DNA of 64,000 bases, taken from IMG/VR virus record IMGVR_UViG_3300021295_000001. One strand, given 5' to 3'. Below the pieces are notes generated by a model. It was not told the origin of the DNA. It saw only the letters and a program-made list of their open reading frames with translations, and did no database searches. The stretch is from a virus. Taxonomy: Duplodnaviria; Caudoviricetes. Positions 1-64,000 of the stretch are shown piece by piece. The position numbers and the translations under genes were made by a program. Within the stretch, counting starts at the first letter, position 1; every line of letters starts with the position of its first letter.

Positions 1-1
1 C

Positions 2-1858
2 GAGAACCTCGACGAATACTACCCCAGTTTCGCCGTCGGGACCACGCAGGTCGAGCGCTACCAATACGAGCCAGACACGTTCGTTTTCGACGCCCCCGAG
101 CAGTTGGAGGCGTACAAACTTTCCAAACCCACCATATTCAGATTCGGGAAGTCCGAGGGAAAATTCACCGAGGACCTCACTCTCAAGGATTTCATCGAGA
201 AGGGTGAATACGTCGCCGACATCACGCCAGAGGACAAGGCCCGCATAAAGAGGTCCCTTAACAACAAGGTGGGACGCTCCACCCTTTTGCACGACGGGCT
301 CCTGAAGGAATCCGCCGTCACCGACGATTCCATCGACTACCTTAGGGATTGGTTGCAATTGGGCAAGGAACCCCACATGAAGGGATTCGACGCCGACGCC
401 AAGAAGGCGTTCATCGTGTTCCCGACAGGGGTGGACGTCGAGGACCTAAAGTCCAAAAGCGGAATCGGAACTTGGCTCGACGAGCACGGTTTCGATTGGA
501 AGGCCGAGAAGACCGACTACACCTACAAAACGGTCGGGTCCTTCAACACGAGGACCATGAGCAAATCTGGCGCTGGTCGCGACAGGACGCTCAAGGACAG
601 GGTCAGGCTCGACGTATCTTGGGGCGACGACGGCCTCAACGAGGACATCGAGGTCCACGACGAACTCAATCCGAAACTCTTCGACGGGGACGAACTCAAA
701 CCAGAGGTCAAGGAAGCCGTCAGGAACATCGCCGACGCGTTCATGGAAGGGTTGGCCGAGGATGGCATAAAGTTCAACCTCAAGGACATCGTCCTCATCG
801 GCTCCAACGTGAACTACAACTACAACAAGGACAGCGATTTGGACATCCACCTAATCGCCGATTCGTCTGGATTGGAATGCCCAGACGAACTGTACCCGCT
901 CCTATATTCCGCCTACCGTAGCATCTTCAACAAGAACTACGAGATAACCATCAAGGGAATCCCCGCCGAGATTTACGTGGAGATGGACGAACCGCAGGGA
1001 AGGTCCAACGGCGTATACTCAATCAACGACGGTTGGGTCAAGAAGCCCGAGCGCAGGGAAATCCCCGAAATAGACATGGAGGCATTCGAAAAACTCTTCT
1101 CCGAGTGGGAGGACAGGTACTTCGAGGTCAAGAAGGAGGCCGAGGAGGAACTCGCTTCGCGCGAGCATCCGCTCGACGAGTCCTTGATAACCGAGGGAAC
1201 AACGTCGGCCGACGTCTACGACTTCGTGGAGGACGTATACGACCTGCGTAAGGAATCCATCGCCAAGGACGGCGAGTTCGGATTGGGCAACCTCGTTTTC
1301 AAGCAGATGCGCGCCCTCGGTTACCTCGACGAACTGAAGGAACTTATAAGGCAACTTAAGTCGAAGGAACTGTCGCTAGAGAACCTAAGCGAATCGGCCG
1401 AGGGGAAATCCGAAGTCGAGGAACTGTTCTGGAACATCAGGGACGAGGACGACAAGGTAGCGGTCGCAATCCTCGACAAGCACAACGGGAAGAACATAAT
1501 GTACGACGCGAAGAAGGACAAGATAGTGCCCGTTCCCAAATCCAAAACCAAGAACCGCTTCGCCGTCACAAGGGAGCAACTGAGGGACGGCGTGTTGGCC
1601 TCAGAGGAGGAGATGCGCTCGTTCATGAAGGAAGTCGGAGGCGACGAAATCGTGTTCTACGCCGACAGGGACAACCTTTGGGGCGGTGAGTACAGCGTCA
1701 TAACCAAAGACGAGGAAAAGGCCCGCAAAGCCTGCGCGAAATACAATCAGGACGGATACGCCGTCTTCAATTCGAAGGGCGATTACGAGATGTCCCGCGA
1801 CAGAAACGGCGAGAGAATCAGGGAGAAACCAGTTGACAAAGCCTCCGAACCCGAGTAA
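2..1858 (+). CDS. Modular acidic protein with a Pol-beta-superfamily nucleotidyltransferase domain (5'-truncated by the window)
   Basis: The frame is open from position 2, so the ORF-track start at 104 is not the true start. Motif LIGSNVNYNYNKDSDLDIHL (GS..DxD), then ..EIYVE and a C-terminal GEFGLGNLVFKQMR helix. Modules are separated by LKES, LNED, ESLITE and NLSES. Confidence 0.75.
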   Translation, partial: ENLDEYYPSFAVGTTQVERYQYEPDTFVFDAPEQLEAYKLSKPTIFRFGKSEGKFTEDLTLKDFIEKGEYVADITPEDKARIKRSLNNKVGRSTLLHDGLLKESAVTDDSIDYLRDWLQLGKEPHMKGFDADAKKAFIVFPTGVDVEDLKSKSGIGTWLDEHGFDWKAEKTDYTYKTVGSFNTRTMSKSGAGRDRTLKDRVRLDVSWGDDGLNEDIEVHDELNPKLFDGDELKPEVKEAVRNIADAFMEGLAEDGIKFNLKDIVLIGSNVNYNYNKDSDLDIHLIADSSGLECPDELYPLLYSAYRSIFNKNYEITIKGIPAEIYVEMDEPQGRSNGVYSINDGWVKKPERREIPEIDMEAFEKLFSEWEDRYFEVKKEAEEELASREHPLDESLITEGTTSADVYDFVEDVYDLRKESIAKDGEFGLGNLVFKQMRALGYLDELKELIRQLKSKELSLENLSESAEGKSEVEELFWNIRDEDDKVAVAILDKHNGKNIMYDAKKDKIVPVPKSKTKNRFAVTREQLRDGVLASEEEMRSFMKEVGGDEIVFYADRDNLWGGEYSVITKDEEKARKACAKYNQDGYAVFNSKGDYEMSRDRNGERIREKPVDKASEPE

Positions 1859-1861
1859 TAT
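1833..1861 (+). promoter_or_regulatory. sigma70-type promoter
   Basis: TTGACA(1833)-17 nt-TAATAT(1856). Confidence 0.6.
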
Positions 1862-1884
1862 ATAAGGGCATGGAGGAAAAACCA

Positions 1885-2199
1885 ATGGCAAAAGAAGAAT
1901 TCGACGCAATCAACAACTCGCAATACAAGGAAGCAATCGCCAAGTACTTCGATTACTCGTTCGACTTCGCCTTCCTGGACATCGTCGCCAGAATCATCGA
2001 CAGGGTCGAGGACTTCTCAGACACCGAGGAAATCTACGAGGCGATGGACTCCGCGCTAATCTACACCGAGGACCAGTGGAGGGTCATGATGCATTATCAA
2101 ACCCCGAGCGAGGCCGACTTCGGGACCGCCTGCGAATACCTTCTGTCTGACGTGGAGGCCATCTGCGAGCACATCGCGGAAGCCTCCGACGAGGCCTGA
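1885..2199 (+). CDS. Small acidic protein, possible Ocr-like DNA mimic
   Basis: GGAGG RBS before ATG 1885; very D/E-rich; segment IYEAMDSALIYTEDQWRVM. Confidence 0.45.
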   Translation: MAKEEFDAINNSQYKEAIAKYFDYSFDFAFLDIVARIIDRVEDFSDTEEIYEAMDSALIYTEDQWRVMMHYQTPSEADFGTACEYLLSDVEAICEHIAEASDEA

Positions 2200-2231
2200 T
2201 TCACGAAACCGCAAAAACGCGCGAATCGTAA

Positions 2232-2240
2232 TGCTAAATT
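2232..2240 (+). promoter_or_regulatory. Putative phage late promoter TGCTAAATT
   Basis: One of 9 copies of (T)GCTAAATT found at gene or operon boundaries. Confidence 0.65.
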
Positions 2241-2307
2241 ATAAGCCCCGCCCAAAAGGCGTGAAAACGGCGCCCCGCACCCAGTGTTCGGGAACGCAGT
2301 ATAATAA

Positions 2308-3475
2308 GGGTGTCCGACGCGGATTCGTCCGCCTCGGGTCCGATTCGGATTCGTCCGATTCGGGACTGACGATGACCCAACGTCGTTAACCAGGGTCGTG
2401 ACGGCGGAACCCCATCAACGGGGTCCGCACGTCGAACTGAGCGGTGCATCGCTCGAAGCGGGTCGGCCCGCGAACAAACTTGCACACCCCATCGGGAGGG
2501 TCGACTCCTTCCGTATGAACGCGGGGATATGACGGGACCCCGTAGGCGCGGTCAAAACCGCGGTTCCCAGACGGCTTCGTCTGGGAGGGGAAGGAAAACC
2601 CCGAAAACCAAAGCGCCGAGCGATAACCACGTTAGAGCCGTGGGCTCTCCGCATCCAGATACGGTACGGGGAGCGCTGGTTGTAGCGCGTCTCGGCACTC
2701 ACGACCGCCACGTCGTTAAACTGCCAACGGTGGCTTCGGGTTCGATTCCCGAACCGTCCTGATAGACAATATCTGGGCGGTGAAGTATGGGCAGGTTGCC
2801 ACAGTCCACCGTTAAACGTCTTGGAGGCGAGACGTTAAATCCCTTCCCGAGCAGCAAGGCACTCGTTAAAAGAGTCTTTCAGTACAGCGTGGGCAGGAGT
2901 TAGTCCCGTTCCTTATAACCGTGGAACGCACGAAAGAGGTCGCCAACATCGGCGACCGCAAGTAATGGTCGGCAATGATTCGCCGATGGGCAAAACACCC
3001 TTAATGTGCCCTCACCCTTTAACGGAACATGGATAGGCTCGGGAGGACCCGCGCGGGGCCATTGAAGGACCTTCTGGTTGAAAGGCGGACGGACCGCGCA
3101 ATTAAGGTGGGTTTTCGGGAGAATAGGAACCAGCGAGAACATCCCGACGTCCTAATGTGTCAGACCAACGCGGTGCACCGCTAACCTGACCGCATTGGGA
3201 CGTTAAACATCCTAACGCGACGCCCAGCAATGGGCTATGCCAAGGGACCGCATCGCGGTGGGTATGGCCACGACGCACCGACGGACCCCGTATTCGGGGA
3301 CCGACTCGGCAGTCATAATGTGTGGCCCTTGGCCCACCCAATGGCGCACGCGGTTCGGCGAGTCGCGATTCTGGGAAACGTGCGCCACAACGGTTGCTCC
3401 CCCGTGGCAGTCAACCGACAGACGGGTCCACAAAAACCCTTCGAAGGTAAGCGCCCAAAAGGCGCTTTTCCTTTT
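2308..3475 (+). ncRNA. Candidate large structured non-coding RNA (~1.15 kb); family unassigned
   Basis: No ORF with phage-like codon usage; TATAAT at 2300; many perfect stems with UUCG, GNRA or T-loop caps; long-range helices; intrinsic terminator at 3449-3475. Confidence 0.7.
3449..3475 (+). terminator. Rho-independent terminator
   Basis: AAGCGCC-CAAAA-GGCGCTT followed by TTCCTTTT. Confidence 0.7.
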
Positions 3476-3481
3476 GTTTGG

Positions 3482-3490
3482 TGCTAAATT
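3482..3490 (+). promoter_or_regulatory. Putative late promoter TGCTAAATT
   Basis: Directly after the terminator and before the neck gene. Confidence 0.7.
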
Positions 3491-3521
3491 CACTGATATT
3501 GCCCTAGGGTTATTGTTCAGC

Positions 3522-4232
3522 ATGGATTTGAAGGATTACATCTCAAACATAAAACTCGAATTGACTGGCGGTTTGCTTGAGTTGGAGATTGACGACGAAG
3601 TGATAGCGAAGGTCGTCAACCAATCGCTCAGGGAGGTCCAAAGGTACATAGACGAATCCAGGTTCATAGAGGTACCTTTCGCCAGTTGCATCGACATCGC
3701 TGGGTTCAAATGCTCGGCGATAAAGAAGGTGTACAGGGTAAGCCCCATAGGGGGCGCGGTGTCTGGCTCGTCCAGCGCCATAGACCCGATGTACGCGCAG
3801 ACGTGGGCCCTGTACGGGATAAACAACGCGACGTACAACATAACGCAATTCGCCTACAACTACGCGTCGTACAACACCGTCCTCCAAATAAGGAACTCCC
3901 TGTCGACAGACCTGGCGTTCAGGATGGACAAGCAGGGTGAGAAACTGTACGTCAACGTATCTGGCAACTACCCCGAGAGAATCGTGATTGAGTACATCCC
4001 CATATTCGAGGACGTTTCCGAGGTCAAGGACGCCTATTGGATTGACATACTCCAGAGGCTGTCCCTCGCCATGACGAAGAGGATTCTGGGCAGGGTCAGG
4101 ACCAGGTTCACCCAATCCAACGCCCTTTGGCAACAGGACGGCGAGACCATGCTCGAGGAGGGCAACAGGGAACTGTCCGAGATAAGGGAGATACTGAGGA
4201 CCAATTCCTCGTTGTTCTACCCGATAGATTGA
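3522..4232 (+). CDS. Neck/head-tail adaptor protein (T4 gp13-like)
   Basis: Start MDLKDYISNIKLELTGGLLELEIDD; C-terminus KRILGRVRTRF..DGETMLEEGNRELSEI is typical of gp13-like proteins. The ORF-track extension from 3237 crosses a terminator. Confidence 0.7.
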   Translation: MDLKDYISNIKLELTGGLLELEIDDEVIAKVVNQSLREVQRYIDESRFIEVPFASCIDIAGFKCSAIKKVYRVSPIGGAVSGSSSAIDPMYAQTWALYGINNATYNITQFAYNYASYNTVLQIRNSLSTDLAFRMDKQGEKLYVNVSGNYPERIVIEYIPIFEDVSEVKDAYWIDILQRLSLAMTKRILGRVRTRFTQSNALWQQDGETMLEEGNRELSEIREILRTNSSLFYPID

Positions 4233-4271
4233 CGCGATATAATAATAAATAATAATAAAAGGAGTCGCAAA

Positions 4272-6917
4272 ATGGCCGAAAAAAGCAGACTGGAGATGTT
4301 AGCCTCCAAACTAAACAGGAAACGCGAGGAACTAAACCGCGCTGGTTTTCACGTCGAAGGGACAAGCGACATGGACGTCACGTCGAATTTCAACGACGTG
4401 ATGCCGTTCGTGGCGGTTTACGAGAGCACGGTGATGTCGGAGTTCCCAGAACTCGGCTCCATCGACGAGGCCCTATGCGGACACGACCTCTTCACCGAAA
4501 TGACCGAGAACGGCCTTGATGACAAGACCGCGATAGAATTCATCACGGAGACGATTGGGAAGGCGCTTGGGTCGGACGAAGACGACGAAGAACACGTTGG
4601 CGAATCCTCGCTGACGGAGGGTGCTTCCAACTTCCACGGGGACGGTGGCGCCGAATGGTTGCCTTTATTGGTCTTCATGTCTGACGAAGAGGTATGGGAC
4701 AAAATCAAATACTATGCCGAGCAGGAATACGTCGGCCACGAGGATGAGCAGGATTGGGACGAGTTCCTCCAGGAATTCGCCGACGAGCACTACGACGAAT
4801 ACTCGCAAGGCGTCTGCGTCTTGGACGACGACGAGATTAAGGCCCTCGAGGAGAAGATTGACGAGTTCAACTACGAAATTCACAGGCAAGGCGAGTCCAT
4901 CACTGGTACCGAGGAATACGACGACGGCGACATACTGAAGAACTCCGAGACCGAGATTAAGGGCGGTTATTACGAGGGCTATCAGATTTTCACCGAGTTC
5001 CAGTACAAGGACGACGAGAACCTATCCGAGGAACTCAGGAAGCCGTTCCAGGATTTCTACGCGGAAATCAAAAAGGAATTCGGTTTGACCGAACTTTCCG
5101 TCGCCTACAAGGCGTCCAACGGGGAGACTGGCTACAGAATCGTCGAGGAGGCCCGCGACGAAGCCAAGCGCAACCACAGACTCGGAGAATGCGACAAAGT
5201 CAAGGAATCCGTGAGTTGGTCCTATTTCGACAAATTCGACCCCATATTCGACCAATACCTTCCCGATTACGGGGAGGGCGACGACATGGCCACCCAAGCG
5301 GTGACCGCCGTGTGCAAACTCGTTTACAAGTGGTACAACGACGGCGACGTTTTCGACAACGTCATGCAGAGGTCCATCGTCGGGTTCGGCAACGACCTGG
5401 CGTCATACGCGAACTGGCTTTACCACAACGTCCCCGAGACCAGGAAAATCCTCACGGGAATCAAAAAGGTTAGGAAGGACGGGGATTACGAGGACCTACT
5501 CCAAAAATTGGCCGACGCCGTTTTGGACGCCGAAAAACTCGATGGCCTCAGCCAAAGGAAAAAGGAAGGCTCCGTGTACGAAGGCGACTTCCCGTTCTCA
5601 TACGAGTTCCGTAGCGAAAGCGAATACGACGAATCTCTTCACGAAGACGATGACGAAATCGAGGAAGACGATGAACCTTGGGTTGGATATAAGATTTCCA
5701 CACCAGATTTTCCAGATTCGGAAGATGTGTATTTCGACGATTTAGAAGAAGCGAAAAAGGCATTTGATAAACTCATCGACGAAGGAACAAAGCAAGTAAG
5801 ACTGTATGCAGTTCAGGAGGCGGAATTTTCATATGGCGAGGACATCGAGGAATTGTTGTTCTCTTATGACGACGATGACGAAGACGAATCCATCAAGGAG
5901 TCCAGTAAGGACTACTACGAATACCCCGCTGGCTCTGGTTGCCACGTAAGGGAGACCGAATCCAAATTCGTCGCCATAGGCAAAAACGGGGAGACAATCG
6001 GCGAATCCGACACCAAGGCTGGAGCCGAGGCCCTAATCGACGCCCAATGCAAGGAATGCGTTAATGAGGACACCGTGAAGCAGGGTGGCCACTGGGTCAA
6101 CAAAGGCAAGGAAGGCACCCACGGAAAGTTCAGGACCAAGAAGCAGGCCGACGCCCAGCGCAAGGCCATGTTCGCCAACGGATACAAGGAATCCACTGAC
6201 CTTGGGGAAGGTGTTAAATACCACGATTTCTTGGACGATAAGGAAAAGATGAGGGATTTCAAAAAACTATCAAAGAGTGATTTCCTTAAATCGTATTCCT
6301 ATCTGACGGAACTTGAATACGACCTTACCGCTAAAGCGCTTAAAGACAAAAATAAAGCCAACGAATCCGCCGACTTGGGAGAATCCAAGAATAGCGATAA
6401 CCCGTATCTTAAGAACACCCGCATCAAACTCGGCAAAGGCGAGCACGTCAACAAAAACGCTGGCGACCCAGTCAAGAACATGCAGGCCTTCAACCACGCC
6501 ATGGGCGAAGGAATCGACGCCGAAGCCGAACCAGAAGGCGAGTGCGACCACGATTGCGAGGCTTCCATGCTCTCCAACGAGTTCAGCAAAAACGTCAAGG
6601 ACGAATGGGACGCCATCGAGGGATACAACATCCTCAAAACGGAGATAGAGGCGTCGAGCCTCACCGACGAGGAGAAGGCCAAACTGGTCGCCATCGTCGA
6701 CGACATCCGCGGTGAGGAATACAGGCACGTTGGCCAATTGGAGACCGCCGTCAAGACGGTCGCCCCGCAGGCCGACGACATAGAGAAGGGCAAGGAGGAG
6801 GCCGACGGGCAGGAAGCGTCCGCCGAGCATCACGAAGAGCCCGAGGAACACGCTGAGGAAATCGCCTCCGAAGAGGAGGAGACCATCGTGGAGCCCAAGG
6901 AGGGAGAAGGCGAATAG
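4272..6917 (+). CDS. Large acidic modular protein; putative protease-processed virion internal polyprotein with a C-terminal ferritin-like module
   Basis: AAGGAG RBS; repeated linkers ESSLTE, ESLHE, ESIKES, ESTDLGE, ESADLGE; C-terminal EWDAIEGY..IRGEEYRHVGQL. Confidence 0.6.
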   Translation: MAEKSRLEMLASKLNRKREELNRAGFHVEGTSDMDVTSNFNDVMPFVAVYESTVMSEFPELGSIDEALCGHDLFTEMTENGLDDKTAIEFITETIGKALGSDEDDEEHVGESSLTEGASNFHGDGGAEWLPLLVFMSDEEVWDKIKYYAEQEYVGHEDEQDWDEFLQEFADEHYDEYSQGVCVLDDDEIKALEEKIDEFNYEIHRQGESITGTEEYDDGDILKNSETEIKGGYYEGYQIFTEFQYKDDENLSEELRKPFQDFYAEIKKEFGLTELSVAYKASNGETGYRIVEEARDEAKRNHRLGECDKVKESVSWSYFDKFDPIFDQYLPDYGEGDDMATQAVTAVCKLVYKWYNDGDVFDNVMQRSIVGFGNDLASYANWLYHNVPETRKILTGIKKVRKDGDYEDLLQKLADAVLDAEKLDGLSQRKKEGSVYEGDFPFSYEFRSESEYDESLHEDDDEIEEDDEPWVGYKISTPDFPDSEDVYFDDLEEAKKAFDKLIDEGTKQVRLYAVQEAEFSYGEDIEELLFSYDDDDEDESIKESSKDYYEYPAGSGCHVRETESKFVAIGKNGETIGESDTKAGAEALIDAQCKECVNEDTVKQGGHWVNKGKEGTHGKFRTKKQADAQRKAMFANGYKESTDLGEGVKYHDFLDDKEKMRDFKKLSKSDFLKSYSYLTELEYDLTAKALKDKNKANESADLGESKNSDNPYLKNTRIKLGKGEHVNKNAGDPVKNMQAFNHAMGEGIDAEAEPEGECDHDCEASMLSNEFSKNVKDEWDAIEGYNILKTEIEASSLTDEEKAKLVAIVDDIRGEEYRHVGQLETAVKTVAPQADDIEKGKEEADGQEASAEHHEEPEEHAEEIASEEEETIVEPKEGEGE

Positions 6918-6955
6918 CCTTCCTTTCCGCTTATAACCAAGGAGGAACGACATCA

Positions 6956-8635
6956 ATGTTCGGAATCAAATACGCGTTCATGCCACTCGTTCAATACGAG
7001 GACGAAGAGGAGGCCTACATAAGGTCTTTGCGCGAGGCCAAGGAAACCACGTTCGACATATCCGAGGATGGAATGTTCGACAGGGGCAACGCCTATTTCT
7101 ACGCGAGGACTGGTAGCAAGGTCGATTTGGACGGCAAGGAATACACCGTCACGACCGACGAGGAAGGCAACCACAGGATTGGCTATTCCGACACGATATA
7201 CCTTAAGGACGCCGACGGCAACGTAACGACCGTGTCCAAGGCCGAGTTCATCGAGAAGGCCACGCTCCTGAAAGAGGAGGCCAAGCCCGAGGAATACGGC
7301 GTTTGGCAGAACGTCGAGGCATCGAAGTACAAGAGCGGTGACCTCGCCGTTGGCTTCGTCGCCAAAGGCATGTCCAAGGAGGAAGCCGAGGCCAAAGCCA
7401 AGGAACTCTCCGACAAATACTGCAAATTCGGCGCTTGCACCTACGAGGTCAGGAAGGTCGACGAGTCGTTGGCCGAATCAGCCATCGTCGAGGAGCCCAT
7501 CAAGTTGCTCGAACCCAAGTTCGATTCCAGGAAATCCTTCTACAAGAAAGCCAAGGTCGACGAAAGGGAAGACGGCACGAAGATACTTTGGTCGTACAAC
7601 ACCCCAGTCTGCAAGATAAAGGACGGGAAGGCCACGTTGCTCAAGAGGGGTTACCTCGGATGGTTCTCCTCCCCCACCACGCTCCGCCACGTGAAGGACT
7701 TCCTCCAGCAGAACGGATTCAAGATAGGTTCGAAATCGGAACTCGCCAAGATGTACGAAACCGAACGCTACGACGAGTCGCTAATCACCGAGGCGGACGC
7801 CATGAAGGCCAACCTAGACGACGAGAAGGAGGTCGGGGAAGCCAAGGAAATCCTGACCAAGGAACACGACGAGGAAGTGGAGCAGATAGTGGACGTCGAC
7901 GCCAACACCGTCGCGGAACTCAAGGACTCCTACGTCGGTAACGTCATATTGCAATGCCCCGTGTGCAGGACGTTGCTCTACAAGAAGCCAGACGCCATCG
8001 AGAAAGCCGAGGATTCCGACATATACAACGTCGGCGAGGCCTGCCTGCATTGCGGTAGCGAGGACGGATACGGCTTGGTTGGCCAGGTCGCCGAACTGTC
8101 CGTGAAACCAGAAGTGGAGGACGACTCCACCACTGGCAAGGAAACAGATTCCCCCGACGTCGAGCCCGACAAGGAGGGCACCGAGTCCGAGGACGAGGTA
8201 GGCGTTGAGGTCGAGGAGACCGAGAAGGTCGGGGAACCCGTGGTAGAGGAATCGCTCGCCAAGCCCGCAGAGGCCGACGAATTCGACGACGCGTCGTTCA
8301 ACGCGCTGGTCACCGATTTCCTTACCGAGACTTACAACAACGTCACGGGATTCACCGCCAACGAGGTGACGAAGGAAGGCTCGGACATAACCGTGTCTGG
8401 CTCAATCGCCTACGCGAGCGGTAAGGAACGCTCGACCGAGTTCAAACTGAAGGAGTCCGTCGAAGGCGGTTCAATCTCCTGGGAGGGTTCGAACCCGACG
8501 TTCGCTGGCGGTTCGTTCAGATTCGACGTCGTCAGCGAGGGGAACGTGGCGAAGGCCAAGGCCCTGTCCTACGAGATTGAGGCCAAGTCCGTCAACGAGT
8601 CCTACAAGGTCAAGGGGCGCATATCCCGCGCCTAA
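6956..8635 (+). CDS. Acidic modular protein with Zn-ribbon; putative virion internal polyprotein
   Basis: AAGGAGG RBS; linkers SLREA, LLKEE, DESLAES, DESLITEA; CPVC..CLHC; internal SFYKKAKV..SYNTPV..TTLRHVKDFL module. Confidence 0.55.
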   Translation: MFGIKYAFMPLVQYEDEEEAYIRSLREAKETTFDISEDGMFDRGNAYFYARTGSKVDLDGKEYTVTTDEEGNHRIGYSDTIYLKDADGNVTTVSKAEFIEKATLLKEEAKPEEYGVWQNVEASKYKSGDLAVGFVAKGMSKEEAEAKAKELSDKYCKFGACTYEVRKVDESLAESAIVEEPIKLLEPKFDSRKSFYKKAKVDEREDGTKILWSYNTPVCKIKDGKATLLKRGYLGWFSSPTTLRHVKDFLQQNGFKIGSKSELAKMYETERYDESLITEADAMKANLDDEKEVGEAKEILTKEHDEEVEQIVDVDANTVAELKDSYVGNVILQCPVCRTLLYKKPDAIEKAEDSDIYNVGEACLHCGSEDGYGLVGQVAELSVKPEVEDDSTTGKETDSPDVEPDKEGTESEDEVGVEVEETEKVGEPVVEESLAKPAEADEFDDASFNALVTDFLTETYNNVTGFTANEVTKEGSDITVSGSIAYASGKERSTEFKLKESVEGGSISWEGSNPTFAGGSFRFDVVSEGNVAKAKALSYEIEAKSVNESYKVKGRISRA

Positions 8636-8650
8636 CGAAAGGAGGGACCC

Positions 8651-9148
8651 ATGGAGGCAAACGACACGGGGTTCCTTCTGAATCCCAACAACATAAAACT
8701 GCACAGGATTTGGTTCAAGCAGATGTGCGACGCCATAGGCATAAAGGTCCTTCACAGGGCGCCCAGGGCGGACAAGCATTACAACGGAAGCGGTGAACTC
8801 GATTCGTTCTACTTCGAGCCAGAGGTGGTCGGTTGCATCTTCGACGAGCACCCGACGATATGGACGTGCAGGAAACTCGGATGGAACTCCGAATTGCAGG
8901 AGGATGCGTCCATAATACACATCCCCTACGACACCAAGGGAATCCAAGTTGGCTCGCTGTTCATCGTCCCAAGTGGCATAGACCACTCCGTCGGAAGGCT
9001 TTTCAGGGTGGTGCGCATGAGCACCATATCCGTTTACCCAGCGTCCATAGCCTGCGAGATTGCGCCCATGTGGCAATCCGATTTCGAGAAATCGCAACTC
9101 GACCACAAATACTCCGACTTCAGCCTGTTGGCAGACGAGGAGGAATAA
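8651..9148 (+). CDS. Neck/head-completion protein (gp14-like, by gene order)
   Basis: AAGGAGG RBS; position in the neck cluster; beta-rich IHIPYD..IQVGSLF..LFRV. Confidence 0.45.
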   Translation: MEANDTGFLLNPNNIKLHRIWFKQMCDAIGIKVLHRAPRADKHYNGSGELDSFYFEPEVVGCIFDEHPTIWTCRKLGWNSELQEDASIIHIPYDTKGIQVGSLFIVPSGIDHSVGRLFRVVRMSTISVYPASIACEIAPMWQSDFEKSQLDHKYSDFSLLADEEE

Positions 9149-9151
9149 CCC

Positions 9152-9544
9152 ATGGTGACCTACGTAAGCAGGGATTTCCCGCAGGAGTTCCTGCACCGTT
9201 GGTTGCCAGCGTTCGTCGCCAAAAGGATGCGTTCCAACTCCAACTCCGTGAGGGCCAAGGCGATGGACAAGGCGCTGAGGAACAAATACGGGGTTTCGCT
9301 CGACGACGTCATAATGGCTCTGTCGTCGACCGACATGGCCCAGGACGACGGGGCAAAGGAGAGGATAACCGTGCCCGCGGAGGCGACGCTGAACGGGCAT
9401 TCGCTCAGCGAGATAGTCAGGTTCGTGGACGACGGGGACCTAAGCGTGTTCGGCACTGGCCTGTACACCGACGCGTTGAGATTCGTCCATGACAACGCCA
9501 TGGACATATACAGGCTGTACATCGTAAGCGGAGGAGGATACTGA
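9152..9544 (+). CDS. Hypothetical virion morphogenesis protein
   Basis: GAGGAGG RBS; coupled to neighbouring genes. Confidence 0.5.
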   Translation: MVTYVSRDFPQEFLHRWLPAFVAKRMRSNSNSVRAKAMDKALRNKYGVSLDDVIMALSSTDMAQDDGAKERITVPAEATLNGHSLSEIVRFVDDGDLSVFGTGLYTDALRFVHDNAMDIYRLYIVSGGGY

Positions 9545-10212
9545 TGGCCGTTAGGTTCTACGACGACGCGCTCGCGTCCAAGATACAGAACTGGATTAAG
9601 GACGACTCGATAAAGGTCCTTAAGCCAGACGAGACTTCGAGGCTCTTCCGCATGAAGGCCGACGAGGGCATGGACAAGCCCATAGCGTTGCCCATCATCT
9701 CCCTATCCAGGGGCACCGACATCGAGATTCTCAACGTCGGGAAGAAGCCATTGAGTTACGACGGCCTCAGGTTGCGTTGCTACGACAAGCGCGGAAACGA
9801 GGTAACCCCCTCGTCGTCCGCTTACAAACTGAACGCGATACCGATTAGCATATCGTACAACCTCGACATATACACGAGGGACCTGGAGGAGTGCGACGAG
9901 TACATGAGGAACTTCGTGTTCAACTTCGTCAACTACCCGAAACTCACGATAACAATACCCTACAACGACGTGGACATCCACCACGATTCGACGGTGAGGC
10001 TTGAGCCAGTCGTGACGGACAACAGCGACATCCCAGAGAGGCTGTTCCCGTCCCAGTTCACGAGGTACACGCTTAGGCTCGTCGTCGACGACGCATACCT
10101 GTTCAGCGTGCCCGCGAAGCCGTTCGTGGCCATCTCCGAGGTGGGCCTCCGCGTAAAGGACTCGCCCGACGTCGATTCCACGTGGTCGGACGAAATGCCG
10201 ATAGGGGCTTAG
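9544..10212 (+). CDS. Tail terminator / sheath stabiliser (gp15-like)
   Basis: LPIISLSR..PISISYNLDIYT pattern; directly upstream of the sheath gene. Confidence 0.6.
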   Translation: MAVRFYDDALASKIQNWIKDDSIKVLKPDETSRLFRMKADEGMDKPIALPIISLSRGTDIEILNVGKKPLSYDGLRLRCYDKRGNEVTPSSSAYKLNAIPISISYNLDIYTRDLEECDEYMRNFVFNFVNYPKLTITIPYNDVDIHHDSTVRLEPVVTDNSDIPERLFPSQFTRYTLRLVVDDAYLFSVPAKPFVAISEVGLRVKDSPDVDSTWSDEMPIGA

Positions 10213-10216
10213 CGTT

Positions 10217-10225
10217 TGCTAAATT
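10217..10225 (+). promoter_or_regulatory. Putative late promoter TGCTAAATT
   Basis: Upstream of the sheath RBS (AGGAG). Confidence 0.7.
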
Positions 10226-10255
10226 ATATGATTTACCAGCATTAGGAGACACAAA

Positions 10256-11440
10256 ATGCCGAAAACCGTAATAAAAGAGATAGACAACACTGGCGTGCGC
10301 ATAGAAGACGGCGCCGACACTGTTTATATCATCGCCGAGAAGGCCAGTGGCGCCAGCATGGCCAAGCCAGTTTTGTGCACCCGCCTTTCCAAATTGACAA
10401 GCAAGGAAAGCGAATTAGCCTCGACGGGGCTTGGATACAAATTGGCCAAGTCGCTTTTGACCAGGGGCATCCACGTTCTCTATCAGGAGTTCGCCAGCGA
10501 TGGCGAGAGTGGCATAACGTTCTTGGAAGAGGGCGCTGACCTAACCAAAGCCATCGAGGACCAGAACCTGTACGACATCAGGTTCATCGTGTCTGGCGTT
10601 CCCCTCACCGACGCCCAACAGTTGAGGATTCTTGAAATCGCGTCCGTCAGGGGCGATTGCGTCGCGTTGCTGGACCACCCCGAGGATTGCGAATCGGAAA
10701 AACAGGTCGAGGAATACTTCTCTTCGCTCGTCGGCACCGCCGTGCCGCCCGACTCTGCCATAAACTGGTCAAACGCCGTGGCCGTAACCCCGTGGTATTC
10801 CGACTCCGAGATAGGGGACAGCGTACCCGCTTCGTTCGGCTACCTAATCGCTTATGCCGAAAGCGTCAGGCTGAACCCGTCGTGGTTCGCCGTCGCTGGC
10901 GCGTTCAGGGGCGTCATCCCCACATTGGTTGGCGTGAACGTGAATTACACCTCGGCCGAAGTCGAGGCCTTGCAATGCGTGCCATTCGGTGGCTCCTCAA
11001 GCGCCGAGCCTACCCTATCGTTCGCCATCAACCCGATTTCCTACGTCCGCCCAGTCGGCTACGTAATCAACGGCAACAGGACCTTGCTCGTCAACGAAGG
11101 CGCCACCAGCGAAGACGTGGTTCTCAAGGCCACCTCGTTCCTCAACATAAGGAACCTCGTTTCGGCGTTGCACAAGAGGATGTTCGAAGCAGCCAACAGA
11201 TACCGTTTCGAGCAGAACGACGACCTGCTTTGGGTCAACTTCACCTCGGAGATAATCCCGCTTTTGGAACAGATGAAATCCGACAGGGGACTCAACAACT
11301 ACACCATCACGAGGCTCGCCACCGACAAGAAGGCCCAGGTTCGCGGAAGGGTGACCATATCGCCCATCGAGGCCGTCGAGGACTTCGATTTGGAAATCGA
11401 GTTGTCCGATTCAACGGACGAGCCCGTCGTGATTGCCTAA
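10256..11440 (+). CDS. Contractile tail sheath protein
   Basis: RGDCVALLD, WFAVAGAFRG, INPI, GNRTL, LNIRNL, FEQNDD, PIEAVE. Confidence 0.9.
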   Translation: MPKTVIKEIDNTGVRIEDGADTVYIIAEKASGASMAKPVLCTRLSKLTSKESELASTGLGYKLAKSLLTRGIHVLYQEFASDGESGITFLEEGADLTKAIEDQNLYDIRFIVSGVPLTDAQQLRILEIASVRGDCVALLDHPEDCESEKQVEEYFSSLVGTAVPPDSAINWSNAVAVTPWYSDSEIGDSVPASFGYLIAYAESVRLNPSWFAVAGAFRGVIPTLVGVNVNYTSAEVEALQCVPFGGSSSAEPTLSFAINPISYVRPVGYVINGNRTLLVNEGATSEDVVLKATSFLNIRNLVSALHKRMFEAANRYRFEQNDDLLWVNFTSEIIPLLEQMKSDRGLNNYTITRLATDKKAQVRGRVTISPIEAVEDFDLEIELSDSTDEPVVIA

Positions 11441-11458
11441 TTGGAGGAACAGAAACAG

Positions 11459-12052
11459 ATGAAACACAGCGCATGGCATTTGGCCGATAATCCCAAACTA
11501 TACGAACCCGCTAGGAACAACAACTTCGAGTTCGTGGTCACGGGAATCGACACCCTGTTGAAGGCTGGCTTGGACGACGCCGTCGCCCACAGCGCCAACT
11601 CCTTCATAAAGAACGCGCAGGAAACGATACGCCTATCCGTCGTATCCTCCTCGGTCCCCCATTTCTCTTTGGGCAAAATAGAGGTCAAGCGTGGCAACGA
11701 CACCATCAAGTTCGCTGGCACCCCCACGTTCTCCGATTTGCCTTTGGTCCTGAACGACTACATGGGCGCCAAGACCAAGGACGCCCTCCTCGCGTGGCAG
11801 GCATTGGCCTACAACGTCAGGAACGGCTACATCAACAAGGCCACCGTCTACAAGAAGGACTGCAGGTTGCTCGAGTATTCCCCCGACTATCAGGAGGTCC
11901 TGAGGGAGTGGGTAATCGAGGGCGCTTGGGTTCAGGAAGTGTCCGAAGACCCCTTCTCCAACGAGAACGAGGGAAAGCGCACCGTGAACGTGACTGTCGT
12001 TTACGACAGGGCTTACCCGACTGACGCCAACATCGTCAAGGAAGACGAGTAA
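11459..12052 (+). CDS. Tail tube protein (gp19-like)
   Basis: YEPARNNNF, KFAGTPTF, YKKD, W.IEGAW, VVYDRA; follows the sheath gene. Confidence 0.85.
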   Translation: MKHSAWHLADNPKLYEPARNNNFEFVVTGIDTLLKAGLDDAVAHSANSFIKNAQETIRLSVVSSSVPHFSLGKIEVKRGNDTIKFAGTPTFSDLPLVLNDYMGAKTKDALLAWQALAYNVRNGYINKATVYKKDCRLLEYSPDYQEVLREWVIEGAWVQEVSEDPFSNENEGKRTVNVTVVYDRAYPTDANIVKEDE

Positions 12053-12062
12053 AAGACAATCT

Positions 12063-12084
12063 CCGAGGCCGTGCCTCGGTTTTT
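12063..12084 (+). terminator. Rho-independent terminator
   Basis: CCGAGGC-CGT-GCCTCGG-TTTTT. Confidence 0.75.
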
Positions 12085-12098
12085 GTTTGCCCAAATGC

Positions 12099-12130
12099 TT
12101 TTTATAATTTTATAAAAATCGTGCTAAATT
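12099..12130 (+). promoter_or_regulatory. AT-rich quasi-palindrome plus late promoter TGCTAAATT
   Basis: TTTTTATAATTTTATAAAAA (12099-12118); motif at 12122-12130. Confidence 0.6.
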
Positions 12131-12157
12131 CAGGTGAAAGTTCAAAGGGGATTTTCC

Positions 12158-12346
12158 GTGAAGATAAAGGTTACAGAGAAAGAATCGAACGCAAAGCCCA
12201 AAGTCGTGGCGTTGGCGATGCCAGAAAGACTGCGCGCCTCCATAAAGAAGGAGGCGTACGAGAACGACATCTCGTTCTCGGCCATGGTGAGAAGGATATT
12301 GGAGGAGCATTACTCCAAACAGTCCGAAGCGCAGGAAGGGCGCTAA
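12158..12346 (+). CDS. Ribbon-helix-helix (Arc/CopG-like) DNA-binding protein
   Basis: VALAMPERLRASIKKEAYENDISFSAMVRRILEE; AAGGGG RBS before GTG 12158. Confidence 0.65.
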   Translation: MKIKVTEKESNAKPKVVALAMPERLRASIKKEAYENDISFSAMVRRILEEHYSKQSEAQEGR

Positions 12347-12349
12347 ATT
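12342..12349 (+). promoter_or_regulatory. Putative late promoter GCTAAATT
   Basis: Overlaps the RHH stop codon; upstream of the hub-assembly gene. Confidence 0.5.
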
Positions 12350-12362
12350 CAGGGAGCATATC

Positions 12363-13118
12363 ATGATTGGAACTAGCATTCAGGAAACATTCGTATTGCC
12401 TTCGCATGGCAAGGTTTACGGCGAGGAATTCGACCCGCACGTGACGTTGCGTAGCATGACGACGCTCGAGGAGATGAGGCGCCTGTCCCACGGCGATTCG
12501 GAATACAGGATTATGTCCGACATAATCGACGCGTGCATAACGAGCAAACTCCCGATTTCGTCCTACGACATGTGTTTGGGCGACTATCAGTTCCTGCTTC
12601 ACAAACTGAGGGCCGTGACCTATGGCAAGGAATACAAGATGGCCTACCAGTGCCCGAATTGCGGTGAGGTGGTCAGCACCACCGTGGACCTCGACGACCT
12701 GGACGTGGTGGAATACGACGAGGAGGCGTTGGGGAGCATGTCCCTTACCTTGCCCGTCACCGAGAAGAAGATTACGCTCAGCATGCAGACGCCCAGGATG
12801 TTGGACGAAATAAAGGAAAAGGCCAAGGCGCTAAAGAAGAAAACGAAGGACCAAGCCGTGAACTACGAGATTCTGTTCGCGACGATGTCGTTCATATCGA
12901 CCGTCGAAGGCAAGACGATGGACGAGCCCCATTTGGAACAATTCGTGAGGGACCTCCCCATGAAGGACGTGTACGCCATAATACAGAAGGGCGACGAACT
13001 TAACAGAAAGGTAGGGTTGGACACCTCGATAATCGCAATCTGCCCAGAGTGCGGTTACGAGAGTGTCACGCAGTTTCGCATCCAACCAGAGTTTTTTGGA
13101 CCCAGTGTCGTTGTCTGA
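12363..13118 (+). CDS. Baseplate hub / tail assembly chaperone (gp26-like)
   Basis: LPSHG, MTTLEE, GDYQFLL.KLR, CPNC, CPEC, near-terminal EFF; lies between tube and tape measure. Confidence 0.7.
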   Translation: MIGTSIQETFVLPSHGKVYGEEFDPHVTLRSMTTLEEMRRLSHGDSEYRIMSDIIDACITSKLPISSYDMCLGDYQFLLHKLRAVTYGKEYKMAYQCPNCGEVVSTTVDLDDLDVVEYDEEALGSMSLTLPVTEKKITLSMQTPRMLDEIKEKAKALKKKTKDQAVNYEILFATMSFISTVEGKTMDEPHLEQFVRDLPMKDVYAIIQKGDELNRKVGLDTSIIAICPECGYESVTQFRIQPEFFGPSVVV

Positions 13119-13326
13119 CGGCACGCCGTATGGCCCAAGCAGGTACAAGGAGATAGTGTTGGAGTGCTATCGCATAAGCGGTAGGATAAACACCTCGTAC
13201 ACCGACGTCATGCAGATAACGCCGTTGGAGAGGAAATACATACTCAGCATGCTGGACCTGGAGGACAAGAAACGGGAAGAGGAACTCACCAAGATAAAGC
13301 AAAGCGCTTCTAGCAAGAAGAGATAA
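13063..13326 (+). CDS. gp51-like small tail assembly protein, possibly expressed by frameshift
   Basis: SYTDVMQITPLERKYIL motif; overlaps the upstream ORF across GAG-TTTTTT-GG; no clear RBS; start uncertain. Confidence 0.55.
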   Translation: MSRSFASNQSFLDPVSLSDGTPYGPSRYKEIVLECYRISGRINTSYTDVMQITPLERKYILSMLDLEDKKREEELTKIKQSASSKKR

Positions 13327-13341
13327 CGAAAGGAGGCCGTC

Positions 13342-15342
13342 ATGGCGGGAGAAAAATACGATTACACGATACCGAAGAACCAGATAATCGACATCAACTA
13401 CGACCAGCGCACGTTGAACGAGTTTTTCAAAATGCTCCACGACGGCTACAAAAAACTAACAGAAGAGCGCAAGAAGAACGAAAAACTAATCGCCGAGGAA
13501 AACAAAAAACGAGCCAAAGAGGAAGCGAAACTCAGGCTCGCCGAGCAAAACAAGAACTTCAAAGCAGTCCGCGAACAGGAAAGGAAACTCGCGCAAGAGA
13601 GGTACAAGGAGAACAAGGAGTACCTAAAGGAGTACGAGAAACTGACCAGGTCAGGCAAAGAACTGACGCCTGAGCAAAAAGAAGACCTTAAGACTAGGAA
13701 AGAGGAAATCCAACTCGCGAAAAGTGGAAAACTCAGTAAAGTTGCATCCGTCTCGAAATCGTTGTTAAATACCGTTGTTTCCGCATTGGGCAAACTGTCG
13801 TCTGGCATAGACAGCGCCATGAAAACATACGTCGGTTACCAAACTGGCATAAACGCCAGGTTGCAAGGTAGCATTCCTGGCGTGAACAACTATTTCAGGA
13901 TGCTCGAGACGAACATACAAAGCAGGGTCGGCATCACGAGTTTGTTCAAAACCGAGACCATGATGAACAATCTGCAGAAATTGGTTCAGGCGGGCGTCGC
14001 CACGGATTTGGAACAACGCGCGTTCCTCAACACACTCAAAGACGACATCGCGACGACGTTCAATGCAGCCAACGGAACCCTTTTGCGCTTGATTAGGTTA
14101 CAGAGCCAAGACTCAACGGCGATGCGTTTGGGCATGGAGGCCTATTTGACCAAATTCCTCAACGAAACCGTAAAGAACACCGAGTACCTTTCCAAGACGT
14201 TCGACGACGTCGAATCGGCCTTGGTCGAGGCGCAGGCCGTCCTCAACAGCGCTGGGGCGTCGGCAGAAATGGAATACGTCGTGCAGAAATGGTTGGGCGT
14301 CCTGACTGGCAGGGGCCTTTCCGAACAGGCTGCCTCCAACATAGCGACCGCATTGGGGCAATTGGGTAGCGCCGACATAAACGCCCTCTCTGGCTCCGAC
14401 ATGAATTACCTTTTGCAAATGGCCGTTTCACGCGCTGGCAAATCGTATACCGACATCATGCAACAAGGATTGACCGCAGGTACGGCGAACGACGTCATGC
14501 GCGCTATGGTGGAATACATGTCCGAGGTAGGTGGCATGTCCAACGTACAGCGTTCCGCCTTGGCCAACGTCATGGGCGTGAGCGTATCCGACCTCATTTC
14601 GGCGTCCAACATATCAGCGAGCGAACTGTCCAAAGTAACGTCGGACATGCTTTCGTATTCCGCGATGTTCTCCGAACTAGAGACGCAGATGGGGACCTTA
14701 TACGAAAGGATTCCCGAAACGGCCAGGTTAAGTACATACTTCGAGAACCTGCAGTTCAAGATGGGCTCCCAGATGGCAAGCGACCCAGTGATGGCTGCCA
14801 CTTGGTATCTGGCAAACATGGTTGAGCACGCGACTGGTGGCATAAACATCCCAGTCGTCGGAGGAACCGTCACTGGCGCGATAAAGGCTGGCATAATCGG
14901 TGCCGACGCCTTTAACCTCGTGGGACCCATACTGGCTGGAATCGGGAACATGCAGGACCCGACCGCGATACTGTCCCAATTGGGCATTTCCGCACCAGTG
15001 GCAGAATCACGTGGCACGGGTTTGAGGAGCAGGGCACGCGGTTACAGCACGTCGGAAACATCCTATATAGGCTCTTCTGATTCGGATGTTCTTTACCAAG
15101 AAACGATGGCCAGGGTGCACAAAGAAGCGACGCAGATTCAGGCCATGGTGGACGAGGAGGACCCGTCGAAAGCCATAAACTCATATCTGTCCGAAACGTT
15201 GGAAGGGCACATGATAGGCATAGAGGAAAAACTCGCGACGGTTATAGAGAGGATGGACGAAGGCACGTTCAGGGTAAGGGACGACGCCTTGAACTCGTCC
15301 GTCAGCAGATTGGCCGAAACGGTGAACGACATCGGGTTCTGA
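13342..15342 (+). CDS. Tape measure protein
   Basis: AAGGAGG RBS; helical A/S/G/L-rich with N-terminal coiled coil; gene order. Confidence 0.7.
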   Translation: MAGEKYDYTIPKNQIIDINYDQRTLNEFFKMLHDGYKKLTEERKKNEKLIAEENKKRAKEEAKLRLAEQNKNFKAVREQERKLAQERYKENKEYLKEYEKLTRSGKELTPEQKEDLKTRKEEIQLAKSGKLSKVASVSKSLLNTVVSALGKLSSGIDSAMKTYVGYQTGINARLQGSIPGVNNYFRMLETNIQSRVGITSLFKTETMMNNLQKLVQAGVATDLEQRAFLNTLKDDIATTFNAANGTLLRLIRLQSQDSTAMRLGMEAYLTKFLNETVKNTEYLSKTFDDVESALVEAQAVLNSAGASAEMEYVVQKWLGVLTGRGLSEQAASNIATALGQLGSADINALSGSDMNYLLQMAVSRAGKSYTDIMQQGLTAGTANDVMRAMVEYMSEVGGMSNVQRSALANVMGVSVSDLISASNISASELSKVTSDMLSYSAMFSELETQMGTLYERIPETARLSTYFENLQFKMGSQMASDPVMAATWYLANMVEHATGGINIPVVGGTVTGAIKAGIIGADAFNLVGPILAGIGNMQDPTAILSQLGISAPVAESRGTGLRSRARGYSTSETSYIGSSDSDVLYQETMARVHKEATQIQAMVDEEDPSKAINSYLSETLEGHMIGIEEKLATVIERMDEGTFRVRDDALNSSVSRLAETVNDIGF

Positions 15343-15352
15343 CGGAGGTAAG

Positions 15353-16609
15353 ATGATGATTCGTCTAAACGACGACGGGGTTGCCGTCGGATACATCAAA
15401 AGCATATTGCACGGATTCGAATTGCCTTCGTGCAAAGTCATAAAAGACGGGGATTCCCCGTCTTTGGGTATTGGCGAGCCGTTCATAAAGGGTGGTTTCA
15501 TATATGTCAACGAGGAAGGCGGACCCAGGCGCGTCCGCCCCTATAAATGGGGTGACCGCGTGCACGGCATAACCAAGAACATGCGCCTCGACGGAATGAC
15601 ATACGACTACCACACGCATGAATATCTTGGCGAATACCTCAGGTTTTTGCGCGATTATCGCGGAATCGACCTGATGGGAATGTACAATTGCTTTGATTAT
15701 TTCAGCCCGTCTGGGGTGGAATTCGAGGCAGATGGCACGAAATTCTCATCCTACGATGACACGCACGTCCTTTACTGCTTCCCCGCAAAATTCGGGGAGA
15801 AATACAACATATTCGTCGATTGGCTCGGTGAGATAGATTACTGTTTCGCCTATTATTCGAGCGGAAGCGTCGTCACGCCGTTGTCTGGGACCAAAGGTGT
15901 ATTGCACGGCTCTACTTTCGAAAGCCCCTCGTATGTGTTCGCCCCAGCGTGGGAGCCGACGACAACGACGAACCCAGACACCGAGGAGGAGGAAACAACC
16001 CCAGCGCACCCGCAATACGATTGGACCAAAGCCAACGAATTGAAGATGTTCGTCTCGATACCAAAGGCCCACAAATCGAGCGTGGTGGTGCTTGAGGGCG
16101 TGTACCACGCGCTCAAGGCAATCGTCAGGGATTATGCCGAGGTTTTAGGCGATGCCTTGTTCGAATACATACCGCTTATCGAAGCAAGAAGGTCGGGCAA
16201 GGACCACCGCATCCAATATATTTGGGGCGACCTGACTGGCAACTACGATTACAATTGCAAACACCAATTGACGATTGCGGATTACGACGACAAGAACCTA
16301 TTGGCCGACAGGCTGTTGGAGTATCTGTCCAACCAAGCCATAACTGGCGCGGACCCCGTGGTGCATAACGTCAAGAGATTGCAGAAGACGCTGAAGGAAA
16401 CGGATGGCGCTGGTTACGAAGGGCCAGTGGATGGCATTTGGAACGACGACATGCGAAAAGCGATGTACAGGTACGTGTGCAATGGCAGTGCGGACGGGGA
16501 ATCGCTCCTGATAGACGAAAAATACGACGTTATTTCGTTCTGCGACAAGGACATGGAGAGGAAACTCGGATACCTCAAGCGCATCGACGAATACGAAGGG
16601 GGTAACTGA
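15353..16609 (+). CDS. Tail/baseplate protein with a C-terminal peptidoglycan-binding-like motif
   Basis: VKRLQKTL..G..VDGIWN resembles PG_binding_1. Confidence 0.45.
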   Translation: MMIRLNDDGVAVGYIKSILHGFELPSCKVIKDGDSPSLGIGEPFIKGGFIYVNEEGGPRRVRPYKWGDRVHGITKNMRLDGMTYDYHTHEYLGEYLRFLRDYRGIDLMGMYNCFDYFSPSGVEFEADGTKFSSYDDTHVLYCFPAKFGEKYNIFVDWLGEIDYCFAYYSSGSVVTPLSGTKGVLHGSTFESPSYVFAPAWEPTTTTNPDTEEEETTPAHPQYDWTKANELKMFVSIPKAHKSSVVVLEGVYHALKAIVRDYAEVLGDALFEYIPLIEARRSGKDHRIQYIWGDLTGNYDYNCKHQLTIADYDDKNLLADRLLEYLSNQAITGADPVVHNVKRLQKTLKETDGAGYEGPVDGIWNDDMRKAMYRYVCNGSADGESLLIDEKYDVISFCDKDMERKLGYLKRIDEYEGGN

Positions 16610-16611
16610 CC

Positions 16612-17181
16612 ATGTCAAAGGAAGTGGACATAAACAGGCAGAATTACATATACCTTTTCCACACGGACGAGTTTCTGTATTTGCCAGAATACCCAGACGA
16701 GATTTCCGACAAGATGACGTCGACCTTCGCGCAGACCAACGCGTTGGCGAGGACGGCGCCTGTGTTCACCTATTCGAATTCGGGGCCCAGAACCGTGAAC
16801 ATCAGGGTCCATCTGCACAGGGACCTAATAGAATTCTCCAATTCTGGCTCCCGCATGAAAACGGAGGACGGCGAGGATTTGGTCGACGCGCTGATAAAGA
16901 AGATACAGGCGATAGCGTTGCCTACGTACAACGCGGAGATGAAGAAGATGACCCCTCCGTCCATAGCCGTTAGAATCGGCAACGAACTGTTCGTCAGGGG
17001 CGTCGTGCAAGGCGGTGTGTCAATCACGTACGAGAAGCCAATAATCAAAGGGAACAAATACGCGCAGGCCACGATAGCGTTCGACGTTTACGAGACGGAC
17101 CCATACGACGCGGTCAGCGTTTCGAAGGCGGGGTCGTTCAGGGGCCTTACGAGCACGTTCAAGGACGGCAGGTTCGTTTGA
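16612..17181 (+). CDS. Tail tube initiator / baseplate cap protein
   Basis: ARTAPVFTYSNSGPRTV..ALPTY..PPSIAVRIG. Confidence 0.65.
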   Translation: MSKEVDINRQNYIYLFHTDEFLYLPEYPDEISDKMTSTFAQTNALARTAPVFTYSNSGPRTVNIRVHLHRDLIEFSNSGSRMKTEDGEDLVDALIKKIQAIALPTYNAEMKKMTPPSIAVRIGNELFVRGVVQGGVSITYEKPIIKGNKYAQATIAFDVYETDPYDAVSVSKAGSFRGLTSTFKDGRFV

Positions 17182-17194
17182 TGGAGGAACATGA

Positions 17195-17518
17195 ATGGAC
17201 GATTTGAAGGATAGGTCATACAGAAACTACGATTACGTTTCCAGATACGCCCCGTTCCCCTATTATTACAACAAAAGGGACGGAAAGTACGTCTACGGGA
17301 TGACGTCTCAACTCAAAGTCGAAGGCGTTCCTTTCGTGGCGCACAAAGTGATGCAGGAAGACACATTGGATTCGATTTCCCTTAAGTACTACGGTCGCCC
17401 AGACCTTTATTGGATTATAGCGGATTTCAACAGAATCCAGGACCCTTTGGCGCCTCTTTTCGGGAATCACGAAGTAATAAACGTGCCGAATTTGGGAAAC
17501 GTTGAGTTCGAGGGGTGA
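17195..17518 (+). CDS. LysM-like baseplate wedge protein (gp53-like)
   Basis: DTLDSISLKYYGRPDLYWIIADFN. Confidence 0.8.
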   Translation: MDDLKDRSYRNYDYVSRYAPFPYYYNKRDGKYVYGMTSQLKVEGVPFVAHKVMQEDTLDSISLKYYGRPDLYWIIADFNRIQDPLAPLFGNHEVINVPNLGNVEFEG

Positions 17519-17522
17519 CGGA

Positions 17523-18818
17523 ATGGATAAGCAAAACAACCTCAACCTGCTATCCGTAACGTCAAGGGTCGAGGCGCCGTTCATAAAGGTCACGATAGGG
17601 AACTACGTTTTCGGCGTGTTCCAAAAGGTCGGGAACGTAATCAGGGACAACAAGGTACTGTCCGAGGTGACTTACCCGAACTACATAAAGGGCCTCGATA
17701 TAGAGAAGATAAACGGCGTGGTCAACAAATACACGTTGCACATAGACTACGCCATCACGGAGAACGACGACCCGAACTTCTTCGAGAAGGTTTTCTCGAG
17801 CATCGCGAAGTCAAGGAAGATAGTGTTCGAATACGGGGATATGAGCACCCCATCTTTCTGCTATAAGAAGGAGGAGGCTTTGTTCCTCCGAGCCGACAGT
17901 TCGGTCAACGCGTCGTCGGCCGTCACATCGTACAAGGTTTACGCCGTAAGCAACGCGAACGCGGTTTCGGTCGGCAAATACAACTTCCCAGCCAGAAAGG
18001 CGAAGCCGAGCACCGTCATACGCGATTTGCTTTACAGGCCAGACAGGAACTACGGGTTGTTGGAGGTGTTCCCTGGCATGTCCAACGAGACGCTCGTGTA
18101 CGTCAGGAACCTCATATTCTCCAACGACATGTCGGTAAACCTTGAAATGAAGACCAACATTTCCGTGTTGGATTACATAACTTATTTGGTCAATCAGATG
18201 GTGCCGACCCCATCGAGCGGGTTGCTCAACGACTCGAAGTTCGCGCTCGTCGTCGTGGACGACACGTCTGGCGAGTTCGGCGGAACGTATTTCAAGGTCC
18301 AAAACGCGAATTTGGTCGACGAGGACAACTACGCCTACTCGGTCGACATCGGCTATCCCTCAAAGAACACCGTAGTGGACTTCAAGGTATCCGAGGACGA
18401 CACATACGCGATATACTACGAATTCTCGGAGAAACTGAACGATTCTAAGTACGTGGCCAGGATAAACGATGACGGCACCATGGACGAGGTTTTGGGCCCA
18501 GTCATAGGCACCAGTTCCGCCCACAGGGTAACGCTTGGCACGGAGAAGACCTGGTGGACCAACATGACCAAGTTCCCCGTGAAGGCTACTTTGAGGATTA
18601 GGGGCTTGCTCAGGCCAGCGTTGCTGATGGCGAACGTCAGGATTAACGTGTATTTCTGGGGTAAGAAACACGTGTGGAGCGGTCTGTACGTCGTGACTGG
18701 CGAAAGGGATTCCGTGAACGAAAGCGGTTTCACCACGGACCTCAGCCTGCTCAGGGTCGACGGGACAAACTACATGACTGGCTATGACGATTCGGTCGGA
18801 TTGGGGGCTAGGAAATGA
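17523..18818 (+). CDS. Baseplate hub protein
   Basis: C-terminal ATLRIRG..WSGLYVVT..GFTTDLSLLR; gene order. Confidence 0.65.
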   Translation: MDKQNNLNLLSVTSRVEAPFIKVTIGNYVFGVFQKVGNVIRDNKVLSEVTYPNYIKGLDIEKINGVVNKYTLHIDYAITENDDPNFFEKVFSSIAKSRKIVFEYGDMSTPSFCYKKEEALFLRADSSVNASSAVTSYKVYAVSNANAVSVGKYNFPARKAKPSTVIRDLLYRPDRNYGLLEVFPGMSNETLVYVRNLIFSNDMSVNLEMKTNISVLDYITYLVNQMVPTPSSGLLNDSKFALVVVDDTSGEFGGTYFKVQNANLVDEDNYAYSVDIGYPSKNTVVDFKVSEDDTYAIYYEFSEKLNDSKYVARINDDGTMDEVLGPVIGTSSAHRVTLGTEKTWWTNMTKFPVKATLRIRGLLRPALLMANVRINVYFWGKKHVWSGLYVVTGERDSVNESGFTTDLSLLRVDGTNYMTGYDDSVGLGARK

Positions 18819-19510
18819 TTACGAAAGCCATAATCGAGGGGATGGGAGTAGGGACCAACAGGTTCTATGTGAGAATCCCCTATTTCGAATCCGCTGGCGA
18901 GGTTGAGCACGCCGTTTACGAAGCCACGTATTGCTATACGCCAGGAACGGTCGACACATTGAACGTGGGCGACGTCGTATTCGTCGGATTCGAGGACCAC
19001 TTCTCGGCGAAGCCAGTGATACTCGGCAAACTTTTCACGTTCGGCGATTACAAAGGAAACTCAGGCGCGACCTCGGTCTCGTCAATCGACGTGTCCACTA
19101 AAGCCACGCTACCGAAAGACACCACGATTGGGGGCATAACGGCCGACGGAATCGACGCCCTTTTCAGACGGGTCGGGCTCTTGGAGACGGAGCCGAAAAT
19201 TAAAAAGGCCACGTTCGTCATGGATTCGGAGTCGGAAAGAACGCTATCCGCGCAACTCACAGAGTTCATAAAAAATTTGGTGGGGAGCGAAGTGGATAGG
19301 ATAGTCGGGATAACGGCCTGTTTATTCAGCGCCAGGAATTCACGAACATGTTATTCGATATCCTTCAAATACCATTACGTGCCAGCGCCTCACCTAAGTT
19401 ACGACGGCGAGTATTTCTATTGCGAGAACGACGACGGCGCAGGTGCATGGTGTTCCGTAGAGGGGTCGCCTCTGGAGGGATACACGTTCGTCGTGTCGTA
19501 TATAGGATAA
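18815..19510 (+). CDS. Baseplate spike protein (gpV/gp5 OB-fold-like)
   Basis: VRIP..VGDVVFVGFED..PVILG. Confidence 0.65.
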   Translation: MITKAIIEGMGVGTNRFYVRIPYFESAGEVEHAVYEATYCYTPGTVDTLNVGDVVFVGFEDHFSAKPVILGKLFTFGDYKGNSGATSVSSIDVSTKATLPKDTTIGGITADGIDALFRRVGLLETEPKIKKATFVMDSESERTLSAQLTEFIKNLVGSEVDRIVGITACLFSARNSRTCYSISFKYHYVPAPHLSYDGEYFYCENDDGAGAWCSVEGSPLEGYTFVVSYIG

Positions 19511-19534
19511 CGAGAAACGGGTCCGATTATTCGC

Positions 19535-19576
19535 TATAAATTTATAAAAGTCAAACATGGCGCGTTTTGCTAAATT
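19535..19576 (+). promoter_or_regulatory. Palindrome TATAAATTTATA plus late promoter TGCTAAATT
   Basis: Palindrome at 19535-19546; motif at 19568-19576. Confidence 0.6.
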
Positions 19577-19600
19577 CATTGATTGCAAAGGAGGAGCATC

Positions 19601-19972
19601 TTGAACTCCATAAAGTATCCAGACATGTTCAATTCGTCCTCCACCAACGTGGCCCAAGGATTGGAGGCATCCAAGCAGGACCTCGTTTTGTTGCTGTCTT
19701 CCGAGAAGGGCGAATTGTTGGGCGACCCTTATTTCGGGGTCAAGGTCAAGAGATACTACTACGACCAAAACGATATAATAACAAGAGACCTCATAGCGGA
19801 TGAGATTTGGAGCCAACTGAGGGTGTTCGCACCGCAGTTGACCGTCCTGAGGGGCGACGTTAAGGTTTGGGGCGAAGGCAAGACGCTGTACGCCTCGGTA
19901 AAAGCGATAAACAACGTGGATTACACCACGAACATGTATCAGGTTAAACTGCTGGAAGGCGACGAAAGGTGA
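19601..19972 (+). CDS. Baseplate wedge protein (gp25-like)
   Basis: LLSSEKGELLGDPYFG; AAGGAGGAG RBS before TTG 19601. Confidence 0.85.
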   Translation: MNSIKYPDMFNSSSTNVAQGLEASKQDLVLLLSSEKGELLGDPYFGVKVKRYYYDQNDIITRDLIADEIWSQLRVFAPQLTVLRGDVKVWGEGKTLYASVKAINNVDYTTNMYQVKLLEGDER

Positions 19973-19976
19973 CTCG

Positions 19977-22900
19977 ATGATTAACGACAACGACATCAGA
20001 ATAAGCAACAAGTCCTACGTCAACAAGGATTTCGCTTCTATATACCCAGAACTTTTGGATTTGGTCAAGGACCTTACGTCCAAATGGGACCCAGAAACGT
20101 CCAATGAGAGCGACCCAGGCATCGTGCTCCTGAAGTTGATGGCGTTTTTGGGCGACAAGGTAAACTACAACATCGACAAGAACACGTTGGAATGCTTCAT
20201 GCCATCGGCCACGCAGGAATCCTCGATGAGGAACCTATGCGATACGCTGGGCTACGAAATGGGGTATTACAACGCGTCCCAAGCGTCGCTGACCTTCACG
20301 TACACTGGCGATGAGCCCGAGTTCAGGTTGCCACCGCTTTCCACGGTCGTTTCGACGGACGACGATTCGGTGTCATACGTTTTGATTGAAGGCCAGACAT
20401 TGCAGAAGGGCCAACCAGTTTCGGATTGCGACGCCTTGCAGGGCGAATTGGCGCAATTGCGCATATTGGACAGCACCAACACCGTCGTCACGATGGACAA
20501 CATAGACGACAGAAACAGGCTGTATTTCTCGGAACGCATGGTCGCCCAAAACGGCGTGTTCGTCACCAACAGGGACGGGGATGGCAGTTTTTGGAAGCGC
20601 GTAAGCAACCTAAACGTCGTCGCCCCGAACAGCAGGGTATTCAAATTCGGTTACGATTCCGAGAGAAGGTTGCCTTACATTGAGTTCCCCCAGGATTTGG
20701 CCAACGTGATAGGCTCTGGCCTCGAGGTTTCGTACATAAGGACGGACGGTGAGAACGGCGGAGTCAACGCCAGGTCGCTGACGAAGGTAAGTTCGGCACC
20801 CTCTGGTTTCGCGGGCTCCGTGATAAACTATCAGGCGTCTTATGGAGGCGCCGACCCCGAGACGGTCGATGACGCGTACAACGGTTTCAAGCGCACGGTC
20901 GGCACATTCAACACCCTCGTTTCATGCAGGGACTATTCCAATTACATAAAGGGGATGCTCGACGGCAACGGGAACCACAAGGTATCCAACGCCCAAGTGT
21001 CCGACAGACGGGACGACATCAATTACGGAACGCGCGTGTTGACGTTCACGGAAAACGGGATGGCGTCGGTAAACGTGGACTCGAACAGTATCACCGCCTT
21101 CGATTTGTGCCTCTACCCGCTGAACCCTTACAAAACGACTGGGTTGAAGGAATTCTCCAACTCATTCAAATCCTTGACATTCGGTAGCATACCGACCACC
21201 ATAACCGAGGACCTCGAATTCGATGACGCCAAGACCATTTCCCACGACTACAAGGTTTTGGACAAGGACAACGACATTTACCTGATAAAGAACTACGCTT
21301 CACTGAACGCTAAGATAGCGACGATAAAAAAGGTGAACGCCACTGAGCAGGCGGAGGTATTGAACAACGTGCTCAAGGCATTGGCCAACGTGTTCAACGC
21401 GAGCAAACTCGATTACGGAAGCGAGATACCGTTCGAAAAATTGGTCAGCGTCATGGAGAACGCCGACCCGAGAATAAGTTACGTGACGTTGGACGAGCCG
21501 AAACTCACGACGAAGTTCATGAACGGCAACAATGTCGAAACGCCACTCATAGACCCCCTGAACGCTTCCGCCGACAAGCCAGAATCTTATCTTCGTTGCC
21601 TGGCGAGCAATATCCTCGCTGGCAGGGTGGAACCTTTCGAATACGAAAACGAATTCAGAACCGAATTGGGCCAGCAAAACGGTTCGATAATCAAAAAAGC
21701 CTGCAAAATAACCACGCTTTCCAATATAACCATCCCTTCTGGCGAATCAAACAAGGTAGAATTGGCCGATAACGAAGTCGTCATTTTCGCCACGCCCGAT
21801 TTAGTCGATGAGATTTCATACACATACGGCGTCATGTTCGAATTGACGTTGAACGAGGTTAACGGCGTGGCACGCGAATACTCCGCCAACGAGGTATTGG
21901 AGTTGCAGAATGGCGAGTCCTTGGTGATAAATTACAAAAACGCCGACGGCAACGAATACACAAGGACGTATTCGGGCGGAACGATAATAAGGCCGTCATT
22001 CAATTCCTCTGACGTGGACAGAATGATACAGCGCGGGGATTATCACGTCCTCGGCTCGAAGGACAGCATCTCGATACTGACTCCGAACTCATACACATTA
22101 GAGAAGACGACGCATTGCTATTGGATAAGGAACAACGAAACTAACAACCTATTCCCCGAAGGCGCCGTCGACGGGCAGTTCGAGACAATGCTTTCCGAAG
22201 GCGAGTACTTCTTCTACGCGAACGACGATTTCACGAGCCTAATCACCCTCGGTAGCGGAACCGTCATCAAAACGACGCTCAACAACGACTGGTCGCTTGG
22301 CGCGAACTCAAAGACGAGCGTATCGAACATAGTGGAGCACGGCCTATCCGATTTGAGGTCCTCTTTCGTTGACGTAAGGTTCTCGAGCGAAGACCCAATG
22401 GGCATATCCGAGATGTCCGTGCTGACTCTGACCAGCGGAGATTCCGTGTGGGTCGAAGAAGGAAGCGCGTTGTCTTTGGTCCAAGATGGGAAAAACAAAC
22501 TCAAGCAATTGCCAGACGATTGCAAAATAGGTTTCAAGTTCGAGGGGGAATCCTATCCCTCTGGAACGATAAGTGGTGCACCCATCGCGGGGTTGCACTC
22601 CTTCGCATTGGCTAGGCTCGACCTGTCATGCGGACCCAGCACCGCGCAGAAATTGTCCAGCGGGCAATCGGTTACCATAACCTACATAGACCCCGAGAAC
22701 GGGAACGGCACCTCCGACGCGACGCTGTCTGGCGGAACTTCCTTCATGTGCAACACGGAACTCCAGCACGCGGGTGGCTCCGTAAACCTCATTGCCACGA
22801 ACCTGGCCACGGACGAACCTTATTACCCGATATCGTTCTATTCCTATGTCGTGTCGGATGGAAGGGACTTTTCGAAAGAGAGGAACCTGCGTGGCCTCGG

Positions 22901-23459
22901 GGAGAGAACATACAAAGAGGACAGCGTCACCGACGACACGTATGCCCTACCCAATTTGGACTTGGACGCAAGCAGCAAAGAACCAGCGTTGCTCATGATA
23001 TTCTGGGCCCCGAAGGTAGCGGACACAGAGTTGCCGATTCATGTCACTGGAACCGATGCCAAGGTTGGCAAACTCGAGGATTTCGCGGACGCCAACGATG
23101 GCTACGACTGCGACCCTGGAATGACCGTCCTCAATTTGGAGAACGCAGAAAGCATCTCGTTCACCCCCAAGGCGGGCAAGATTACGCTTGGATACCTCCG
23201 TTATTACTCTGGAGTCAACAGCCGACTCGGCATATCGCAAGCGCAATTCAACGATTCACTTTTCGGAATGATAAAGGGGATTTCCAACGGAACGTTCCAA
23301 TGGTCATTCGACGTGGCCAACGACGACGCCATAGAGGTAAGCGACCTTTCCGACCCGTTGGCGTTCTTCGACCCCAATAACATGGCCAGCAAGTTCACAC
23401 TCGAGGAAATAGACTTCTCCGAGTCCGACATCAGCATATTGAGGAGTTCCAAGGCATGA
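19977..23459 (+). CDS. Baseplate wedge protein (gp6/J-like) with long C-terminal extension
   Basis: YVNKDFASI..SDPGIVLL..GGADPET..LVSCRDY. Confidence 0.85.
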   Translation: MINDNDIRISNKSYVNKDFASIYPELLDLVKDLTSKWDPETSNESDPGIVLLKLMAFLGDKVNYNIDKNTLECFMPSATQESSMRNLCDTLGYEMGYYNASQASLTFTYTGDEPEFRLPPLSTVVSTDDDSVSYVLIEGQTLQKGQPVSDCDALQGELAQLRILDSTNTVVTMDNIDDRNRLYFSERMVAQNGVFVTNRDGDGSFWKRVSNLNVVAPNSRVFKFGYDSERRLPYIEFPQDLANVIGSGLEVSYIRTDGENGGVNARSLTKVSSAPSGFAGSVINYQASYGGADPETVDDAYNGFKRTVGTFNTLVSCRDYSNYIKGMLDGNGNHKVSNAQVSDRRDDINYGTRVLTFTENGMASVNVDSNSITAFDLCLYPLNPYKTTGLKEFSNSFKSLTFGSIPTTITEDLEFDDAKTISHDYKVLDKDNDIYLIKNYASLNAKIATIKKVNATEQAEVLNNVLKALANVFNASKLDYGSEIPFEKLVSVMENADPRISYVTLDEPKLTTKFMNGNNVETPLIDPLNASADKPESYLRCLASNILAGRVEPFEYENEFRTELGQQNGSIIKKACKITTLSNITIPSGESNKVELADNEVVIFATPDLVDEISYTYGVMFELTLNEVNGVAREYSANEVLELQNGESLVINYKNADGNEYTRTYSGGTIIRPSFNSSDVDRMIQRGDYHVLGSKDSISILTPNSYTLEKTTHCYWIRNNETNNLFPEGAVDGQFETMLSEGEYFFYANDDFTSLITLGSGTVIKTTLNNDWSLGANSKTSVSNIVEHGLSDLRSSFVDVRFSSEDPMGISEMSVLTLTSGDSVWVEEGSALSLVQDGKNKLKQLPDDCKIGFKFEGESYPSGTISGAPIAGLHSFALARLDLSCGPSTAQKLSSGQSVTITYIDPENGNGTSDATLSGGTSFMCNTELQHAGGSVNLIATNLATDEPYYPISFYSYVVSDGRDFSKERNLRGLGERTYKEDSVTDDTYALPNLDLDASSKEPALLMIFWAPKVADTELPIHVTGTDAKVGKLEDFADANDGYDCDPGMTVLNLENAESISFTPKAGKITLGYLRYYSGVNSRLGISQAQFNDSLFGMIKGISNGTFQWSFDVANDDAIEVSDLSDPLAFFDPNNMASKFTLEEIDFSESDISILRSSKA

Positions 23460-24136
23460 TTGACATCTATCAATCAACACCGAAAGCGTATTACAACGGC
23501 TCCAGGGACTTCCAGGCGCTCGCCAGGGTTTTGGAGATGCTTTCCAATTTCGGGAAGGTCGGCGCGGAATTGATTTCGAACACCGTGTTCGGCGGGATTG
23601 ACCCGACGATGCTGACCTTGCTCTCCAGAACGTTGGGATTCGAATCGAATCACCATTACAACGAATCCGAGTTCAAAGCGCTATGCTCGTCTTTCGTCGA
23701 CATAATGAGGTGGAAGGGGTCGCGCAAGGCTTTGGAGAAATCCGTGGAGATGTTCATGATGGCCAACCAATTGCCTGGCGAATACGACATATACCCGATA
23801 TCGACCCCCTCGGGCTTAGACAGAACCACATGGGAAGTCAGGTTGCCCGCCGAGGCGCGCAACGTAACGTTGCTGAACGACGTGCTGAGTTACGTGTTGC
23901 CCGCTGGGGTTTCCTACCGTTTCGTGTTTTATGAGAAGACGACCAAGCCAGAGAGCGTGTTGGTATCCGTGGGGCAAAGGAACGGCAACGAGGATGGGCC
24001 GACTGCAAATTTCGGCCAAGTCGCCAAAAAGGGAGTCAACGACGAAAGGCCGACGCTGGAGCAACCGATTCCAAAGGAATACGGCATAACGTTCCTCGGC
24101 TCGGTCGCTGGCAAGGATTCAAGTTCGGAGGAGTGA
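23456..24136 (+). CDS. Baseplate wedge protein (gp7/I-like)
   Basis: LLSRTLGF..RWKGS..VLPAG. Confidence 0.7.
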   Translation: MIDIYQSTPKAYYNGSRDFQALARVLEMLSNFGKVGAELISNTVFGGIDPTMLTLLSRTLGFESNHHYNESEFKALCSSFVDIMRWKGSRKALEKSVEMFMMANQLPGEYDIYPISTPSGLDRTTWEVRLPAEARNVTLLNDVLSYVLPAGVSYRFVFYEKTTKPESVLVSVGQRNGNEDGPTANFGQVAKKGVNDERPTLEQPIPKEYGITFLGSVAGKDSSSEE

Positions 24137-24137
24137 C

Positions 24138-24650
24138 ATGGGAAAAAGAAAATCGAAACCGAAGAGCGAGACCATATCGTATAATGGTTTCGTGACTTGT
24201 TCGGTCACAAAAGGAAACAAGGCCTCAAGAAGGTCGTATGGGAAAAACAACGGAACGTCCGACCTTTTCCAATTCATAACAGAATGCTTCAGCCGAACAT
24301 ACGACGCGTACGATTCCCCTTGGTACATCAGGGCATTCGACAGCGAGGGGTCCGTCGACGTGGAGCATGAGGTGACAACGGCCTCGTTCCCAGTCAGGGG
24401 AACCCCAGTCGTCGGCTCATTGCTCGATGGCGTCGGGAAATACGTCGAACTGACGTTCCTCATACCTGGGACCTCCGTGGTGGACGGCTCCTCCCTCAAA
24501 ACGGTGGCGTTGTACAGCACCAAAAACAAAGACAACAAGTCATCATACATGGCGTTCGCTGGCCTGAATCCCGTCATAGACTCATTGGAGTCTGGCGAGA
24601 ACGTGCTGGTGGTATGGAGATTGGAATTCAACAACGCCCAGAACGGGTAA
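24138..24650 (+). CDS. Hypothetical tail/baseplate protein
   Basis: Gene order; C-terminal LVVWRLEF. Confidence 0.45.
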   Translation: MGKRKSKPKSETISYNGFVTCSVTKGNKASRRSYGKNNGTSDLFQFITECFSRTYDAYDSPWYIRAFDSEGSVDVEHEVTTASFPVRGTPVVGSLLDGVGKYVELTFLIPGTSVVDGSSLKTVALYSTKNKDNKSSYMAFAGLNPVIDSLESGENVLVVWRLEFNNAQNG

Positions 24651-24672
24651 TTCGCAATAGGAGGATTGGACA

Positions 24673-26313
24673 ATGGCCAATTACATAAACAGCGACAGCA
24701 TAAAGGTGTTCCCCTCGGCATACAGGTCCGAGGCAACGGACAAGACTTCTTCCCTCACGACCGAGGCCAATCTTACTAGGTTGGCCGTTTCCTGTTCCGA
24801 CGAAGCGTCCTTCGCCAAATTCGACGGCGACAAGGTCATCCTTTGCATAGGCGGTTACACGTTCAGGACGACTTTCCAGGCATTGGTCGGCGCCGTCGCT
24901 CAGGGAGCCACCGACATATGGGCGTCGATAAGGGTCGACTCCGCAGACCCAGAGTTCCCCGCGTTGGCCAACTACGACGACGGCGGGATGACCTTGGACG
25001 AGGGCAACTTATTCAAAGGGTTGTACATAAGCGACGACGAGCCCGTTTCTGGGTACACGCACAAATTGCACGTCCTCCAAGAGGAATTGGGCGTTTGGGT
25101 AATACCCACGGAAGGCAAGGCGTTCATCAAAACGTCGTCCGTCAGCAACGTCATAACCGAAGGCTCTGGGGCCGAGGCGCACGACGTAGAGTATTCGATA
25201 AACGACAAGTTCGTCACCGCGGAGGCCACCATAGGGAATTTGTCCGTAGGCGATGCGGACATCGGCACAATAGGGGCCAACCAAATATACGCCTTCCATC
25301 CCTCCAACGGACTAATCGTCAACGGAATGACGACGATTGACAACGGCAACGGCAACGTGTCGTTGGACACCGATGGCTCCATTTCGTTCCAGAACTCTGG
25401 GTTTGTAATCACGAAATATAGCGATAACGTGATTACGCAATTCAATAATGAAGTGGAATTCAACTCCCCTTACATCAATTTCACCGACGAGGTCAAGGAG
25501 TTCACTTTGAGTGGTGATGGCGGTGCATCATTGGAGAGGGACCCGTTGCTTTTGAAGTTCGGTTACAGACTGATTGGGGCCCCTGGTGCGCAATTGCGTA
25601 CGCGTGGAACCATATTCAGAGGCATATTGGGAGCGGAGAACAAAGCCAACGATTACATAGTGTCGAACATAGAAGGCGACGTAAATGGCAAGTTATACGC
25701 ATTGAACTTGGTGCAGAGCCAAACCGCGAATCGCGTCCTTCTTTCCGATTCCGCAGACCCCTACATAAAATGGTCGTCTGGGAACGTAGGTTCCAGCACA
25801 AAACCGCTCTGCATTTCAGGCGGAGTTCTTTCGGAATGTACACAATACGCTGGCGGTACCAACCTTAAGGTAAACGGTACATCAAGAAGCGGGGAACAGT
25901 TTGATATATATGCGCCAACAAGCGCTGGAACGAATGGATACGTGGTTGTGAGCCGAGGGTCTGGTCAACCTTTGGACTACACGGATGCCTTGAGCGTGGC
26001 GTCCGTTTCCGCCAGGGGCCAGATTGAGGCCAACACGTTCAACTCCACTTCCGACCGAAGGCTCAAGGACAACATAGAGGACTATGCGCCAAGCAAATCA
26101 ATCCTCGACCTTCCGCTGAGGCAGTTCGACATGAAGTCGGATGGGAGCCATCACATAGGTTGCATCGCCCAGGAACTGAGGGAAATAGCCCCCGAATTGG
26201 TTCACGAAGGGGCCGACGGCTATCTTTCCATTGAGGAATCGAAGTTGGTTTACCTCCTCATCGACGAGGTGAAAAAACTAAAGGAAGAGGTCAAGTCCCT
26301 GAAAGGTGAGTGA
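24673..26313 (+). CDS. Tail fibre with C-terminal intramolecular chaperone (peptidase S74-like)
   Basis: TSDRRLKDNI..HIGCIAQEL..PELV plus terminal coiled coil. Confidence 0.85.
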   Translation: MANYINSDSIKVFPSAYRSEATDKTSSLTTEANLTRLAVSCSDEASFAKFDGDKVILCIGGYTFRTTFQALVGAVAQGATDIWASIRVDSADPEFPALANYDDGGMTLDEGNLFKGLYISDDEPVSGYTHKLHVLQEELGVWVIPTEGKAFIKTSSVSNVITEGSGAEAHDVEYSINDKFVTAEATIGNLSVGDADIGTIGANQIYAFHPSNGLIVNGMTTIDNGNGNVSLDTDGSISFQNSGFVITKYSDNVITQFNNEVEFNSPYINFTDEVKEFTLSGDGGASLERDPLLLKFGYRLIGAPGAQLRTRGTIFRGILGAENKANDYIVSNIEGDVNGKLYALNLVQSQTANRVLLSDSADPYIKWSSGNVGSSTKPLCISGGVLSECTQYAGGTNLKVNGTSRSGEQFDIYAPTSAGTNGYVVVSRGSGQPLDYTDALSVASVSARGQIEANTFNSTSDRRLKDNIEDYAPSKSILDLPLRQFDMKSDGSHHIGCIAQELREIAPELVHEGADGYLSIEESKLVYLLIDEVKKLKEEVKSLKGE

Positions 26314-26315
26314 CT

Positions 26316-27206
26316 ATGGGTAATTACTACGTAAAACATGGCACCTCGCGATTCGATGTAAATCCGATTGCCAACACGTACTCTGGTGGAAACGCCAACG
26401 CCCCTCGCGCAGAGCGGGCTATCGTGTCTTGGCAGGACGGTTACCTTGAATACCTCTTCACTGGTAGGAGAACCGTTGATGACAAAACTTTGCTAGTAAT
26501 GGCGGATGGGGCCCCCAACCATTGGACAGAGCACGACACAGCGCTTCAGGTCCCTTACAGTGCAAATGAAAACCCATTGTTCACCTCTGGGTGCAGATAT
26601 ACGGACCATTACGTTTCGACGATTACTGGCATACGCTCCCGCGTACGTTCAGTTTCAGGCGTGGTTCACCTAGATATAACCGATGTTCTTGTGCGTGGAA
26701 ACAAGGTGAAGTACACTAACTTCTTTTCGATTGTTGTCAGGTTGGCGAGAACGACAGGCGGTGGTTCTTATTCGGAATACTACGATTCTGGTAACGACAG
26801 ATGGGTTTCGGACCAAGACACTTGGCGCGCTTTCTCCTCGTTCAATCATGACTATATACTGGATGACAACCAGCACATAACAGGCCACACACTAAGTCTT
26901 GACAATGCCTCCTTCGTCGATTTCGTCCCCGAAGTTGGGAGGACCTACAAAATAGACGTTTACATAACGTTGAAGGAGCAGGACGAGGATGGTTTAGACA
27001 CAATAGGAACGTCGGTGTGCGAATTCGCGTTTTTGAAGGTTTCAAAAACGTACTACATATCGCAACGTTCATCCAATTCCACGTATCCGTTCTCAAACAA
27101 ATGGAAGGGAACACCTCCGTACAAAGGTGCCAACAGCCATTATTTCATGACGAATGATTTCTACGATAACGTCCACACCATACTGCCGATGTTCCAATTG
27201 ATATGA
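26316..27206 (+). CDS. Putative receptor-binding / fibre-tip protein
   Basis: Follows the fibre gene; beta-rich and aromatic; atypical codon usage. Confidence 0.45.
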   Translation: MGNYYVKHGTSRFDVNPIANTYSGGNANAPRAERAIVSWQDGYLEYLFTGRRTVDDKTLLVMADGAPNHWTEHDTALQVPYSANENPLFTSGCRYTDHYVSTITGIRSRVRSVSGVVHLDITDVLVRGNKVKYTNFFSIVVRLARTTGGGSYSEYYDSGNDRWVSDQDTWRAFSSFNHDYILDDNQHITGHTLSLDNASFVDFVPEVGRTYKIDVYITLKEQDEDGLDTIGTSVCEFAFLKVSKTYYISQRSSNSTYPFSNKWKGTPPYKGANSHYFMTNDFYDNVHTILPMFQLI

Positions 27207-27227
27207 CGGGCGCGGTATAATAACCGC

Positions 27228-27524
27228 ATGGAAAACATCATAACTTGCCCCCATTGCGGGGCCCAATACCTGCCAGAGGAGATACTTGTCTCGGACGACG
27301 TCCTGCGCAAAGGCGTCCACGCGACAAAGGACTCCCATGGCAGGATTATTTTCGTCGACGGAGACGTCGAGTGCGTGCCAGAGATGTACATATGCGACTT
27401 TTGCGACGAACCGTTCGCCGTGGAGGTGTCCCTATCGACGAAAGCCAAGCGGATAGACGGGTTCAATGAGGAGTGCTCCGTATCAATCCGTCGTATGGAA
27501 GAAAAAGAAGATAAGCATGATTAG
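27228..27524 (+). CDS. Zn-ribbon protein
   Basis: CPHC..CDFC; TATAAT 6 nt upstream of ATG. Confidence 0.6.
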   Translation: MENIITCPHCGAQYLPEEILVSDDVLRKGVHATKDSHGRIIFVDGDVECVPEMYICDFCDEPFAVEVSLSTKAKRIDGFNEECSVSIRRMEEKEDKHD

Positions 27525-29220
27525 GGTCGAGGAGAGGAGGAAGAGAAACCTAGGCGGAATCACCTCCCTCTTCGTCTATGGCGACCTCGACGACGATGCC
27601 ATGAAGACGCTCGGCGCCTTCGGGACGTATGCATATGACAAGAAGACGGGCGAGGTGGAGATGCCAATAACGGCGCTTTCCTACGTCTTGGACAACATGA
27701 CATGCTTCGACGACGTGTCGTTGTCCGTCATGGACGAACCAAGCGAATCGGCCAACAATTTCGACCCAGACGCATCCTCATACAAAACGAAGCCGTTCGA
27801 TTACCAGTTGGAGGGCATCTCGTTCGGCCTTTCGCACGACAGGTTCCTCCTCTTGGACGCCCCTGGGCTCGGCAAGAGCCTGCAGGTCATATGCCTGGCG
27901 GAGGAATTGCGAAGGAGGGAAGGGATAAAACACTGCCTAATCATCTGCGGTATCGCGTCCCTCAAGACGAACTGGGAACGCGAGATAGCCAAGCACAGCG
28001 ACCTCGGATGCAGGGTCATAGGCAAAAAGGTTTCCAGGAACGGGACGGTCAGTTGGGCCCCGTCACCGAAGCGCGTGGCCGAATTGAAGTCCCCCATAGA
28101 CGAGTTCTTCGTGATAATAAACGTCGAGATGCTGAGGAACGACGACGTGATAAAGGCGTTGTCATCTGGCGCGAACGAATACGGGATGATTGCCGTTGAT
28201 GAAATACATAGGGCCAAGGGATGGGCTTCAGACCAGGGGGAGAACCTCCTAAAACTGTCGGCCCCTCACATGGTCGCCATGACTGGCACGCTCATAACGA
28301 GCAACCCATTGGACGCCTACGTCCCGCTGGCTTGGATTGGCGTTGAGCCGAAGCGTAGCGTCACGAAGTTCAAGAACACGTTCTGCGTCATGGACGAGAG
28401 GACGCGTGGCAGAATATTGGCGTACAAGAACCTGGACGTGCTCCAAAACGAGGTCGAGTCGTGCTCCATAAGGAGGACGAAGGACATGCTGAACCTGCCA
28501 GACAGGACGTTCATAGACGAGCATCTGGACATGCCACCGAAGCAAGCGTCCCTTTACGAAGGACTCCTGAACGCCATAAGGGAGGACGGGTCGGACGAGG
28601 CGATAAGGGCCGTGTGCGACAAGGTCGAACTGAGCACGAACGGCATACTGTCCCTCATAGTGAGGCTGAAGCAGGCCACCACGTGCCCGTCCGTCCTAAC
28701 GTCGCAGGACGTGGGCTCCATAAAATTGGACAGGGCCGAGGAACTGGTGAGGGAAATCGTGGGAAACGGTGAGAAGGTCGTCGTGTTCAGCACGTTCAAG
28801 GAACCGATTAGGTGCCTTTCTGACAGGCTGTCGGACCTGAATCCGTTGGTCGGCACTGGCGATACGCCAGACGGCGACGTGTCGTTCAACATAGACGAAT
28901 TCCAACGGAACCCCAACAGGAAGGTGTTCCTCGGAACGGTGTCGAAAATGGGCACGGGCGTTACGCTTACCAGCGCGTCCTACATGGTGTTCGTCGACCA
29001 ACCGTGGACGGCGTCTGACTATTATCAGGCGTGCGACAGGATACACAGGATAGGGGCCAAACGGCCCGTGTTCGTTTACAACCTGCTGTGCGACGGGACC
29101 ATCGACGACAGGATTTCGGAGGTCATAAACGAGAAGCAGGCCATGTCCGACTACATAGTCGACGGGTCGTCCGATACCGAGGTCTTGGCCACTCTGGAAG
29201 GCTACGTGAGAGGGTTGTGA
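27517..29220 (+). CDS. SNF2-family helicase
   Basis: DAPGLGKS, DEIH, MTGT, QACDRIHRIG. Confidence 0.9.
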   Translation: MIRVEERRKRNLGGITSLFVYGDLDDDAMKTLGAFGTYAYDKKTGEVEMPITALSYVLDNMTCFDDVSLSVMDEPSESANNFDPDASSYKTKPFDYQLEGISFGLSHDRFLLLDAPGLGKSLQVICLAEELRRREGIKHCLIICGIASLKTNWEREIAKHSDLGCRVIGKKVSRNGTVSWAPSPKRVAELKSPIDEFFVIINVEMLRNDDVIKALSSGANEYGMIAVDEIHRAKGWASDQGENLLKLSAPHMVAMTGTLITSNPLDAYVPLAWIGVEPKRSVTKFKNTFCVMDERTRGRILAYKNLDVLQNEVESCSIRRTKDMLNLPDRTFIDEHLDMPPKQASLYEGLLNAIREDGSDEAIRAVCDKVELSTNGILSLIVRLKQATTCPSVLTSQDVGSIKLDRAEELVREIVGNGEKVVVFSTFKEPIRCLSDRLSDLNPLVGTGDTPDGDVSFNIDEFQRNPNRKVFLGTVSKMGTGVTLTSASYMVFVDQPWTASDYYQACDRIHRIGAKRPVFVYNLLCDGTIDDRISEVINEKQAMSDYIVDGSSDTEVLATLEGYVRGL

Positions 29221-29226
29221 CGCCCT

Positions 29227-29235
29227 TGCTAAATT
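29227..29235 (+). promoter_or_regulatory. Putative late promoter TGCTAAATT
   Basis: Upstream of the nrd cluster. Confidence 0.65.
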
Positions 29236-29263
29236 CATTGCTATTAGGAGAAGGAGAAATTCA

Positions 29264-29413
29264 ATGGGCAAAATAGAAGACGATGCCTACGCTTTGATTT
29301 CGTCTCTTGACGAAGACGAAATCATGGCCCTTTCCAAGGCCTTGGAGAAGGTCGAGGAGCAAGAGGAAAACGAGAAGATTAAGGCCAAAAACGCCAAGAG
29401 GAGCAAGAAATGA
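29264..29413 (+). CDS. 49-aa hypothetical protein (absent from the ORF track)
   Basis: AGGAGAAGGAG RBS; MGKIEDDAYALISSLDEDE..KRSKK; stop overlaps the next ATG. Confidence 0.65.
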   Translation: MGKIEDDAYALISSLDEDEIMALSKALEKVEEQEENEKIKAKNAKRSKK

Positions 29414-29616
29414 AAGTTATTTTGTACCACCAGGAATCATGCGGTATGTGCAAAGCCGTGGAGATGATGCTCAAGAAGAAGGGCATCGAATACGAATCAT
29501 GCACCGACGTCGACGAAATGATTGGCAAGGGAATTAGTGGGACGCCCGCGTTGGAAGTCGACGGGAAACTGTACATCAAAGGCGAGTGCAGGGATTGGCT
29601 TGCCAAACAAAAATAA
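29410..29616 (+). CDS. Glutaredoxin-like protein
   Basis: CGMC, GIEY, TPALEVDG. Confidence 0.85.
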   Translation: MKVILYHQESCGMCKAVEMMLKKKGIEYESCTDVDEMIGKGISGTPALEVDGKLYIKGECRDWLAKQK

Positions 29617-29641
29617 ATCAAATAAATCATCAGGTAGCAAA

Positions 29642-31555
29642 ATGGACGAGAAGACTTTAACCAAAAAACTTAAATTCATAGACGAGTACAACAAGGCGTC
29701 TAATGCATCGACTGGAAGTCAGTACGATTCCAACGCCAACGTCACCTCAAAGAACCTGGCGACGCAAGAGTGCGAACTCGGAAAAAAGGACTTCATAGAC
29801 CTGAACAGGGCGTTGGTCAAGCGCTATCTTTACAAAATGTACGGAGAATCCATCGTCGAATCGTTCGACTCGGATTTGAAGAACCACATAATCTACTCCC
29901 ACGACGAATCGTCCCTTAAGCCGTATTGCGTCGCTGCCTCGTTGTATCCGTTCCTCCTAGATGGCCTGTCTGGCCTCGGCGGGTCCGCTTCGGCGCCGAA
30001 ACACGCGAACAGTTACATCGGGAGCCTCGTCAACCTCGTGTTCCTGCTTTCATCGCAGTTCGCGGGAGCCGTCGCGATACCCGAGTTCCTGACGTACTTC
30101 GACCACTTCCTTAGGTTGGACTATGGGCAGGATTACACGAACCATCTGGACGACATCGTTGAGAAGGTGGGTGGCCATGAGTTCACGCTGAGGCATAAGA
30201 TTGAGGACTGGTTCCAACAGTTCGTGTACTCGGTAAACCAGCCCGCTGGCGCCAGGAACTACCAATCGCCGTTCATCAACATCTCCTATTTCGACAAAGG
30301 CTATTTCGAAAGCATATTCAAGGGTTTCTTCTTCCCCGATTTGGACGAGCCGTGTTGGGAAACGACAAAGGAACTTCAGAAGATGTTCATGAAATGGTTC
30401 AACAAGGAGCGTGAGAAAACGACCATAACCTTCCCCGTCGAATCGTTCAACCTCTTGGTTGACAAAGACACTGGGAAATACGTTGACGAGGAGTCCGCCG
30501 ATTTCTGCGCGGAAATGCACGCGGAAGGCCATTCCTTCTTCATTTACCAAAGCGATAGCGCCGATTCGCTATCGTCGTGTTGCAGGTTGCGAAACGGAAT
30601 TGACGAGAACGTGTTCAGCACCTCGATGGGCGCTGGTGGCATCATGACTGGCTCCAAGAAGGTGATAACGCTCAACCTCAACAGGATAACGCAGGATTGG
30701 TTCAATCGCGAAGCGGTCGGCTCCGATGGCGGAAAAACGTTGCCCGAATACATAACGGCCATCGTGAACAGGGTGCACAAATACCTCAATGCGTGGAACA
30801 TGAAACTCCACGACGATTTGGCCAATGGCATGTTGCCAGCGTATTCCGCTGGGTTCATCGACTTGGACAAACAGTTCCTTACGGTCGGTGTCAACGGGTT
30901 CGTTGAGGCAGCCGAGTTCCTGAGGTCCCTCGGTGAGGACGCGCCATCCCAATATAGGGGCATTGACGTAAAGCCAGAAAACGCGCAGTACAGGCAGTTG
31001 GCCAAAGACATCCTCGGGACCATAGAATCGGTCAACAGGGAGCACAAGACGCAAACCACGAAATATAACCTGGAATTCGTGCCTGGTGAGAACGCATCCG
31101 CCAAGTTGTACCAATGGGACAAGAAGGACGGATACGTCGTGCCCCAAGGCAGGAATCTGTACAACTCCTACTTCTACGTGGTTGAGGACACGACGATAGA
31201 CCCAATCAAGAAGTTCTACTACCAAGGGGAGGGATTCGCGAGCGTATGCAGCGGAGGCGTCGCGCTCCACAATAACCTTTCCGAGTTCCTTTCCAAAAAG
31301 CAGTATAGGTTGTTGATGGACGTGGCCGTCAAGGCTGGGTGCAACTACTGGACGTATAATATACCTGCGACGATTTGCAACGATTGCGGATGCAGGGACA
31401 AACGGTATCTGCACGAGTGCCCCAAGTGTGGCTCCAAGAACCTGGATTACGAAACCAGGATAATAGGATACCTCCGCAGGGTGAGCAACTTCTCGGAAGC
31501 GAGGCAACTCGAAGCGTCCCGTAGATACTATGGAAAAGTAGAGGAAAAAGTCTGA
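29642..31555 (+). CDS. nrdD: Anaerobic (class III) ribonucleotide reductase
   Basis: YSHD..PYC, SCCRL, CxxC..CxxC, glycyl-radical motif RIIGYL; no N-terminal ATP cone. Confidence 0.95.
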   Translation: MDEKTLTKKLKFIDEYNKASNASTGSQYDSNANVTSKNLATQECELGKKDFIDLNRALVKRYLYKMYGESIVESFDSDLKNHIIYSHDESSLKPYCVAASLYPFLLDGLSGLGGSASAPKHANSYIGSLVNLVFLLSSQFAGAVAIPEFLTYFDHFLRLDYGQDYTNHLDDIVEKVGGHEFTLRHKIEDWFQQFVYSVNQPAGARNYQSPFINISYFDKGYFESIFKGFFFPDLDEPCWETTKELQKMFMKWFNKEREKTTITFPVESFNLLVDKDTGKYVDEESADFCAEMHAEGHSFFIYQSDSADSLSSCCRLRNGIDENVFSTSMGAGGIMTGSKKVITLNLNRITQDWFNREAVGSDGGKTLPEYITAIVNRVHKYLNAWNMKLHDDLANGMLPAYSAGFIDLDKQFLTVGVNGFVEAAEFLRSLGEDAPSQYRGIDVKPENAQYRQLAKDILGTIESVNREHKTQTTKYNLEFVPGENASAKLYQWDKKDGYVVPQGRNLYNSYFYVVEDTTIDPIKKFYYQGEGFASVCSGGVALHNNLSEFLSKKQYRLLMDVAVKAGCNYWTYNIPATICNDCGCRDKRYLHECPKCGSKNLDYETRIIGYLRRVSNFSEARQLEASRRYYGKVEEKV

Positions 31556-31574
31556 TAGTTGTTGTGATTTTATA

Positions 31575-31583
31575 TGCTAAATT
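31575..31583 (+). promoter_or_regulatory. Putative late promoter TGCTAAATT
   Basis: 6 nt before the endonuclease ATG. Confidence 0.65.
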
Positions 31584-31589
31584 AAATGC

Positions 31590-32396
31590 ATGAATATAAA
31601 AGAAAAATTACTGGCCACGAACGTTATACTAGATAATGAGTATTTATCAAAGTATATAGAGTTGGTGAAAACTAATTTAAATACAAAACAAGCGAGGTTT
31701 AAAACCCAGAGTCATCACATTATACCTAGATGCTATTTTAAGATATTAGGTATTCCTTGTGATAATTCTTCAGAAAACACAATACATCTTTTATACAAAG
31801 ACCACGTGCTTGCTCACTACTATTTATGCTTGTGTAGTAAAGATGCCGAATTTAAATATAATAATATCTGTGCATTAAAGTATTGTTTAAATCATAGAGA
31901 CTATAAGAAACAAGATTTCTATATTGAGGAGAGACATGTACTTGAACAACTGGATGGTCTTCAAAAATTATATGAGGAATCTAAAACTCTAGGTGCTTTA
32001 AAGTCATCATTGAAGCAAAGAGGTCAAAGTAGAAAAAATAAAGGTACTAAGCATATACATAAAGATGGGGTTTATAAAATGGTTCAACCAACTGAACTGG
32101 ATAAATACTTATCTGAAGGTTGGGTGTTAGGTGGAAGACCGTTATCAGATAAGCATAAAGAAGCACTATTAAATTCAAATGTAGGTTCTCACAAATCTGA
32201 AGAATGTAAAAACAAATTACATAATAAGTTATTTGGAATAAAAATTTCCCAAGAAAGAAAAGATAAAATTAGTCTCGAAAGTAAAGATAGAGTTTGGATA
32301 AATAATGGTGTTACAAATAAATTCGTTAAACAAGATACACTTCAAGAATATATAGAGAAAGGATATGTGTATGGAAGACTTAAACTTAAGAAATAA
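31590..32396 (+). mobile_element. Free-standing HNH homing endonuclease with NUMOD-like DNA-binding repeats
   Basis: HHIIPR..ENTIHL..DHVLAHYYL; SEECKNKL and WINNG; strongly AT-rich; between nrdD and nrdG. Confidence 0.85.
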
Positions 32397-32964
32397 AGAA
32401 GAAGAAAATGAATCCCTTGGTAAACCACTTAAGTACTACGATGTAGCAGTTACATTTGCAGAATTTCCAGAAGAAATTACACTATGTGTAAATATTACAG
32501 GGTGTGTCTGTCACTGTTCCCAGTGCTCTGAGCCTTGGTTGAGACCTTATGTCGGTACATTATTAACAAATGAAGAAATAGATAAACTAATTGCCGAACA
32601 TCCAGGAATTACCGTGTTTGGTTTAATGGGTGGGGATAGTGACCATGATGACGTAGTCAGGATTGCTAACTATGTTCATGAAAAACACCATCTTAAAGTA
32701 GGCATGTATAGTGGCAGAGAATTTCTTAATATGAAATTGCTTGAGTGTTTAGACCTCTATAAGATTGGCAGATGGATTATGCCTAAAGGACCCGCTAGTG
32801 AATGGCATCAAACCAATAATGGCGTTCTTCAATTCCCGTGGTCCAATCAATTGCTATTTGAGAAGGTGGGCAACTTATGGCTCAACACCACATATAAGTT
32901 CAGGAAAGAGAAAATCGGAAATCCAGAAAGATACATAGTCAGCCCCGAAGACAACAACGAATGA
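32371..32964 (+). CDS. nrdG: Anaerobic RNR activating radical-SAM protein
   Basis: FAEFPEEITL..GCVCHCSQC (CxxxCxxC), LMGGD, KIG; AAAGGA RBS. Confidence 0.85.
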   Translation: MEDLNLRNKEEENESLGKPLKYYDVAVTFAEFPEEITLCVNITGCVCHCSQCSEPWLRPYVGTLLTNEEIDKLIAEHPGITVFGLMGGDSDHDDVVRIANYVHEKHHLKVGMYSGREFLNMKLLECLDLYKIGRWIMPKGPASEWHQTNNGVLQFPWSNQLLFEKVGNLWLNTTYKFRKEKIGNPERYIVSPEDNNE

Positions 32965-32989
32965 CGACCCTCGCGGTCGTTTTCGTTAT

Positions 32990-33018
32990 TTGACACGGAC
33001 CTCCATCTCTGGTATAAT
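32990..33018 (+). promoter_or_regulatory. sigma70-type promoter
   Basis: TTGACA-17 nt-TATAAT with extended TG. Confidence 0.85.
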
Positions 33019-33038
33019 ATAGGGGTAGGAGGCATTTG

Positions 33039-33329
33039 ATGATGGCCGAAGACAAGAAGACAAAGCGCATGTACTACGCCGTGTTCTACGACAAGGACGG
33101 TTCCGTGCACATGTGGCCGAACGAAAGCAAGGAAAGGTGCCTTGAGGTACTTTACGAGACTCTCAAGTGCAAGCGCAACCACGACAGGTGCGCCAGGACC
33201 ACCGTCATCACGAGGGAGGTCCCAAACGACTTCGATTACTACGTGTTCGGCAAACCCGAGTCGTTGAACGTGCTCAAGAAATTCGACAAGGACATCAAGG
33301 CTGGCAAAGCCAAATTCGAGTGGGAGTGA
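33039..33329 (+). CDS. Hypothetical early protein
   Basis: AGGAGG RBS downstream of a consensus promoter. Confidence 0.65.
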   Translation: MMAEDKKTKRMYYAVFYDKDGSVHMWPNESKERCLEVLYETLKCKRNHDRCARTTVITREVPNDFDYYVFGKPESLNVLKKFDKDIKAGKAKFEWE

Positions 33330-33332
33330 ATT

Positions 33333-33671
33333 ATGACAATCAGAGTAAACAGAGACGATTGGAGGAACGAGGCGTTCCGCAACGCCACCCTTCTTTTGGC
33401 GGAGTCGTTCGGCACGGACGTCGAGATTGAGGTTCCGAAAAAGGAGCACTTGCCTTATCAGGTGCAGATTTGGCTGGGCGACGATGTCGCCGAGACAGCG
33501 GAGTTCACGCGTAAGGCCGACGCGCTTAAGTGGTCGAAGGAACGACTTTCCGACCCCAAGAACGCGGGTGGCGTGGCCGACGTAAAGAAGTACAACAAGG
33601 TTGGCGACGATTTCGATTGGCAGTTCTACGTCCTTTCGGAAGGTCGCCTCGAGGAAACTTACGATTTCTGA
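33333..33671 (+). CDS. Hypothetical protein
   Basis: GGGAG RBS; phage-like codon usage. Confidence 0.6.
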   Translation: MTIRVNRDDWRNEAFRNATLLLAESFGTDVEIEVPKKEHLPYQVQIWLGDDVAETAEFTRKADALKWSKERLSDPKNAGGVADVKKYNKVGDDFDWQFYVLSEGRLEETYDF

Positions 33672-33681
33672 GGGCGACGGC

Positions 33682-33936
33682 ATGCATAAGTACATCATTT
33701 CTCTGATGCTGAGGCCTTCGGAGGAGAAGATAATCCTCACGGGTGCGTTCAAGAACGATTTCGACTTGGAGGATTACGTGAACGGATTCATCAAGTCCCA
33801 TGGCGTGGGTTCGTACGTTGGATACGAGTACTGCAAGTTGGAGGATTGCAATTTCGACAAGAACGACATGTGCCCAATCGCGTTCCCGAATTGGATTGGG
33901 GCGCTCACGATAAAATACGTAAAATCGCAAAAATAG
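33682..33936 (+). CDS. Hypothetical protein
   Basis: GAGGG RBS before ATG 33682. Confidence 0.55.
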   Translation: MHKYIISLMLRPSEEKIILTGAFKNDFDLEDYVNGFIKSHGVGSYVGYEYCKLEDCNFDKNDMCPIAFPNWIGALTIKYVKSQK

Positions 33937-34008
33937 TTCGGTTTTGCAACGGACTGGACATCATCGCATCAAACGGGACGAATTTCCCGTCGATGTATAA
34001 TAACGAAT

Positions 34009-34218
34009 GTGAGCATGGAAAAAGGCAAGAAGAAAAAATACGGAAACTGGCTCATCGGCAAGCACGTCGTCGTTTTCGGAAACGGATTCTCGACCAGGGC
34101 CGAGGTCGTAAGCCATCTGCGTGGCCCCATGTTCTCGATAATGTCCGCCGATGCAGGCAACGGGATAAACCTCATGCTGTTGAATACGGACGAGGATACG
34201 TTCGTCGTGGAGGATTGA
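34009..34218 (+). CDS. Hypothetical protein
   Basis: TATAAT 7 nt upstream; coupled to the next gene. Confidence 0.5.
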   Translation: MSMEKGKKKKYGNWLIGKHVVVFGNGFSTRAEVVSHLRGPMFSIMSADAGNGINLMLLNTDEDTFVVED

Positions 34219-34219
34219 C

Positions 34220-34900
34220 ATGGACGGAAATGGTCGCGATTACGAGTGCTTCGCCTTCGAGCGAAGCCTTTCGACTTACACGAGCGGTTGCTCAACCGTC
34301 AGGAAAAAGGTGCTTCGCTCCGACTTCGAGGGGTTCGAGGTGAATTTTCTCTACGGTTTGTACAGGAAGATGCTCGCCCTCAACGACGATTTGTTCGCGC
34401 CGACGTTCAAAGCCGTGTTCCTGTTCGACGAATCGCTGTCCCAATACATAAGCAAAGACGAGGACGGCGAGTGGTTCGAATTCTCCGAAGAGGAGATAAC
34501 GAGGACGTTCGAGGATTGCCTGCGCGTCGCGGACGAAAAAGGATACGACAAGGACGCGATGTTCTCGTTGTGGAATTATCTGGTCGGCGTTTTCGGGGAC
34601 GTCAACGGGAAGACGTTGTACGAATGGCATGGGTTCGAAAGGGATATGACCGACGACGAACTGGAATTTTGCAGAAAGAAATTCCCGAATTCGGAGTGGA
34701 AGAGGGGCGACAAAGCCATCGTGTATCGCGGGTTCCTTTTCCCCATAGAGGGTAAATACGGGTGGGCTCTCGCGTTGTCAGACGACGAAGCGAACGCCGT
34801 GGAATTCGATTTGGTATGGGATTGGTGGTATCCGATAGACAGGCACATATTCCTCGTTTTGGGTCCGTCCCATCGCGAGTCGTTGGCAAAGGAGGCCTGA
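34220..34900 (+). CDS. Hypothetical protein
   Basis: GGAGG RBS. Confidence 0.6.
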   Translation: MDGNGRDYECFAFERSLSTYTSGCSTVRKKVLRSDFEGFEVNFLYGLYRKMLALNDDLFAPTFKAVFLFDESLSQYISKDEDGEWFEFSEEEITRTFEDCLRVADEKGYDKDAMFSLWNYLVGVFGDVNGKTLYEWHGFERDMTDDELEFCRKKFPNSEWKRGDKAIVYRGFLFPIEGKYGWALALSDDEANAVEFDLVWDWWYPIDRHIFLVLGPSHRESLAKEA

Positions 34901-34903
34901 TTC

Positions 34904-35248
34904 ATGGAATTCAATGGGATATTCGGGTTGGGGCCAAGCGTCGACATATGCAAGATATACCTAGGCATAGTGGCTGGGCTCAGGAAGATTTACACTGGCG
35001 AAGTAGAATTGAGTTTCGACGACTTGGACATTTTCTTTGATTCGGACGAACTGGATGCGGTGATGGCTTCCGTGCCGATTTACGCGAAGTTGTCTGGCCA
35101 TTGGTTCGTCCACAGTAACGCCAAGCGCTCCCCAGGTCCTACATACAACGGTGATTTCACGGTGACGATTTGCCCTGAGGACACGGTGGATTCCGTGGTG
35201 GGCGCCGTCCTGTCGGATGACAGGTTGGAATCCCGTAAAGGTGATTGA
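34904..35248 (+). CDS. Hypothetical protein
   Basis: AAGGAGG RBS; followed by a terminator. Confidence 0.6.
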   Translation: MEFNGIFGLGPSVDICKIYLGIVAGLRKIYTGEVELSFDDLDIFFDSDELDAVMASVPIYAKLSGHWFVHSNAKRSPGPTYNGDFTVTICPEDTVDSVVGAVLSDDRLESRKGD

Positions 35249-35251
35249 ATT

Positions 35252-35268
35252 GGCCGAAAGGCCTTTTT
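35252..35268 (+). terminator. Rho-independent terminator
   Basis: GGCC-GAAA-GGCC-TTTTT. Confidence 0.65.
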
Positions 35269-35281
35269 GATTTCAATGTGG

Positions 35282-35310
35282 TTGACTTATAAATCAACTG
35301 GGTATATAAT
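35282..35310 (+). promoter_or_regulatory. sigma70-type promoter
   Basis: TTGACT-17 nt-TATAAT. Confidence 0.8.
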
Positions 35311-35333
35311 TTTGGCAACGGAGGTTTTAGAAT

Positions 35334-36206
35334 ATGTTCGATAGCAAAAACGAAGAGGCGATGGCGATGTACAACCAGTTCGTGGCGTCAGCGAGCCAAA
35401 TCAAGGGATTCGTCGTCGGCCAAAAGGAGGACGTCCCTTACGACATCACGGAATTGGCAAACGCCTACAGGAGCGCATGCGAGAGGTGCGACGAGGTGGC
35501 GAAGAACCAGATGCTGTCCGCCCTCATGGTGAGGTATTGGCATTTGATTCCGTACCTTTACGAAAAAAGCAAAGGCAGTGGCATCACGTTGGTCGATTCC
35601 GCCATGTGGGTGTACGATGGCATCGAGAAAGCGGTTCGATACGGGGCGTGGCTGGACCCCAACAAGCACGTGTCCAAGGAAAAGAAGGGGGCCGAGAAGT
35701 GCATCAATCAGGCAATCACGTCCGTCAGGGCGTCGTGGTATGAGCATTCCAACCGCCAAATCAGGTCCAAGGACAACCAATTGCTTTCGCTCGACACGTC
35801 CGCGTATCAGGACGATTCTGGGAAAAGCATCCCGCTCGTAGACGATTTGCCGAAGGACGATTTCGGCCTCAGGTCCAGCGTCGCAACCACCATCCTCATG
35901 GACAGCCTTCTGAGCCAAAGGAAAGTCACGGACGCCTTGTTGGTCGACATGCTGATGAACGGTAGCGCGTTCCCGACGAGGGGCGGACTGCGCTTCTCCG
36001 AAACGTTGCTCGCGTCAGATTTGAAGTCGCTCGATTCCTCATACGCCGAGTCCTTCTGCGAAAAGTACGGTTTCGGGGACGACGGCATGGTGCGCGGAAT
36101 CGTCTCCAAATTGCATGGCATGGGCCAAAACGATTTGCTGTCTCTAATCAGGTCCAAACTGGGCGAATTGCGTGCGTCGAGGGCCGTTTACGAATATGCC
36201 CACTGA
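35334..36206 (+). CDS. Divergent sigma70-family factor
   Basis: Region-2-like LMVRYWHLI..VYDGIEKAVRY..LDP..INQAI, then LLSLD. Confidence 0.55.
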   Translation: MFDSKNEEAMAMYNQFVASASQIKGFVVGQKEDVPYDITELANAYRSACERCDEVAKNQMLSALMVRYWHLIPYLYEKSKGSGITLVDSAMWVYDGIEKAVRYGAWLDPNKHVSKEKKGAEKCINQAITSVRASWYEHSNRQIRSKDNQLLSLDTSAYQDDSGKSIPLVDDLPKDDFGLRSSVATTILMDSLLSQRKVTDALLVDMLMNGSAFPTRGGLRFSETLLASDLKSLDSSYAESFCEKYGFGDDGMVRGIVSKLHGMGQNDLLSLIRSKLGELRASRAVYEYAH

Positions 36207-36888
36207 TTTCAAACGTGCGTCGTTCGACGTGAAGGCCTCCATGAGGATTGGCCTTGAGAACGCCGTGTTCTGCTATTGGCTACTCGGGTTGGTCGGCTCT
36301 GGCGATTGCGATGGCGAAGGCCTCTTCGACATAGACAGGGAGGCCACGAGGGAAGGCACGTCGTTGGGGGCCGATTCGCAATTGTCGTGCCAGGCTTCCC
36401 TGAGGAAATACGGCGTCGTCCGATATTCCGACGAAAACCCAGACAGGATAAGTTTCGATTTGGAAAAATACCTGTGGATAATCAGGAGCGACGACGAGGA
36501 GTTCAACAAGGAATTCCGCGTTTCCCCACGGAGCAAATCCGATGCGAGGAAAGCCAAGAAGGCCTGCGTGTCGAAGGCGCTCAAATCCTACATATCCGCC
36601 GAAGACCCAGACGTCAAACGCGAGTTGGAGCACTGGGTGGACGCCTTGGTCGATTCTGGTAAGATGACGAAGGAAACGGTCATCAGATTCCAGGAAACGC
36701 TCAATGGGTACGCCAAGGGTAGCAGGAAGGTAGCGTTGGACGTGATAGGCATGGCCGTGGCGAGCAAATACTCAAATTGCGTGTGGGCCATCGAGTCCTA
36801 CGAGCGCGAGAAAATGCAGATTAAGCCGAAATCTACGCCAACGATTAAGGTCGCCACGAAGGGCGGATTGAGCGAAAAGCGGTATTGA
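36196..36888 (+). CDS. Putative replication initiator / replisome organiser
   Basis: N-terminal ASMRIGLENAVF wHTH-like segment; upstream of the DnaC-like loader. Confidence 0.5.
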   Translation: MPTDFKRASFDVKASMRIGLENAVFCYWLLGLVGSGDCDGEGLFDIDREATREGTSLGADSQLSCQASLRKYGVVRYSDENPDRISFDLEKYLWIIRSDDEEFNKEFRVSPRSKSDARKAKKACVSKALKSYISAEDPDVKRELEHWVDALVDSGKMTKETVIRFQETLNGYAKGSRKVALDVIGMAVASKYSNCVWAIESYEREKMQIKPKSTPTIKVATKGGLSEKRY

Positions 36889-36913
36889 CCGACGCCCATC
36901 ACGCTGGTATAAT
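36885..36913 (+). promoter_or_regulatory. sigma70-type promoter
   Basis: TTGACC-17 nt-TATAAT. Confidence 0.75.
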
Positions 36914-36937
36914 CTTTCTTGGATAGGAGGAAACGAC

Positions 36938-37423
36938 ATGTACAGAAACGAAGACAGAAGGGCGCTGTTCCATAGGGACGTGTTCTTCCCCAAAGGAACC
37001 GACGAGAAGGTCAGGAAGGCCCAAGAGGCTTTCGACGGGTACGTCGTGTCCCGTCACCTGAGCGACCACATCGGCAACAGGGAGGACAGGAGCCACGATT
37101 ACAAGAGCGAGGCCATCTACGATTGCATAGACTCCCTGAGGACCACGCGTTACGACGCGTTCGAGGTCGAATACGGGAAGGGGTTCTACGAATTCGGGAC
37201 CGACGATTGGGTCGTTACCAAATACTGCGTGAGAATCCCGTATTCGCAAAACCAGGACATCGTCGTCGTTGTCATGCCGAAATGGAATAAATTCACCCGC
37301 TCCTACGAAAAGAACGGCAACTTCATCAAGACGGCTTGGCTCAACCACATGAACGATGACCACAAGACCCTGGACTTCAGCAAATACAAAGACAAGGACT
37401 TCTGGGAAGGTTGCGGTTGGTGA
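36938..37423 (+). CDS. Hypothetical protein, possible BECR/RelE-like RNase fold
   Basis: SRHL..FEVE..KYCVR..DIVVVV..IKTAWLN..DDHKTL; own promoter and RBS. Confidence 0.4.
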   Translation: MYRNEDRRALFHRDVFFPKGTDEKVRKAQEAFDGYVVSRHLSDHIGNREDRSHDYKSEAIYDCIDSLRTTRYDAFEVEYGKGFYEFGTDDWVVTKYCVRIPYSQNQDIVVVVMPKWNKFTRSYEKNGNFIKTAWLNHMNDDHKTLDFSKYKDKDFWEGCGW

Positions 37424-37462
37424 TGGGTTCTCCCATCACCTTTGCGCCGTATAATAAACGCG

Positions 37463-38149
37463 ATGATTGAAGAGAACGAGAACTGCTGGTTGCTCAACGA
37501 ATGCAACCACATAGACTGCGATTGCTTCTGCCTTCGCAAGTACAAAACTGGGGCGCTGTACGACTATGCCTACATATCGGATAGGCAAAGGAGGAGGATT
37601 CCCCTCGTTTTGGACGCCGATGAGGCTGACAAGGATTCCTTCGAATACCTGTCGTCCATCGAATCGAACATAACCAATTTCGTGAAGTCTGGTGGCAATC
37701 TGTACATCCACTCGACGAACACTGGCAACGGAAAGACGTCGTGGGCATTGAGATTGGCCCAAGCGTACGTCAACCGAATTTGGGCGAAGAGCGACCTGTC
37801 ATGCAGGGTCCTGTTCGTGCACGTTCCCAGGCTCCTGCTCGAATTGAAGAACAACATATCGGGGCACAGCGCTTACGCGGAGTACATCAAGGAAAACGCC
37901 CCGACGGCCGATTTGGTCATTTGGGACGAGGTCGGTACGAAGGGCCTGACCCAATTCGAACACGAGAACATACTCAACTTCATAAACACGAGGCTCGACA
38001 CTGGGAAGGCCAACGTGTACACGTCCAACCTAACCGACGAGGAATTGCACTTGGCTTTGGGGGACAGGCTTTATTCCAGGATAGCGCTCAGTTCCGACGA
38101 CGTCGAATTGACTGGCGCCGACAAACGCGCCCTGAAACTTGGGCAATGA
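37463..38149 (+). CDS. DnaC/IstB-like helicase loader
   Basis: N-terminal Cys cluster; Walker A TGNGKT; LVIWDEVG; YTSNL; DRLYSRI. Confidence 0.85.
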   Translation: MIEENENCWLLNECNHIDCDCFCLRKYKTGALYDYAYISDRQRRRIPLVLDADEADKDSFEYLSSIESNITNFVKSGGNLYIHSTNTGNGKTSWALRLAQAYVNRIWAKSDLSCRVLFVHVPRLLLELKNNISGHSAYAEYIKENAPTADLVIWDEVGTKGLTQFEHENILNFINTRLDTGKANVYTSNLTDEELHLALGDRLYSRIALSSDDVELTGADKRALKLGQ

Positions 38150-38161
38150 GGAGGGACGTTC

Positions 38162-39430
38162 ATGATTCAACTTCAGTTTCTTAACTACGTCCTTCGCAAC
38201 GGGGACGCTTCCATAATAACTAAGAACAACCTGAACGAGGAGTATTTCTCCGACTACAGGAACGAATACAGGTTCATCATGGACCACGTCTCGAAATACG
38301 GGAACGTCTGCGACTTGGAGACGTTCGTGGCGAAGTTCCCTAGGTTCGAGATAATCGAGGTGACGGAAAACCCGAAGTACCTCCTGTCCGCTTTGTCCGA
38401 CGATTACAACACGCGGAAGTTGGCGGAAACGTTCAACAAGGTCAAGACGCTCCTGTTGCAGAACAAGGTGGAAGACGCCATGAACGTGTACCGAAACGCC
38501 TCCCACTACCTCGACAACGGTTCGTCAATCGGGTGTGTCGACATCACGAAGGACGTCAGCCGTTACGACAGATACGTCGAGAAAACCAGGGATTTCGGAA
38601 AATACTTCGTCACCACTGGGTTCCCCGAATTGGACGCCGTGGTCGGCGGATTCGACAGGCAGGAGGAACTGGCCACGATTGTGGCCAGGACCAACAACGG
38701 CAAATCGTGGATTATGCTGAAGTGCGCCACGGCAGCCTATATGCAGGGGCTCAACGTGGGCATCTACTCTGGCGAAATGAGCGAGGACAAGGTCGGGTAC
38801 CGTTTCGATACGCTCATGGGCCACATAAGCAACGGCGGTTTGGTCCATGGCCAGGAAGCCATAATGAACCAATACAAATCCTACATCGACAACCTACCCT
38901 CTATGGGGAAGGGGTCAATCAAGGTGATGACGCCGAACATGATTGCTGGCACGGCCGACGTGAACGCGCTCCGCTCGTTCATCGAGAAGGAGAACCTCGA
39001 CATCCTCTTCGTCGACCAGTTGTCCCTATTGGAGGACTGCAGGCGCGGAAGGACGCCACCCGAGAAGGCATCCAACATCTCGAAGGACCTGAAAATCCTG
39101 CAAACCATGAAGAAAATCCCAATCATAAGCGTGTGCCAGCAGAACAGGACCACGACGGAGAGCGGTGACGTGTCAACCACGCAAATAGCGCAGTCCGACC
39201 GAATCGGGCAGGACAGCACGACCGTAATCTTCCTCGAGAAGAAGGACGACATCATGAAACTGACGCTCGTCAAAGCGAGGGATATGTCGAACGGGAACGT
39301 CCTCAACTACAAGGTGGACCTCAACAAAGGCATATTCAAATACATCCCAGTTTCCGACGACGGCGTTTCGTCCCAGGAATCCTCGGCCAGCCTTGAGGAC
39401 CGCTATGGCTCTGGGGAGGAGTGCTTCTGA
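38162..39430 (+). CDS. DnaB-like replicative helicase
   Basis: TGFPELD, ARTNNGKS, SGEM, FVDQL, QQNR, IGQDS, KAR. Confidence 0.9.
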   Translation: MIQLQFLNYVLRNGDASIITKNNLNEEYFSDYRNEYRFIMDHVSKYGNVCDLETFVAKFPRFEIIEVTENPKYLLSALSDDYNTRKLAETFNKVKTLLLQNKVEDAMNVYRNASHYLDNGSSIGCVDITKDVSRYDRYVEKTRDFGKYFVTTGFPELDAVVGGFDRQEELATIVARTNNGKSWIMLKCATAAYMQGLNVGIYSGEMSEDKVGYRFDTLMGHISNGGLVHGQEAIMNQYKSYIDNLPSMGKGSIKVMTPNMIAGTADVNALRSFIEKENLDILFVDQLSLLEDCRRGRTPPEKASNISKDLKILQTMKKIPIISVCQQNRTTTESGDVSTTQIAQSDRIGQDSTTVIFLEKKDDIMKLTLVKARDMSNGNVLNYKVDLNKGIFKYIPVSDDGVSSQESSASLEDRYGSGEECF

Positions 39431-40401
39431 TGGACTTGGTGATAGAGAACCATCTCATAGACGCGCCAATCGACAAGATTCTGACGGCCATAAAAAAGGA
39501 ATTGGTCAACGGCAAATTGTCGGCTTTCGAAAGGAAAGGCGACAACTACTCCGTCACCTGCCCCCACCATAAGGGAGGGATGGAATCGCATCCCTCCTGC
39601 CAGATATACTGTGGCGATTCCCCCGACGTGGAATACGGTCACATGTACTGCTTCACTTGCGGTGAGCAGGGGCCTCTGTACCATTTCGTCGGGCTGTGCT
39701 TCGACCAAGACGACGAATTCGGCAAGGAGTGGTTGCTGGACAGGTTCGGTTCCATCCTATCAGACAGGGAACTCAACCTAACCGAGATAGAATTGCCCAA
39801 GAGCAGAACGAAGGACTTGGTGGACGGCACTGTCCTCGAGGGGATGCAGAAATGGCATCCCTATCTGCAAAAGAGGCGCCTATCCCGCGACGTGTGCGAG
39901 AGATTCGGCGTGAGGTACGACCCCAAAAGCGAATGCATCGTGTTCCCAGTGTGGGACGAGGACGGGGACTTGGTCATGATGACCAGGAGAAGCGTCAACT
40001 CGAAGATGTTCCTGATAGACGCCGACAAGGAGAAGCCGATATACCTTTACAACGAGGCGATAAAGGCAAACAAAGCGCCGACGATGGTCGTGGAATCGCA
40101 GATAAACGCGTTGACGGCTTGGGGTTGGGGAATACCGACGGTGGCGCTGTTCGGCACTGGGACGTCACACCAATACGAACTGTTGAACAAAGGGCCTTTG
40201 CGTTCATACCTCCTATGCCTGGACGGTGATGACGCTGGCAGGAAGGGAATCAGGAGGTTTCTGAAGAACATAAGGAAGGACGTGTTCGTCGACGTGGTGG
40301 TGATGCCCGACGGCAAAGACGTCAACGACATGACGTACGACGAATTCTCCTCGTTGGAGGTCATCGACGCCGACGAATGGATTAGGAGGTTCGGGAAATG
40401 A
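39430..40401 (+). CDS. DNA primase (Zn finger + TOPRIM)
   Basis: CPHH..CFTC; VVES; LDGDDAG; KDVND. Confidence 0.9.
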   Translation: MDLVIENHLIDAPIDKILTAIKKELVNGKLSAFERKGDNYSVTCPHHKGGMESHPSCQIYCGDSPDVEYGHMYCFTCGEQGPLYHFVGLCFDQDDEFGKEWLLDRFGSILSDRELNLTEIELPKSRTKDLVDGTVLEGMQKWHPYLQKRRLSRDVCERFGVRYDPKSECIVFPVWDEDGDLVMMTRRSVNSKMFLIDADKEKPIYLYNEAIKANKAPTMVVESQINALTAWGWGIPTVALFGTGTSHQYELLNKGPLRSYLLCLDGDDAGRKGIRRFLKNIRKDVFVDVVVMPDGKDVNDMTYDEFSSLEVIDADEWIRRFGK

Positions 40402-40853
40402 ACAACAACAAATTCGAATACATACGCGGGATATCGGATTCGCGCCCTGGATTCGACCTTCCGACGAGGGCCACGAAAAGCAGTTGCGGTTACGATTTCC
40501 ACACGCCAGTGGAATTCACCGTGGAACCGCACTCGACCACGACCATAAGGATGGGAGTGAAGTGCAGGATTAACGAAGGCGAGTTCCTGTTCGTGGCGCC
40601 ACGCAGTAGCATGGGGTTCCACGGAAGGCACATCGTGCTGACCAACACGGTCGGGCTGATAGACCCCGATTACTACAGCAACCCGAACAACGACGGCGAG
40701 ATATGCGCCAGGTTCGCAAACTTGGGCGACGAACCGATAACGTTCAAGAAAAACGATAGGGTTATGCAGGGGGTTTTCCTGAAATTCGACACGACGTCGG
40801 ACGATTGCGCGACAAACGAACGCGTCGGCGGACTGGGCTCCACTGGCGATTAA
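40398..40853 (+). CDS. dut: dUTPase
   Basis: GYDF, PRSS, GLIDPDYY, RVMQG, RVGGLGSTG. Confidence 0.95.
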   Translation: MNNNKFEYIRGISDSRPGFDLPTRATKSSCGYDFHTPVEFTVEPHSTTTIRMGVKCRINEGEFLFVAPRSSMGFHGRHIVLTNTVGLIDPDYYSNPNNDGEICARFANLGDEPITFKKNDRVMQGVFLKFDTTSDDCATNERVGGLGSTGD

Positions 40854-40904
40854 ACTAACACGGTATAATAAGGACGGCAACAAAACCGAAAGGAAACAAA
40901 AAAC

Positions 40905-41774
40905 ATGGCTGAATACTCTTACTCGACTTACTTGGCTCAAAACAAGTTCGGAGCCAAAAAACAAAACCGCGACAGGAAGGTCGGATACTTCTACCTGTCG
41001 GACTACGACGATTCCGCTATCGTCAGATTCAACTACTCGTCACCAGAGGAGTTCAATATGATTGATGTCCATAAGTTCAAAGGCGAATATGGATATAGGA
41101 ACGTGGCGTGCTTGCGCACACCGAAGGAACCCCTCGACAAATGCCCGTTCTGCAAGCACGGGGAACAGCGCAATTCCAAGTTCTTCGTCAAACTCATTGA
41201 GTACGTGAAGGACGAACAAGGTAACATCGTCGCGACGCCCAAGATTTGGGAGAGGCCGTCGGTATTTGCGGACACCATCGCCTCATATCTTCGCGATTAC
41301 GGAGACCTAAGGGACGTCGTGTTCAAAATCGTCCGTTTAAGTTATAAGGGAGAAAAGAGGGTCAATTACGACATCAGGTTCATGAATCCCAAGATGTATG
41401 GGGAGGAGAACGGGTTCGTTAAGGACTTCTCTGGATTCGATGGCTTGGAACTCAACCACCATTCCTACATGGAACGTTCGTACGACGAGATGGAATACTT
41501 CCTCGAACACGGCGAGTTCCCCAAACTTACCAAAGAGGAATTGGAGGCCAAGAACAGCCAAAAGCAAAGCGGTTTCGTCGGGAAATCCGTGTCCAGCGCA
41601 TACGACTCTGGCAGTTTCGACGACGTGTTGCACGAGCAGGAGGCAATCGTGGCCCAAGTGGAGAAGCGCGAGCCCACAGCGAGCGGTTACGCGAGCCAAC
41701 CGTCTGGCGGATACGCGGGCGCCACTGACCCGACCGTGTCCAGGCCCAGAAGGACATACGACTACAGCAAATAG
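40905..41774 (+). CDS. Single-stranded DNA-binding protein (gp32-like)
   Basis: AIVRF..H..C..CPFC..IWER..DVVFKIVR. Confidence 0.7.
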   Translation: MAEYSYSTYLAQNKFGAKKQNRDRKVGYFYLSDYDDSAIVRFNYSSPEEFNMIDVHKFKGEYGYRNVACLRTPKEPLDKCPFCKHGEQRNSKFFVKLIEYVKDEQGNIVATPKIWERPSVFADTIASYLRDYGDLRDVVFKIVRLSYKGEKRVNYDIRFMNPKMYGEENGFVKDFSGFDGLELNHHSYMERSYDEMEYFLEHGEFPKLTKEELEAKNSQKQSGFVGKSVSSAYDSGSFDDVLHEQEAIVAQVEKREPTASGYASQPSGGYAGATDPTVSRPRRTYDYSK

Positions 41775-41778
41775 AATC

Positions 41779-41814
41779 AAGACGCCATGGGTTAGATGCC
41801 TTGGCGTCTTTTTT
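41779..41814 (+). terminator. Rho-independent terminator
   Basis: AAGACGCCA..TGGCGTCTT-TTTT. Confidence 0.7.
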
Positions 41815-41840
41815 CATCCGTGGTATAATAACCGAGAAAC

Positions 41841-44285
41841 ATGAAGACGATAGATAATCTATGGGGAGAGGAGTTCGTTCTCCCTACCAGCGACACCGAG
41901 AAACTTCTGGAGAAGATTAAATCCCCCAAGAAGGTGAAGACGTCGAACAAGGTATCCAAAAAACTGTCCATCGAGGACAAGATGGCCGTGATAGCCTCAA
42001 ACGTCAAGCGCATACTAGGCAAGCACGAATCAGACACGGTCGTAATCAGGGACGTCGAATCGTTGCACGAATACATATCCAAAGCGATAGAAAACGGAAT
42101 TATAGCGTACGACACCGAGACGAACAACTCGTTGGACACGACGACGTGCTTGATAATGGGCGCGTGCCTTTACACGCCTGGTCAGAAACAGGCTTACGTT
42201 CCCGTGAACCACGTCGATTACAAAACGGAGGAACGCCTGGCGGACCAGGTGAACGAGGAGGAGTTGGGCAGGGAACTGTCCCGTCTTTGCGACGGCGTCA
42301 AGATAATATACCACAACGCTAGTTTCGACATTCGCGTCACGAAGAACACGTGCGGTGTGGAGTTGCCTTATTACTGGGATACGATGATTGCCTCGCAAAT
42401 CCTCGACGAAAACGAGAGGGCGAGCCTTAAGGAACAGTACATGTTGCACGTCGACAAAGGCCACGGGAAATACGACATCGAGGGCCTTTTCGAGAAGGAA
42501 CGCTACGCGATATTCGACCCGTCCCTGTTCGCGTTGTACGCAGCCACGGACGCGATGATGACCTATAGGCTTTACGAATATCAGTTGGCCGAGTTCACGA
42601 AGAGCGGTAACGAGGGAATCTTCGGGCTTTACACGGAAGTGGAGTTGCCAGTCCTGAAATCCTTCATGCTCATGGAGGAGCGTGGCATCGAGATTGACTT
42701 GGAATACGACAAACGCCTCAGCGAGAAATACCACAGGCTTTTGGACGAGTTCGACCTGCCAATCAACGAGGAGTTGGACAGGATAAAGCCAGCGATTGAC
42801 GAATGGAGGAAATCGGAAGACGCCAACGTGATGGTCGGCAACAAGACGAAGTCCGAGCAATTGACGGAACCGATAAACCTGACGTCCAATACGCAATTGG
42901 CCATATTGGTTTACGACGTGCTCAAGATTCCTCCAGTCAACAAGAAGAAGCCCAGGAGCATGGACAAGGAAACGATTCCGATGATTTTGGAGAAGCACGA
43001 CGTGCCGCTGCTCAGGCTCCTGTTGGAGCGCAAGACGTTCGCCACGTTGGTGAACAACTTCATCGACAAGATTCCCGAGTTCGTGAGCCCGAGGGACGGA
43101 AGGGTCCACTGCTCGTTCAACCAAGTCGGAACGGCGACTGGCCGTGTTGCGTGCTCCAACCCCAACCTCCAGCAGATACCCTCCAAGAACCACGAGATAC
43201 GACTGATGTTCCAAGCGAAGGAAGGCTACGTCCTTTGTGGCGCCGACTTCAGTCAGCAGGAACCGAGGCTTTTGGCCAACTACTGCAAGGACGAATCGTT
43301 GATTTACGCCTATGCGAACAACCGAGATTTGTACGCCACAATCGCGTCCAAGGTATACGGGAACGAATACGAGGACAACCTTGAGTTCGACCCCAGGACG
43401 GGCAAGAGAAACGACGACGGGGCCAATAGGAGGAGCAGTTGCAAAAGCCTGCTGTTGGGCATCAACTACGGGATGTCCGTCGCTGGGATAGCCGACAAGA
43501 TTAAATGCTCCAAGGAGGAGGCGCAGAAGTTCCTCAACGACTTCTACAAGCAATTCCCGAAAGTCAAATCGTGGTCGGACGAGACCATAGAAACCGCGAA
43601 GAAGACGGGGTACGTGGAGGATTGGCACGGCCGTCGCAGGCGCTTGCCAGACCTCACCCTGCCAAGATACACAATCAAATACGTTGGCGATTCAAACGCC
43701 CTGTTCAACCCGTTCATCGGTTGCGAGGACAGGGACGTGGACCCAGCCGACGAAGCCCGAATCCTCGGCCTCCTCTCGAAGGCCCGCGGGATTAAGGAAG
43801 TTAACGGGATAATAGCGTCCGAGCGCGACAAAGGCATCCAGGTCATCGACAACGAGGGTTTCATAGCGAGGGCCTCTAGGCAATGCGTGAACGCCAGGAT
43901 TCAGGGTGGCGCAGCCACGATGACGAAGGTGGCGATGATTAACATCGACGCTGACAGGGAACTGAACGAACTCGGGTTCAAGATGCTGATAGGCGTCCAC
44001 GACGAATTGATTGGCGAGTGCCCAGAGGAAAACGCGGAGAAGGTCGCCGACAGGCTGTCCTACATAATGAGGACGTGCATGGGGAGCAAATCGGTGGTGC
44101 CATTCAAGTGCGACGCGGACGTGTCGAAGAAGTGGTATTACAACGTCTATTGCTCCGAGTTGCAGAAGAACATGAAGAACCTGCAGAGCAAAGGCATGTC
44201 ATACGAGGAGGCGTTGGCCGAAATCGAGGCGAAGCACACGGAGTCCACGCACGACTTCATAGTCGGGTGCCTGAAACAGGGTTAA
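41841..44285 (+). CDS. Family A DNA polymerase with 3'-5' exonuclease
   Basis: YDTET, HNASFD, YAATD; TATGR, NLQQIP, ADFSQQEPR, KSLLLGINYG, NARIQG, VHDE. Confidence 0.95.
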   Translation: MKTIDNLWGEEFVLPTSDTEKLLEKIKSPKKVKTSNKVSKKLSIEDKMAVIASNVKRILGKHESDTVVIRDVESLHEYISKAIENGIIAYDTETNNSLDTTTCLIMGACLYTPGQKQAYVPVNHVDYKTEERLADQVNEEELGRELSRLCDGVKIIYHNASFDIRVTKNTCGVELPYYWDTMIASQILDENERASLKEQYMLHVDKGHGKYDIEGLFEKERYAIFDPSLFALYAATDAMMTYRLYEYQLAEFTKSGNEGIFGLYTEVELPVLKSFMLMEERGIEIDLEYDKRLSEKYHRLLDEFDLPINEELDRIKPAIDEWRKSEDANVMVGNKTKSEQLTEPINLTSNTQLAILVYDVLKIPPVNKKKPRSMDKETIPMILEKHDVPLLRLLLERKTFATLVNNFIDKIPEFVSPRDGRVHCSFNQVGTATGRVACSNPNLQQIPSKNHEIRLMFQAKEGYVLCGADFSQQEPRLLANYCKDESLIYAYANNRDLYATIASKVYGNEYEDNLEFDPRTGKRNDDGANRRSSCKSLLLGINYGMSVAGIADKIKCSKEEAQKFLNDFYKQFPKVKSWSDETIETAKKTGYVEDWHGRRRRLPDLTLPRYTIKYVGDSNALFNPFIGCEDRDVDPADEARILGLLSKARGIKEVNGIIASERDKGIQVIDNEGFIARASRQCVNARIQGGAATMTKVAMINIDADRELNELGFKMLIGVHDELIGECPEENAEKVADRLSYIMRTCMGSKSVVPFKCDADVSKKWYYNVYCSELQKNMKNLQSKGMSYEEALAEIEAKHTESTHDFIVGCLKQG

Positions 44286-44343
44286 AATCGAGGTTAACCA
44301 TCCGCGCGCGGTATAATAACCGAGACTGAAACGGAGAAATAAA

Positions 44344-45474
44344 ATGATTACGAAGACCGAAAGATTCAAAGAGGCTTGCAAGAAGATTCTCAGCGCCGTC
44401 GACACAGACGCGTCGCTGAAGGGCGTCATCTACGGATACGACACGTTGGAGATAGACGCGCACGGAGGCGAGGCCAGGATGAACGTCACCAACGGCGAGT
44501 ATTACGTAAGCGTCCTGTTCGACCAAGTGGAAGGCGAGGAGTTCAGGGCCGTGGTCGACGCCAAGAAATTCCTGATGCTGATAAGCAAGGTCACGACCGA
44601 GGAGATTGGCCTCGACGTCGTCGGCAACGCCTTGTCCGTCACGGCGAACGGGTCCTACAAATTCCCGATGAAGATTGCCGATTCGGAATTGGTGAGATTG
44701 CCAAGGCTCGACTTGGGCGAAGAAGCCGTGTCGTTCTCCATCTCCACCGACAAACTGGTGAGCATGCTCAACTTCAACGGCAAGGAGTTCGCCAACGGAA
44801 CCATGTCGAGACCGCTCCAGAAGTTCTATTACCTTGACGGTGAGGGATGCATCACGTGGACGAATTCGAGCGCATGCGTCAACTCGTTCCCGCTTTCCAA
44901 GCAGGTCAGCATGTTGCTTAACCAAAAGGCCGTCAAATTGTTCAAACTTTTCAACAGCGACGACGTTACCGTGACGCTTGGGCACGCGGACGTCAACGGA
45001 GGGCCCCAAACCAGGATTAGGCTGGATTCGCCCGACGTCACCGTTTATTCGATAGTGACTAGCGACGAGGCCCTGATTGATTCCGTGCCCGTGAAATCCA
45101 TTCGCGGTACGGCCAACGCGACATACCCGTATTCGGCCACCATCAGGGCCAGCGAGATGTTGGAGGCGATAGACAGGATTCTCCTGTTCTCCGATTCGTC
45201 TTCCGCATCGAAGGGCGTGTGCGTGTTCGAATTCGGGACCGAGGGATTCAGGATTTACGATTCGCGCAAGCAGAACGTCGAGAAGGTGAAATACCACGAC
45301 ACGGTCCTACCAGAATCCGTGAACGGGTTTTCCATGAACCTAAGCGTATACGGCATAAAGCACATATTGGAGAACAGCGACGAGCAGTTCGTCAAACTCA
45401 ACTTCGGCGACGAGCGCGTCGTCGTCCTCGCCAACGGTTGCGTCAGGAACGTGATATCCAAGAGGACCATCTGA
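44344..45474 (+). CDS. DNA polymerase III beta-clamp-like protein
   Basis: 376 aa with a three-domain beta-clamp pattern (TNGEYYV, LEAIDRI); clamp-loader genes nearby. Confidence 0.7.
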   Translation: MITKTERFKEACKKILSAVDTDASLKGVIYGYDTLEIDAHGGEARMNVTNGEYYVSVLFDQVEGEEFRAVVDAKKFLMLISKVTTEEIGLDVVGNALSVTANGSYKFPMKIADSELVRLPRLDLGEEAVSFSISTDKLVSMLNFNGKEFANGTMSRPLQKFYYLDGEGCITWTNSSACVNSFPLSKQVSMLLNQKAVKLFKLFNSDDVTVTLGHADVNGGPQTRIRLDSPDVTVYSIVTSDEALIDSVPVKSIRGTANATYPYSATIRASEMLEAIDRILLFSDSSSASKGVCVFEFGTEGFRIYDSRKQNVEKVKYHDTVLPESVNGFSMNLSVYGIKHILENSDEQFVKLNFGDERVVVLANGCVRNVISKRTI

Positions 45475-45959
45475 TGCCCAACAACAAAGGCAAGAAATTC
45501 GAGGAACTGTTCGAATCCGATTGGAACATGACGTTCCCGTTCCCAAAAGGCAGGGCCATGAGGCTGAGGGACAACATGAACGGATTCAGGTTCACGTCGC
45601 GAAACGTATGCGACTTCGTGTGCTTCGCCGACGGGGTCCCCTTCCTAATCGAGGCCAAAAGCCATTTGGGGAACACGTTCCCGTTCAGCGAACTCAGGCA
45701 ATACGACGACCTCTTGTCCTTCAAGGGGTTGAAGGGCGTTCACCCTGGCGTTGTCCTATGGATGCGCGACCACGACAAGGTCCTTTACTTCCCCATAGAG
45801 ACGTTGGAGAGGATGAAGGCGGATGGCCATAAGTCGATAAACGTAAACAAACTCGAAGGGTACGATTACTTGGAACTGCCTTCGTTCAAGAAGAGGGTGT
45901 ACCTGACCACAGACTACACGAACGTGCTCAAACACGCGAAAGGAGAACTCCATGGCTAA
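45474..45959 (+). CDS. recU: Holliday junction resolvase, RecU-like
   Basis: NKGKKFE, CDF, IEAKS. Confidence 0.75.
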   Translation: MPNNKGKKFEELFESDWNMTFPFPKGRAMRLRDNMNGFRFTSRNVCDFVCFADGVPFLIEAKSHLGNTFPFSELRQYDDLLSFKGLKGVHPGVVLWMRDHDKVLYFPIETLERMKADGHKSINVNKLEGYDYLELPSFKKRVYLTTDYTNVLKHAKGELHG

Positions 45960-46557
45960 GACGCAGGACAACGTCACGTTCCTTGACGACGTCGATATGG
46001 ACAAAGTGAAGGAAAACGTCGGCAAAACCGATGAGAATTCGAAATACTTCAACGAGATGTGCAACGACGTCGTCCACGCGTATTGCGAGGCGTTGGACAA
46101 CCTCATGCTTGACATACACGTGGATTGCGTGCAGGAGAAGTTCCCAGCGATGAGCACCCTCCAATCGTATTACATGGAACTCATGAACATGATATACTTC
46201 ATGACGGACAAATTGGAGGCGGTCGGGGTCAAGGCCGATATGGCGCTGAGCGCGCAAAAGGAGGTGTACTCCAAGAGTTGCATCGCCTCCAGCGCCGAGA
46301 AGGACGAGAAGGGCAAGAGCAAGTCAACCGTCGCCGAGACGCAGGCGTTCGCCTCCATGGCGTCGCAATACGAATCGGTCGTCGCGTCAGTGTACGACCA
46401 CGCCTACAAGATAGTGAAGGGCAAGGTCGAGGCAGCGCAGGACATGGGCAATTGCCTTAGGAGGATAATCGCGAGCAGGACGGAGGAGATGCGCCTGAGT
46501 TACGGGGCGCCGTCCTATGAGCAGGAAACGGATTCGAGACCGAACCGTTCCATGTGA
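45952..46557 (+). CDS. Helical protein, possible recombination mediator (UvsY-like, by position)
   Basis: All-alpha; directly upstream of the recA-like gene. Confidence 0.35.
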   Translation: MAKTQDNVTFLDDVDMDKVKENVGKTDENSKYFNEMCNDVVHAYCEALDNLMLDIHVDCVQEKFPAMSTLQSYYMELMNMIYFMTDKLEAVGVKADMALSAQKEVYSKSCIASSAEKDEKGKSKSTVAETQAFASMASQYESVVASVYDHAYKIVKGKVEAAQDMGNCLRRIIASRTEEMRLSYGAPSYEQETDSRPNRSM

Positions 46558-46588
46558 GACGAGTATAATATAAGAAAAGGAGAATCGC

Positions 46589-47761
46589 ATGAGCGACGAA
46601 TTGAGTTTAACGGACATCCTGAAGGGGATTCAGAAAAGGCAGACTAAGGGCGCCATCACGACTGGCGTAGAGGACCTGAGCGCATATGGCACCCTCAGCA
46701 TGGGCAGCCCTGGTTTGGACTTCTGCCTTTACAACTCGCTCCCCGAGAGGAAGATAATCGAACTGAGCGGGGCCGAGGGCTCTGGGAAGACCACGTTGGC
46801 CTACCTCATCTGCGCGTCGTTCCAAAAGAAGGAACCCAAGAAGCATCCAGAATCGCCGAGGAAAATCGTTTACGTGGACCTCGAATGTAGCGCGGACCCG
46901 TCATGGGCGATGAACACTGGGTACAACATGAACTCGGACGTCGTGCAGACGATTTGCTACAGGCCCGAGGACCAATCGGCGGAACAGGTCCTCACGGACG
47001 TGCTCAACCTCATCAAGACTGGCGAGGTCGGATTGGTGGTAATCGACTCGCTCAACATGCTAGTCGGCCAACAGACGCACGACGAGGGGTTGGACAAGAA
47101 GTCGATGGGCGGTATCGCGTACACGTTGGGAGATTTCGTCAAGCGCGTCACGAGCCTACTAATCAAATACGACTGCACCCTCGTTGGGATTCAGCAGTTG
47201 AGGGATGGGCTCAACCCATACGGCCCAGCGGAGGTAACGTCTGGCGGACGCGGTTGGAAGCACGGTTGCTCCGTGAGGCTCAAGGTCAAGAAGGGCAAGT
47301 TCTTCGATGAGGATGGCAACGAACTTTCCAACACCGCCGAATCGCCCGCTGGCTACATCATGGAGGTGGCCGTCCTCAAGACCAAGGTCTGCAAATGGGA
47401 CCGCAAACTGGGAAGGACGTGTGTGTCGTTCACCAAAGGCGTCGACATCCTTCAGGACACGCTCGACGTGGCCACGTACTTCGGCCTAATCGACAACCCC
47501 GTGCCTGGATACTTCCTGTTGAAGGACCCCGATACTGGGGAGGTCCTGACCGACAAAGAAGGCAAGGAAATAAAAATCAGGGGCAAAAAGAACCTCAAGC
47601 CGTATTTCACGGAGCACCTCGACGTGTGGCATAGGCTATACGACAAGGTGTATGAGAAACTGTCCGCCAAGGACGACCCCAACATCGTCCCCTTCGAGAA
47701 GATGTTGCAAGTCAACGTGGCCGAGACGTTCGGCGTCGATTTCGCGGAGGAGGAAAAATGA
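46589..47761 (+). CDS. recA: RecA/UvsX-like recombinase
   Basis: IELSGAEGSGKTT, YVDLE, VIDSL, QLR, TSGGRGWKH, KTKV. Confidence 0.9.
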   Translation: MSDELSLTDILKGIQKRQTKGAITTGVEDLSAYGTLSMGSPGLDFCLYNSLPERKIIELSGAEGSGKTTLAYLICASFQKKEPKKHPESPRKIVYVDLECSADPSWAMNTGYNMNSDVVQTICYRPEDQSAEQVLTDVLNLIKTGEVGLVVIDSLNMLVGQQTHDEGLDKKSMGGIAYTLGDFVKRVTSLLIKYDCTLVGIQQLRDGLNPYGPAEVTSGGRGWKHGCSVRLKVKKGKFFDEDGNELSNTAESPAGYIMEVAVLKTKVCKWDRKLGRTCVSFTKGVDILQDTLDVATYFGLIDNPVPGYFLLKDPDTGEVLTDKEGKEIKIRGKKNLKPYFTEHLDVWHRLYDKVYEKLSAKDDPNIVPFEKMLQVNVAETFGVDFAEEEK

Positions 47762-48078
47762 GTTACACGAACAAGATATTCTACAAACGTAGCGACTATA
47801 GGGATGAGGGGGAACTCCTCCATGCCATGTCCGAGCAGGTCAGCGCGTTGTTGCGCAACAACTACATGTGCTCGTCATTCAGAAGCATGGTCGACCCCAA
47901 CATCTACGTCTTGGAGTTCTCTACCGCCGACCTCACCATCTCCGACCTCATCCCCATGTGGATAACCACGGCCGAAGCCGTGTCCGTCATGGCGAGCAGG
48001 AGCATGACGGAGAAAGACGACGATGACAAAGTCGATTTCTCGCAATTGGTGAACAACGACGGGGGATTCAATGCCTAA
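47758..48078 (+). CDS. Hypothetical protein
   Basis: GGAGGAGG RBS; overlaps its neighbours. Confidence 0.6.
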   Translation: MSYTNKIFYKRSDYRDEGELLHAMSEQVSALLRNNYMCSSFRSMVDPNIYVLEFSTADLTISDLIPMWITTAEAVSVMASRSMTEKDDDDKVDFSQLVNNDGGFNA

Positions 48079-48433
48079 CACCAAAAACAAAGAGGCGACC
48101 AGGTATTACAGTTCCAGGCAGGAGGAGCACGTCGCGTCCATCGTCGGGGGAAAGAGAACGCCCAATTCTGGCGCTTCCAACTTCTCCGCTGGCGACGTGT
48201 TCGTGGACTCGGCCTCGATGCTGATAGAGTGCAAGACGCCGATGACCGAAAAGGAATCGTTCTCCATCAAGAAATCTTGGATTGACAAAAACAAGGAGGA
48301 GGCCTTCGCCATGAGGATGTCCAACACAGCGTTGGCGTTCGAGTTCGGCCCAGGTCAGAAGAACTACTTCGTGATAAGCGAGGAACTGTTCAGATACCTT
48401 TGCGAAAAACTTTCCGAGGAATATGCGGAATAG
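48071..48433 (+). CDS. PD-(D/E)XK Holliday-junction-resolvase-like nuclease
   Basis: QEEHVA..PNSGA..GDV..LIECK. Confidence 0.75.
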   Translation: MPNTKNKEATRYYSSRQEEHVASIVGGKRTPNSGASNFSAGDVFVDSASMLIECKTPMTEKESFSIKKSWIDKNKEEAFAMRMSNTALAFEFGPGQKNYFVISEELFRYLCEKLSEEYAE

Positions 48434-48436
48434 GTG

Positions 48437-48464
48437 TTGACACCCACCCCATATGGTGTATAAT
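48437..48464 (+). promoter_or_regulatory. sigma70-type promoter
   Basis: TTGACA-16 nt-TATAAT. Confidence 0.7.
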
Positions 48465-48488
48465 AATGTGGAAGCGAGGAACGAAATC

Positions 48489-48965
48489 ATGACATTGCAG
48501 GAAAAAGTCGAAAGAATCTGGGCCCTCAAGAAGACCCAAGACGAACTCACCGAGGAGAAGAAATCGGTTGAGGAGAAACTCAAGAACGCCACCCAGGAGT
48601 GCGAGGTGCTTCTGCACGAGGTGCTCGACGAGATGAAGGCGTCTGGCGCCGATGAGAGCGCGTTCCTCACCGACGACGGCCCTTTGTATGCCACCATGTT
48701 CAAGCGTACCAACGTCGGGTACACGGATGAGGGCTCGGTAATCGAATACCTTCAGAAGAACGGCTACGACAAGTTCGTCAAGGTCACCGTCGCAATCAAC
48801 AAGCGCGACCTCAACGCCGAACTCAAGAAGAACGCCGAACTCAAGGAGGCCCTCGACGGCTTCACCGAGAACAAGGTGTCCGAATACGTCGTCGTCACTT
48901 CCGACGAAACCCATGGTCGCATGGTGGAACACATCGTCGAAAGCACCAAGGCTAAGAAGGCCTAA
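48489..48965 (+). CDS. Coiled-coil protein, Gam/gp157-like
   Basis: N-terminal coiled coil; YLQKNGYDKFVK..INKRDL. Confidence 0.45.
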   Translation: MTLQEKVERIWALKKTQDELTEEKKSVEEKLKNATQECEVLLHEVLDEMKASGADESAFLTDDGPLYATMFKRTNVGYTDEGSVIEYLQKNGYDKFVKVTVAINKRDLNAELKKNAELKEALDGFTENKVSEYVVVTSDETHGRMVEHIVESTKAKKA

Positions 48966-48994
48966 GGCGTAATGTGGCCCACGAGGCCACGAAT

Positions 48995-49068
48995 CCTCCC
49001 GTAACTCAATTGGTCAGAGTGCTAAATTAGATGAATCAACCGTAGTTCGATTCGCCTTATTAGCACCA
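48995..49068 (+). pseudogene. tRNA-derived remnant / hairpin containing the late promoter motif
   Basis: Acceptor-5' plus D-arm CCTCCCG-TA-ACTC-AATTGGTCA-GAGT; 3' GTTCGATTC..TAGCACCA; no anticodon arm; TGCTAAATT at 49020-49028. Confidence 0.55.
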
Positions 49069-49977
49069 ATGTCAGATAAAAAGTATACATGCATATGTGG
49101 TAGAGAATTCGACAACCCACAAGCATTCAATGGCCACAAAAGCAACTGCAGGGAGCATCTAATTTCAAAAGGAACTTTTGATTCTTACGAAAAAAGGTTG
49201 CATGATTCAGAACTGCGTAAAAGAAGGTCCGAGACCCTCAAGCGAAGATTTTACGATAAGTGGCGTTCTGAGAAACATGTTTGCGAGAAGTGTGGCAAGT
49301 TGATGGAACGGAAATACGGCTCTGGCAGGTTTTGTTGCAGAAGTTGCGCCAACTCAAGGCACAAAACGGATGCCACCAAAGAAAAGGTTTCTCGTTCATT
49401 GAGGAATTCAATTAGTCATAGGGAGTCATGTACGGAAAGGCATGACATATGGCTTGCGTCAGAAACGAAAAAGTACAACGAGTCACCGACACGATGTGTC
49501 GTATGCCATAAAATCCTCCCTTTCGAAAAAAGGAAAAAACAGGTATGTTCAAAAGAATGCCAGTACAAACTGATTTCGGAAAAACACAGAAAGCGTTGTT
49601 CTGAGATGAGCACGAATTTGTGTGGCAAAGGGAAGAGGGGTTATTATAAGGGTTACTACTGTCAGTCTTCTTGGGAATTGGCCTATGTCATTTACTGCCT
49701 AGAGCACGGAATAAACGTCGAAAGGTGTGAACGTGGGTTCAAGTATACATTCGAAGGCAAAGAAAGAACTTATTACCCAGACTTTTACCTCCCCGTCACG
49801 GACACATACATTGAGGTAAAGGGATACTATGACGCCAAATCGAAAGCGAAGAAAGAACAGTTTGTCGGCAACCTGCTAATATTACAAAAAAGGGAGATGA
49901 AGCCTATACTGAATTATGTGATAGAAAAATACGGCAAAAACTTTGTTGACATGTACGAAGTGAAGTATTATAATTAA
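49069..49977 (+). mobile_element. Putative free-standing homing endonuclease (Zn fingers + PD-(D/E)XK domain)
   Basis: CICG..H..C, CEKC..CCRSC, CVVC..CSKEC; SSWE..YYPDF..IEVKG; AT-rich; next to a tRNA gene. Confidence 0.75.
49946..49974 (+). promoter_or_regulatory. sigma70-type promoter for the tRNA
   Basis: TTGACA-17 nt-TATAAT inside the endonuclease 3' end. Confidence 0.8.
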
Positions 49978-49986
49978 GGTGTTCTC

Positions 49987-50077
49987 GGTTCCATAGTTTA
50001 ATGGTAAAACAGCGGACTTATAACCCGTAGCAACAGATAATTGGCTGATACTGGTTCGAATCCAGTTGGAACCACCA
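49987..50077 (+). tRNA. tRNA-Ile(UAU) with long variable arm
   Basis: Acceptor GGTTCCA/TGGAACC + A-CCA; D arm GTTT..AAAC; anticodon loop CT-TAT-AA; 21-nt variable region; T arm ACTGG-TTCGAAT-CCAGT. Confidence 0.9.
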
Positions 50078-50085
50078 ATGAAAAC

Positions 50086-50113
50086 AAAAGGAAGCATAAC
50101 GCTTCCTTTTTTC
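50086..50113 (+). terminator. Rho-independent terminator
   Basis: AAAAGGAAGC-ATAAC-GCTTCCTTTTTT. Confidence 0.8.
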
Positions 50114-50207
50114 TTTCGACGCGGTATAATAATAGCAAGATGCGCGACTTAACAGCGCGCCGTCGCTCCTCGGTTACCATGGAGCGATTTCGTTAGGAGG
50201 AAACACG

Positions 50208-51119
50208 ATGGTCAACAAAAAGAAGAACGAAGCGGAATTCTGGAGAATCATGAACGAGGTCGAGGAACGTGGCCGTCGTGGCAAGTTCACGAAGGAATTG
50301 AAGGCTTACCTCGATTCAGTCGGGTTCTTCGACGCCCCCGCCTCTACGCAATACAACCTGGCGGAGGAAGGCGGTTTGCTTGAGCATTCCCTCAACGTGT
50401 ACAAAACCCTGATGATGCTGGTCACCAAAACGGATGGTGGCGTCGTTAGGTCAGACGCCAAGGTGGAGGCCGAATTGGCCATGACCGACAAGGCGCAGAA
50501 ATTCATCGAGTCGGAGCCAGAGCCCGAGGCGATGGCGAAATGCATGCTCGCGTTGGGTTGTTCGTCGGACGGCGTCCCCACCGAAGAACTGAAGGAGATG
50601 GCCGACGAGTGGTATGACATGGAGATGTTCCCCGATTTGGACGATTACGCTTTCTTCAGGAAGGCCTGCGAGAAGTACATGGACAAGAAGCCCCTGTACG
50701 GAAGCGATGAGGCGACCGTCGCGAACATCAAGGATTCCGTGGCCATCCTCGGATTGTTGCACGACGTAGGCAAAGCCCAACTTTACGAGGCCAGCGCCAA
50801 GAACGAGAAGGTGTACAGCGACAATGGGAAGAAGAGGGACGAACTCGGTAAATTCGATTGGGTATCCCGCTTCTGCTACAAGGTGAAGGACGCCTCCGAA
50901 CGAGACGTAATCGGAACCGACGGCTTCGGCGCCTATTATGCCATCAGCGAATTCCTACCCCTAACCAAAGAGGAAACGGTGGCCTTGGTGAATCAATTCT
51001 CGGCGACTGGCTCCCAGCAGGCGATGGAACTCCCGAACGTCCTCTCCAAATACAGGCTGGTGTCCCTGTTGCATTGCGCCGACGTCATCGCCCAGTATAC
51101 ATTGGATAGCAGGGGATGA
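50208..51119 (+). CDS. HD-domain protein with internal insertion
   Basis: FFDAPAS..GGLLEHSLNV, LLHDVGK, LHCAD. Confidence 0.75.
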   Translation: MVNKKKNEAEFWRIMNEVEERGRRGKFTKELKAYLDSVGFFDAPASTQYNLAEEGGLLEHSLNVYKTLMMLVTKTDGGVVRSDAKVEAELAMTDKAQKFIESEPEPEAMAKCMLALGCSSDGVPTEELKEMADEWYDMEMFPDLDDYAFFRKACEKYMDKKPLYGSDEATVANIKDSVAILGLLHDVGKAQLYEASAKNEKVYSDNGKKRDELGKFDWVSRFCYKVKDASERDVIGTDGFGAYYAISEFLPLTKEETVALVNQFSATGSQQAMELPNVLSKYRLVSLLHCADVIAQYTLDSRG

Positions 51120-51478
51120 ACAAGATAATAGAACGCGAATTGGGCAAGGTTAGGCTCGCCGACCTGTCCAATCGCAAAAACGAGGACGGGCGCATCGTGT
51201 TCTCCATACCAAAGTTCAAGAAATCGGAATTCACCACGGGCAAATGCTATAAGGTCGTTATAGACGAATTCATGTTGGACCCCGTCAGGAGTTCGGTATT
51301 GGCGAACAACTGGAACAGTGGCTCGACGCCACCTTCCGCGAACATGACCGTCGAGGTCTTGGATATCTCCATGGGCAAGATAAAGGTCATGGGGGTATGC
51401 AAAAACAGAAACGGCACCTACTCCATGTGGGAAGGTTGGTTGCCGATAGACAAGGTGAGGATAGAGTCGGAGGTTTGA
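51116..51478 (+). CDS. Hypothetical protein
   Basis: Coupled ORF; C-terminal WEGWLP. Confidence 0.6.
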   Translation: MNKIIERELGKVRLADLSNRKNEDGRIVFSIPKFKKSEFTTGKCYKVVIDEFMLDPVRSSVLANNWNSGSTPPSANMTVEVLDISMGKIKVMGVCKNRNGTYSMWEGWLPIDKVRIESEV

Positions 51479-51484
51479 TTCACA

Positions 51485-52531
51485 ATGGAGTCGTTAGCGG
51501 TCAAATACAGGCCTAAGACGTTCGATGACGTATTGGGGCAGGAATACACGAAGGAGATTCTCGAAAGCCAGGTCAAGACTGGAAGGACGAGGAACGCCTA
51601 TCTTTTCTGCGGTCCCTCTGGAGATGGCAAAACGACGATGGCGAGGATATTCGCCAACATGGTGAACGAAGGGCAAGGCTCGCCCATAGAGATAGACGGG
51701 GCGTCCAACAACGGCGTAGACAACGTAAGGGAACTGATAGACGAGGCGCGTTCGCGCTCGTTGGATTCCAAATACAAGTTCGTGATAGTGGACGAATGCC
51801 ACCAATTGACGCAACAGGCTTGGAGCGCGTTCCTAAAATGCTTGGAGGAACCGCCCGAGTACACGAAGTTCGTTTTCTGCACCACGGACCCCCAGAAGAT
51901 TCCGTCGACCATATTGAACAGGCTCATGCGCTTCGACTTCAAGAAAGTCCCCGCAAAGGACATAGCGGAACGGCTTAAGCGCATATGCTCTAACGAGGGG
52001 TTGTCCGATTACGACGACGCCTGCGACTACATAGCGAAGTTGTCGAACGGCGGTGTCAGGGACGCAATCTCGATGCTCGAGAAATGCTCCGAGTATGATA
52101 GGCGCATAAGCATGGACGTCGTCTGCAACGTGCTCGGCACGAATATGTTCGGCCCGATGTTCGAGTTGACGAACGCCATCCTAGACGGGAACAAAAACGC
52201 CGTGCTCGGCGTGATGAACGGATTCAAGAAACTCGGGGTGGAAAGCATCAAGGACTTCATGACGGAATACGTGTCGTTCCTTTTGGACCTCACGAAGTAT
52301 TGCGTGTTCCATGATTTGTCTGACACCTCGTTGCCTGAATCACTCTTATTGCCGAAGAGCAAAGGCGACACGCTGTGCATCCAATACACAATCGGGGTGG
52401 AGAACGCGCCATCTGTGTTTGCCAAACTGACCCAACTGGTCAACCAAGTTAGGGCGGACACGAGGAACGACGATTCGCCGTGCGACACGGCGACAATCGG
52501 CCTGATGTCATTGTGCGAGGTATCGTTGTGA
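51485..52531 (+). CDS. dnaX: Clamp loader ATPase (DNA Pol III gamma/tau-like)
   Basis: LAVKYRPKTFDDVLGQ, GPSGDGKTT, EIDGASNNGVD, DECH, LEEPP, GGVRDA. Confidence 0.9.
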   Translation: MESLAVKYRPKTFDDVLGQEYTKEILESQVKTGRTRNAYLFCGPSGDGKTTMARIFANMVNEGQGSPIEIDGASNNGVDNVRELIDEARSRSLDSKYKFVIVDECHQLTQQAWSAFLKCLEEPPEYTKFVFCTTDPQKIPSTILNRLMRFDFKKVPAKDIAERLKRICSNEGLSDYDDACDYIAKLSNGGVRDAISMLEKCSEYDRRISMDVVCNVLGTNMFGPMFELTNAILDGNKNAVLGVMNGFKKLGVESIKDFMTEYVSFLLDLTKYCVFHDLSDTSLPESLLLPKSKGDTLCIQYTIGVENAPSVFAKLTQLVNQVRADTRNDDSPCDTATIGLMSLCEVSL

Positions 52532-53334
52532 TTGGCCAGACCGAATTGGTTGGCACGTTGAAGCGCAGGGTGTCGCAGGGGTTCCCTGGCGCCTCAATCC
52601 TGCTCGGCGAACGCGGATGCGGAAAGCACACGCTCGCCAAGGACATCGCTACGTGGCTCGGGCTGGATGAGTACGACATAACGGACAGCCTCGATTTCGA
52701 GCGCATAAGCGGAATCTACGGAAAGCAGTCCCCAGGAGTTTACGTGGCTGACCTCACCGACGCGTCCGTCAGGGAGCAGAACGCCATACTGAAACTGTTG
52801 GAGGAACCCCCGAGCAACGCGTACATAATCCTTTTGGCGGAATGCGAGGAGAACGTGTTGGAAACCGTCCTTGGCAGGTGCGTCAAATACAGATTCGGTG
52901 CATATTCGGACGCCGAGTTATACGAGTTCATCCTATCGCGCCACGATTTGGGGGACGGCGTGGAAAGGGCCATACCATATTGCAGGACCCCAGGGAAACT
53001 CTCCGCGCTGAACTCGGAAACGGTCGCTGGGACGGAATCGTTGTGCGACGCCATAGTGAATCGCATAGGTTCGTCAAGTTTCCCGAACGCGATGTCAATA
53101 GTGAAGAAAGTCAACTACAAAGACGAATACGACAAGTTTGACTTCGGCCTGTTCGTCGGGACGCTGAGGAAGAAGGCATACGAATCGGCGTTGGCTGATT
53201 CAAGCCACTCATGGATGTACGGCATCCTGCGGGACGAATGCCGAAAACTGAAACTGCCGAGCATAAGCAAGGAAAGGTGGATGGAACACCTCATTTGCGC
53301 GCTTTGGGTTAAATCGAAGGAAGGGAATGGGTAG
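52528..53334 (+). CDS. holB: Clamp loader subunit (delta'-like)
   Basis: GERGCGK, QNAILKLLEEPP, TVLGRC. Confidence 0.75.
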   Translation: MIGQTELVGTLKRRVSQGFPGASILLGERGCGKHTLAKDIATWLGLDEYDITDSLDFERISGIYGKQSPGVYVADLTDASVREQNAILKLLEEPPSNAYIILLAECEENVLETVLGRCVKYRFGAYSDAELYEFILSRHDLGDGVERAIPYCRTPGKLSALNSETVAGTESLCDAIVNRIGSSSFPNAMSIVKKVNYKDEYDKFDFGLFVGTLRKKAYESALADSSHSWMYGILRDECRKLKLPSISKERWMEHLICALWVKSKEGNG

Positions 53335-54264
53335 ATGGAAGGCAATTTGAGGAGACTCAAGGAATCGGTGCAGGAACGCGAGGCCCTAAACGGCCTTTTC
53401 GTGCTTGTGTACGAAGATTCCGATTTCCTGCCTTTGCAATACCTGAAGGAGGCTTCGATGGCCTTCGAGTCCCCGATTGCCTACCACGATTCAATCGCGG
53501 ACATGGTTGACGCGGTGTCGGAATCCACGTTCTCATCCGAAAGGTACATACATGCCTTCATCGGGGATGACGTTGAGTTGGAGGAGGCGGAAGCATCCGC
53601 CATGGCCTCGTCCGAATCCGCGTTCTTCATCATATGCAAGAAGGCGGTCGTGCCAGAGTCCGTCCCTGTGTACACGTTCAAGAAGCCCTTGGGTTGGCAA
53701 CTCAGCGACTACGTTCGCTCCAAATGCAAAGGCCTGTCGAAAGACGACGCCAACGAACTTTGCGACGCTTGCGGAAACGACCCATTCGTCATCGAATCGG
53801 AGTCCGACAAACTGTCGCTGTTCGGGGAAACGATGCAACGCGAGGCGCTTTCCAGCCTATTGGCCGACATCGAGGCCAGGGAAATGGATGACGCAAAGCC
53901 GTTCCAGTTGGTGAACGCCGTCCTGAGACGCGAACCCGATTCCGTCAAAAAGGCGTTGTCCGAATACAAAAATGGAAAGGGCAAGACGGACGGCTATTGG
54001 TTCTGCGCCTCTTTGCTTGGCGCGTTCAAGGACATGGCGAGCATACAAATGGACCAGAACGCGTCGCCCTCCAAACTGAAGATGAACGAAAAGAGGTTCG
54101 CCTCCCTCAGCAGGTTGCGCGGTCGCTACCAATCCAAGACGTTGGTTGACGTCGTGCTGATGCTTTCCGAATTCGATTGGCTGATTAAAAGCGGTGCCAT
54201 GGACCTAAGGGACGACGACCTAGTGGACTACGCCGTCTGCTCGGTGATGGCTATGGAGGTATAA
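53335..54264 (+). CDS. holA: Clamp loader subunit (delta-like)
   Basis: GNDPFVIESESDKLSLF, FQLVNA, DWLIKSG; follows dnaX and holB. Confidence 0.65.
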   Translation: MEGNLRRLKESVQEREALNGLFVLVYEDSDFLPLQYLKEASMAFESPIAYHDSIADMVDAVSESTFSSERYIHAFIGDDVELEEAEASAMASSESAFFIICKKAVVPESVPVYTFKKPLGWQLSDYVRSKCKGLSKDDANELCDACGNDPFVIESESDKLSLFGETMQREALSSLLADIEAREMDDAKPFQLVNAVLRREPDSVKKALSEYKNGKGKTDGYWFCASLLGAFKDMASIQMDQNASPSKLKMNEKRFASLSRLRGRYQSKTLVDVVLMLSEFDWLIKSGAMDLRDDDLVDYAVCSVMAMEV

Positions 54265-54272
54265 TAAACAAC

Positions 54273-55295
54273 ATGAGGATATTAGTTGTCGGGGACGTCC
54301 ATTGGTCGACGTACTCATCCATATTGCGCTCCAGGGGAGACGATTGCTCAACCAGGCTTTCCAATCTATTGGAGTCGGTGAATTGGGCCGAGGGGCTCGC
54401 TTTGGAACGTGGTTGCTCCGAGGTGGTGTACCTCGGCGATTTCTTCGACAAGCCAGACCTGACCAGCGAGGAGATTTCAATCCTGCAGAAGGTGAAATGG
54501 GCGGAAGGAATAAGGCACATGTTCATAGTGGGCAACCACGAGTCTGGACTATCGGACCTCAAATACAGTTCCACGAAGGTTCTTGAGAAGCATGGATTCG
54601 AGGTAATCGACAAACCGATGGTGGAAGGCAACAAAGTATTTCTTCCGTATTCCCTCAGTGAAAATCTAGTAGATTTGCAGGAGGTTTCAAAACTCATAAA
54701 GCGTCCGATAGTGTTTTCACACAACGACATAAAAGGGATAAGGTACGGGGCATACGAATCCAAACTCGGATACGACATAAAGGACATAGAGCGATTGGGT
54801 GGGCTGTTCATAAACGGGCATCTGCACAATCATACCAAGTTCATGGACGGTGATGGCAAGTTGTTTGCAATCAACCTCGGGAACCTCACTGGTCAGAATT
54901 TCAGCGAGGATGCCTTCGTGTACAAGCATTACGTGATGGTGTTGGACGATTCGGACGCATCGTTCGAATTGGTCGAGAACCCGCATGCCTTGCGCTTCTA
55001 CAAATTGGATGTGTACGATGACGCGGGGATGTCAAAACTCGATTCGCTCGGCAACAACGCTGTCGTGTGCGTGAAATGCCCGTTGTCGCTCAAAGAATCC
55101 GTCCAAGCAAAACTTATTGGCGCCAATGCGTTGGCGTTCAAGATAATAGTCGACATGTCGTCCGAACAGGCCGAGCGAGGCCAAGCGACCATCGCCACCA
55201 GGTCGGACCACCTGACGATGTTCAGGGATTTCGTTTTGGAGAGATTGGGGACATCCGATTCCGTGGTGTCAGAGTTGAAGGAGATTTGCCGATGA
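54273..55295 (+). CDS. SbcD/Mre11-like nuclease
   Basis: GDVH, LGD, GNHE, SH, GHLH. Confidence 0.85.
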   Translation: MRILVVGDVHWSTYSSILRSRGDDCSTRLSNLLESVNWAEGLALERGCSEVVYLGDFFDKPDLTSEEISILQKVKWAEGIRHMFIVGNHESGLSDLKYSSTKVLEKHGFEVIDKPMVEGNKVFLPYSLSENLVDLQEVSKLIKRPIVFSHNDIKGIRYGAYESKLGYDIKDIERLGGLFINGHLHNHTKFMDGDGKLFAINLGNLTGQNFSEDAFVYKHYVMVLDDSDASFELVENPHALRFYKLDVYDDAGMSKLDSLGNNAVVCVKCPLSLKESVQAKLIGANALAFKIIVDMSSEQAERGQATIATRSDHLTMFRDFVLERLGTSDSVVSELKEICR

Positions 55296-57169
55296 AGGTA
55301 AGGTTCGATAAGGTATCTTTGCACCACTTCATGTCGTTCGGCGATTCGGAGGTGGCGCTTTCCGACAGGGGTTTTTGCCTCGTTGAGGGAATCAACGAAG
55401 ACCCCAGGGACGCATCCAAAAGCAATGGCTCTGGCAAATCGTCCATATGGAACGCGATATGCTTCGCCCTGACTGGCGAGACAATCGGGGGAGTGAGGTC
55501 CAACCTGCCGAACAAGACTTTCGATGACGGTTGCGTGGTAACGCTTTCGCTGAACGTCGACGGCAAGGATGTGGAGATAGTCAGGAGCAAGGACGACGCC
55601 AAACTCGGCACCGACCTGAAGATAAGGATAGACGGGAAGGACGTCAGCGGGAAGGGCGTCAGGGAATCGACCGCCGTCCTAAACGAGACGTTCCCAGAAC
55701 TGACCAAGGAACTGCTCGGTAGCGCAATCATCTTGGGCCAAGGACTGCCCCAGAGGTTCACTGACAACACCCCAAGCGGTCGCAAGGAGGTGCTTGAGCA
55801 CCTTTCCAAATCCGACTTCATGATTGAGGACATCAAGGAGAGGCTGTCCAAAAGGACGGCGAAGGTCGCGTCCGACGTTTCCAACGCGGAATCCGCCCTC
55901 GCGTCGAACTCCTCCAAATCCTCCGTTTACGAAAGCCTTTTGGAGAAGCAACGGGCAAGTCTGTCAGAACTGGAGAACGATTCGTCCGCTTCCGAGGAAC
56001 TGACCAAGGCCGAGAAGGAAGAGGAGGACGCCAAGGAAGCGTGCGAGAAACTGGAGGCGACCGTCCGCGAGTTGACGGGCAAAGCCGAGGCGCTGGACGC
56101 CGAAATCAAGGACGCGGAATCCAATAAGTCCGCCGAGACGAGGCACGTGGCCGAGAAGCACGCGGAGTTCTCCGCCGAACTCAAGGCAGACGAGGTGCGC
56201 CTGTCATGCAGGGTGAACGAACTCATGGCCGAGATTTCAAAACTGAAGAGCATAACGGACGTGTGCCCGACCTGCGGTCAGAGGATACCGAACGTCGTGA
56301 AGCCCGACACGTCCAAGCAGGAGGCGGAGTTGGCGCAGGCCAAGTCCGATTTGGCGTTCGTCAGGATGGACATAGACGCCGACGTGGTGGCGTACAAGGA
56401 GAAACTGGCGTCCATAGACGAGGCATACGCAAAAGGCTATGCCAAGAAGATGGAGGAGCATTCGAAGGCCAAATCGGAAGCGTCGACGGCGATGTCCGAG
56501 TTGAATTCCATGAGGAACAAATACAGGGAGGCGTCCGTGACGACGTCCAAACTGAGGCAGAAGGCCGAGGGCAGGGACGCCGAAATCTCGTCGTTGCGCG
56601 AAGGCATAGCGGAAAACGAAAGGCAGTTGTCTGGGTTGGCGAAGGAATCGGAATCCATCAACTCGGAATTGGAGTCGCTCAAGGCTACGTCGGACGCCCT
56701 GTCGAAGATGTCGACGCTTGTTAAAAGGGACTTCAGGGGATACCTCCTGCAGGACGTAATCAAATACATAAACGCCAAAGCCAAGGCATATGCGTCCAAG
56801 ATATTCAACACGGACGACATAGCGTTCGAGCAGGATGGCAACGAACTCAGGATAGCGTTCCTCGGCAAGGAATACGAGAACCTGTCGGGAGGCGAGAAGC
56901 AGAGGGTCGACCTCATAGTGCAATTCGCCATCAGGGACATGATGTGCGACTACTCGGGGTTCTCCTGCAACATACTGGTCCTCGACGAGATTACGGACGC
57001 CTTGGACAGCGTGAGTTGCGACAGGGTAATCGAGTTCATAGCGAGCGAGATGGATGACATAGAGAGCGTGTTCGTGATAAGCCACCACTCATCCGAGTTG
57101 GGGTTGCCCTACGACAGCACCATAAAAGTAAGGAAGGGCCCAGACGGGGTCAGTGAGGTAATAGCATGA
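55292..57169 (+). CDS. SbcC/Rad50-like ATPase
   Basis: NGSGKSS, coiled coil with CPTC hook, LSGGE, LDE, ISH. Confidence 0.9.
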   Translation: MKVRFDKVSLHHFMSFGDSEVALSDRGFCLVEGINEDPRDASKSNGSGKSSIWNAICFALTGETIGGVRSNLPNKTFDDGCVVTLSLNVDGKDVEIVRSKDDAKLGTDLKIRIDGKDVSGKGVRESTAVLNETFPELTKELLGSAIILGQGLPQRFTDNTPSGRKEVLEHLSKSDFMIEDIKERLSKRTAKVASDVSNAESALASNSSKSSVYESLLEKQRASLSELENDSSASEELTKAEKEEEDAKEACEKLEATVRELTGKAEALDAEIKDAESNKSAETRHVAEKHAEFSAELKADEVRLSCRVNELMAEISKLKSITDVCPTCGQRIPNVVKPDTSKQEAELAQAKSDLAFVRMDIDADVVAYKEKLASIDEAYAKGYAKKMEEHSKAKSEASTAMSELNSMRNKYREASVTTSKLRQKAEGRDAEISSLREGIAENERQLSGLAKESESINSELESLKATSDALSKMSTLVKRDFRGYLLQDVIKYINAKAKAYASKIFNTDDIAFEQDGNELRIAFLGKEYENLSGGEKQRVDLIVQFAIRDMMCDYSGFSCNILVLDEITDALDSVSCDRVIEFIASEMDDIESVFVISHHSSELGLPYDSTIKVRKGPDGVSEVIA

Positions 57170-58020
57170 GATTCGTTAAGCCAGAGGGAAAGAAATACAC
57201 GGACATCTGCATAGAGTTCGACAAGGAGTTCTACGAGCCCAACAGGGACGACATGAAACTGTTCGGGTATATGTACATAATCTTCAGGATGCTGGCGTTC
57301 AAGAAGAACTACTTCAGCAACAACTTCAGCGACTACGACGGGTTCGCCCAGTTCGCAGCCAGCACGATATACATGAGGTTCCTGAAGAAATGGGCCAACG
57401 GGGAACGCGTGAAGTCGTTCCTCAACTACGCGAAGTCATCGCTGTATCCCCTGAAGGTCATGTACCAAAACGAATCATTCGGCATGACGACCCAAGTTGA
57501 CGAGGATGGGATACCGAAATCCAACATAGGCGACAACATGCGGAAGTCCGTGCAGGACGACTACAGGAACGAATACATGGTGTCGGCCATATTCGAGGAA
57601 CTGGACAGGGTGCCCGACCTGGTCGACGAGGTAGTCGGCAGGACGCCGTACGCATCGGACCCCAAGACGTTCAAGAACCTGAGGATTTCGTGCAAACTAA
57701 CGCTCCTGTCTCAGTTGACGTTGCCGAAGGGCGCCTTGGAGAGGCTGGAGGCTACCAGGGAGAACAGGATGGCGAAGGCGGACGATTACATGCTGTCCGT
57801 GCTCGAGAACGAAAGGTCCGAGTCCCCAATCCTCTGGGAATTGCCAGACTCCATGTCGCCTTACGTGGCCTGTCTGGTCAACGAGGTGCGAAAGGAACTC
57901 GGAACGGAGATAAACGACGCGAGGAACAGATACACATTGCCAGACGACGTGTTGGACAGCATCGTGTCCAGCGCGTACACGGAAGCGTTCCCAGAAAGCA
58001 ACAAGAACGGGGTGGATTGA
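57166..58020 (+). CDS. Helical protein, candidate divergent late sigma factor (gp55-like)
   Basis: Adjacent to SbcCD; MLAFKKNYF..SFLNY weakly resembles sigma region 2. Confidence 0.35.
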   Translation: MRFVKPEGKKYTDICIEFDKEFYEPNRDDMKLFGYMYIIFRMLAFKKNYFSNNFSDYDGFAQFAASTIYMRFLKKWANGERVKSFLNYAKSSLYPLKVMYQNESFGMTTQVDEDGIPKSNIGDNMRKSVQDDYRNEYMVSAIFEELDRVPDLVDEVVGRTPYASDPKTFKNLRISCKLTLLSQLTLPKGALERLEATRENRMAKADDYMLSVLENERSESPILWELPDSMSPYVACLVNEVRKELGTEINDARNRYTLPDDVLDSIVSSAYTEAFPESNKNGVD

Positions 58021-58400
58021 TGAAAAAGAGCAATATAGTCAGAAGCCTTGACAGGCTTGCGGAAAAAGACGTGTACAGCGTGATGATGTTCATGCTGTAC
58101 GGTTTGAAGGACGAGCCCGAATACTCGGCGCTCAGCGAGTTGGTGTACGCATTGGACAAGGACAGCCTCCTCAACGTGCTGAGCCTGTTGGGTGGCACCA
58201 CGGTGCGAATCCCGACCATTTCGGAACTGGGGACGGTCCTCGCTGGCCTCATGGTCTATTCGAACGTCAACTTCAACGGGATGTCGGTCCAAGAGGCCAT
58301 GGCGGACGTCAGGACCCCAGACATAAAGGAACAGGACCTTATGGACGCGTATGCCAAGATTTCGGAGGCCATGTCTACGTATGAATTCAAACCCAGGTAA
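58020..58400 (+). CDS. Mor-like transcription regulator
   Basis: LSLLGGTTVRIP resembles the Mor-family GG..IP motif. Confidence 0.45.
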   Translation: MKKSNIVRSLDRLAEKDVYSVMMFMLYGLKDEPEYSALSELVYALDKDSLLNVLSLLGGTTVRIPTISELGTVLAGLMVYSNVNFNGMSVQEAMADVRTPDIKEQDLMDAYAKISEAMSTYEFKPR

Positions 58401-58668
58401 CGCGTTCTTGGCGAAACTGTATAATATAGCGGAAGATTTGTCGTCGCTAGATTCGAATCCGAGGACAATGGCCTCGCTGGTAAAGGCGAGGCTTGGCCAC
58501 ATGGAGGAGGAATACGACAGACTGGCCGAGGAGACGCACGCTTACGTAATGAGCAGGGACGTCACCAAGGTAATCAGGGCGCTTGAGAGAATAAGCAGAA
58601 GGGAGCAACATGGAAAACGCGAACAAAAGACTATCGACGCTTACCACCATTCAGAAGAGGAATCTTGA
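58381..58668 (+). CDS. Hypothetical protein
   Basis: Fills the gap between coupled genes; start uncertain. Confidence 0.45.
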   Translation: MNSNPGNAFLAKLYNIAEDLSSLDSNPRTMASLVKARLGHMEEEYDRLAEETHAYVMSRDVTKVIRALERISRREQHGKREQKTIDAYHHSEEES

Positions 58669-58936
58669 CAAGTTATCCAACATAAAGGGCCTCGTCATCG
58701 CGGACATAATCATGGACGCCGTGGCCGAAAACGAGAAAAAAGTCGAGATTGACGTAGGTTTCGGGGTTTTGGCCGTGTCCTTGGAAGACAATGTGGCCAA
58801 GTTCAGGTTCGAGCCCAATGCGAAATTGAAGGAAGGGTTGCTTAACCGAGACCCAAGCGTCAAAGGACGACTTGAGCAGGCCATCGAGGCGTCGCTCAAG
58901 GACAAAATAGAGAACACATACAAGGATTTGCTATGA
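58610..58936 (+). CDS. HU/IHF-like DNA-binding protein (divergent)
   Basis: VEIDVGFGVL..FRFEPNAKLKE. Confidence 0.4.
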   Translation: MENANKRLSTLTTIQKRNLDKLSNIKGLVIADIIMDAVAENEKKVEIDVGFGVLAVSLEDNVAKFRFEPNAKLKEGLLNRDPSVKGRLEQAIEASLKDKIENTYKDLL

Positions 58937-59445
58937 ACGACGAAACGGAACTAAAGGAAAACAACGGTTCCGTTTTGCCTTCGGTCGCAGACGGCCACAA
59001 GGACCTCGCCAAGAAGTTGGAGGAAGCGAAGTCGATGTCCGAGTTCAAGGACGTGATAAGCGAATTCAACGTGAGCATGGTGAAGCGGAGCATGGTCAGG
59101 GCGAACACGCAAAACGACCTGCTCGACGACATACTGGAGAAGGTGAAGGAACGCGTCGAGAACCATCACGACGAGATGTCCAACAAGGAATTGCTCGAAT
59201 ACATGGAGGCGATGCAGAACGCCGTCGCCGAATCAAGGAAGCAGGTGTCGACCGTGGCCGACGAACCACCGATAACGATAAACAACACCAAGAACGAGGT
59301 CAACGTCAACATAGCGGACGGCATGAGCCACGAGTCCCGCGAAAGGGTGCTCATGGCCGTGAGAAAAATGCTGGACATGGCCAAACAACAAAACGTAGCC
59401 GATGCGGAATCGGACATAGTCGAAAACGAGGAGAACGACATATGA
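58933..59445 (+). CDS. Hypothetical helical protein (possibly terminase small subunit-like)
   Basis: Helical, followed by an INNTKNEVNVNI strand. Confidence 0.35.
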   Translation: MNDETELKENNGSVLPSVADGHKDLAKKLEEAKSMSEFKDVISEFNVSMVKRSMVRANTQNDLLDDILEKVKERVENHHDEMSNKELLEYMEAMQNAVAESRKQVSTVADEPPITINNTKNEVNVNIADGMSHESRERVLMAVRKMLDMAKQQNVADAESDIVENEENDI

Positions 59446-60662
59446 ACAGACAGGACATATTGGATGCCATCAAAGCGAAGGACACGCTGAGGAACGACGA
59501 TTTCCTCCAATTGGGGCTCATGCACAAGCAATTGCCCCGAGGCGAACGCAACTGGCAATGGCTGACCGACGTCACTGGATGGCCTGGCACATGCGAGAAC
59601 TACAGATGCTTCGTCAAGGCGTGCCAACACGGCGCGTCGAAACACCGCAAGGAATTCGAGTCCAAGGTATCCGAAATCAAATCGGACGCCCCGACCGAAG
59701 AGCAGATAGACGCCATGCACGAACTGTACAAGGAAAGGCAGAGGCTCCGCGATGAGCGCACCAACCTCAACAGGAAACTGCGCGACGAGTCCAGAATCGA
59801 AAGGCTTCGCGACACAATCGCAGAGGTCATCCCGACCCTCAACGAATTGCCCAAGTGCAAATGGGTTGGCTCCGCCTTCGACGGCGTCGAGGCCGTTGCT
59901 CTTTTCAGTGACATGCACATAGGCATGGAAATCGACGACTATTGCAACAAATACAATCTGAAGATAGCGAGGGCCAGGGTCGATAAGTGGGTCGCCGACG
60001 TAATCAAATACTGCAAACGCTCCAACGTCATCAGGCTGAACGTCGTTAACTTGGGCGATTGCATACACGGAATCATCCACGACACCCTCAGGATAGAGTC
60101 CGAGTTCGACGCTGTGGAGCAGGTGATGCAGGCGTCCGAAATAATATCGCAGGCGCTGAATAAATTGCAAGAGGCATCACCAGAGGTCATCTACAGGAGT
60201 TGCTCGGACAACCACAGCAGGATGGTCGCCGACAAGCATCAGTCCTTGGAAAGGGAAAACTACTTCAGGCTCATCGACTGGTTCGTTGAGGAAAGGCTAA
60301 AGGGAACGAATGTCAAGTTCGCGCACGACAACCTTTCAATCTCCATGGGCAAGTTCAGATTGCTCAATGGCAAACTCGTGATGTTCGCCCATGGCCACAT
60401 GAACAAACCGCAACGGGCGTTCCAGGAATTCATAGGCGCGACCGAGGAATACGTGCACTACGTCCTGCTCGGCCACTATCACGAGGAAAAGGTAAAGTTC
60501 TTCCAAAACATGAAGGTTTTCGTGAACGGCTCAATCTGCGGTGCCGACCAGTTCGCGGAGAGCATCAGGAAATACACGAAACCCGCGCAAACCCTCCTTA
60601 TTTTCGAAGGGGATGACCTAATCAACCACAGCATCGGACTCGACATCAGGGAGGTTGAATGA
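59442..60662 (+). CDS. Calcineurin-like metallophosphoesterase
   Basis: SDMHIG, LGD, DNH, AHGH, GHYH, NGS. Confidence 0.85.
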   Translation: MNRQDILDAIKAKDTLRNDDFLQLGLMHKQLPRGERNWQWLTDVTGWPGTCENYRCFVKACQHGASKHRKEFESKVSEIKSDAPTEEQIDAMHELYKERQRLRDERTNLNRKLRDESRIERLRDTIAEVIPTLNELPKCKWVGSAFDGVEAVALFSDMHIGMEIDDYCNKYNLKIARARVDKWVADVIKYCKRSNVIRLNVVNLGDCIHGIIHDTLRIESEFDAVEQVMQASEIISQALNKLQEASPEVIYRSCSDNHSRMVADKHQSLERENYFRLIDWFVEERLKGTNVKFAHDNLSISMGKFRLLNGKLVMFAHGHMNKPQRAFQEFIGATEEYVHYVLLGHYHEEKVKFFQNMKVFVNGSICGADQFAESIRKYTKPAQTLLIFEGDDLINHSIGLDIREVE

Positions 60663-60663
60663 C

Positions 60664-61014
60664 ATGGCCCGTTCAGACGTCATAGAGTATTTCCTGCAAC
60701 AACAGCAGGTGATGTTGGACACCATCAAGACATCCGAGGAATTCGACAGGATGTACAAACTCGGGAAGATAACGCCCGAGCAACGCGAGGAAGCGCTCAA
60801 GGAATTGGGCATCGTCAAAGCAAACTACGACAGGATTGCATACATCGTGTTCCTCCTGAACCAACCGAAGCGCAAGGAAGGCAAGGCGCGGGACGCCAAG
60901 CAGAACTCACGTTGGTACGATTACCTCGAGGGTTCTTCCAAAGAGGCCCTGTTGGACGAGTCGAAGGACGCTTTGTCAGATTTCAAGGAGATAGTCAGGA
61001 ATGCAAAACGATAA
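60664..61014 (+). CDS. Hypothetical protein
   Basis: GGAGG RBS. Confidence 0.6.
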   Translation: MARSDVIEYFLQQQQVMLDTIKTSEEFDRMYKLGKITPEQREEALKELGIVKANYDRIAYIVFLLNQPKRKEGKARDAKQNSRWYDYLEGSSKEALLDESKDALSDFKEIVRNAKR

Positions 61015-61285
61015 ACTCATGGAATTCGTGAAGAACGTGGGACTTCCCCAAAACGGGTCCTTCGTTGGCGAATCGTACGTCATAACCCTCGCCGACAGCG
61101 ACGAGTGGTCCAAAGTGTACAACATACTCGACAAGTCCGAATACGTGGACAGGGACATAGAGGCGGACCTATCGTCCGCCGAGGAGTATCGCTCCACGTT
61201 CCTGGCCGACGGGTTCGACGTCGCCATCGTAGGCGATTTCGACACGGACGAATACATGGTCATCATCACCGAGGCGGAGGAGTGA
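61001..61285 (+). CDS. Hypothetical acidic protein
   Basis: AAGGAG RBS. Confidence 0.6.
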   Translation: MQNDKLMEFVKNVGLPQNGSFVGESYVITLADSDEWSKVYNILDKSEYVDRDIEADLSSAEEYRSTFLADGFDVAIVGDFDTDEYMVIITEAEE

Positions 61286-61288
61286 CGA

Positions 61289-61969
61289 ATGAAGATAGTG
61301 CTATCGAACGAAGCCCTTAGGACGAGGGCTTTCGAGGTCGACATGTCGACCAAGGAAGGCAAGGAAACGGCGCACCGAATCATCAACGAGGTGAAGGACG
61401 AACTGAACAAGCACGGCGATTTGCCTGGCGCTTGCGCCCCGCAGATAGGCGAAGACGCCCGAATCGTGTGCCTGAAGTTCTCTAACGGCGACGTAAGGAC
61501 CTTGATAAATCCAGTCATAACGTTCTCCGAGGGGACCAGGATGAGCAGGGAGAAGACCTGGCTCAGGGGCGACAGGGAATACATAATCCCGCGCTCCGAG
61601 ACGATTCAGGTAATCTACCAAACCCCGACTGGGAAGACCGAGGAAAACGCGTTCACTGGATTCGCGTCCTGCGTGTTGCAGAACATGATAGACCTCATAA
61701 ACGGCGTTTTGCTCGACGACGTCGGCCTCGAGATTCTCGAAGGGTTCGACGATTTGGGAGAAGATGACAAGAAGGTAATCCTGGCCATGTACCTGAAATC
61801 GCTGGAGAACAGGAACAGGATAGCCTCGGAGATGGTCAAATCCGATAAGGTGATGCACGCCATAGACGGCGCCATAAACTTCTCGCAGAACTACCTCGCT
61901 GGCAACATAGACACCATCCCCATGACGGACGAGGAGATGGATTCCATCAGGAAGAAGCGGGTGAACTGA
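61289..61969 (+). CDS. Peptide deformylase homologue with degenerate active site
   Basis: GACAPQIG, LINPVI, IPRSETIQVIYQ, LQNMIDLINGVL. Confidence 0.75.
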   Translation: MKIVLSNEALRTRAFEVDMSTKEGKETAHRIINEVKDELNKHGDLPGACAPQIGEDARIVCLKFSNGDVRTLINPVITFSEGTRMSREKTWLRGDREYIIPRSETIQVIYQTPTGKTEENAFTGFASCVLQNMIDLINGVLLDDVGLEILEGFDDLGEDDKKVILAMYLKSLENRNRIASEMVKSDKVMHAIDGAINFSQNYLAGNIDTIPMTDEEMDSIRKKRVN

Positions 61970-61970
61970 C

Positions 61971-62372
61971 ATGCGCGCGTCCTTCGATTACATACGCGTG
62001 GAGTCGTTTTGCGAGACGCTCGACGTCGACAACATCTTCAACGTGTGCATCAAGGCCGACTGCGGTCAGGTGGACAGATACCTATGCATCAAGGCGTGTT
62101 GCGGATTCGTCAACGTCCTCGAGTTCGGGGGAGTCAACGAATTCCGAGGGATGGGCGATTCGTTCAGCCTATGCGTCTACTCCGTCAAGGCGAACGACAA
62201 AAGCGTCAAGAGGATAATCAACAACTTCCTCGGTTCCGAAACCGTGGAATCGGCGTCCGTGTGCAAGGAGTCGGAGGCGATTGAGGCGTTGGGAAGCATC
62301 GACGTCGCTGGCACTTGGTACAACAGGACTGGTTCGTACATAGACGACGAGGAGGTAGGGGATGAGGAATAA
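61971..62372 (+). CDS. Hypothetical protein
   Basis: Coupled ORF with phage-like codon usage. Confidence 0.55.
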   Translation: MRASFDYIRVESFCETLDVDNIFNVCIKADCGQVDRYLCIKACCGFVNVLEFGGVNEFRGMGDSFSLCVYSVKANDKSVKRIINNFLGSETVESASVCKESEAIEALGSIDVAGTWYNRTGSYIDDEEVGDEE

Positions 62373-62595
62373 CATAAAGGACTTCTACGGGGCCGTGATA
62401 GGCTACGTCGACGTGGACGCGCAGGGCAACGCCACGGCCCACGACAGGTACGGGAAGATACTCGGGACGTTCAAGAAGGACAGGAACGTCACCCTCGACT
62501 TCTACGGCAGGGTGTTGGCTTCTGGCGACATCACGTCATCCTTGGTGTGGACCGCCGAGGAGAAACGCAAATCGTCGTTGCAGAACAAAAAATAG
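62362..62595 (+). CDS. Small beta-repeat protein
   Basis: Three D(F/R)YG repeats; GGAGG RBS. Confidence 0.6.
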   Translation: MRNNIKDFYGAVIGYVDVDAQGNATAHDRYGKILGTFKKDRNVTLDFYGRVLASGDITSSLVWTAEEKRKSSLQNKK

Positions 62596-62596
62596 G

Positions 62597-62625
62597 TTGC
62601 TTGACATAAGCGGATGCTGTATAAT
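62597..62625 (+). promoter_or_regulatory. sigma70-type promoter
   Basis: TTGCTT-17 nt-TATAAT. Confidence 0.6.
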
Positions 62626-62663
62626 ATCCCCGTGGGCGATGCCCAGACGAACGGAGGGTTGAC

Positions 62664-64000
62664 ATGGCCAAGCGCAAAAACGTAAAAGGAATCTCGGTAA
62701 CCGAACCGAACCAAGTTGACATCAGCGACAAAATCGCTGGCTACGAGGAGGAACGGGCCGAGATTTTGAAATTGGTGAACATATTCAGGAACTACGACAA
62801 GTACACCCAAATGGGAATCCAAATCCCGAAGGGTTTAATCCTGCAGGGCCCGCCTGGATGTGGCAAGACCCTGTTGGCCAGGACCATCGCGGACAAATGC
62901 GGGGTCGATTTCATCGAGTTCTCCCACGACGGGGAACCGAAGGACACGGTCAAGAAACTCAGCGAGGCGTTCGCCAAGGCCGAACAGCATTGCCCCTCCA
63001 TCCTATACATCGACGAAATCGACTCAATCGTGTCGTCGTTCAACTTCGAATCCGACATCTCCCACTCCGTGGAGAAGTTCCTTTTGACGAAATTGGACGG
63101 TTACAGCCAAAGCAAAGGCGTGATGGTCATGGCCTCCACCAACAACTACGGGGACATCCCAGAGGCCCTTCTGAGGAGCGGTAGGTTCGACAAGAAGATA
63201 AAGATAGACCTCCCAGACCTGAAGGCCAGGGTCAAGATAATCGAGTTCTACGCGAAGGGCAAGCCCCTGTTCGAAGGCCTCGACATAAACGTGTTGGCGT
63301 CCAAAATCAAAGGCATGTCTGGCGCAGACATCAAGACCCTGATAAACAACACCATGATTGAATACGTGGACCGCAAGGAGCACGTGTCAATCGACGACTT
63401 CGAGAAAATCATCAACGAGATGAATTTCGAGACGATTGGCAAGAACTGGAGCGTCGCGACGAACGCGGTGAAGGTCCTCGTCCACGAGGCTGGCCACGCA
63501 ATCCTCGGCGACATCCTGCTCGACATGAGATGCTCCATCTCCGCGGTCAAATACGACACCACGAACGGCTTCACCAAGTTCGGCAACAAGAAGAGGCACA
63601 AATACGGATACGACGAAAGCGACGTGGCCAACGACGAGACCACTGGCACGATGCGCACACAAGACGGCCTGAACGACATCTGCGTGTCGCTCGGCGGATT
63701 GGTGGCCGAGGAGATGTTCTACGGCGACCATTCGTCTGGCGTATCTGGCGACTTGGCGCAGGTGAACAATATGGTGAAACTCCTGATTGGCCTCGGGTTC
63801 TACGGGTTGGAGTTCGTCGACTTCGACGACTTCGCCTATTGGTCCGACAGGAAGATGCAACGTTACAACCGCGTCGCGTCCAAAGTCGTGAATGGCCAGA
63901 TGAGAAGGGCGAAGCGCATTCTGAAGAAGAACACGCCCCTTATCAAATACATAGTGGAGAGGGCGCTCGCCAACGGAAACTGCCTTTCCGAGGACGCGAT
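62664..64000 (+). CDS. FtsH-like AAA+ ATPase with M41 metalloprotease domain and no membrane anchor (3'-truncated)
   Basis: Translated by hand: PKGLILQGPPGCGKTLLA, YIDEID, STN, LLRSGRFD, SGADI, HEAGH, LGGLVAEE, GDL; GGAGG RBS. Confidence 0.85.
   Translation, partial: MAKRKNVKGISVTEPNQVDISDKIAGYEEERAEILKLVNIFRNYDKYTQMGIQIPKGLILQGPPGCGKTLLARTIADKCGVDFIEFSHDGEPKDTVKKLSEAFAKAEQHCPSILYIDEIDSIVSSFNFESDISHSVEKFLLTKLDGYSQSKGVMVMASTNNYGDIPEALLRSGRFDKKIKIDLPDLKARVKIIEFYAKGKPLFEGLDINVLASKIKGMSGADIKTLINNTMIEYVDRKEHVSIDDFEKIINEMNFETIGKNWSVATNAVKVLVHEAGHAILGDILLDMRCSISAVKYDTTNGFTKFGNKKRHKYGYDESDVANDETTGTMRTQDGLNDICVSLGGLVAEEMFYGDHSSGVSGDLAQVNNMVKLLIGLGFYGLEFVDFDDFAYWSDRKMQRYNRVASKVVNGQMRRAKRILKKNTPLIKYIVERALANGNCLSEDA

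Follow-up and report, generated by a model that had tools for sequence, protein, structure and literature searches.

Polyvalent proteins of phages and conjugative elements unite several (2-15) unrelated domains in one chain, drawn from a common domain network (LPD families, ArdA, MPTase, ART, and others). They are encoded beside head-morphogenesis genes and predicted to accompany the DNA; the same domains are also found singly and are rapidly shuffled, and release by peptidase domains embedded in the chain has been proposed (PMC5512222). In T4, the internal proteins IPI-III and Alt carry a capsid targeting sequence, are cleaved by gp21, which cuts after L/I-X-E, and are injected with the DNA, an anti-restriction role having been shown for IPI* (PMC9026906). 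In phiKZ-like giant phages (phiKZ gp175, SPN3US gp245), head and ejection proteins are processed by cuts that remove long N-terminal propeptides to leave one mature product (PMC5694885, PMC10052503).

In the window (the whole stretch of 64,000 nucleotides analysed here), three large acidic ORFs, A (2-1858), B (4272-6917), and C (6956-8635), consist of successive modules with a recurrent linker between them, ES-(L/I)-x-E-[GSAD] or [LIV]-x-E-[ASGD]. A sequence-only reading of this DNA had taken them for cargo polyproteins, and its three ORFs and every linker it listed were recovered where it had placed them. ORF 2-1858 covers the final 618 codons of a gene that encodes 667 aa (L001:11387-13390) and begins 147 nt upstream of the window. 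With 5-9 modules per ORF, each having homologues of its own, A, B, and C share with polyvalent proteins the property of several domains per chain. The same architectures recurred across many independent contigs, which ruled out mis-assembly or a frameshift artefact. We consider, with a probability of about 0.6, that A, B, and C, together with a neighbouring 1775-aa protein, are protease-processed head-cargo polyproteins of an uncultured T4-type myophage, and we infer that the cargo would be packaged, cleaved, and ejected and that its modules may have an early or anti-defence role. The features are as follows.

2..1858, + strand: ORF A; phrog_36119, E 5e-32
2-313, + strand: module A1, N-terminal domain; LLKE at end
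314-643, + strand: module A2, insert; LNE at end
644-1195, + strand: module A3, putative Pol-beta-type nucleotidyltransferase core; DESLITE at end
1196-1393, + strand: module A4, helical tail of the same nucleotidyltransferase family; NLSE at end
1394-1855, + strand: module A5
3482..3490, + strand: late-promoter-like motif TGCTAAATT, heading the unit adaptor - ORF B - ORF C
3534..4232, + strand: head-tail adaptor (Ad2-like), phrog_211, E 5.7e-9; first gene of the unit with ORFs B and C
4272..6917, + strand: ORF B; 881 aa, net charge about -127
4272-4619, + strand: module B1; SSLTE at end
4620-5147, + strand: module B2; IVE at end
5148-5207, + strand: spacer of ORF B; VKE at end
5208-5684, + strand: module B3, helical bundle and acidic tail containing DESLHED
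5685-5900, + strand: module B4; DESIKE at end
5901-6068, + strand: module B5; VNE at end
6069-6209, + strand: module B6; STDLGE at end
6210-6383, + strand: module B7; SADLGE at end
6384-6914, + strand: module B8, conserved C-terminal part with ferritin-like E..Y..EExxH helix pair
6956..8635, + strand: ORF C; 559 aa, phrog_4264, E 1.3e-25; precomputed PF26096/DUF8033
6956-7036, + strand: N-terminal leader of ORF C; SLRE at end
7067-7276, + strand: module C2; LLKE at end
7277-7465, + strand: module C3; VDE at end, then SLAE
7493-7771, + strand: module C4, DUF8033
7772-7795, + strand: linker DESLITEA of ORF C
7868-8095, + strand: four-Cys zinc ribbon of ORF C
8096-8260, + strand: acidic spacer of ORF C
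8261-8632, + strand: C-terminal beta-barrel-like domain of ORF C

Linker motifs and module borders

Linker motifs were counted against a baseline of composition-preserving shuffles. The long pattern ES-x0-2-[LI]-x1-2-E-[ASGD], which was defined post hoc after inspection of the sequence, was observed 8 times in A, B, and C compared with 0.47 expected, and none of 2000 shuffles reached 8. The simple T4-type motif was not defined in this manner, and [LI]xE[ASGD] was observed 21 times against 9.3 expected in the three ORFs, 17 times against 6.0 in the adjacent 1775-aa protein, and 10 times against 7.3 in another acidic protein of 1281 aa. Its frequency outside the cargo ORFs, a check proposed with the sequence-only reading, showed no enrichment across the other ~35,000 aa of the proteome (81 versus 85 expected). 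Across a 120-member ORF C family, ES[LI]xE was found 87 times (8.3 expected), and the commonest 4-mers repeated within a protein included LKEE, ESLK, LKES, and SLKE.

These sites were located at module borders. Junction peaks of the ORF C family lay within 5 residues of a site in 208 of 356 cases (66 expected), and in A, B, and C breakpoints coincided with nearly all the listed linkers. In the AF2 model of ORF C, low-pLDDT segments (28-36, 175-184, and 276-283) coincided with linkers, suggesting that the linkers may fall in exposed inter-domain segments. Accessible L/I-X-E sites were thus enriched, at module junctions, and in low-pLDDT segments, as in a substrate of an S77 protease. The claim that the linkers separate unrelated modules needed correction at two places: DESLITEG of ORF A stands between A3 and A4, which are two parts of a single nucleotidyltransferase family, and DESLHED lies inside the acidic tail of B3 itself. 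The former counts against the cargo-processing reading, as do [LIV]xE sites that were found within folded modules too.

The DESLITE peptide had been noted in two genes, and the copies are indeed present at nt 1175 and nt 7772. They differ at 4 synonymous positions, indicating that they are identical as peptides and do not stem from a recent DNA duplication; a DNA-level repeat as the cause of the pair was ruled out by this divergence.

Such linkers might instead be flexible acidic joints that tolerate in-frame recombination, in polyvalent proteins that are packaged, or stay in the cytoplasm, intact and unprocessed. N4 virion RNA polymerase is a polyvalent protein that is packaged uncut (PMC5512222), and the position of the linkers in disordered segments is consistent with an intact chain; linker-bounded shuffling of modules is expected under either reading. 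However, a generic linker needs no fixed L/I-x-E|small pattern, yet the pattern is kept across distant family members, and the synonymous divergence of the DESLITE copies argues against a DNA-level recombination signal. We regard intact chains as rather unlikely.

Module turnover and homologues

The closest relative (77% capsid-protein identity) was compared with the three ORFs. Of ORF B, residues 1-291 and 725-860 were conserved in the relative and residues 292-724 were swapped for unrelated modules, which were still linked by ESLKE-type linkers. ORF A showed breakpoints at residues 149, 261, 447/453, and 513 of the full protein and an insertion flanked by LLKE|S and LNE|D, and its parts were distributed over two other polyproteins in the relative. 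Module gain or loss at linkers, which the sequence-only reading had proposed to look for among orthologues, was therefore observed, modules being replaced, inserted, and moved between polyproteins at these positions. The end modules of ORFs A, B, and C and of the 1775-aa protein (in ORF C also the leader) are conserved and the middle modules variable.

The blocks had also been described as resembling stand-alone phage proteins, and independent modules with stand-alone homologues were found. ORF A has a signature of the type G-[GS]-x(9-13)-D-x-[DE] (GS, ten residues, DLD), phrog_36119 homologues carry a nucleotidyltransferase annotation in GenBank phages, and Pfam Polbeta/NTP_transf_2 matched ORF A with E 0.013-0.014, below the cut-off. 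Its stand-alone homologues occur in cyanophages and a Maribacter phage. More than 1000 proteins of about 140-160 aa were stand-alone versions of one module, starting directly after the linker Glu. The first residues of the B3 stand-alone homologues align with the residue following VKE|S, and some of these forms bear short leaders terminating in LKE|S or LTE|G. B3 also co-occurs in other proteins with LPD11, LPD18, and ArdA. Its structure was predicted with a pLDDT of 85 and a pTM of 0.83, and Foldseek and VIA-align searches with the model returned only a generic helical bundle (best Z 5.8). B7 and B8 have stand-alone homologues as well, and in some stand-alone homologues a leader of 10 residues, terminating in LDE|S, comes first. 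The E...Y...EExxH metal-site motif of the B8 core was invariant in 4 homologues; the best PDB profile match of the core was a weak one to the P. furiosus encapsulin ferritin-like cargo (E 0.09), two stand-alone B8 homologues matched Rubrerythrin with E 0.0085, below the cut-off, and comparison of the core with the Atlas gave only a generic helical hairpin.

Residues 181-269 of ORF C matched phrog_4264 (E 1.3e-25), and PF26096 (DUF8033) was precomputed on the ORF C protein and its relatives, placing it in that family. The DUF8033 module gave TM values of 0.75-0.86 against Atlas structures of DUF8033 clusters, and an SPO1-like phage carries DUF8033 in its terminal repeats. The ORF C family comprised at least 176 proteins; the zinc-ribbon cysteines C334, C337, C363, and C366 were invariant, as was an N-terminal leader followed by a site. 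Foldseek with the ORF C model against PDB and BFVD returned only generic beta-barrels, DUF8033, and one uncharacterised homologue.

Megablast of the region and tblastn of ORF B gave no match in GenBank phages, IMG/VR searched with whole ORF C gave nothing, and A, B, and C yielded no meaningful match to PDB sequences. Pfam searches on single modules at relaxed thresholds yielded sub-threshold matches only, catalogued polyvalent-protein Pfam domains were not detected in A, B, or C, and for most modules neither fold nor function was found by PDB sequence, Foldseek, and VIA-align searches.

These properties also bear on the possibility that A, B, and C are scaffold-like core fillers, which would help to build or size the prohead core, be cut like T4 gp22/gp67/gp68, and be expelled before DNA packaging with nothing delivered. 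Their very acidic charge is in line with this role, cargo modules occupy the place of the scaffold coiled coil behind the protease in some phages, and core proteins are typically cut multiple times (PMC5694885). However, the modules are predicted to be folded domains and not coiled coils, they include an enzyme-like nucleotidyltransferase, and their families exist in other phages as separate small genes distant from the head genes. Fast module turnover likewise suits conflict-related cargo better than a structural core. Core filling is thus considered quite improbable.

Head genes and the prohead protease

A, B, and C are located between the capsid gene and the sheath gene, that is, in the neighbourhood of head genes, and the same contig encodes a gp23-type capsid protein (PF07068, E 3.5e-25). 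The motif TGCTAAATT occurs 17 times without mismatch in the genome, always on the + strand and almost always between genes, with copies also upstream of the sheath gene and of the genes for the 1775-aa and 1281-aa proteins. Fused homologues within 10 kb of head genes adjoin protease, capsid, portal, or terminase genes, and stand-alone forms lie among small ORFs with structural genes absent nearby.

The protease gene lies outside the window, as the sequence-only reading had stated. No S77 protease was detected anywhere in the 128.8-kb contig (86% complete), which ends inside the major capsid gene, and an exact-match search yielded no overlapping viral contig. Relatives carry a T4-type portal and an S77 protease-scaffold. 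The protease of the closest relative (L072:6580-8181) matched phrog_207 (E 1.8e-35) and PF03420 at 24.8 bits, under the 27-bit cut-off; L003 matched PF03420 with E 2.8e-12. In the closest relative, three L/I-x-E|A sites fall in the capsid propeptide and 13 [LIV]xE[ASGD] sites in the protease-scaffold protein, mostly in the scaffold tail. Because the truncated contig contains neither the protease nor the capsid propeptide of this phage, the cleavage specificity is read from a relative, which weakens the cargo reading. The shared motif argues against intact chains, for which a linker directly behind an S77 protease domain would also be unexpected: in at least 13 proteins of other phages, B3 sits behind an S77 domain with the same linkers. 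A search for the gene context of the S77-cargo fusion returned partial relatives only.

If the position in the structural block were incidental, A, B, and C could be multi-domain proteins that are made late, stay in the cytoplasm, and are never part of the virion. In line with this explanation, ORFs A and B show no obvious targeting peptide of the T4 type at the N-terminus. Nevertheless, the fused forms stand in head-gene blocks, B3 is fused to the prohead protease, and the ORF C family keeps its leader and site; we therefore regard a purely cytoplasmic role as very improbable.

Proposed delivery and comparison with known systems

The polyproteins are strings of autonomous small modules separated by exposed linkers, each with one or two L/I/V-x-E|S/G/A sites. 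Under the cargo reading, they would be made late, alongside the structural genes, and their conserved end parts would bring them into the prohead core, where the S77 (gp21-type) prohead protease would cut the linkers to give pieces of about 5-20 kDa. These pieces would be small enough to exit through the tail with the DNA, so that proteins which other phages make from early genes would arrive ready-made. Scaffolds are typically this acidic, but proteins remaining with packaged DNA seldom are, and the extreme acidity of A, B, and C hence counts against the cargo reading. So does the fact that prohead-protease substrates of T4 and SPN3US lose N-terminal propeptides without releasing several mature pieces (PMC10052503), since multiple pieces are expected here.

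We tentatively extend this to T4-type phages of gut and rumen communities, at somewhat less than even odds, as a general protease-coded loading of cargo. Small early proteins would be delivered via a carrier between L-x-E sites, behind a short leader, or behind the prohead protease, and families would move between the states of early gene, internal protein, and polyprotein bead. The protease would then be the release enzyme of a programmable protein injection, and one of the modules may be a relative of encapsulin ferritin cargo. Should the linkers be cut, the locus would represent a simple, evolvable delivery of a changing, ready-made protein set at DNA entry, broaden the T4 internal-protein model from single proteins to multi-module polyproteins, and explain concretely how some of the polyvalent proteins are released. 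Several abundant uncatalogued phage domain families, one with more than 1000 members and without a Pfam entry, become candidates for early-acting or anti-defence roles, and a natural design rule is suggested for packaging foreign proteins in T4-type capsids: carrier, L-x-E linker, and cargo.

As in polyvalent proteins, B3 occurs elsewhere with LPD11, LPD18, ArdA, and an assemblin-like (S77) peptidase. In contrast, A, B, and C have no embedded peptidase but a repeated short site for a separate prohead protease at module borders, and the assemblin-like domain, which is C-terminal in PMC5512222, is N-terminal in the fusions found here. The T4 internal proteins are similar in the T4-type capsid protein and S77 lineage, the L/I-X-E motif, and a short leader ending in a site, whereas each T4 cargo protein is a single unit that sheds one short peptide from its N-terminus, compared with up to about eight strung modules with internal sites here, and has no sequence homology to A, B, or C. 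With the phiKZ-like giant phages, the locus shares an S77-related protease, a cut after the Glu of a three-residue motif, many head-internal proteins, and redundant sites; the motif there is S/A-X-E instead of L/I-X-E, and a beads-on-a-string build has not been reported (PMC5694885, PMC10052503). Taken together, A, B, and C are best read as a variant of two known systems, Aravind's polyvalent proteins and the internal proteins of T4.

Gene order and a shared upstream motif

The source contig (L001) is a linear 128.8-kb IMG/VR phage contig with an estimated completeness of 86%, and the window corresponds to its bases 11533-75532. The contig start interrupts a major capsid gene of the gp23 type (PF07068, E 3.5e-25), and the genes listed below follow it.

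Gene order after the capsid gene (window positions)
next after the capsid gene: several small genes and an HNH/Mom-like gene
then: 1775-aa acidic protein with BspA-type LRR
2-1858: ORF A, acidic modular polyprotein (last 618 codons; full length 667 aa), then a 109-aa ORF
between the 109-aa ORF and the adaptor: ORF-free stretch of ~1.3 kb
3534-4232: head-tail adaptor
4272-6917: ORF B, acidic modular polyprotein
6956-8635: ORF C, acidic modular polyprotein
downstream of ORF C: three small ORFs, then tail sheath, then tail tube

No close relative was found among GenBank phages. The closest relative is genome G001 (149 kb, 99% complete), which is syntenic with our contig and shows a capsid-protein identity of 77%. 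Just 3' of our capsid gene, a 535-aa protein (L001:2197-3804) had homing/HNH endonuclease matches (phrog_3339, E 2.5e-54) and a weak Mom-like match; at the equivalent position in G001, a Mom family gene is present as a separate gene (L072:11681-12331, E 1.4e-40).

The motif TGCTAAATT was observed in 17 copies genome-wide (~1 expected by chance), only on the + strand, nearly all intergenic and nearly always 10-100 nt 5' of a gene start. Among the units preceded by a copy are the 1775-aa gene, a 1281-aa gene, the sheath gene, and the adaptor-B-C unit.

Copies of TGCTAAATT in the window
2232, 3482, 10217, 12122, 19568, 29227, 31575, 49020: + strand

TGCTAAATT probably represents the lineage's late promoter, and its shared placement suggests that the polyproteins are co-expressed with structural genes. 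Two copies also bound a stretch of ~1.25 kb without a plausible ORF (window 2232-3476, GC 58%), for which no Rfam match was obtained even at E <= 1. Compared with the syntenic site of the closest relative (L121:13796-14007), identity is 92% over a 53-nt core (window ~2851-2903) and 69% over another ~125 nt; the stretch may be a conserved non-coding RNA.

Linker motifs and module turnover

The sequence-only reading held that short protease-type linkers join unrelated cargo modules. Every linker it listed was found in ORFs A, B, and C, and nearly all of them coincide with breakpoints of these proteins.

Motif counts against composition-preserving shuffles
ES-x0-2-[LI]-x1-2-E-[ASGD], A+B+C: observed 8, expected 0.47
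[LI]xE[ASGD], A+B+C: observed 21, expected 9.3
[LI]xE[ASGD], 1775-aa neighbour: observed 17, expected 6.0
[LI]xE[ASGD], other acidic protein (1281 aa): observed 10, expected 7.3
[LI]xE[ASGD], remaining proteome: observed 81, expected 85

Comparison across these protein sets indicates that acidity by itself is insufficient to account for the motif. Between the two copies of DESLITE there are 4 synonymous differences, so that conservation is at the peptide rather than the DNA level. In 120 members of the ORF C family (at least 176 proteins in all), ES[LI]xE occurred 87 times against 8.3 expected, and for the family 208 of 356 homology junction peaks lay within 5 residues of an [LIV]xE[ASGDE] site (66 expected), counts that are not independent because the member sequences are related. 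LKEE, ESLK, LKES, and SLKE were among the 4-mers most frequently repeated inside single proteins of this family.

Gain, loss, and exchange of modules at the linkers were seen when ORFs A and B were compared with G001. Residues 1-291 and 725-860 of ORF B are conserved and the middle is exchanged for unrelated sequence, which is likewise punctuated by ESLKE-type linkers. ORF A has a 110-residue insertion flanked by LLKE|S and LNE|D (the bar marks the presumed cut after Glu). One G001 polyprotein holds the N-terminal domain and nucleotidyltransferase core of ORF A and goes on with the LRR part that our phage has in the 1775-aa protein; a second G001 polyprotein contains the part of ORF A that follows DESLITE|G. 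ORF C is colinear with its G001 counterpart. Its family shares an N-terminal leader (..AFKALED..D, a basic stretch, and the first L/V-x-E|S site), a four-Cys zinc ribbon, and a C-terminal beta-rich domain, between which the module set varies and is missing altogether in minimal members of 327-333 aa.

Judged from homologues, the blocks between linkers are real modules. Residues 313-445 of ORF B match ~60 IMG/VR loci, mostly stand-alone proteins of ~140 aa, whose residue 2 is aligned to B313, the first residue past VKE. Searching a large protein database with ORF B gave 1053 shorter homologues at E <= 0.001; the best 120 were all stand-alone proteins of the type of module B3 (window 5208-5684), without a Pfam family. 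In the alignment, the B3 domain extends into an acidic tail with a terminal aromatic residue, and the ORF B version of this tail includes DESLHED. Stand-alone homologues also exist for B7 (window 6210-6383) and B8 (window 6384-6914). Residues 181-269 of ORF C are DUF8033 (phrog_4264; PF26096), a separate gene of ~95 aa in SPO1-like phages that lies within the terminal repeats in phage Grass; no paper mentioning DUF8033 was found. For residues 261-499 of ORF A (numbered on the full protein), the matches are nucleotidyltransferase-like proteins that stand alone in cyanophages, Lak phages, and Maribacter phages and carry a GS-x10-DxD signature. DESLITEG in ORF A, previously taken as a border of unrelated proteins, is instead located inside this single family.

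The ORF C model (mean pLDDT 69.8) contained confident domains separated by low-confidence segments (28-36, 175-184, and 276-283), which in this prediction are the linkers; PDB and BFVD searches with ORF C gave no match indicating function. B3 was predicted as a confident helical bundle (pLDDT 85, pTM 0.83), for which structure searches found no informative match.

Residues 769-850 of ORF B (window 6576-6821) form a helix pair with an invariant DE..I..Y ... EE..HVGQL motif. The top PDB profile match was the Pyrococcus furiosus encapsulin ferritin-like cargo, at only E 0.09, and in two stand-alone homologues Rubrerythrin reached E 0.0085, short of its cut-off. On this weak evidence, the pair may be an encapsulated-ferritin-like module in a phage head cargo protein.

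Links to the prohead protease and capsid

The phage's own prohead protease is absent from the contig; it and the capsid propeptide are missing because the contig starts at the equivalent of capsid exon 2 (L001:1-1065). G001 encodes a portal of the T4 type and a protease-scaffold protein (phrog_207, E 1.8e-35), which PF03420 matched at 24.8 bits, under the 27-bit cut-off. A group I intron (RF00028, 57 bits), accompanied by a homing endonuclease, interrupts the G001 capsid gene.

Capsid locus of G001
L072:8230-10978: capsid locus (exon 1, 8230-8523; exon 2, ~9902-10978)
L072:8510-8835: group I intron (RF00028)
L072:8855-9889: homing-endonuclease ORF, after the intron

In T4, gp21 cleaves behind L/I-X-E, and a 10-residue N-terminal peptide with such a site at its end targets the cargo (PMC9026906). 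Exon 1 of the G001 capsid gene encodes three L/I-x-E|A sites ahead of a conserved AIPNLIA block, one of which, SLTE|A, compares with SSLTE|G in ORF B. The protease-scaffold has 13 [LIV]xE[ASGD] sites, mostly within the scaffold tail. In a second lineage (L003), an 817-aa polyprotein containing B3 and ESKKLxE[GS] linkers is encoded directly 5' of a protease-scaffold of S77, the T4 gp21-type family (PF03420, E 2.8e-12), and of a capsid protein of the gp23 type that carries LFE|G at residue 64. Furthermore, at least 13 proteins (965-1278 aa; including P0245, P0256, P0261, and P0279) have an N-terminal S77 domain followed directly by B3 and further modules, the cargo-type module string replacing the scaffold coiled coil. 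Their joints are LLTES, VLES, LCES|V.W, LDES|V.W, and LVEG|V.W.

Fused B3 forms have capsid, protease, portal, or terminase genes within 10 kb; stand-alone forms have small ORFs around them (median 70-120 aa), and structural genes could not be detected within 10 kb. About one-sixth of the stand-alone B3 proteins carry a short leader, several of which end in LKE|S, LTE|S, or LTE|G. Stand-alone B8 homologues (L065:9845-10345 and L067:9797-10345) begin with a 10-residue leader, MKF.KL.LDE, followed by S; its length and pattern are like those of the capsid targeting sequence and gp21 site of T4, a resemblance only.

A proposed head-cargo model and known systems

These data agree with a head-cargo polyprotein model, in which the conserved end parts would serve as carriers that bring the polyproteins into the core of the prohead. 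The modules would be freed by the S77 protease and would exit with the DNA, as T4 internal proteins do. Cutting might bring the pieces down to a size that passes the tail channel, and with it a single targeting signal could suffice to load several cargo proteins at a fixed ratio. The extreme acidity of the polyproteins is a weak point of the model. Another, for multi-piece release, is that known prohead-protease substrates lose an N-terminal propeptide and leave a single mature product (PMC10052503).

No paper was found on protease-site-delimited cargo polyproteins of this kind. B3 additionally co-occurs with LPD11, LPD18, and ArdA, hallmark domains of Aravind's polyvalent proteins, and ORFs A, B, and C operationally belong to that theme (PMC5512222). 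However, polyvalent proteins have catalogued domains and embedded peptidases, both of which A, B, and C lack, whereas the module borders of A, B, and C are marked by a repeated putative site for a separate prohead protease.

Follow-up and report, generated by a model that had tools for sequence, protein, structure and literature searches.

A large structured RNA gene upstream of gp13 in an uncultivated T4-like phage belongs to an uncatalogued RNA family

What does a phage encode in a stretch of about 1.3 kb that lies among its virion genes and contains no protein gene of its own? The question was raised by viral DNA from IMGVR_UViG_3300021295_000001, for which a first-pass annotation, made from the sequence, had proposed a multi-domain structured non-coding RNA of about 1.15 kb. 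To our knowledge, very few bacterial or phage RNAs longer than 500 nt have complex conserved folds (rRNA, group II introns, GOLLD, ROOL, OLE and some others), and all of these have turned out to be surprising in their structures. The DNA analysed here (64,000 nt, referred to as the window) corresponds to bases 11533–75532 of a 129-kb IMG/VR virus record with an estimated completeness of 86%, and all of its genes are on the + strand. The neck protein gene gp13 (PF26809; 3522–4232, + strand), which served as the syntenic anchor, is followed downstream by tail sheath, baseplate hub, wedge and fibre genes and then by genes for a helicase and an anaerobic ribonucleotide reductase. Because of this order of virion genes and the anaerobic ribonucleotide reductase, the phage was assigned as an uncultivated T4-like myovirus of an anaerobe; the rumen as its source is our guess from the sample names (WILK20).

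The gap was described in the first-pass annotation as the only long gene-free stretch, and 2200–3521 is indeed the longest + strand ORF-free span in the window, the runner-up measuring 310 nt. Raw ORF calls place the gap at 2200–3236; counted to the true start of gp13, it extends over 2200–3521 (about 1.3 kb). It contains no ORF longer than 103 aa, and reassignment of stop codons across it yielded no credible + strand frame. The ORFs on either side are complete and separate genes, with their own stop, promoter and start. Large acidic ORFs (2–1858, 4272–6917 and 6956–8635) flank the gap and gp13; they are almost without family matches, with one PHROG of unknown function each.

The annotation had also suggested that the RNA is transcribed from a host-type and a late promoter, pointing to TATAAT at 2300–2305 and TGCTAAATT at 2232–2240. 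Both sequences are present, and motif statistics lend support to the idea. The late-type phage promoter motif TGCTAAATT was counted 8 times in the window, where 0.27 copies would be expected, and every copy is on the + strand. The copies lie ahead of several structural genes, of the RNA (2232–2240, + strand) and of gp13 (3482–3490, + strand, 3' of the RNA terminator), usually 30–40 nt ahead of the start codon and followed by a sequence like nnATGAnAT. GTATAATA (2299–2306, + strand), a −10 motif of the early/host type, has 15 copies where 0.44 would be expected, again without exception on the + strand; 14 of the 15 are found at 27–63 kb among replication-type genes, and the structural half has only the copy at 2299, for which a consensus scan gave no −35 element. 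GTATAATA and TGCTAAATT have the look of an early and a late class of promoter in this group of phages, and the RNA would be transcribed from both. At the other end, the intrinsic terminator proposed at 3449–3475 (+ strand; a 7-bp stem, then a T run) was recovered by a terminator scan, which matched 3449–3467, followed by the T run.

Compared with dinucleotide shuffles, the folding z-scores were −4.38 for 2247–2690 and −6.14 for 2690–3475, versus +0.56 and −2.28 for two coding controls. The first segment (+ strand, 63% GC) is a structured 5' domain specific to the window, and the second includes a variable, highly paired 3' domain (3208–3448, + strand); in the MFE fold the 5' and 3' parts pair with each other. 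The local hairpins on which the annotation had relied are all present (2319–2332, 2345–2358, 2565–2586, 2735–2753 with the loop TTCGATT, and 3222–3235). The strands of its putative long-range helices (2394–2401/2699–2706, 2418–2426/2535–2543, 3149/3191 and 3342/3379) are likewise complementary as it had placed them, although these helices are present as complementarity, none being open to a covariation check. The helix 2394/2699 competes with a local hairpin formed by ACGAC (2701–2705) and GTCGT (2712–2716), which is kept in both homologues described below. A conserved palindromic loop was not evident by eye. On the + strand, CGTTAA occurs 6 times in 2384–3206 and 6 times in the other 62 kb or so.

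We used gp13 as the query and inspected the DNA upstream of its relatives. Two phage assemblies were found to carry an RNA homologue upstream of gp13: L002, a 149-kb IMG/VR contig (L006, L024 and L025 are the same contig) with a gp13 78% identical to that of the window, and L010, a 4.2-kb ENA contig with a gp13 77% identical. Similarity is confined to a core (window 2846–3130, + strand; L002 5348–5584; L010 2483–2696) and to two flanking hairpins, both of which run into UUAAAC. The first is the hairpin ACGAC/GTCGT (2701–2721, + strand), conserved in all three as CACGACC ... GTCG(T/C)TAAAC; a conserved long-range closing partner for its CACGACC anchor was not found in the three RNAs. In the second (3145–3207, + strand), the stem CGTCC/GGACG surrounds a variable hairpin, and its counterpart in L002 and L010 is CGTC-GGCACGAA-GACG followed by TTAAAC. 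Five motifs, namely the loop CAGCAAGGCA, an invariant run around UCUUUCAGUACAGCGUG, the loop U(U/G)AUAACYGU, GCAAAACACCCU and AAUUANGGUGGGU, are found in the window, L002 and L010, and at no other locus in the approximately 1 Mb fetched. The RNA of the window lies where a member of this family is expected, on the + strand between head-side genes and gp13, followed by a terminator and then by the TGCTAAATT motif of gp13; the terminators of L002 and L010 have the same relative position.

The core alignment contains a 35-nt run invariant in the three sequences and a 92% block, compared with 71% identity between the gp13 DNAs of the window and L002, showing that at the sequence level the core is conserved above the neighbouring protein gene. 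RNAalifold predicted 43 pairs in six helices, 9 of them with compensatory changes. In this fold 96.1% of the cells are paired, versus 36–47% with the partners slid, and none of 500 shuffles reached the observed covariation. The clearest example is the hairpin at 2905–2932 (+ strand; CGTTCC/GGAACG, conserved loop UUAUAACCGU), in which 5 of 6 pairs are altered on both sides: the stem reads ACGCAC/GTGCGT in L002 and GCATCG/CGATGC in L010, while the loop U(U/G)AUAACYGU is kept throughout. Helix 4 has five one-sided changes, each through a G-U wobble, and about 25 of 129 cells are G-U, at which the opposite strand would have A-C mismatches; the functional molecule is therefore the + strand RNA. Since only three sequences contain the core, the covariation stems from few independent events, and helix 2 and much of helices 4 and 5, being invariant, neither support nor contradict the fold. 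The L010 homologue, with z = −1.4, folds no better than shuffles. Within the core, the window has a specific 54-nt insertion (2936–2989, + strand) of two hairpins (stems GGTCGCC/GGCGACC and TCGGC/GCCGA), which in the alignment is missing from L002 and L010. A covariance model of the core (R1) scores 236.9 bits at 2846–3130, a value high by construction, as the window is one of its three seeds.

These data bear on two readings that would make the gap something other than an RNA gene. A decayed protein gene or functionless spacer might be suspected, since in L002 and L010 a small ORF takes the place of the window's 5' domain, and since neither the 5' nor the 3' domain is conserved. Against this stand the invariant run and the conserved core in comparison with the 71% identity of the adjacent gene, core indels whose lengths are not multiples of three, and a tblastn comparison with the small ORF and 1281 upstream ORFs of relatives, which gave nothing beyond chance; we consider decay or spacer extremely improbable. 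A DNA-level element, i.e. a replication origin, packaging site or recombination hot spot, would account for the iteron-like repetition of CGTTAA(A), the 13-nt direct repeat CGCCCAAAAGGCG at both ends and the variable content of the locus among relatives. However, the covarying hairpins allow G-U and not A-C and are thus strand-specific, which points to RNA. In addition, the unit is bracketed by promoter motifs and a terminator, and all CGTTAA copies have one orientation and follow the 3' strands of helices. Such an element is very unlikely to be what the locus encodes.

Is the RNA a known one? The annotation had been unable to equate it with tmRNA, RNase P or a self-splicing intron and had called for a covariance search that included GOLLD, ROOL and OLE. 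This search matched no family, and the proposal of a multi-domain structured non-coding RNA on the + strand is supported, the RNA falling outside every Rfam family. At the gathering threshold, the sole Rfam 15 match in the whole window was a tRNA-Ile at 49987; at E ≤ 10, 2100–3600 gave two chance-level matches, and the gap gave no match to GOLLD, ROOL, OLE, introns, RNase P, tmRNA, tRNA or small ribozymes. The ROOL (RF03087) and GOLLD (RF01998) models matched neither the window nor L002 or L010. OLE (RF01071) gave no model match either, and the neighbours are virion genes, whereas adjacency to oapA would be expected of OLE. ARAGORN found no tRNA or tmRNA in the gap and reported only the tRNA-Ile at 49987. 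The RNA resembles tRNA, tmRNA, RNase P and introns in having a T-arm-like hairpin (2735–2753), a large size and many helices, but differs from all of them in giving no covariance model match and in being negative with ARAGORN. The hairpin at 2735–2753, which the annotation had presented as a T-loop hairpin, was not supported as such: it has no conserved equivalent in L002 or L010, and at E ≤ 10 the tRNA covariance model is silent there.

Two points would suit an intron that splices itself, a ribozyme that is mobile, or an RNA that partners an RNA-guided or reverse-transcribing enzyme: group I introns occur in T4-like phages, and close relatives do not have the same content at the locus, as for mobile DNA. 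No group I, group II or known ribozyme model matched at E ≤ 10, though, and the flanking ORFs are complete and separate rather than halves of an interrupted gene. Furthermore, RVT_1 and TnpB domains are absent from the 129-kb record, and no template-like repeat occurs elsewhere. We give this group of explanations almost no credence. A DGR, retron or TnpB partner was rejected specifically, as the defining partners are absent from the phage record.

The extent of the RNA was revised by the comparison. Of the unit of about 1.15 kb in the first-pass annotation, the part at 2700–3210 is common to the homologues, whereas the 5' 450 nt are specific to this phage and the 3' domain cannot be aligned. 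The 5' domain (about 450 nt) has no counterpart in L002 or L010, and the 3' domain (3208–3448) has no sequence similarity to the homologues. Thus, the family unit consists of approximately 2700–3210, a 3' tail that varies, and the terminator, and the 1.15 kb of the annotation is this unit with a lineage-specific 5' domain added. The RNA is about 790 nt in L002 and about 600–610 nt in L010, and in both it is preceded by a small Lys/Glu-rich ORF of 111–113 aa. This ORF is absent from the whole record of the window phage, and the 5' domain has no protein similarity to it. The RNAs of the window and L002 share the R1 core, synteny, the terminator and the gp13 promoter motif, while in the window copy the small ORF is missing and about 450 nt are added as a 5' domain, along with the 54-nt insertion and an unrelated 3' periphery. 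The 5' 450 nt may be a separate or a fused module; a single 1.15-kb transcript is putative.

Other relatives carry different contents at this site. In L107, and in L105 together with L009, the small ORF is present and the family core is absent, and a different RNA of 380–470 nt (group D) separates the small Lys/Glu-rich ORF from gp13 (L107 383–770; L105 2892–3103 with L009 1–265). It has several covarying hairpins and a terminator, and no Rfam match. L105 and L009 are two contigs of one ENA sample which overlap in TTCTGAAA, and they appear to be one phage. A hairpin in the 5' domain of the window (2521–2543, + strand), with the conserved loop GGAUAU..GGGA, also occurs in group D, both in L107 and in L009; the three-way alignment has 6 pairs, 2 of them compensatory, and the hairpin is the top match in the region to the group D model (R2), although weak (E = 0.17). 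A search with nhmmer gave no match between the 5' domain and group D. The 5' domain as a group D homologue was rejected as unproven, the local alignment being suggestive and the nhmmer and R2 results not significant; the hairpin is treated as a motif shared with group D and not as proven homology.

L011 (3587–6000) and L084 (2632–5000) have a 2.4-kb ORF-free region upstream of gp13, with the same promoter motifs and a GC content of 0.36 in the gap versus 0.32 for the locus, these relatives being AT-rich. Blocks of 80% identity occur in rearranged order, and the regions contain a tRNA-Met (L084 4805–4880), a tRNA-like piece (L011, about 3964–4040) and a module that matches the group D model R2 with E = 5e-9 (L011 5245–5314). 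Most other gp13 relatives have upstream gaps of 20–150 nt. GTATAATAT is found ahead of the RNA loci of L002, L010, L105 and L011, and ahead of a tRNA array in L109; early- and late-type motifs are both present ahead of the four RNA loci.

Several further gaps were rejected as RNA loci. Those of L067, L052 and L005 belong to TGA-recoded genes: the apparent gaps (L005/L059 2000–4300, L067 3746–5000 and L052 4092–5000) close under code 4, in which TGA is a sense codon, and one of them, in these AT-rich gp13 relatives, holds a long gene rich in repeats, in which TGA occurs in frame many times. The gaps of L101–103 and L095 contain ORFs of about 99 aa, probably small genes. L109 and L110 have a tRNA array instead of the family RNA. 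This dense array (L109 4950–8000, and in L110) follows the same small ORF family and has TTGTATAATAT promoters repeated inside; it was recognised visually, by its numerous T-arm and CCA-proximal motifs.

The presence of the group D hairpin and of tRNA-like pieces raises the possibility that there is no single 1.15-kb RNA, and that the transcript is a precursor from which at least two small RNAs (group-D-like, tRNA-like and core) are released by RNase P/Z-type cleavage. The segment in question (2651–2761, + strand) has a D-arm-like GCGC-TGGTTGTA-GCGC stem and the T-arm-like hairpin at 2735–2753, which sit exactly between the two modules; the segment is not kept in L002 or L010. In agreement with a precursor, L002 and L010 lack the 5' domain, one of its hairpins is common to an independent 380–470 nt RNA that stands alone in L107 and in L105+L009, and the non-coding regions of relatives contain tRNA or tRNA-like pieces, such as the tRNA-Met of L084 and the piece in L011. 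On the other hand, neither a terminator nor a promoter motif lies between the modules, the tRNA-like segment fails both ARAGORN and the tRNA covariance model, its "anticodon arm" is the conserved 5' hairpin of the family, and the MFE fold joins the 5' and 3' parts. We regard a precursor as possible, though less likely than not.

An RNA that immediately precedes gp13, lies on its strand and ends in a terminator would also suit a cis-acting leader or attenuator controlling the downstream neck and tail genes through that terminator. Yet TGCTAAATT lies between the terminator and gp13 in all six related loci examined (window, L002, L010, L107, L009 and L011). Since the terminator is followed by a promoter motif for gp13 itself and most relatives of gp13 lack such a region (their gaps being 20–150 nt), control in cis is unlikely. 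A length of 600–1200 nt is also far above the known leader size, and in close relatives this site is taken by RNAs that are unrelated. All considered, we rate a leader as highly unlikely.

We conclude that the region is a real + strand RNA gene, that it represents an uncatalogued large phage RNA family, and that the window copy is the largest, composite member of this family. The explanation as a whole, that approximately 2247–3475 (+ strand) is a non-coding RNA gene with dual promoters whose product is a trans-acting, modular RNA of the ornate type, we consider probable. According to it, the RNA would be present throughout infection as a discrete, stable, folded molecule acting in trans. Its conserved single-stranded stretches and the junctions of helix and UUAAAC may form the working surface, possibly a platform for a protein or for other copies of the RNA, by analogy with GOLLD and ROOL. 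In the window phage the core would be fused to, or co-transcribed with, the extra 5' domain of about 450 nt, and since one hairpin of that domain recurs in another, unrelated structured RNA, the transcript would be modular; it may be cut at the tRNA-like segment (2651–2761).

Our best guess as to function is a trans-acting ornate RNA like GOLLD or ROOL, by analogy. ROOL, a multi-domain structured RNA about 580 nt long, was first obtained from cow rumen metagenomes and is often located in prophages and close to tRNAs (PMC5737381); it forms RNA-only multimers (PMC12286853). The family described here is likewise phage-borne, large (600–1200 nt) and multi-helical, with tRNA-like pieces in or beside it and a probable rumen origin, but it gives no ROOL model match, has other conserved sequences and is known from three phages only. 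GOLLD (about 800 nt) is associated with phages or prophages and often adjoins tRNAs (PMC5737381), and GOLLD, ROOL and OLE all form RNA-only multimers (PMC12286853). As in GOLLD, the core is conserved and the peripheral domains are variable; the window RNA differs in lacking a GOLLD match and in being placed ahead of gp13, among the virion genes of a T4-like phage. The family has a defined core of about 285 nt, and its three natural size variants (about 600, 790 and 1200 nt) mark the dispensable periphery. Because of the small size range and the natural deletion and insertion variants, it is a practical target for cryo-EM and functional tests. The genomic setting is also clear, namely a virion-gene module, yet with an early-type promoter.

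Unrelated structured RNAs at one site in close relatives hint at selection for some large RNA at this place, a hint that bears on the question of what ornate phage RNAs do. One could go further and regard the site upstream of gp13 in this group of T4-like phages, whose source is probably the rumen, as a dedicated "RNA cargo" locus, in which interchangeable modular giant RNAs are expressed from early and late promoters as RNA-only or RNA-protein machines. Its contents would be the family RNA (600–1200 nt), the 380–470 nt RNA of L107 and L105+L009, and the 2.4-kb region of L011 and L084, and these might be ornate RNAs that assemble with themselves, for example, or decoys directed at host defence. 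This view is speculative and in our judgement rather unlikely; if true, it would add a new functional class beside GOLLD and ROOL.

The family appears to be rare in the collections searched. The RNA is present in a single copy in the phage record. BLAST of the region against 50,697 GenBank phages gave no match. Exact core-motif patterns recovered only the contig of L002 and chance matches in coding DNA from IMG/VR, only L002's own contig from JGI metagenomes, and, with one exact core pattern, nothing from GTDB genomes. A gapped pattern had four matches in GTDB, about the chance expectation, which were not confirmed by model R1 and were rejected. No additional member was found by R1 over 66 gp13-relative loci or among 10 neighbouring-protein clusters looked up.

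Two minor features of these loci may be mentioned. The small Lys/Glu-rich protein (110–113 aa, without a Pfam family) that precedes the RNA locus in relatives is encoded at L002 4818–5159, L010 1996–2331, L105 2559–2891 and L107 47–382; in more distant phages it is found in unrelated contexts, beside NrdD, a lipase or small genes. The 13-nt sequence CGCCCAAAAGGCG repeated directly at both ends of the window RNA (2249–2261 and 3452–3464) is itself a hairpin; at the 5' end it follows TGCTAAATT and is without a T run, and at the 3' end it is the stem of the terminator.
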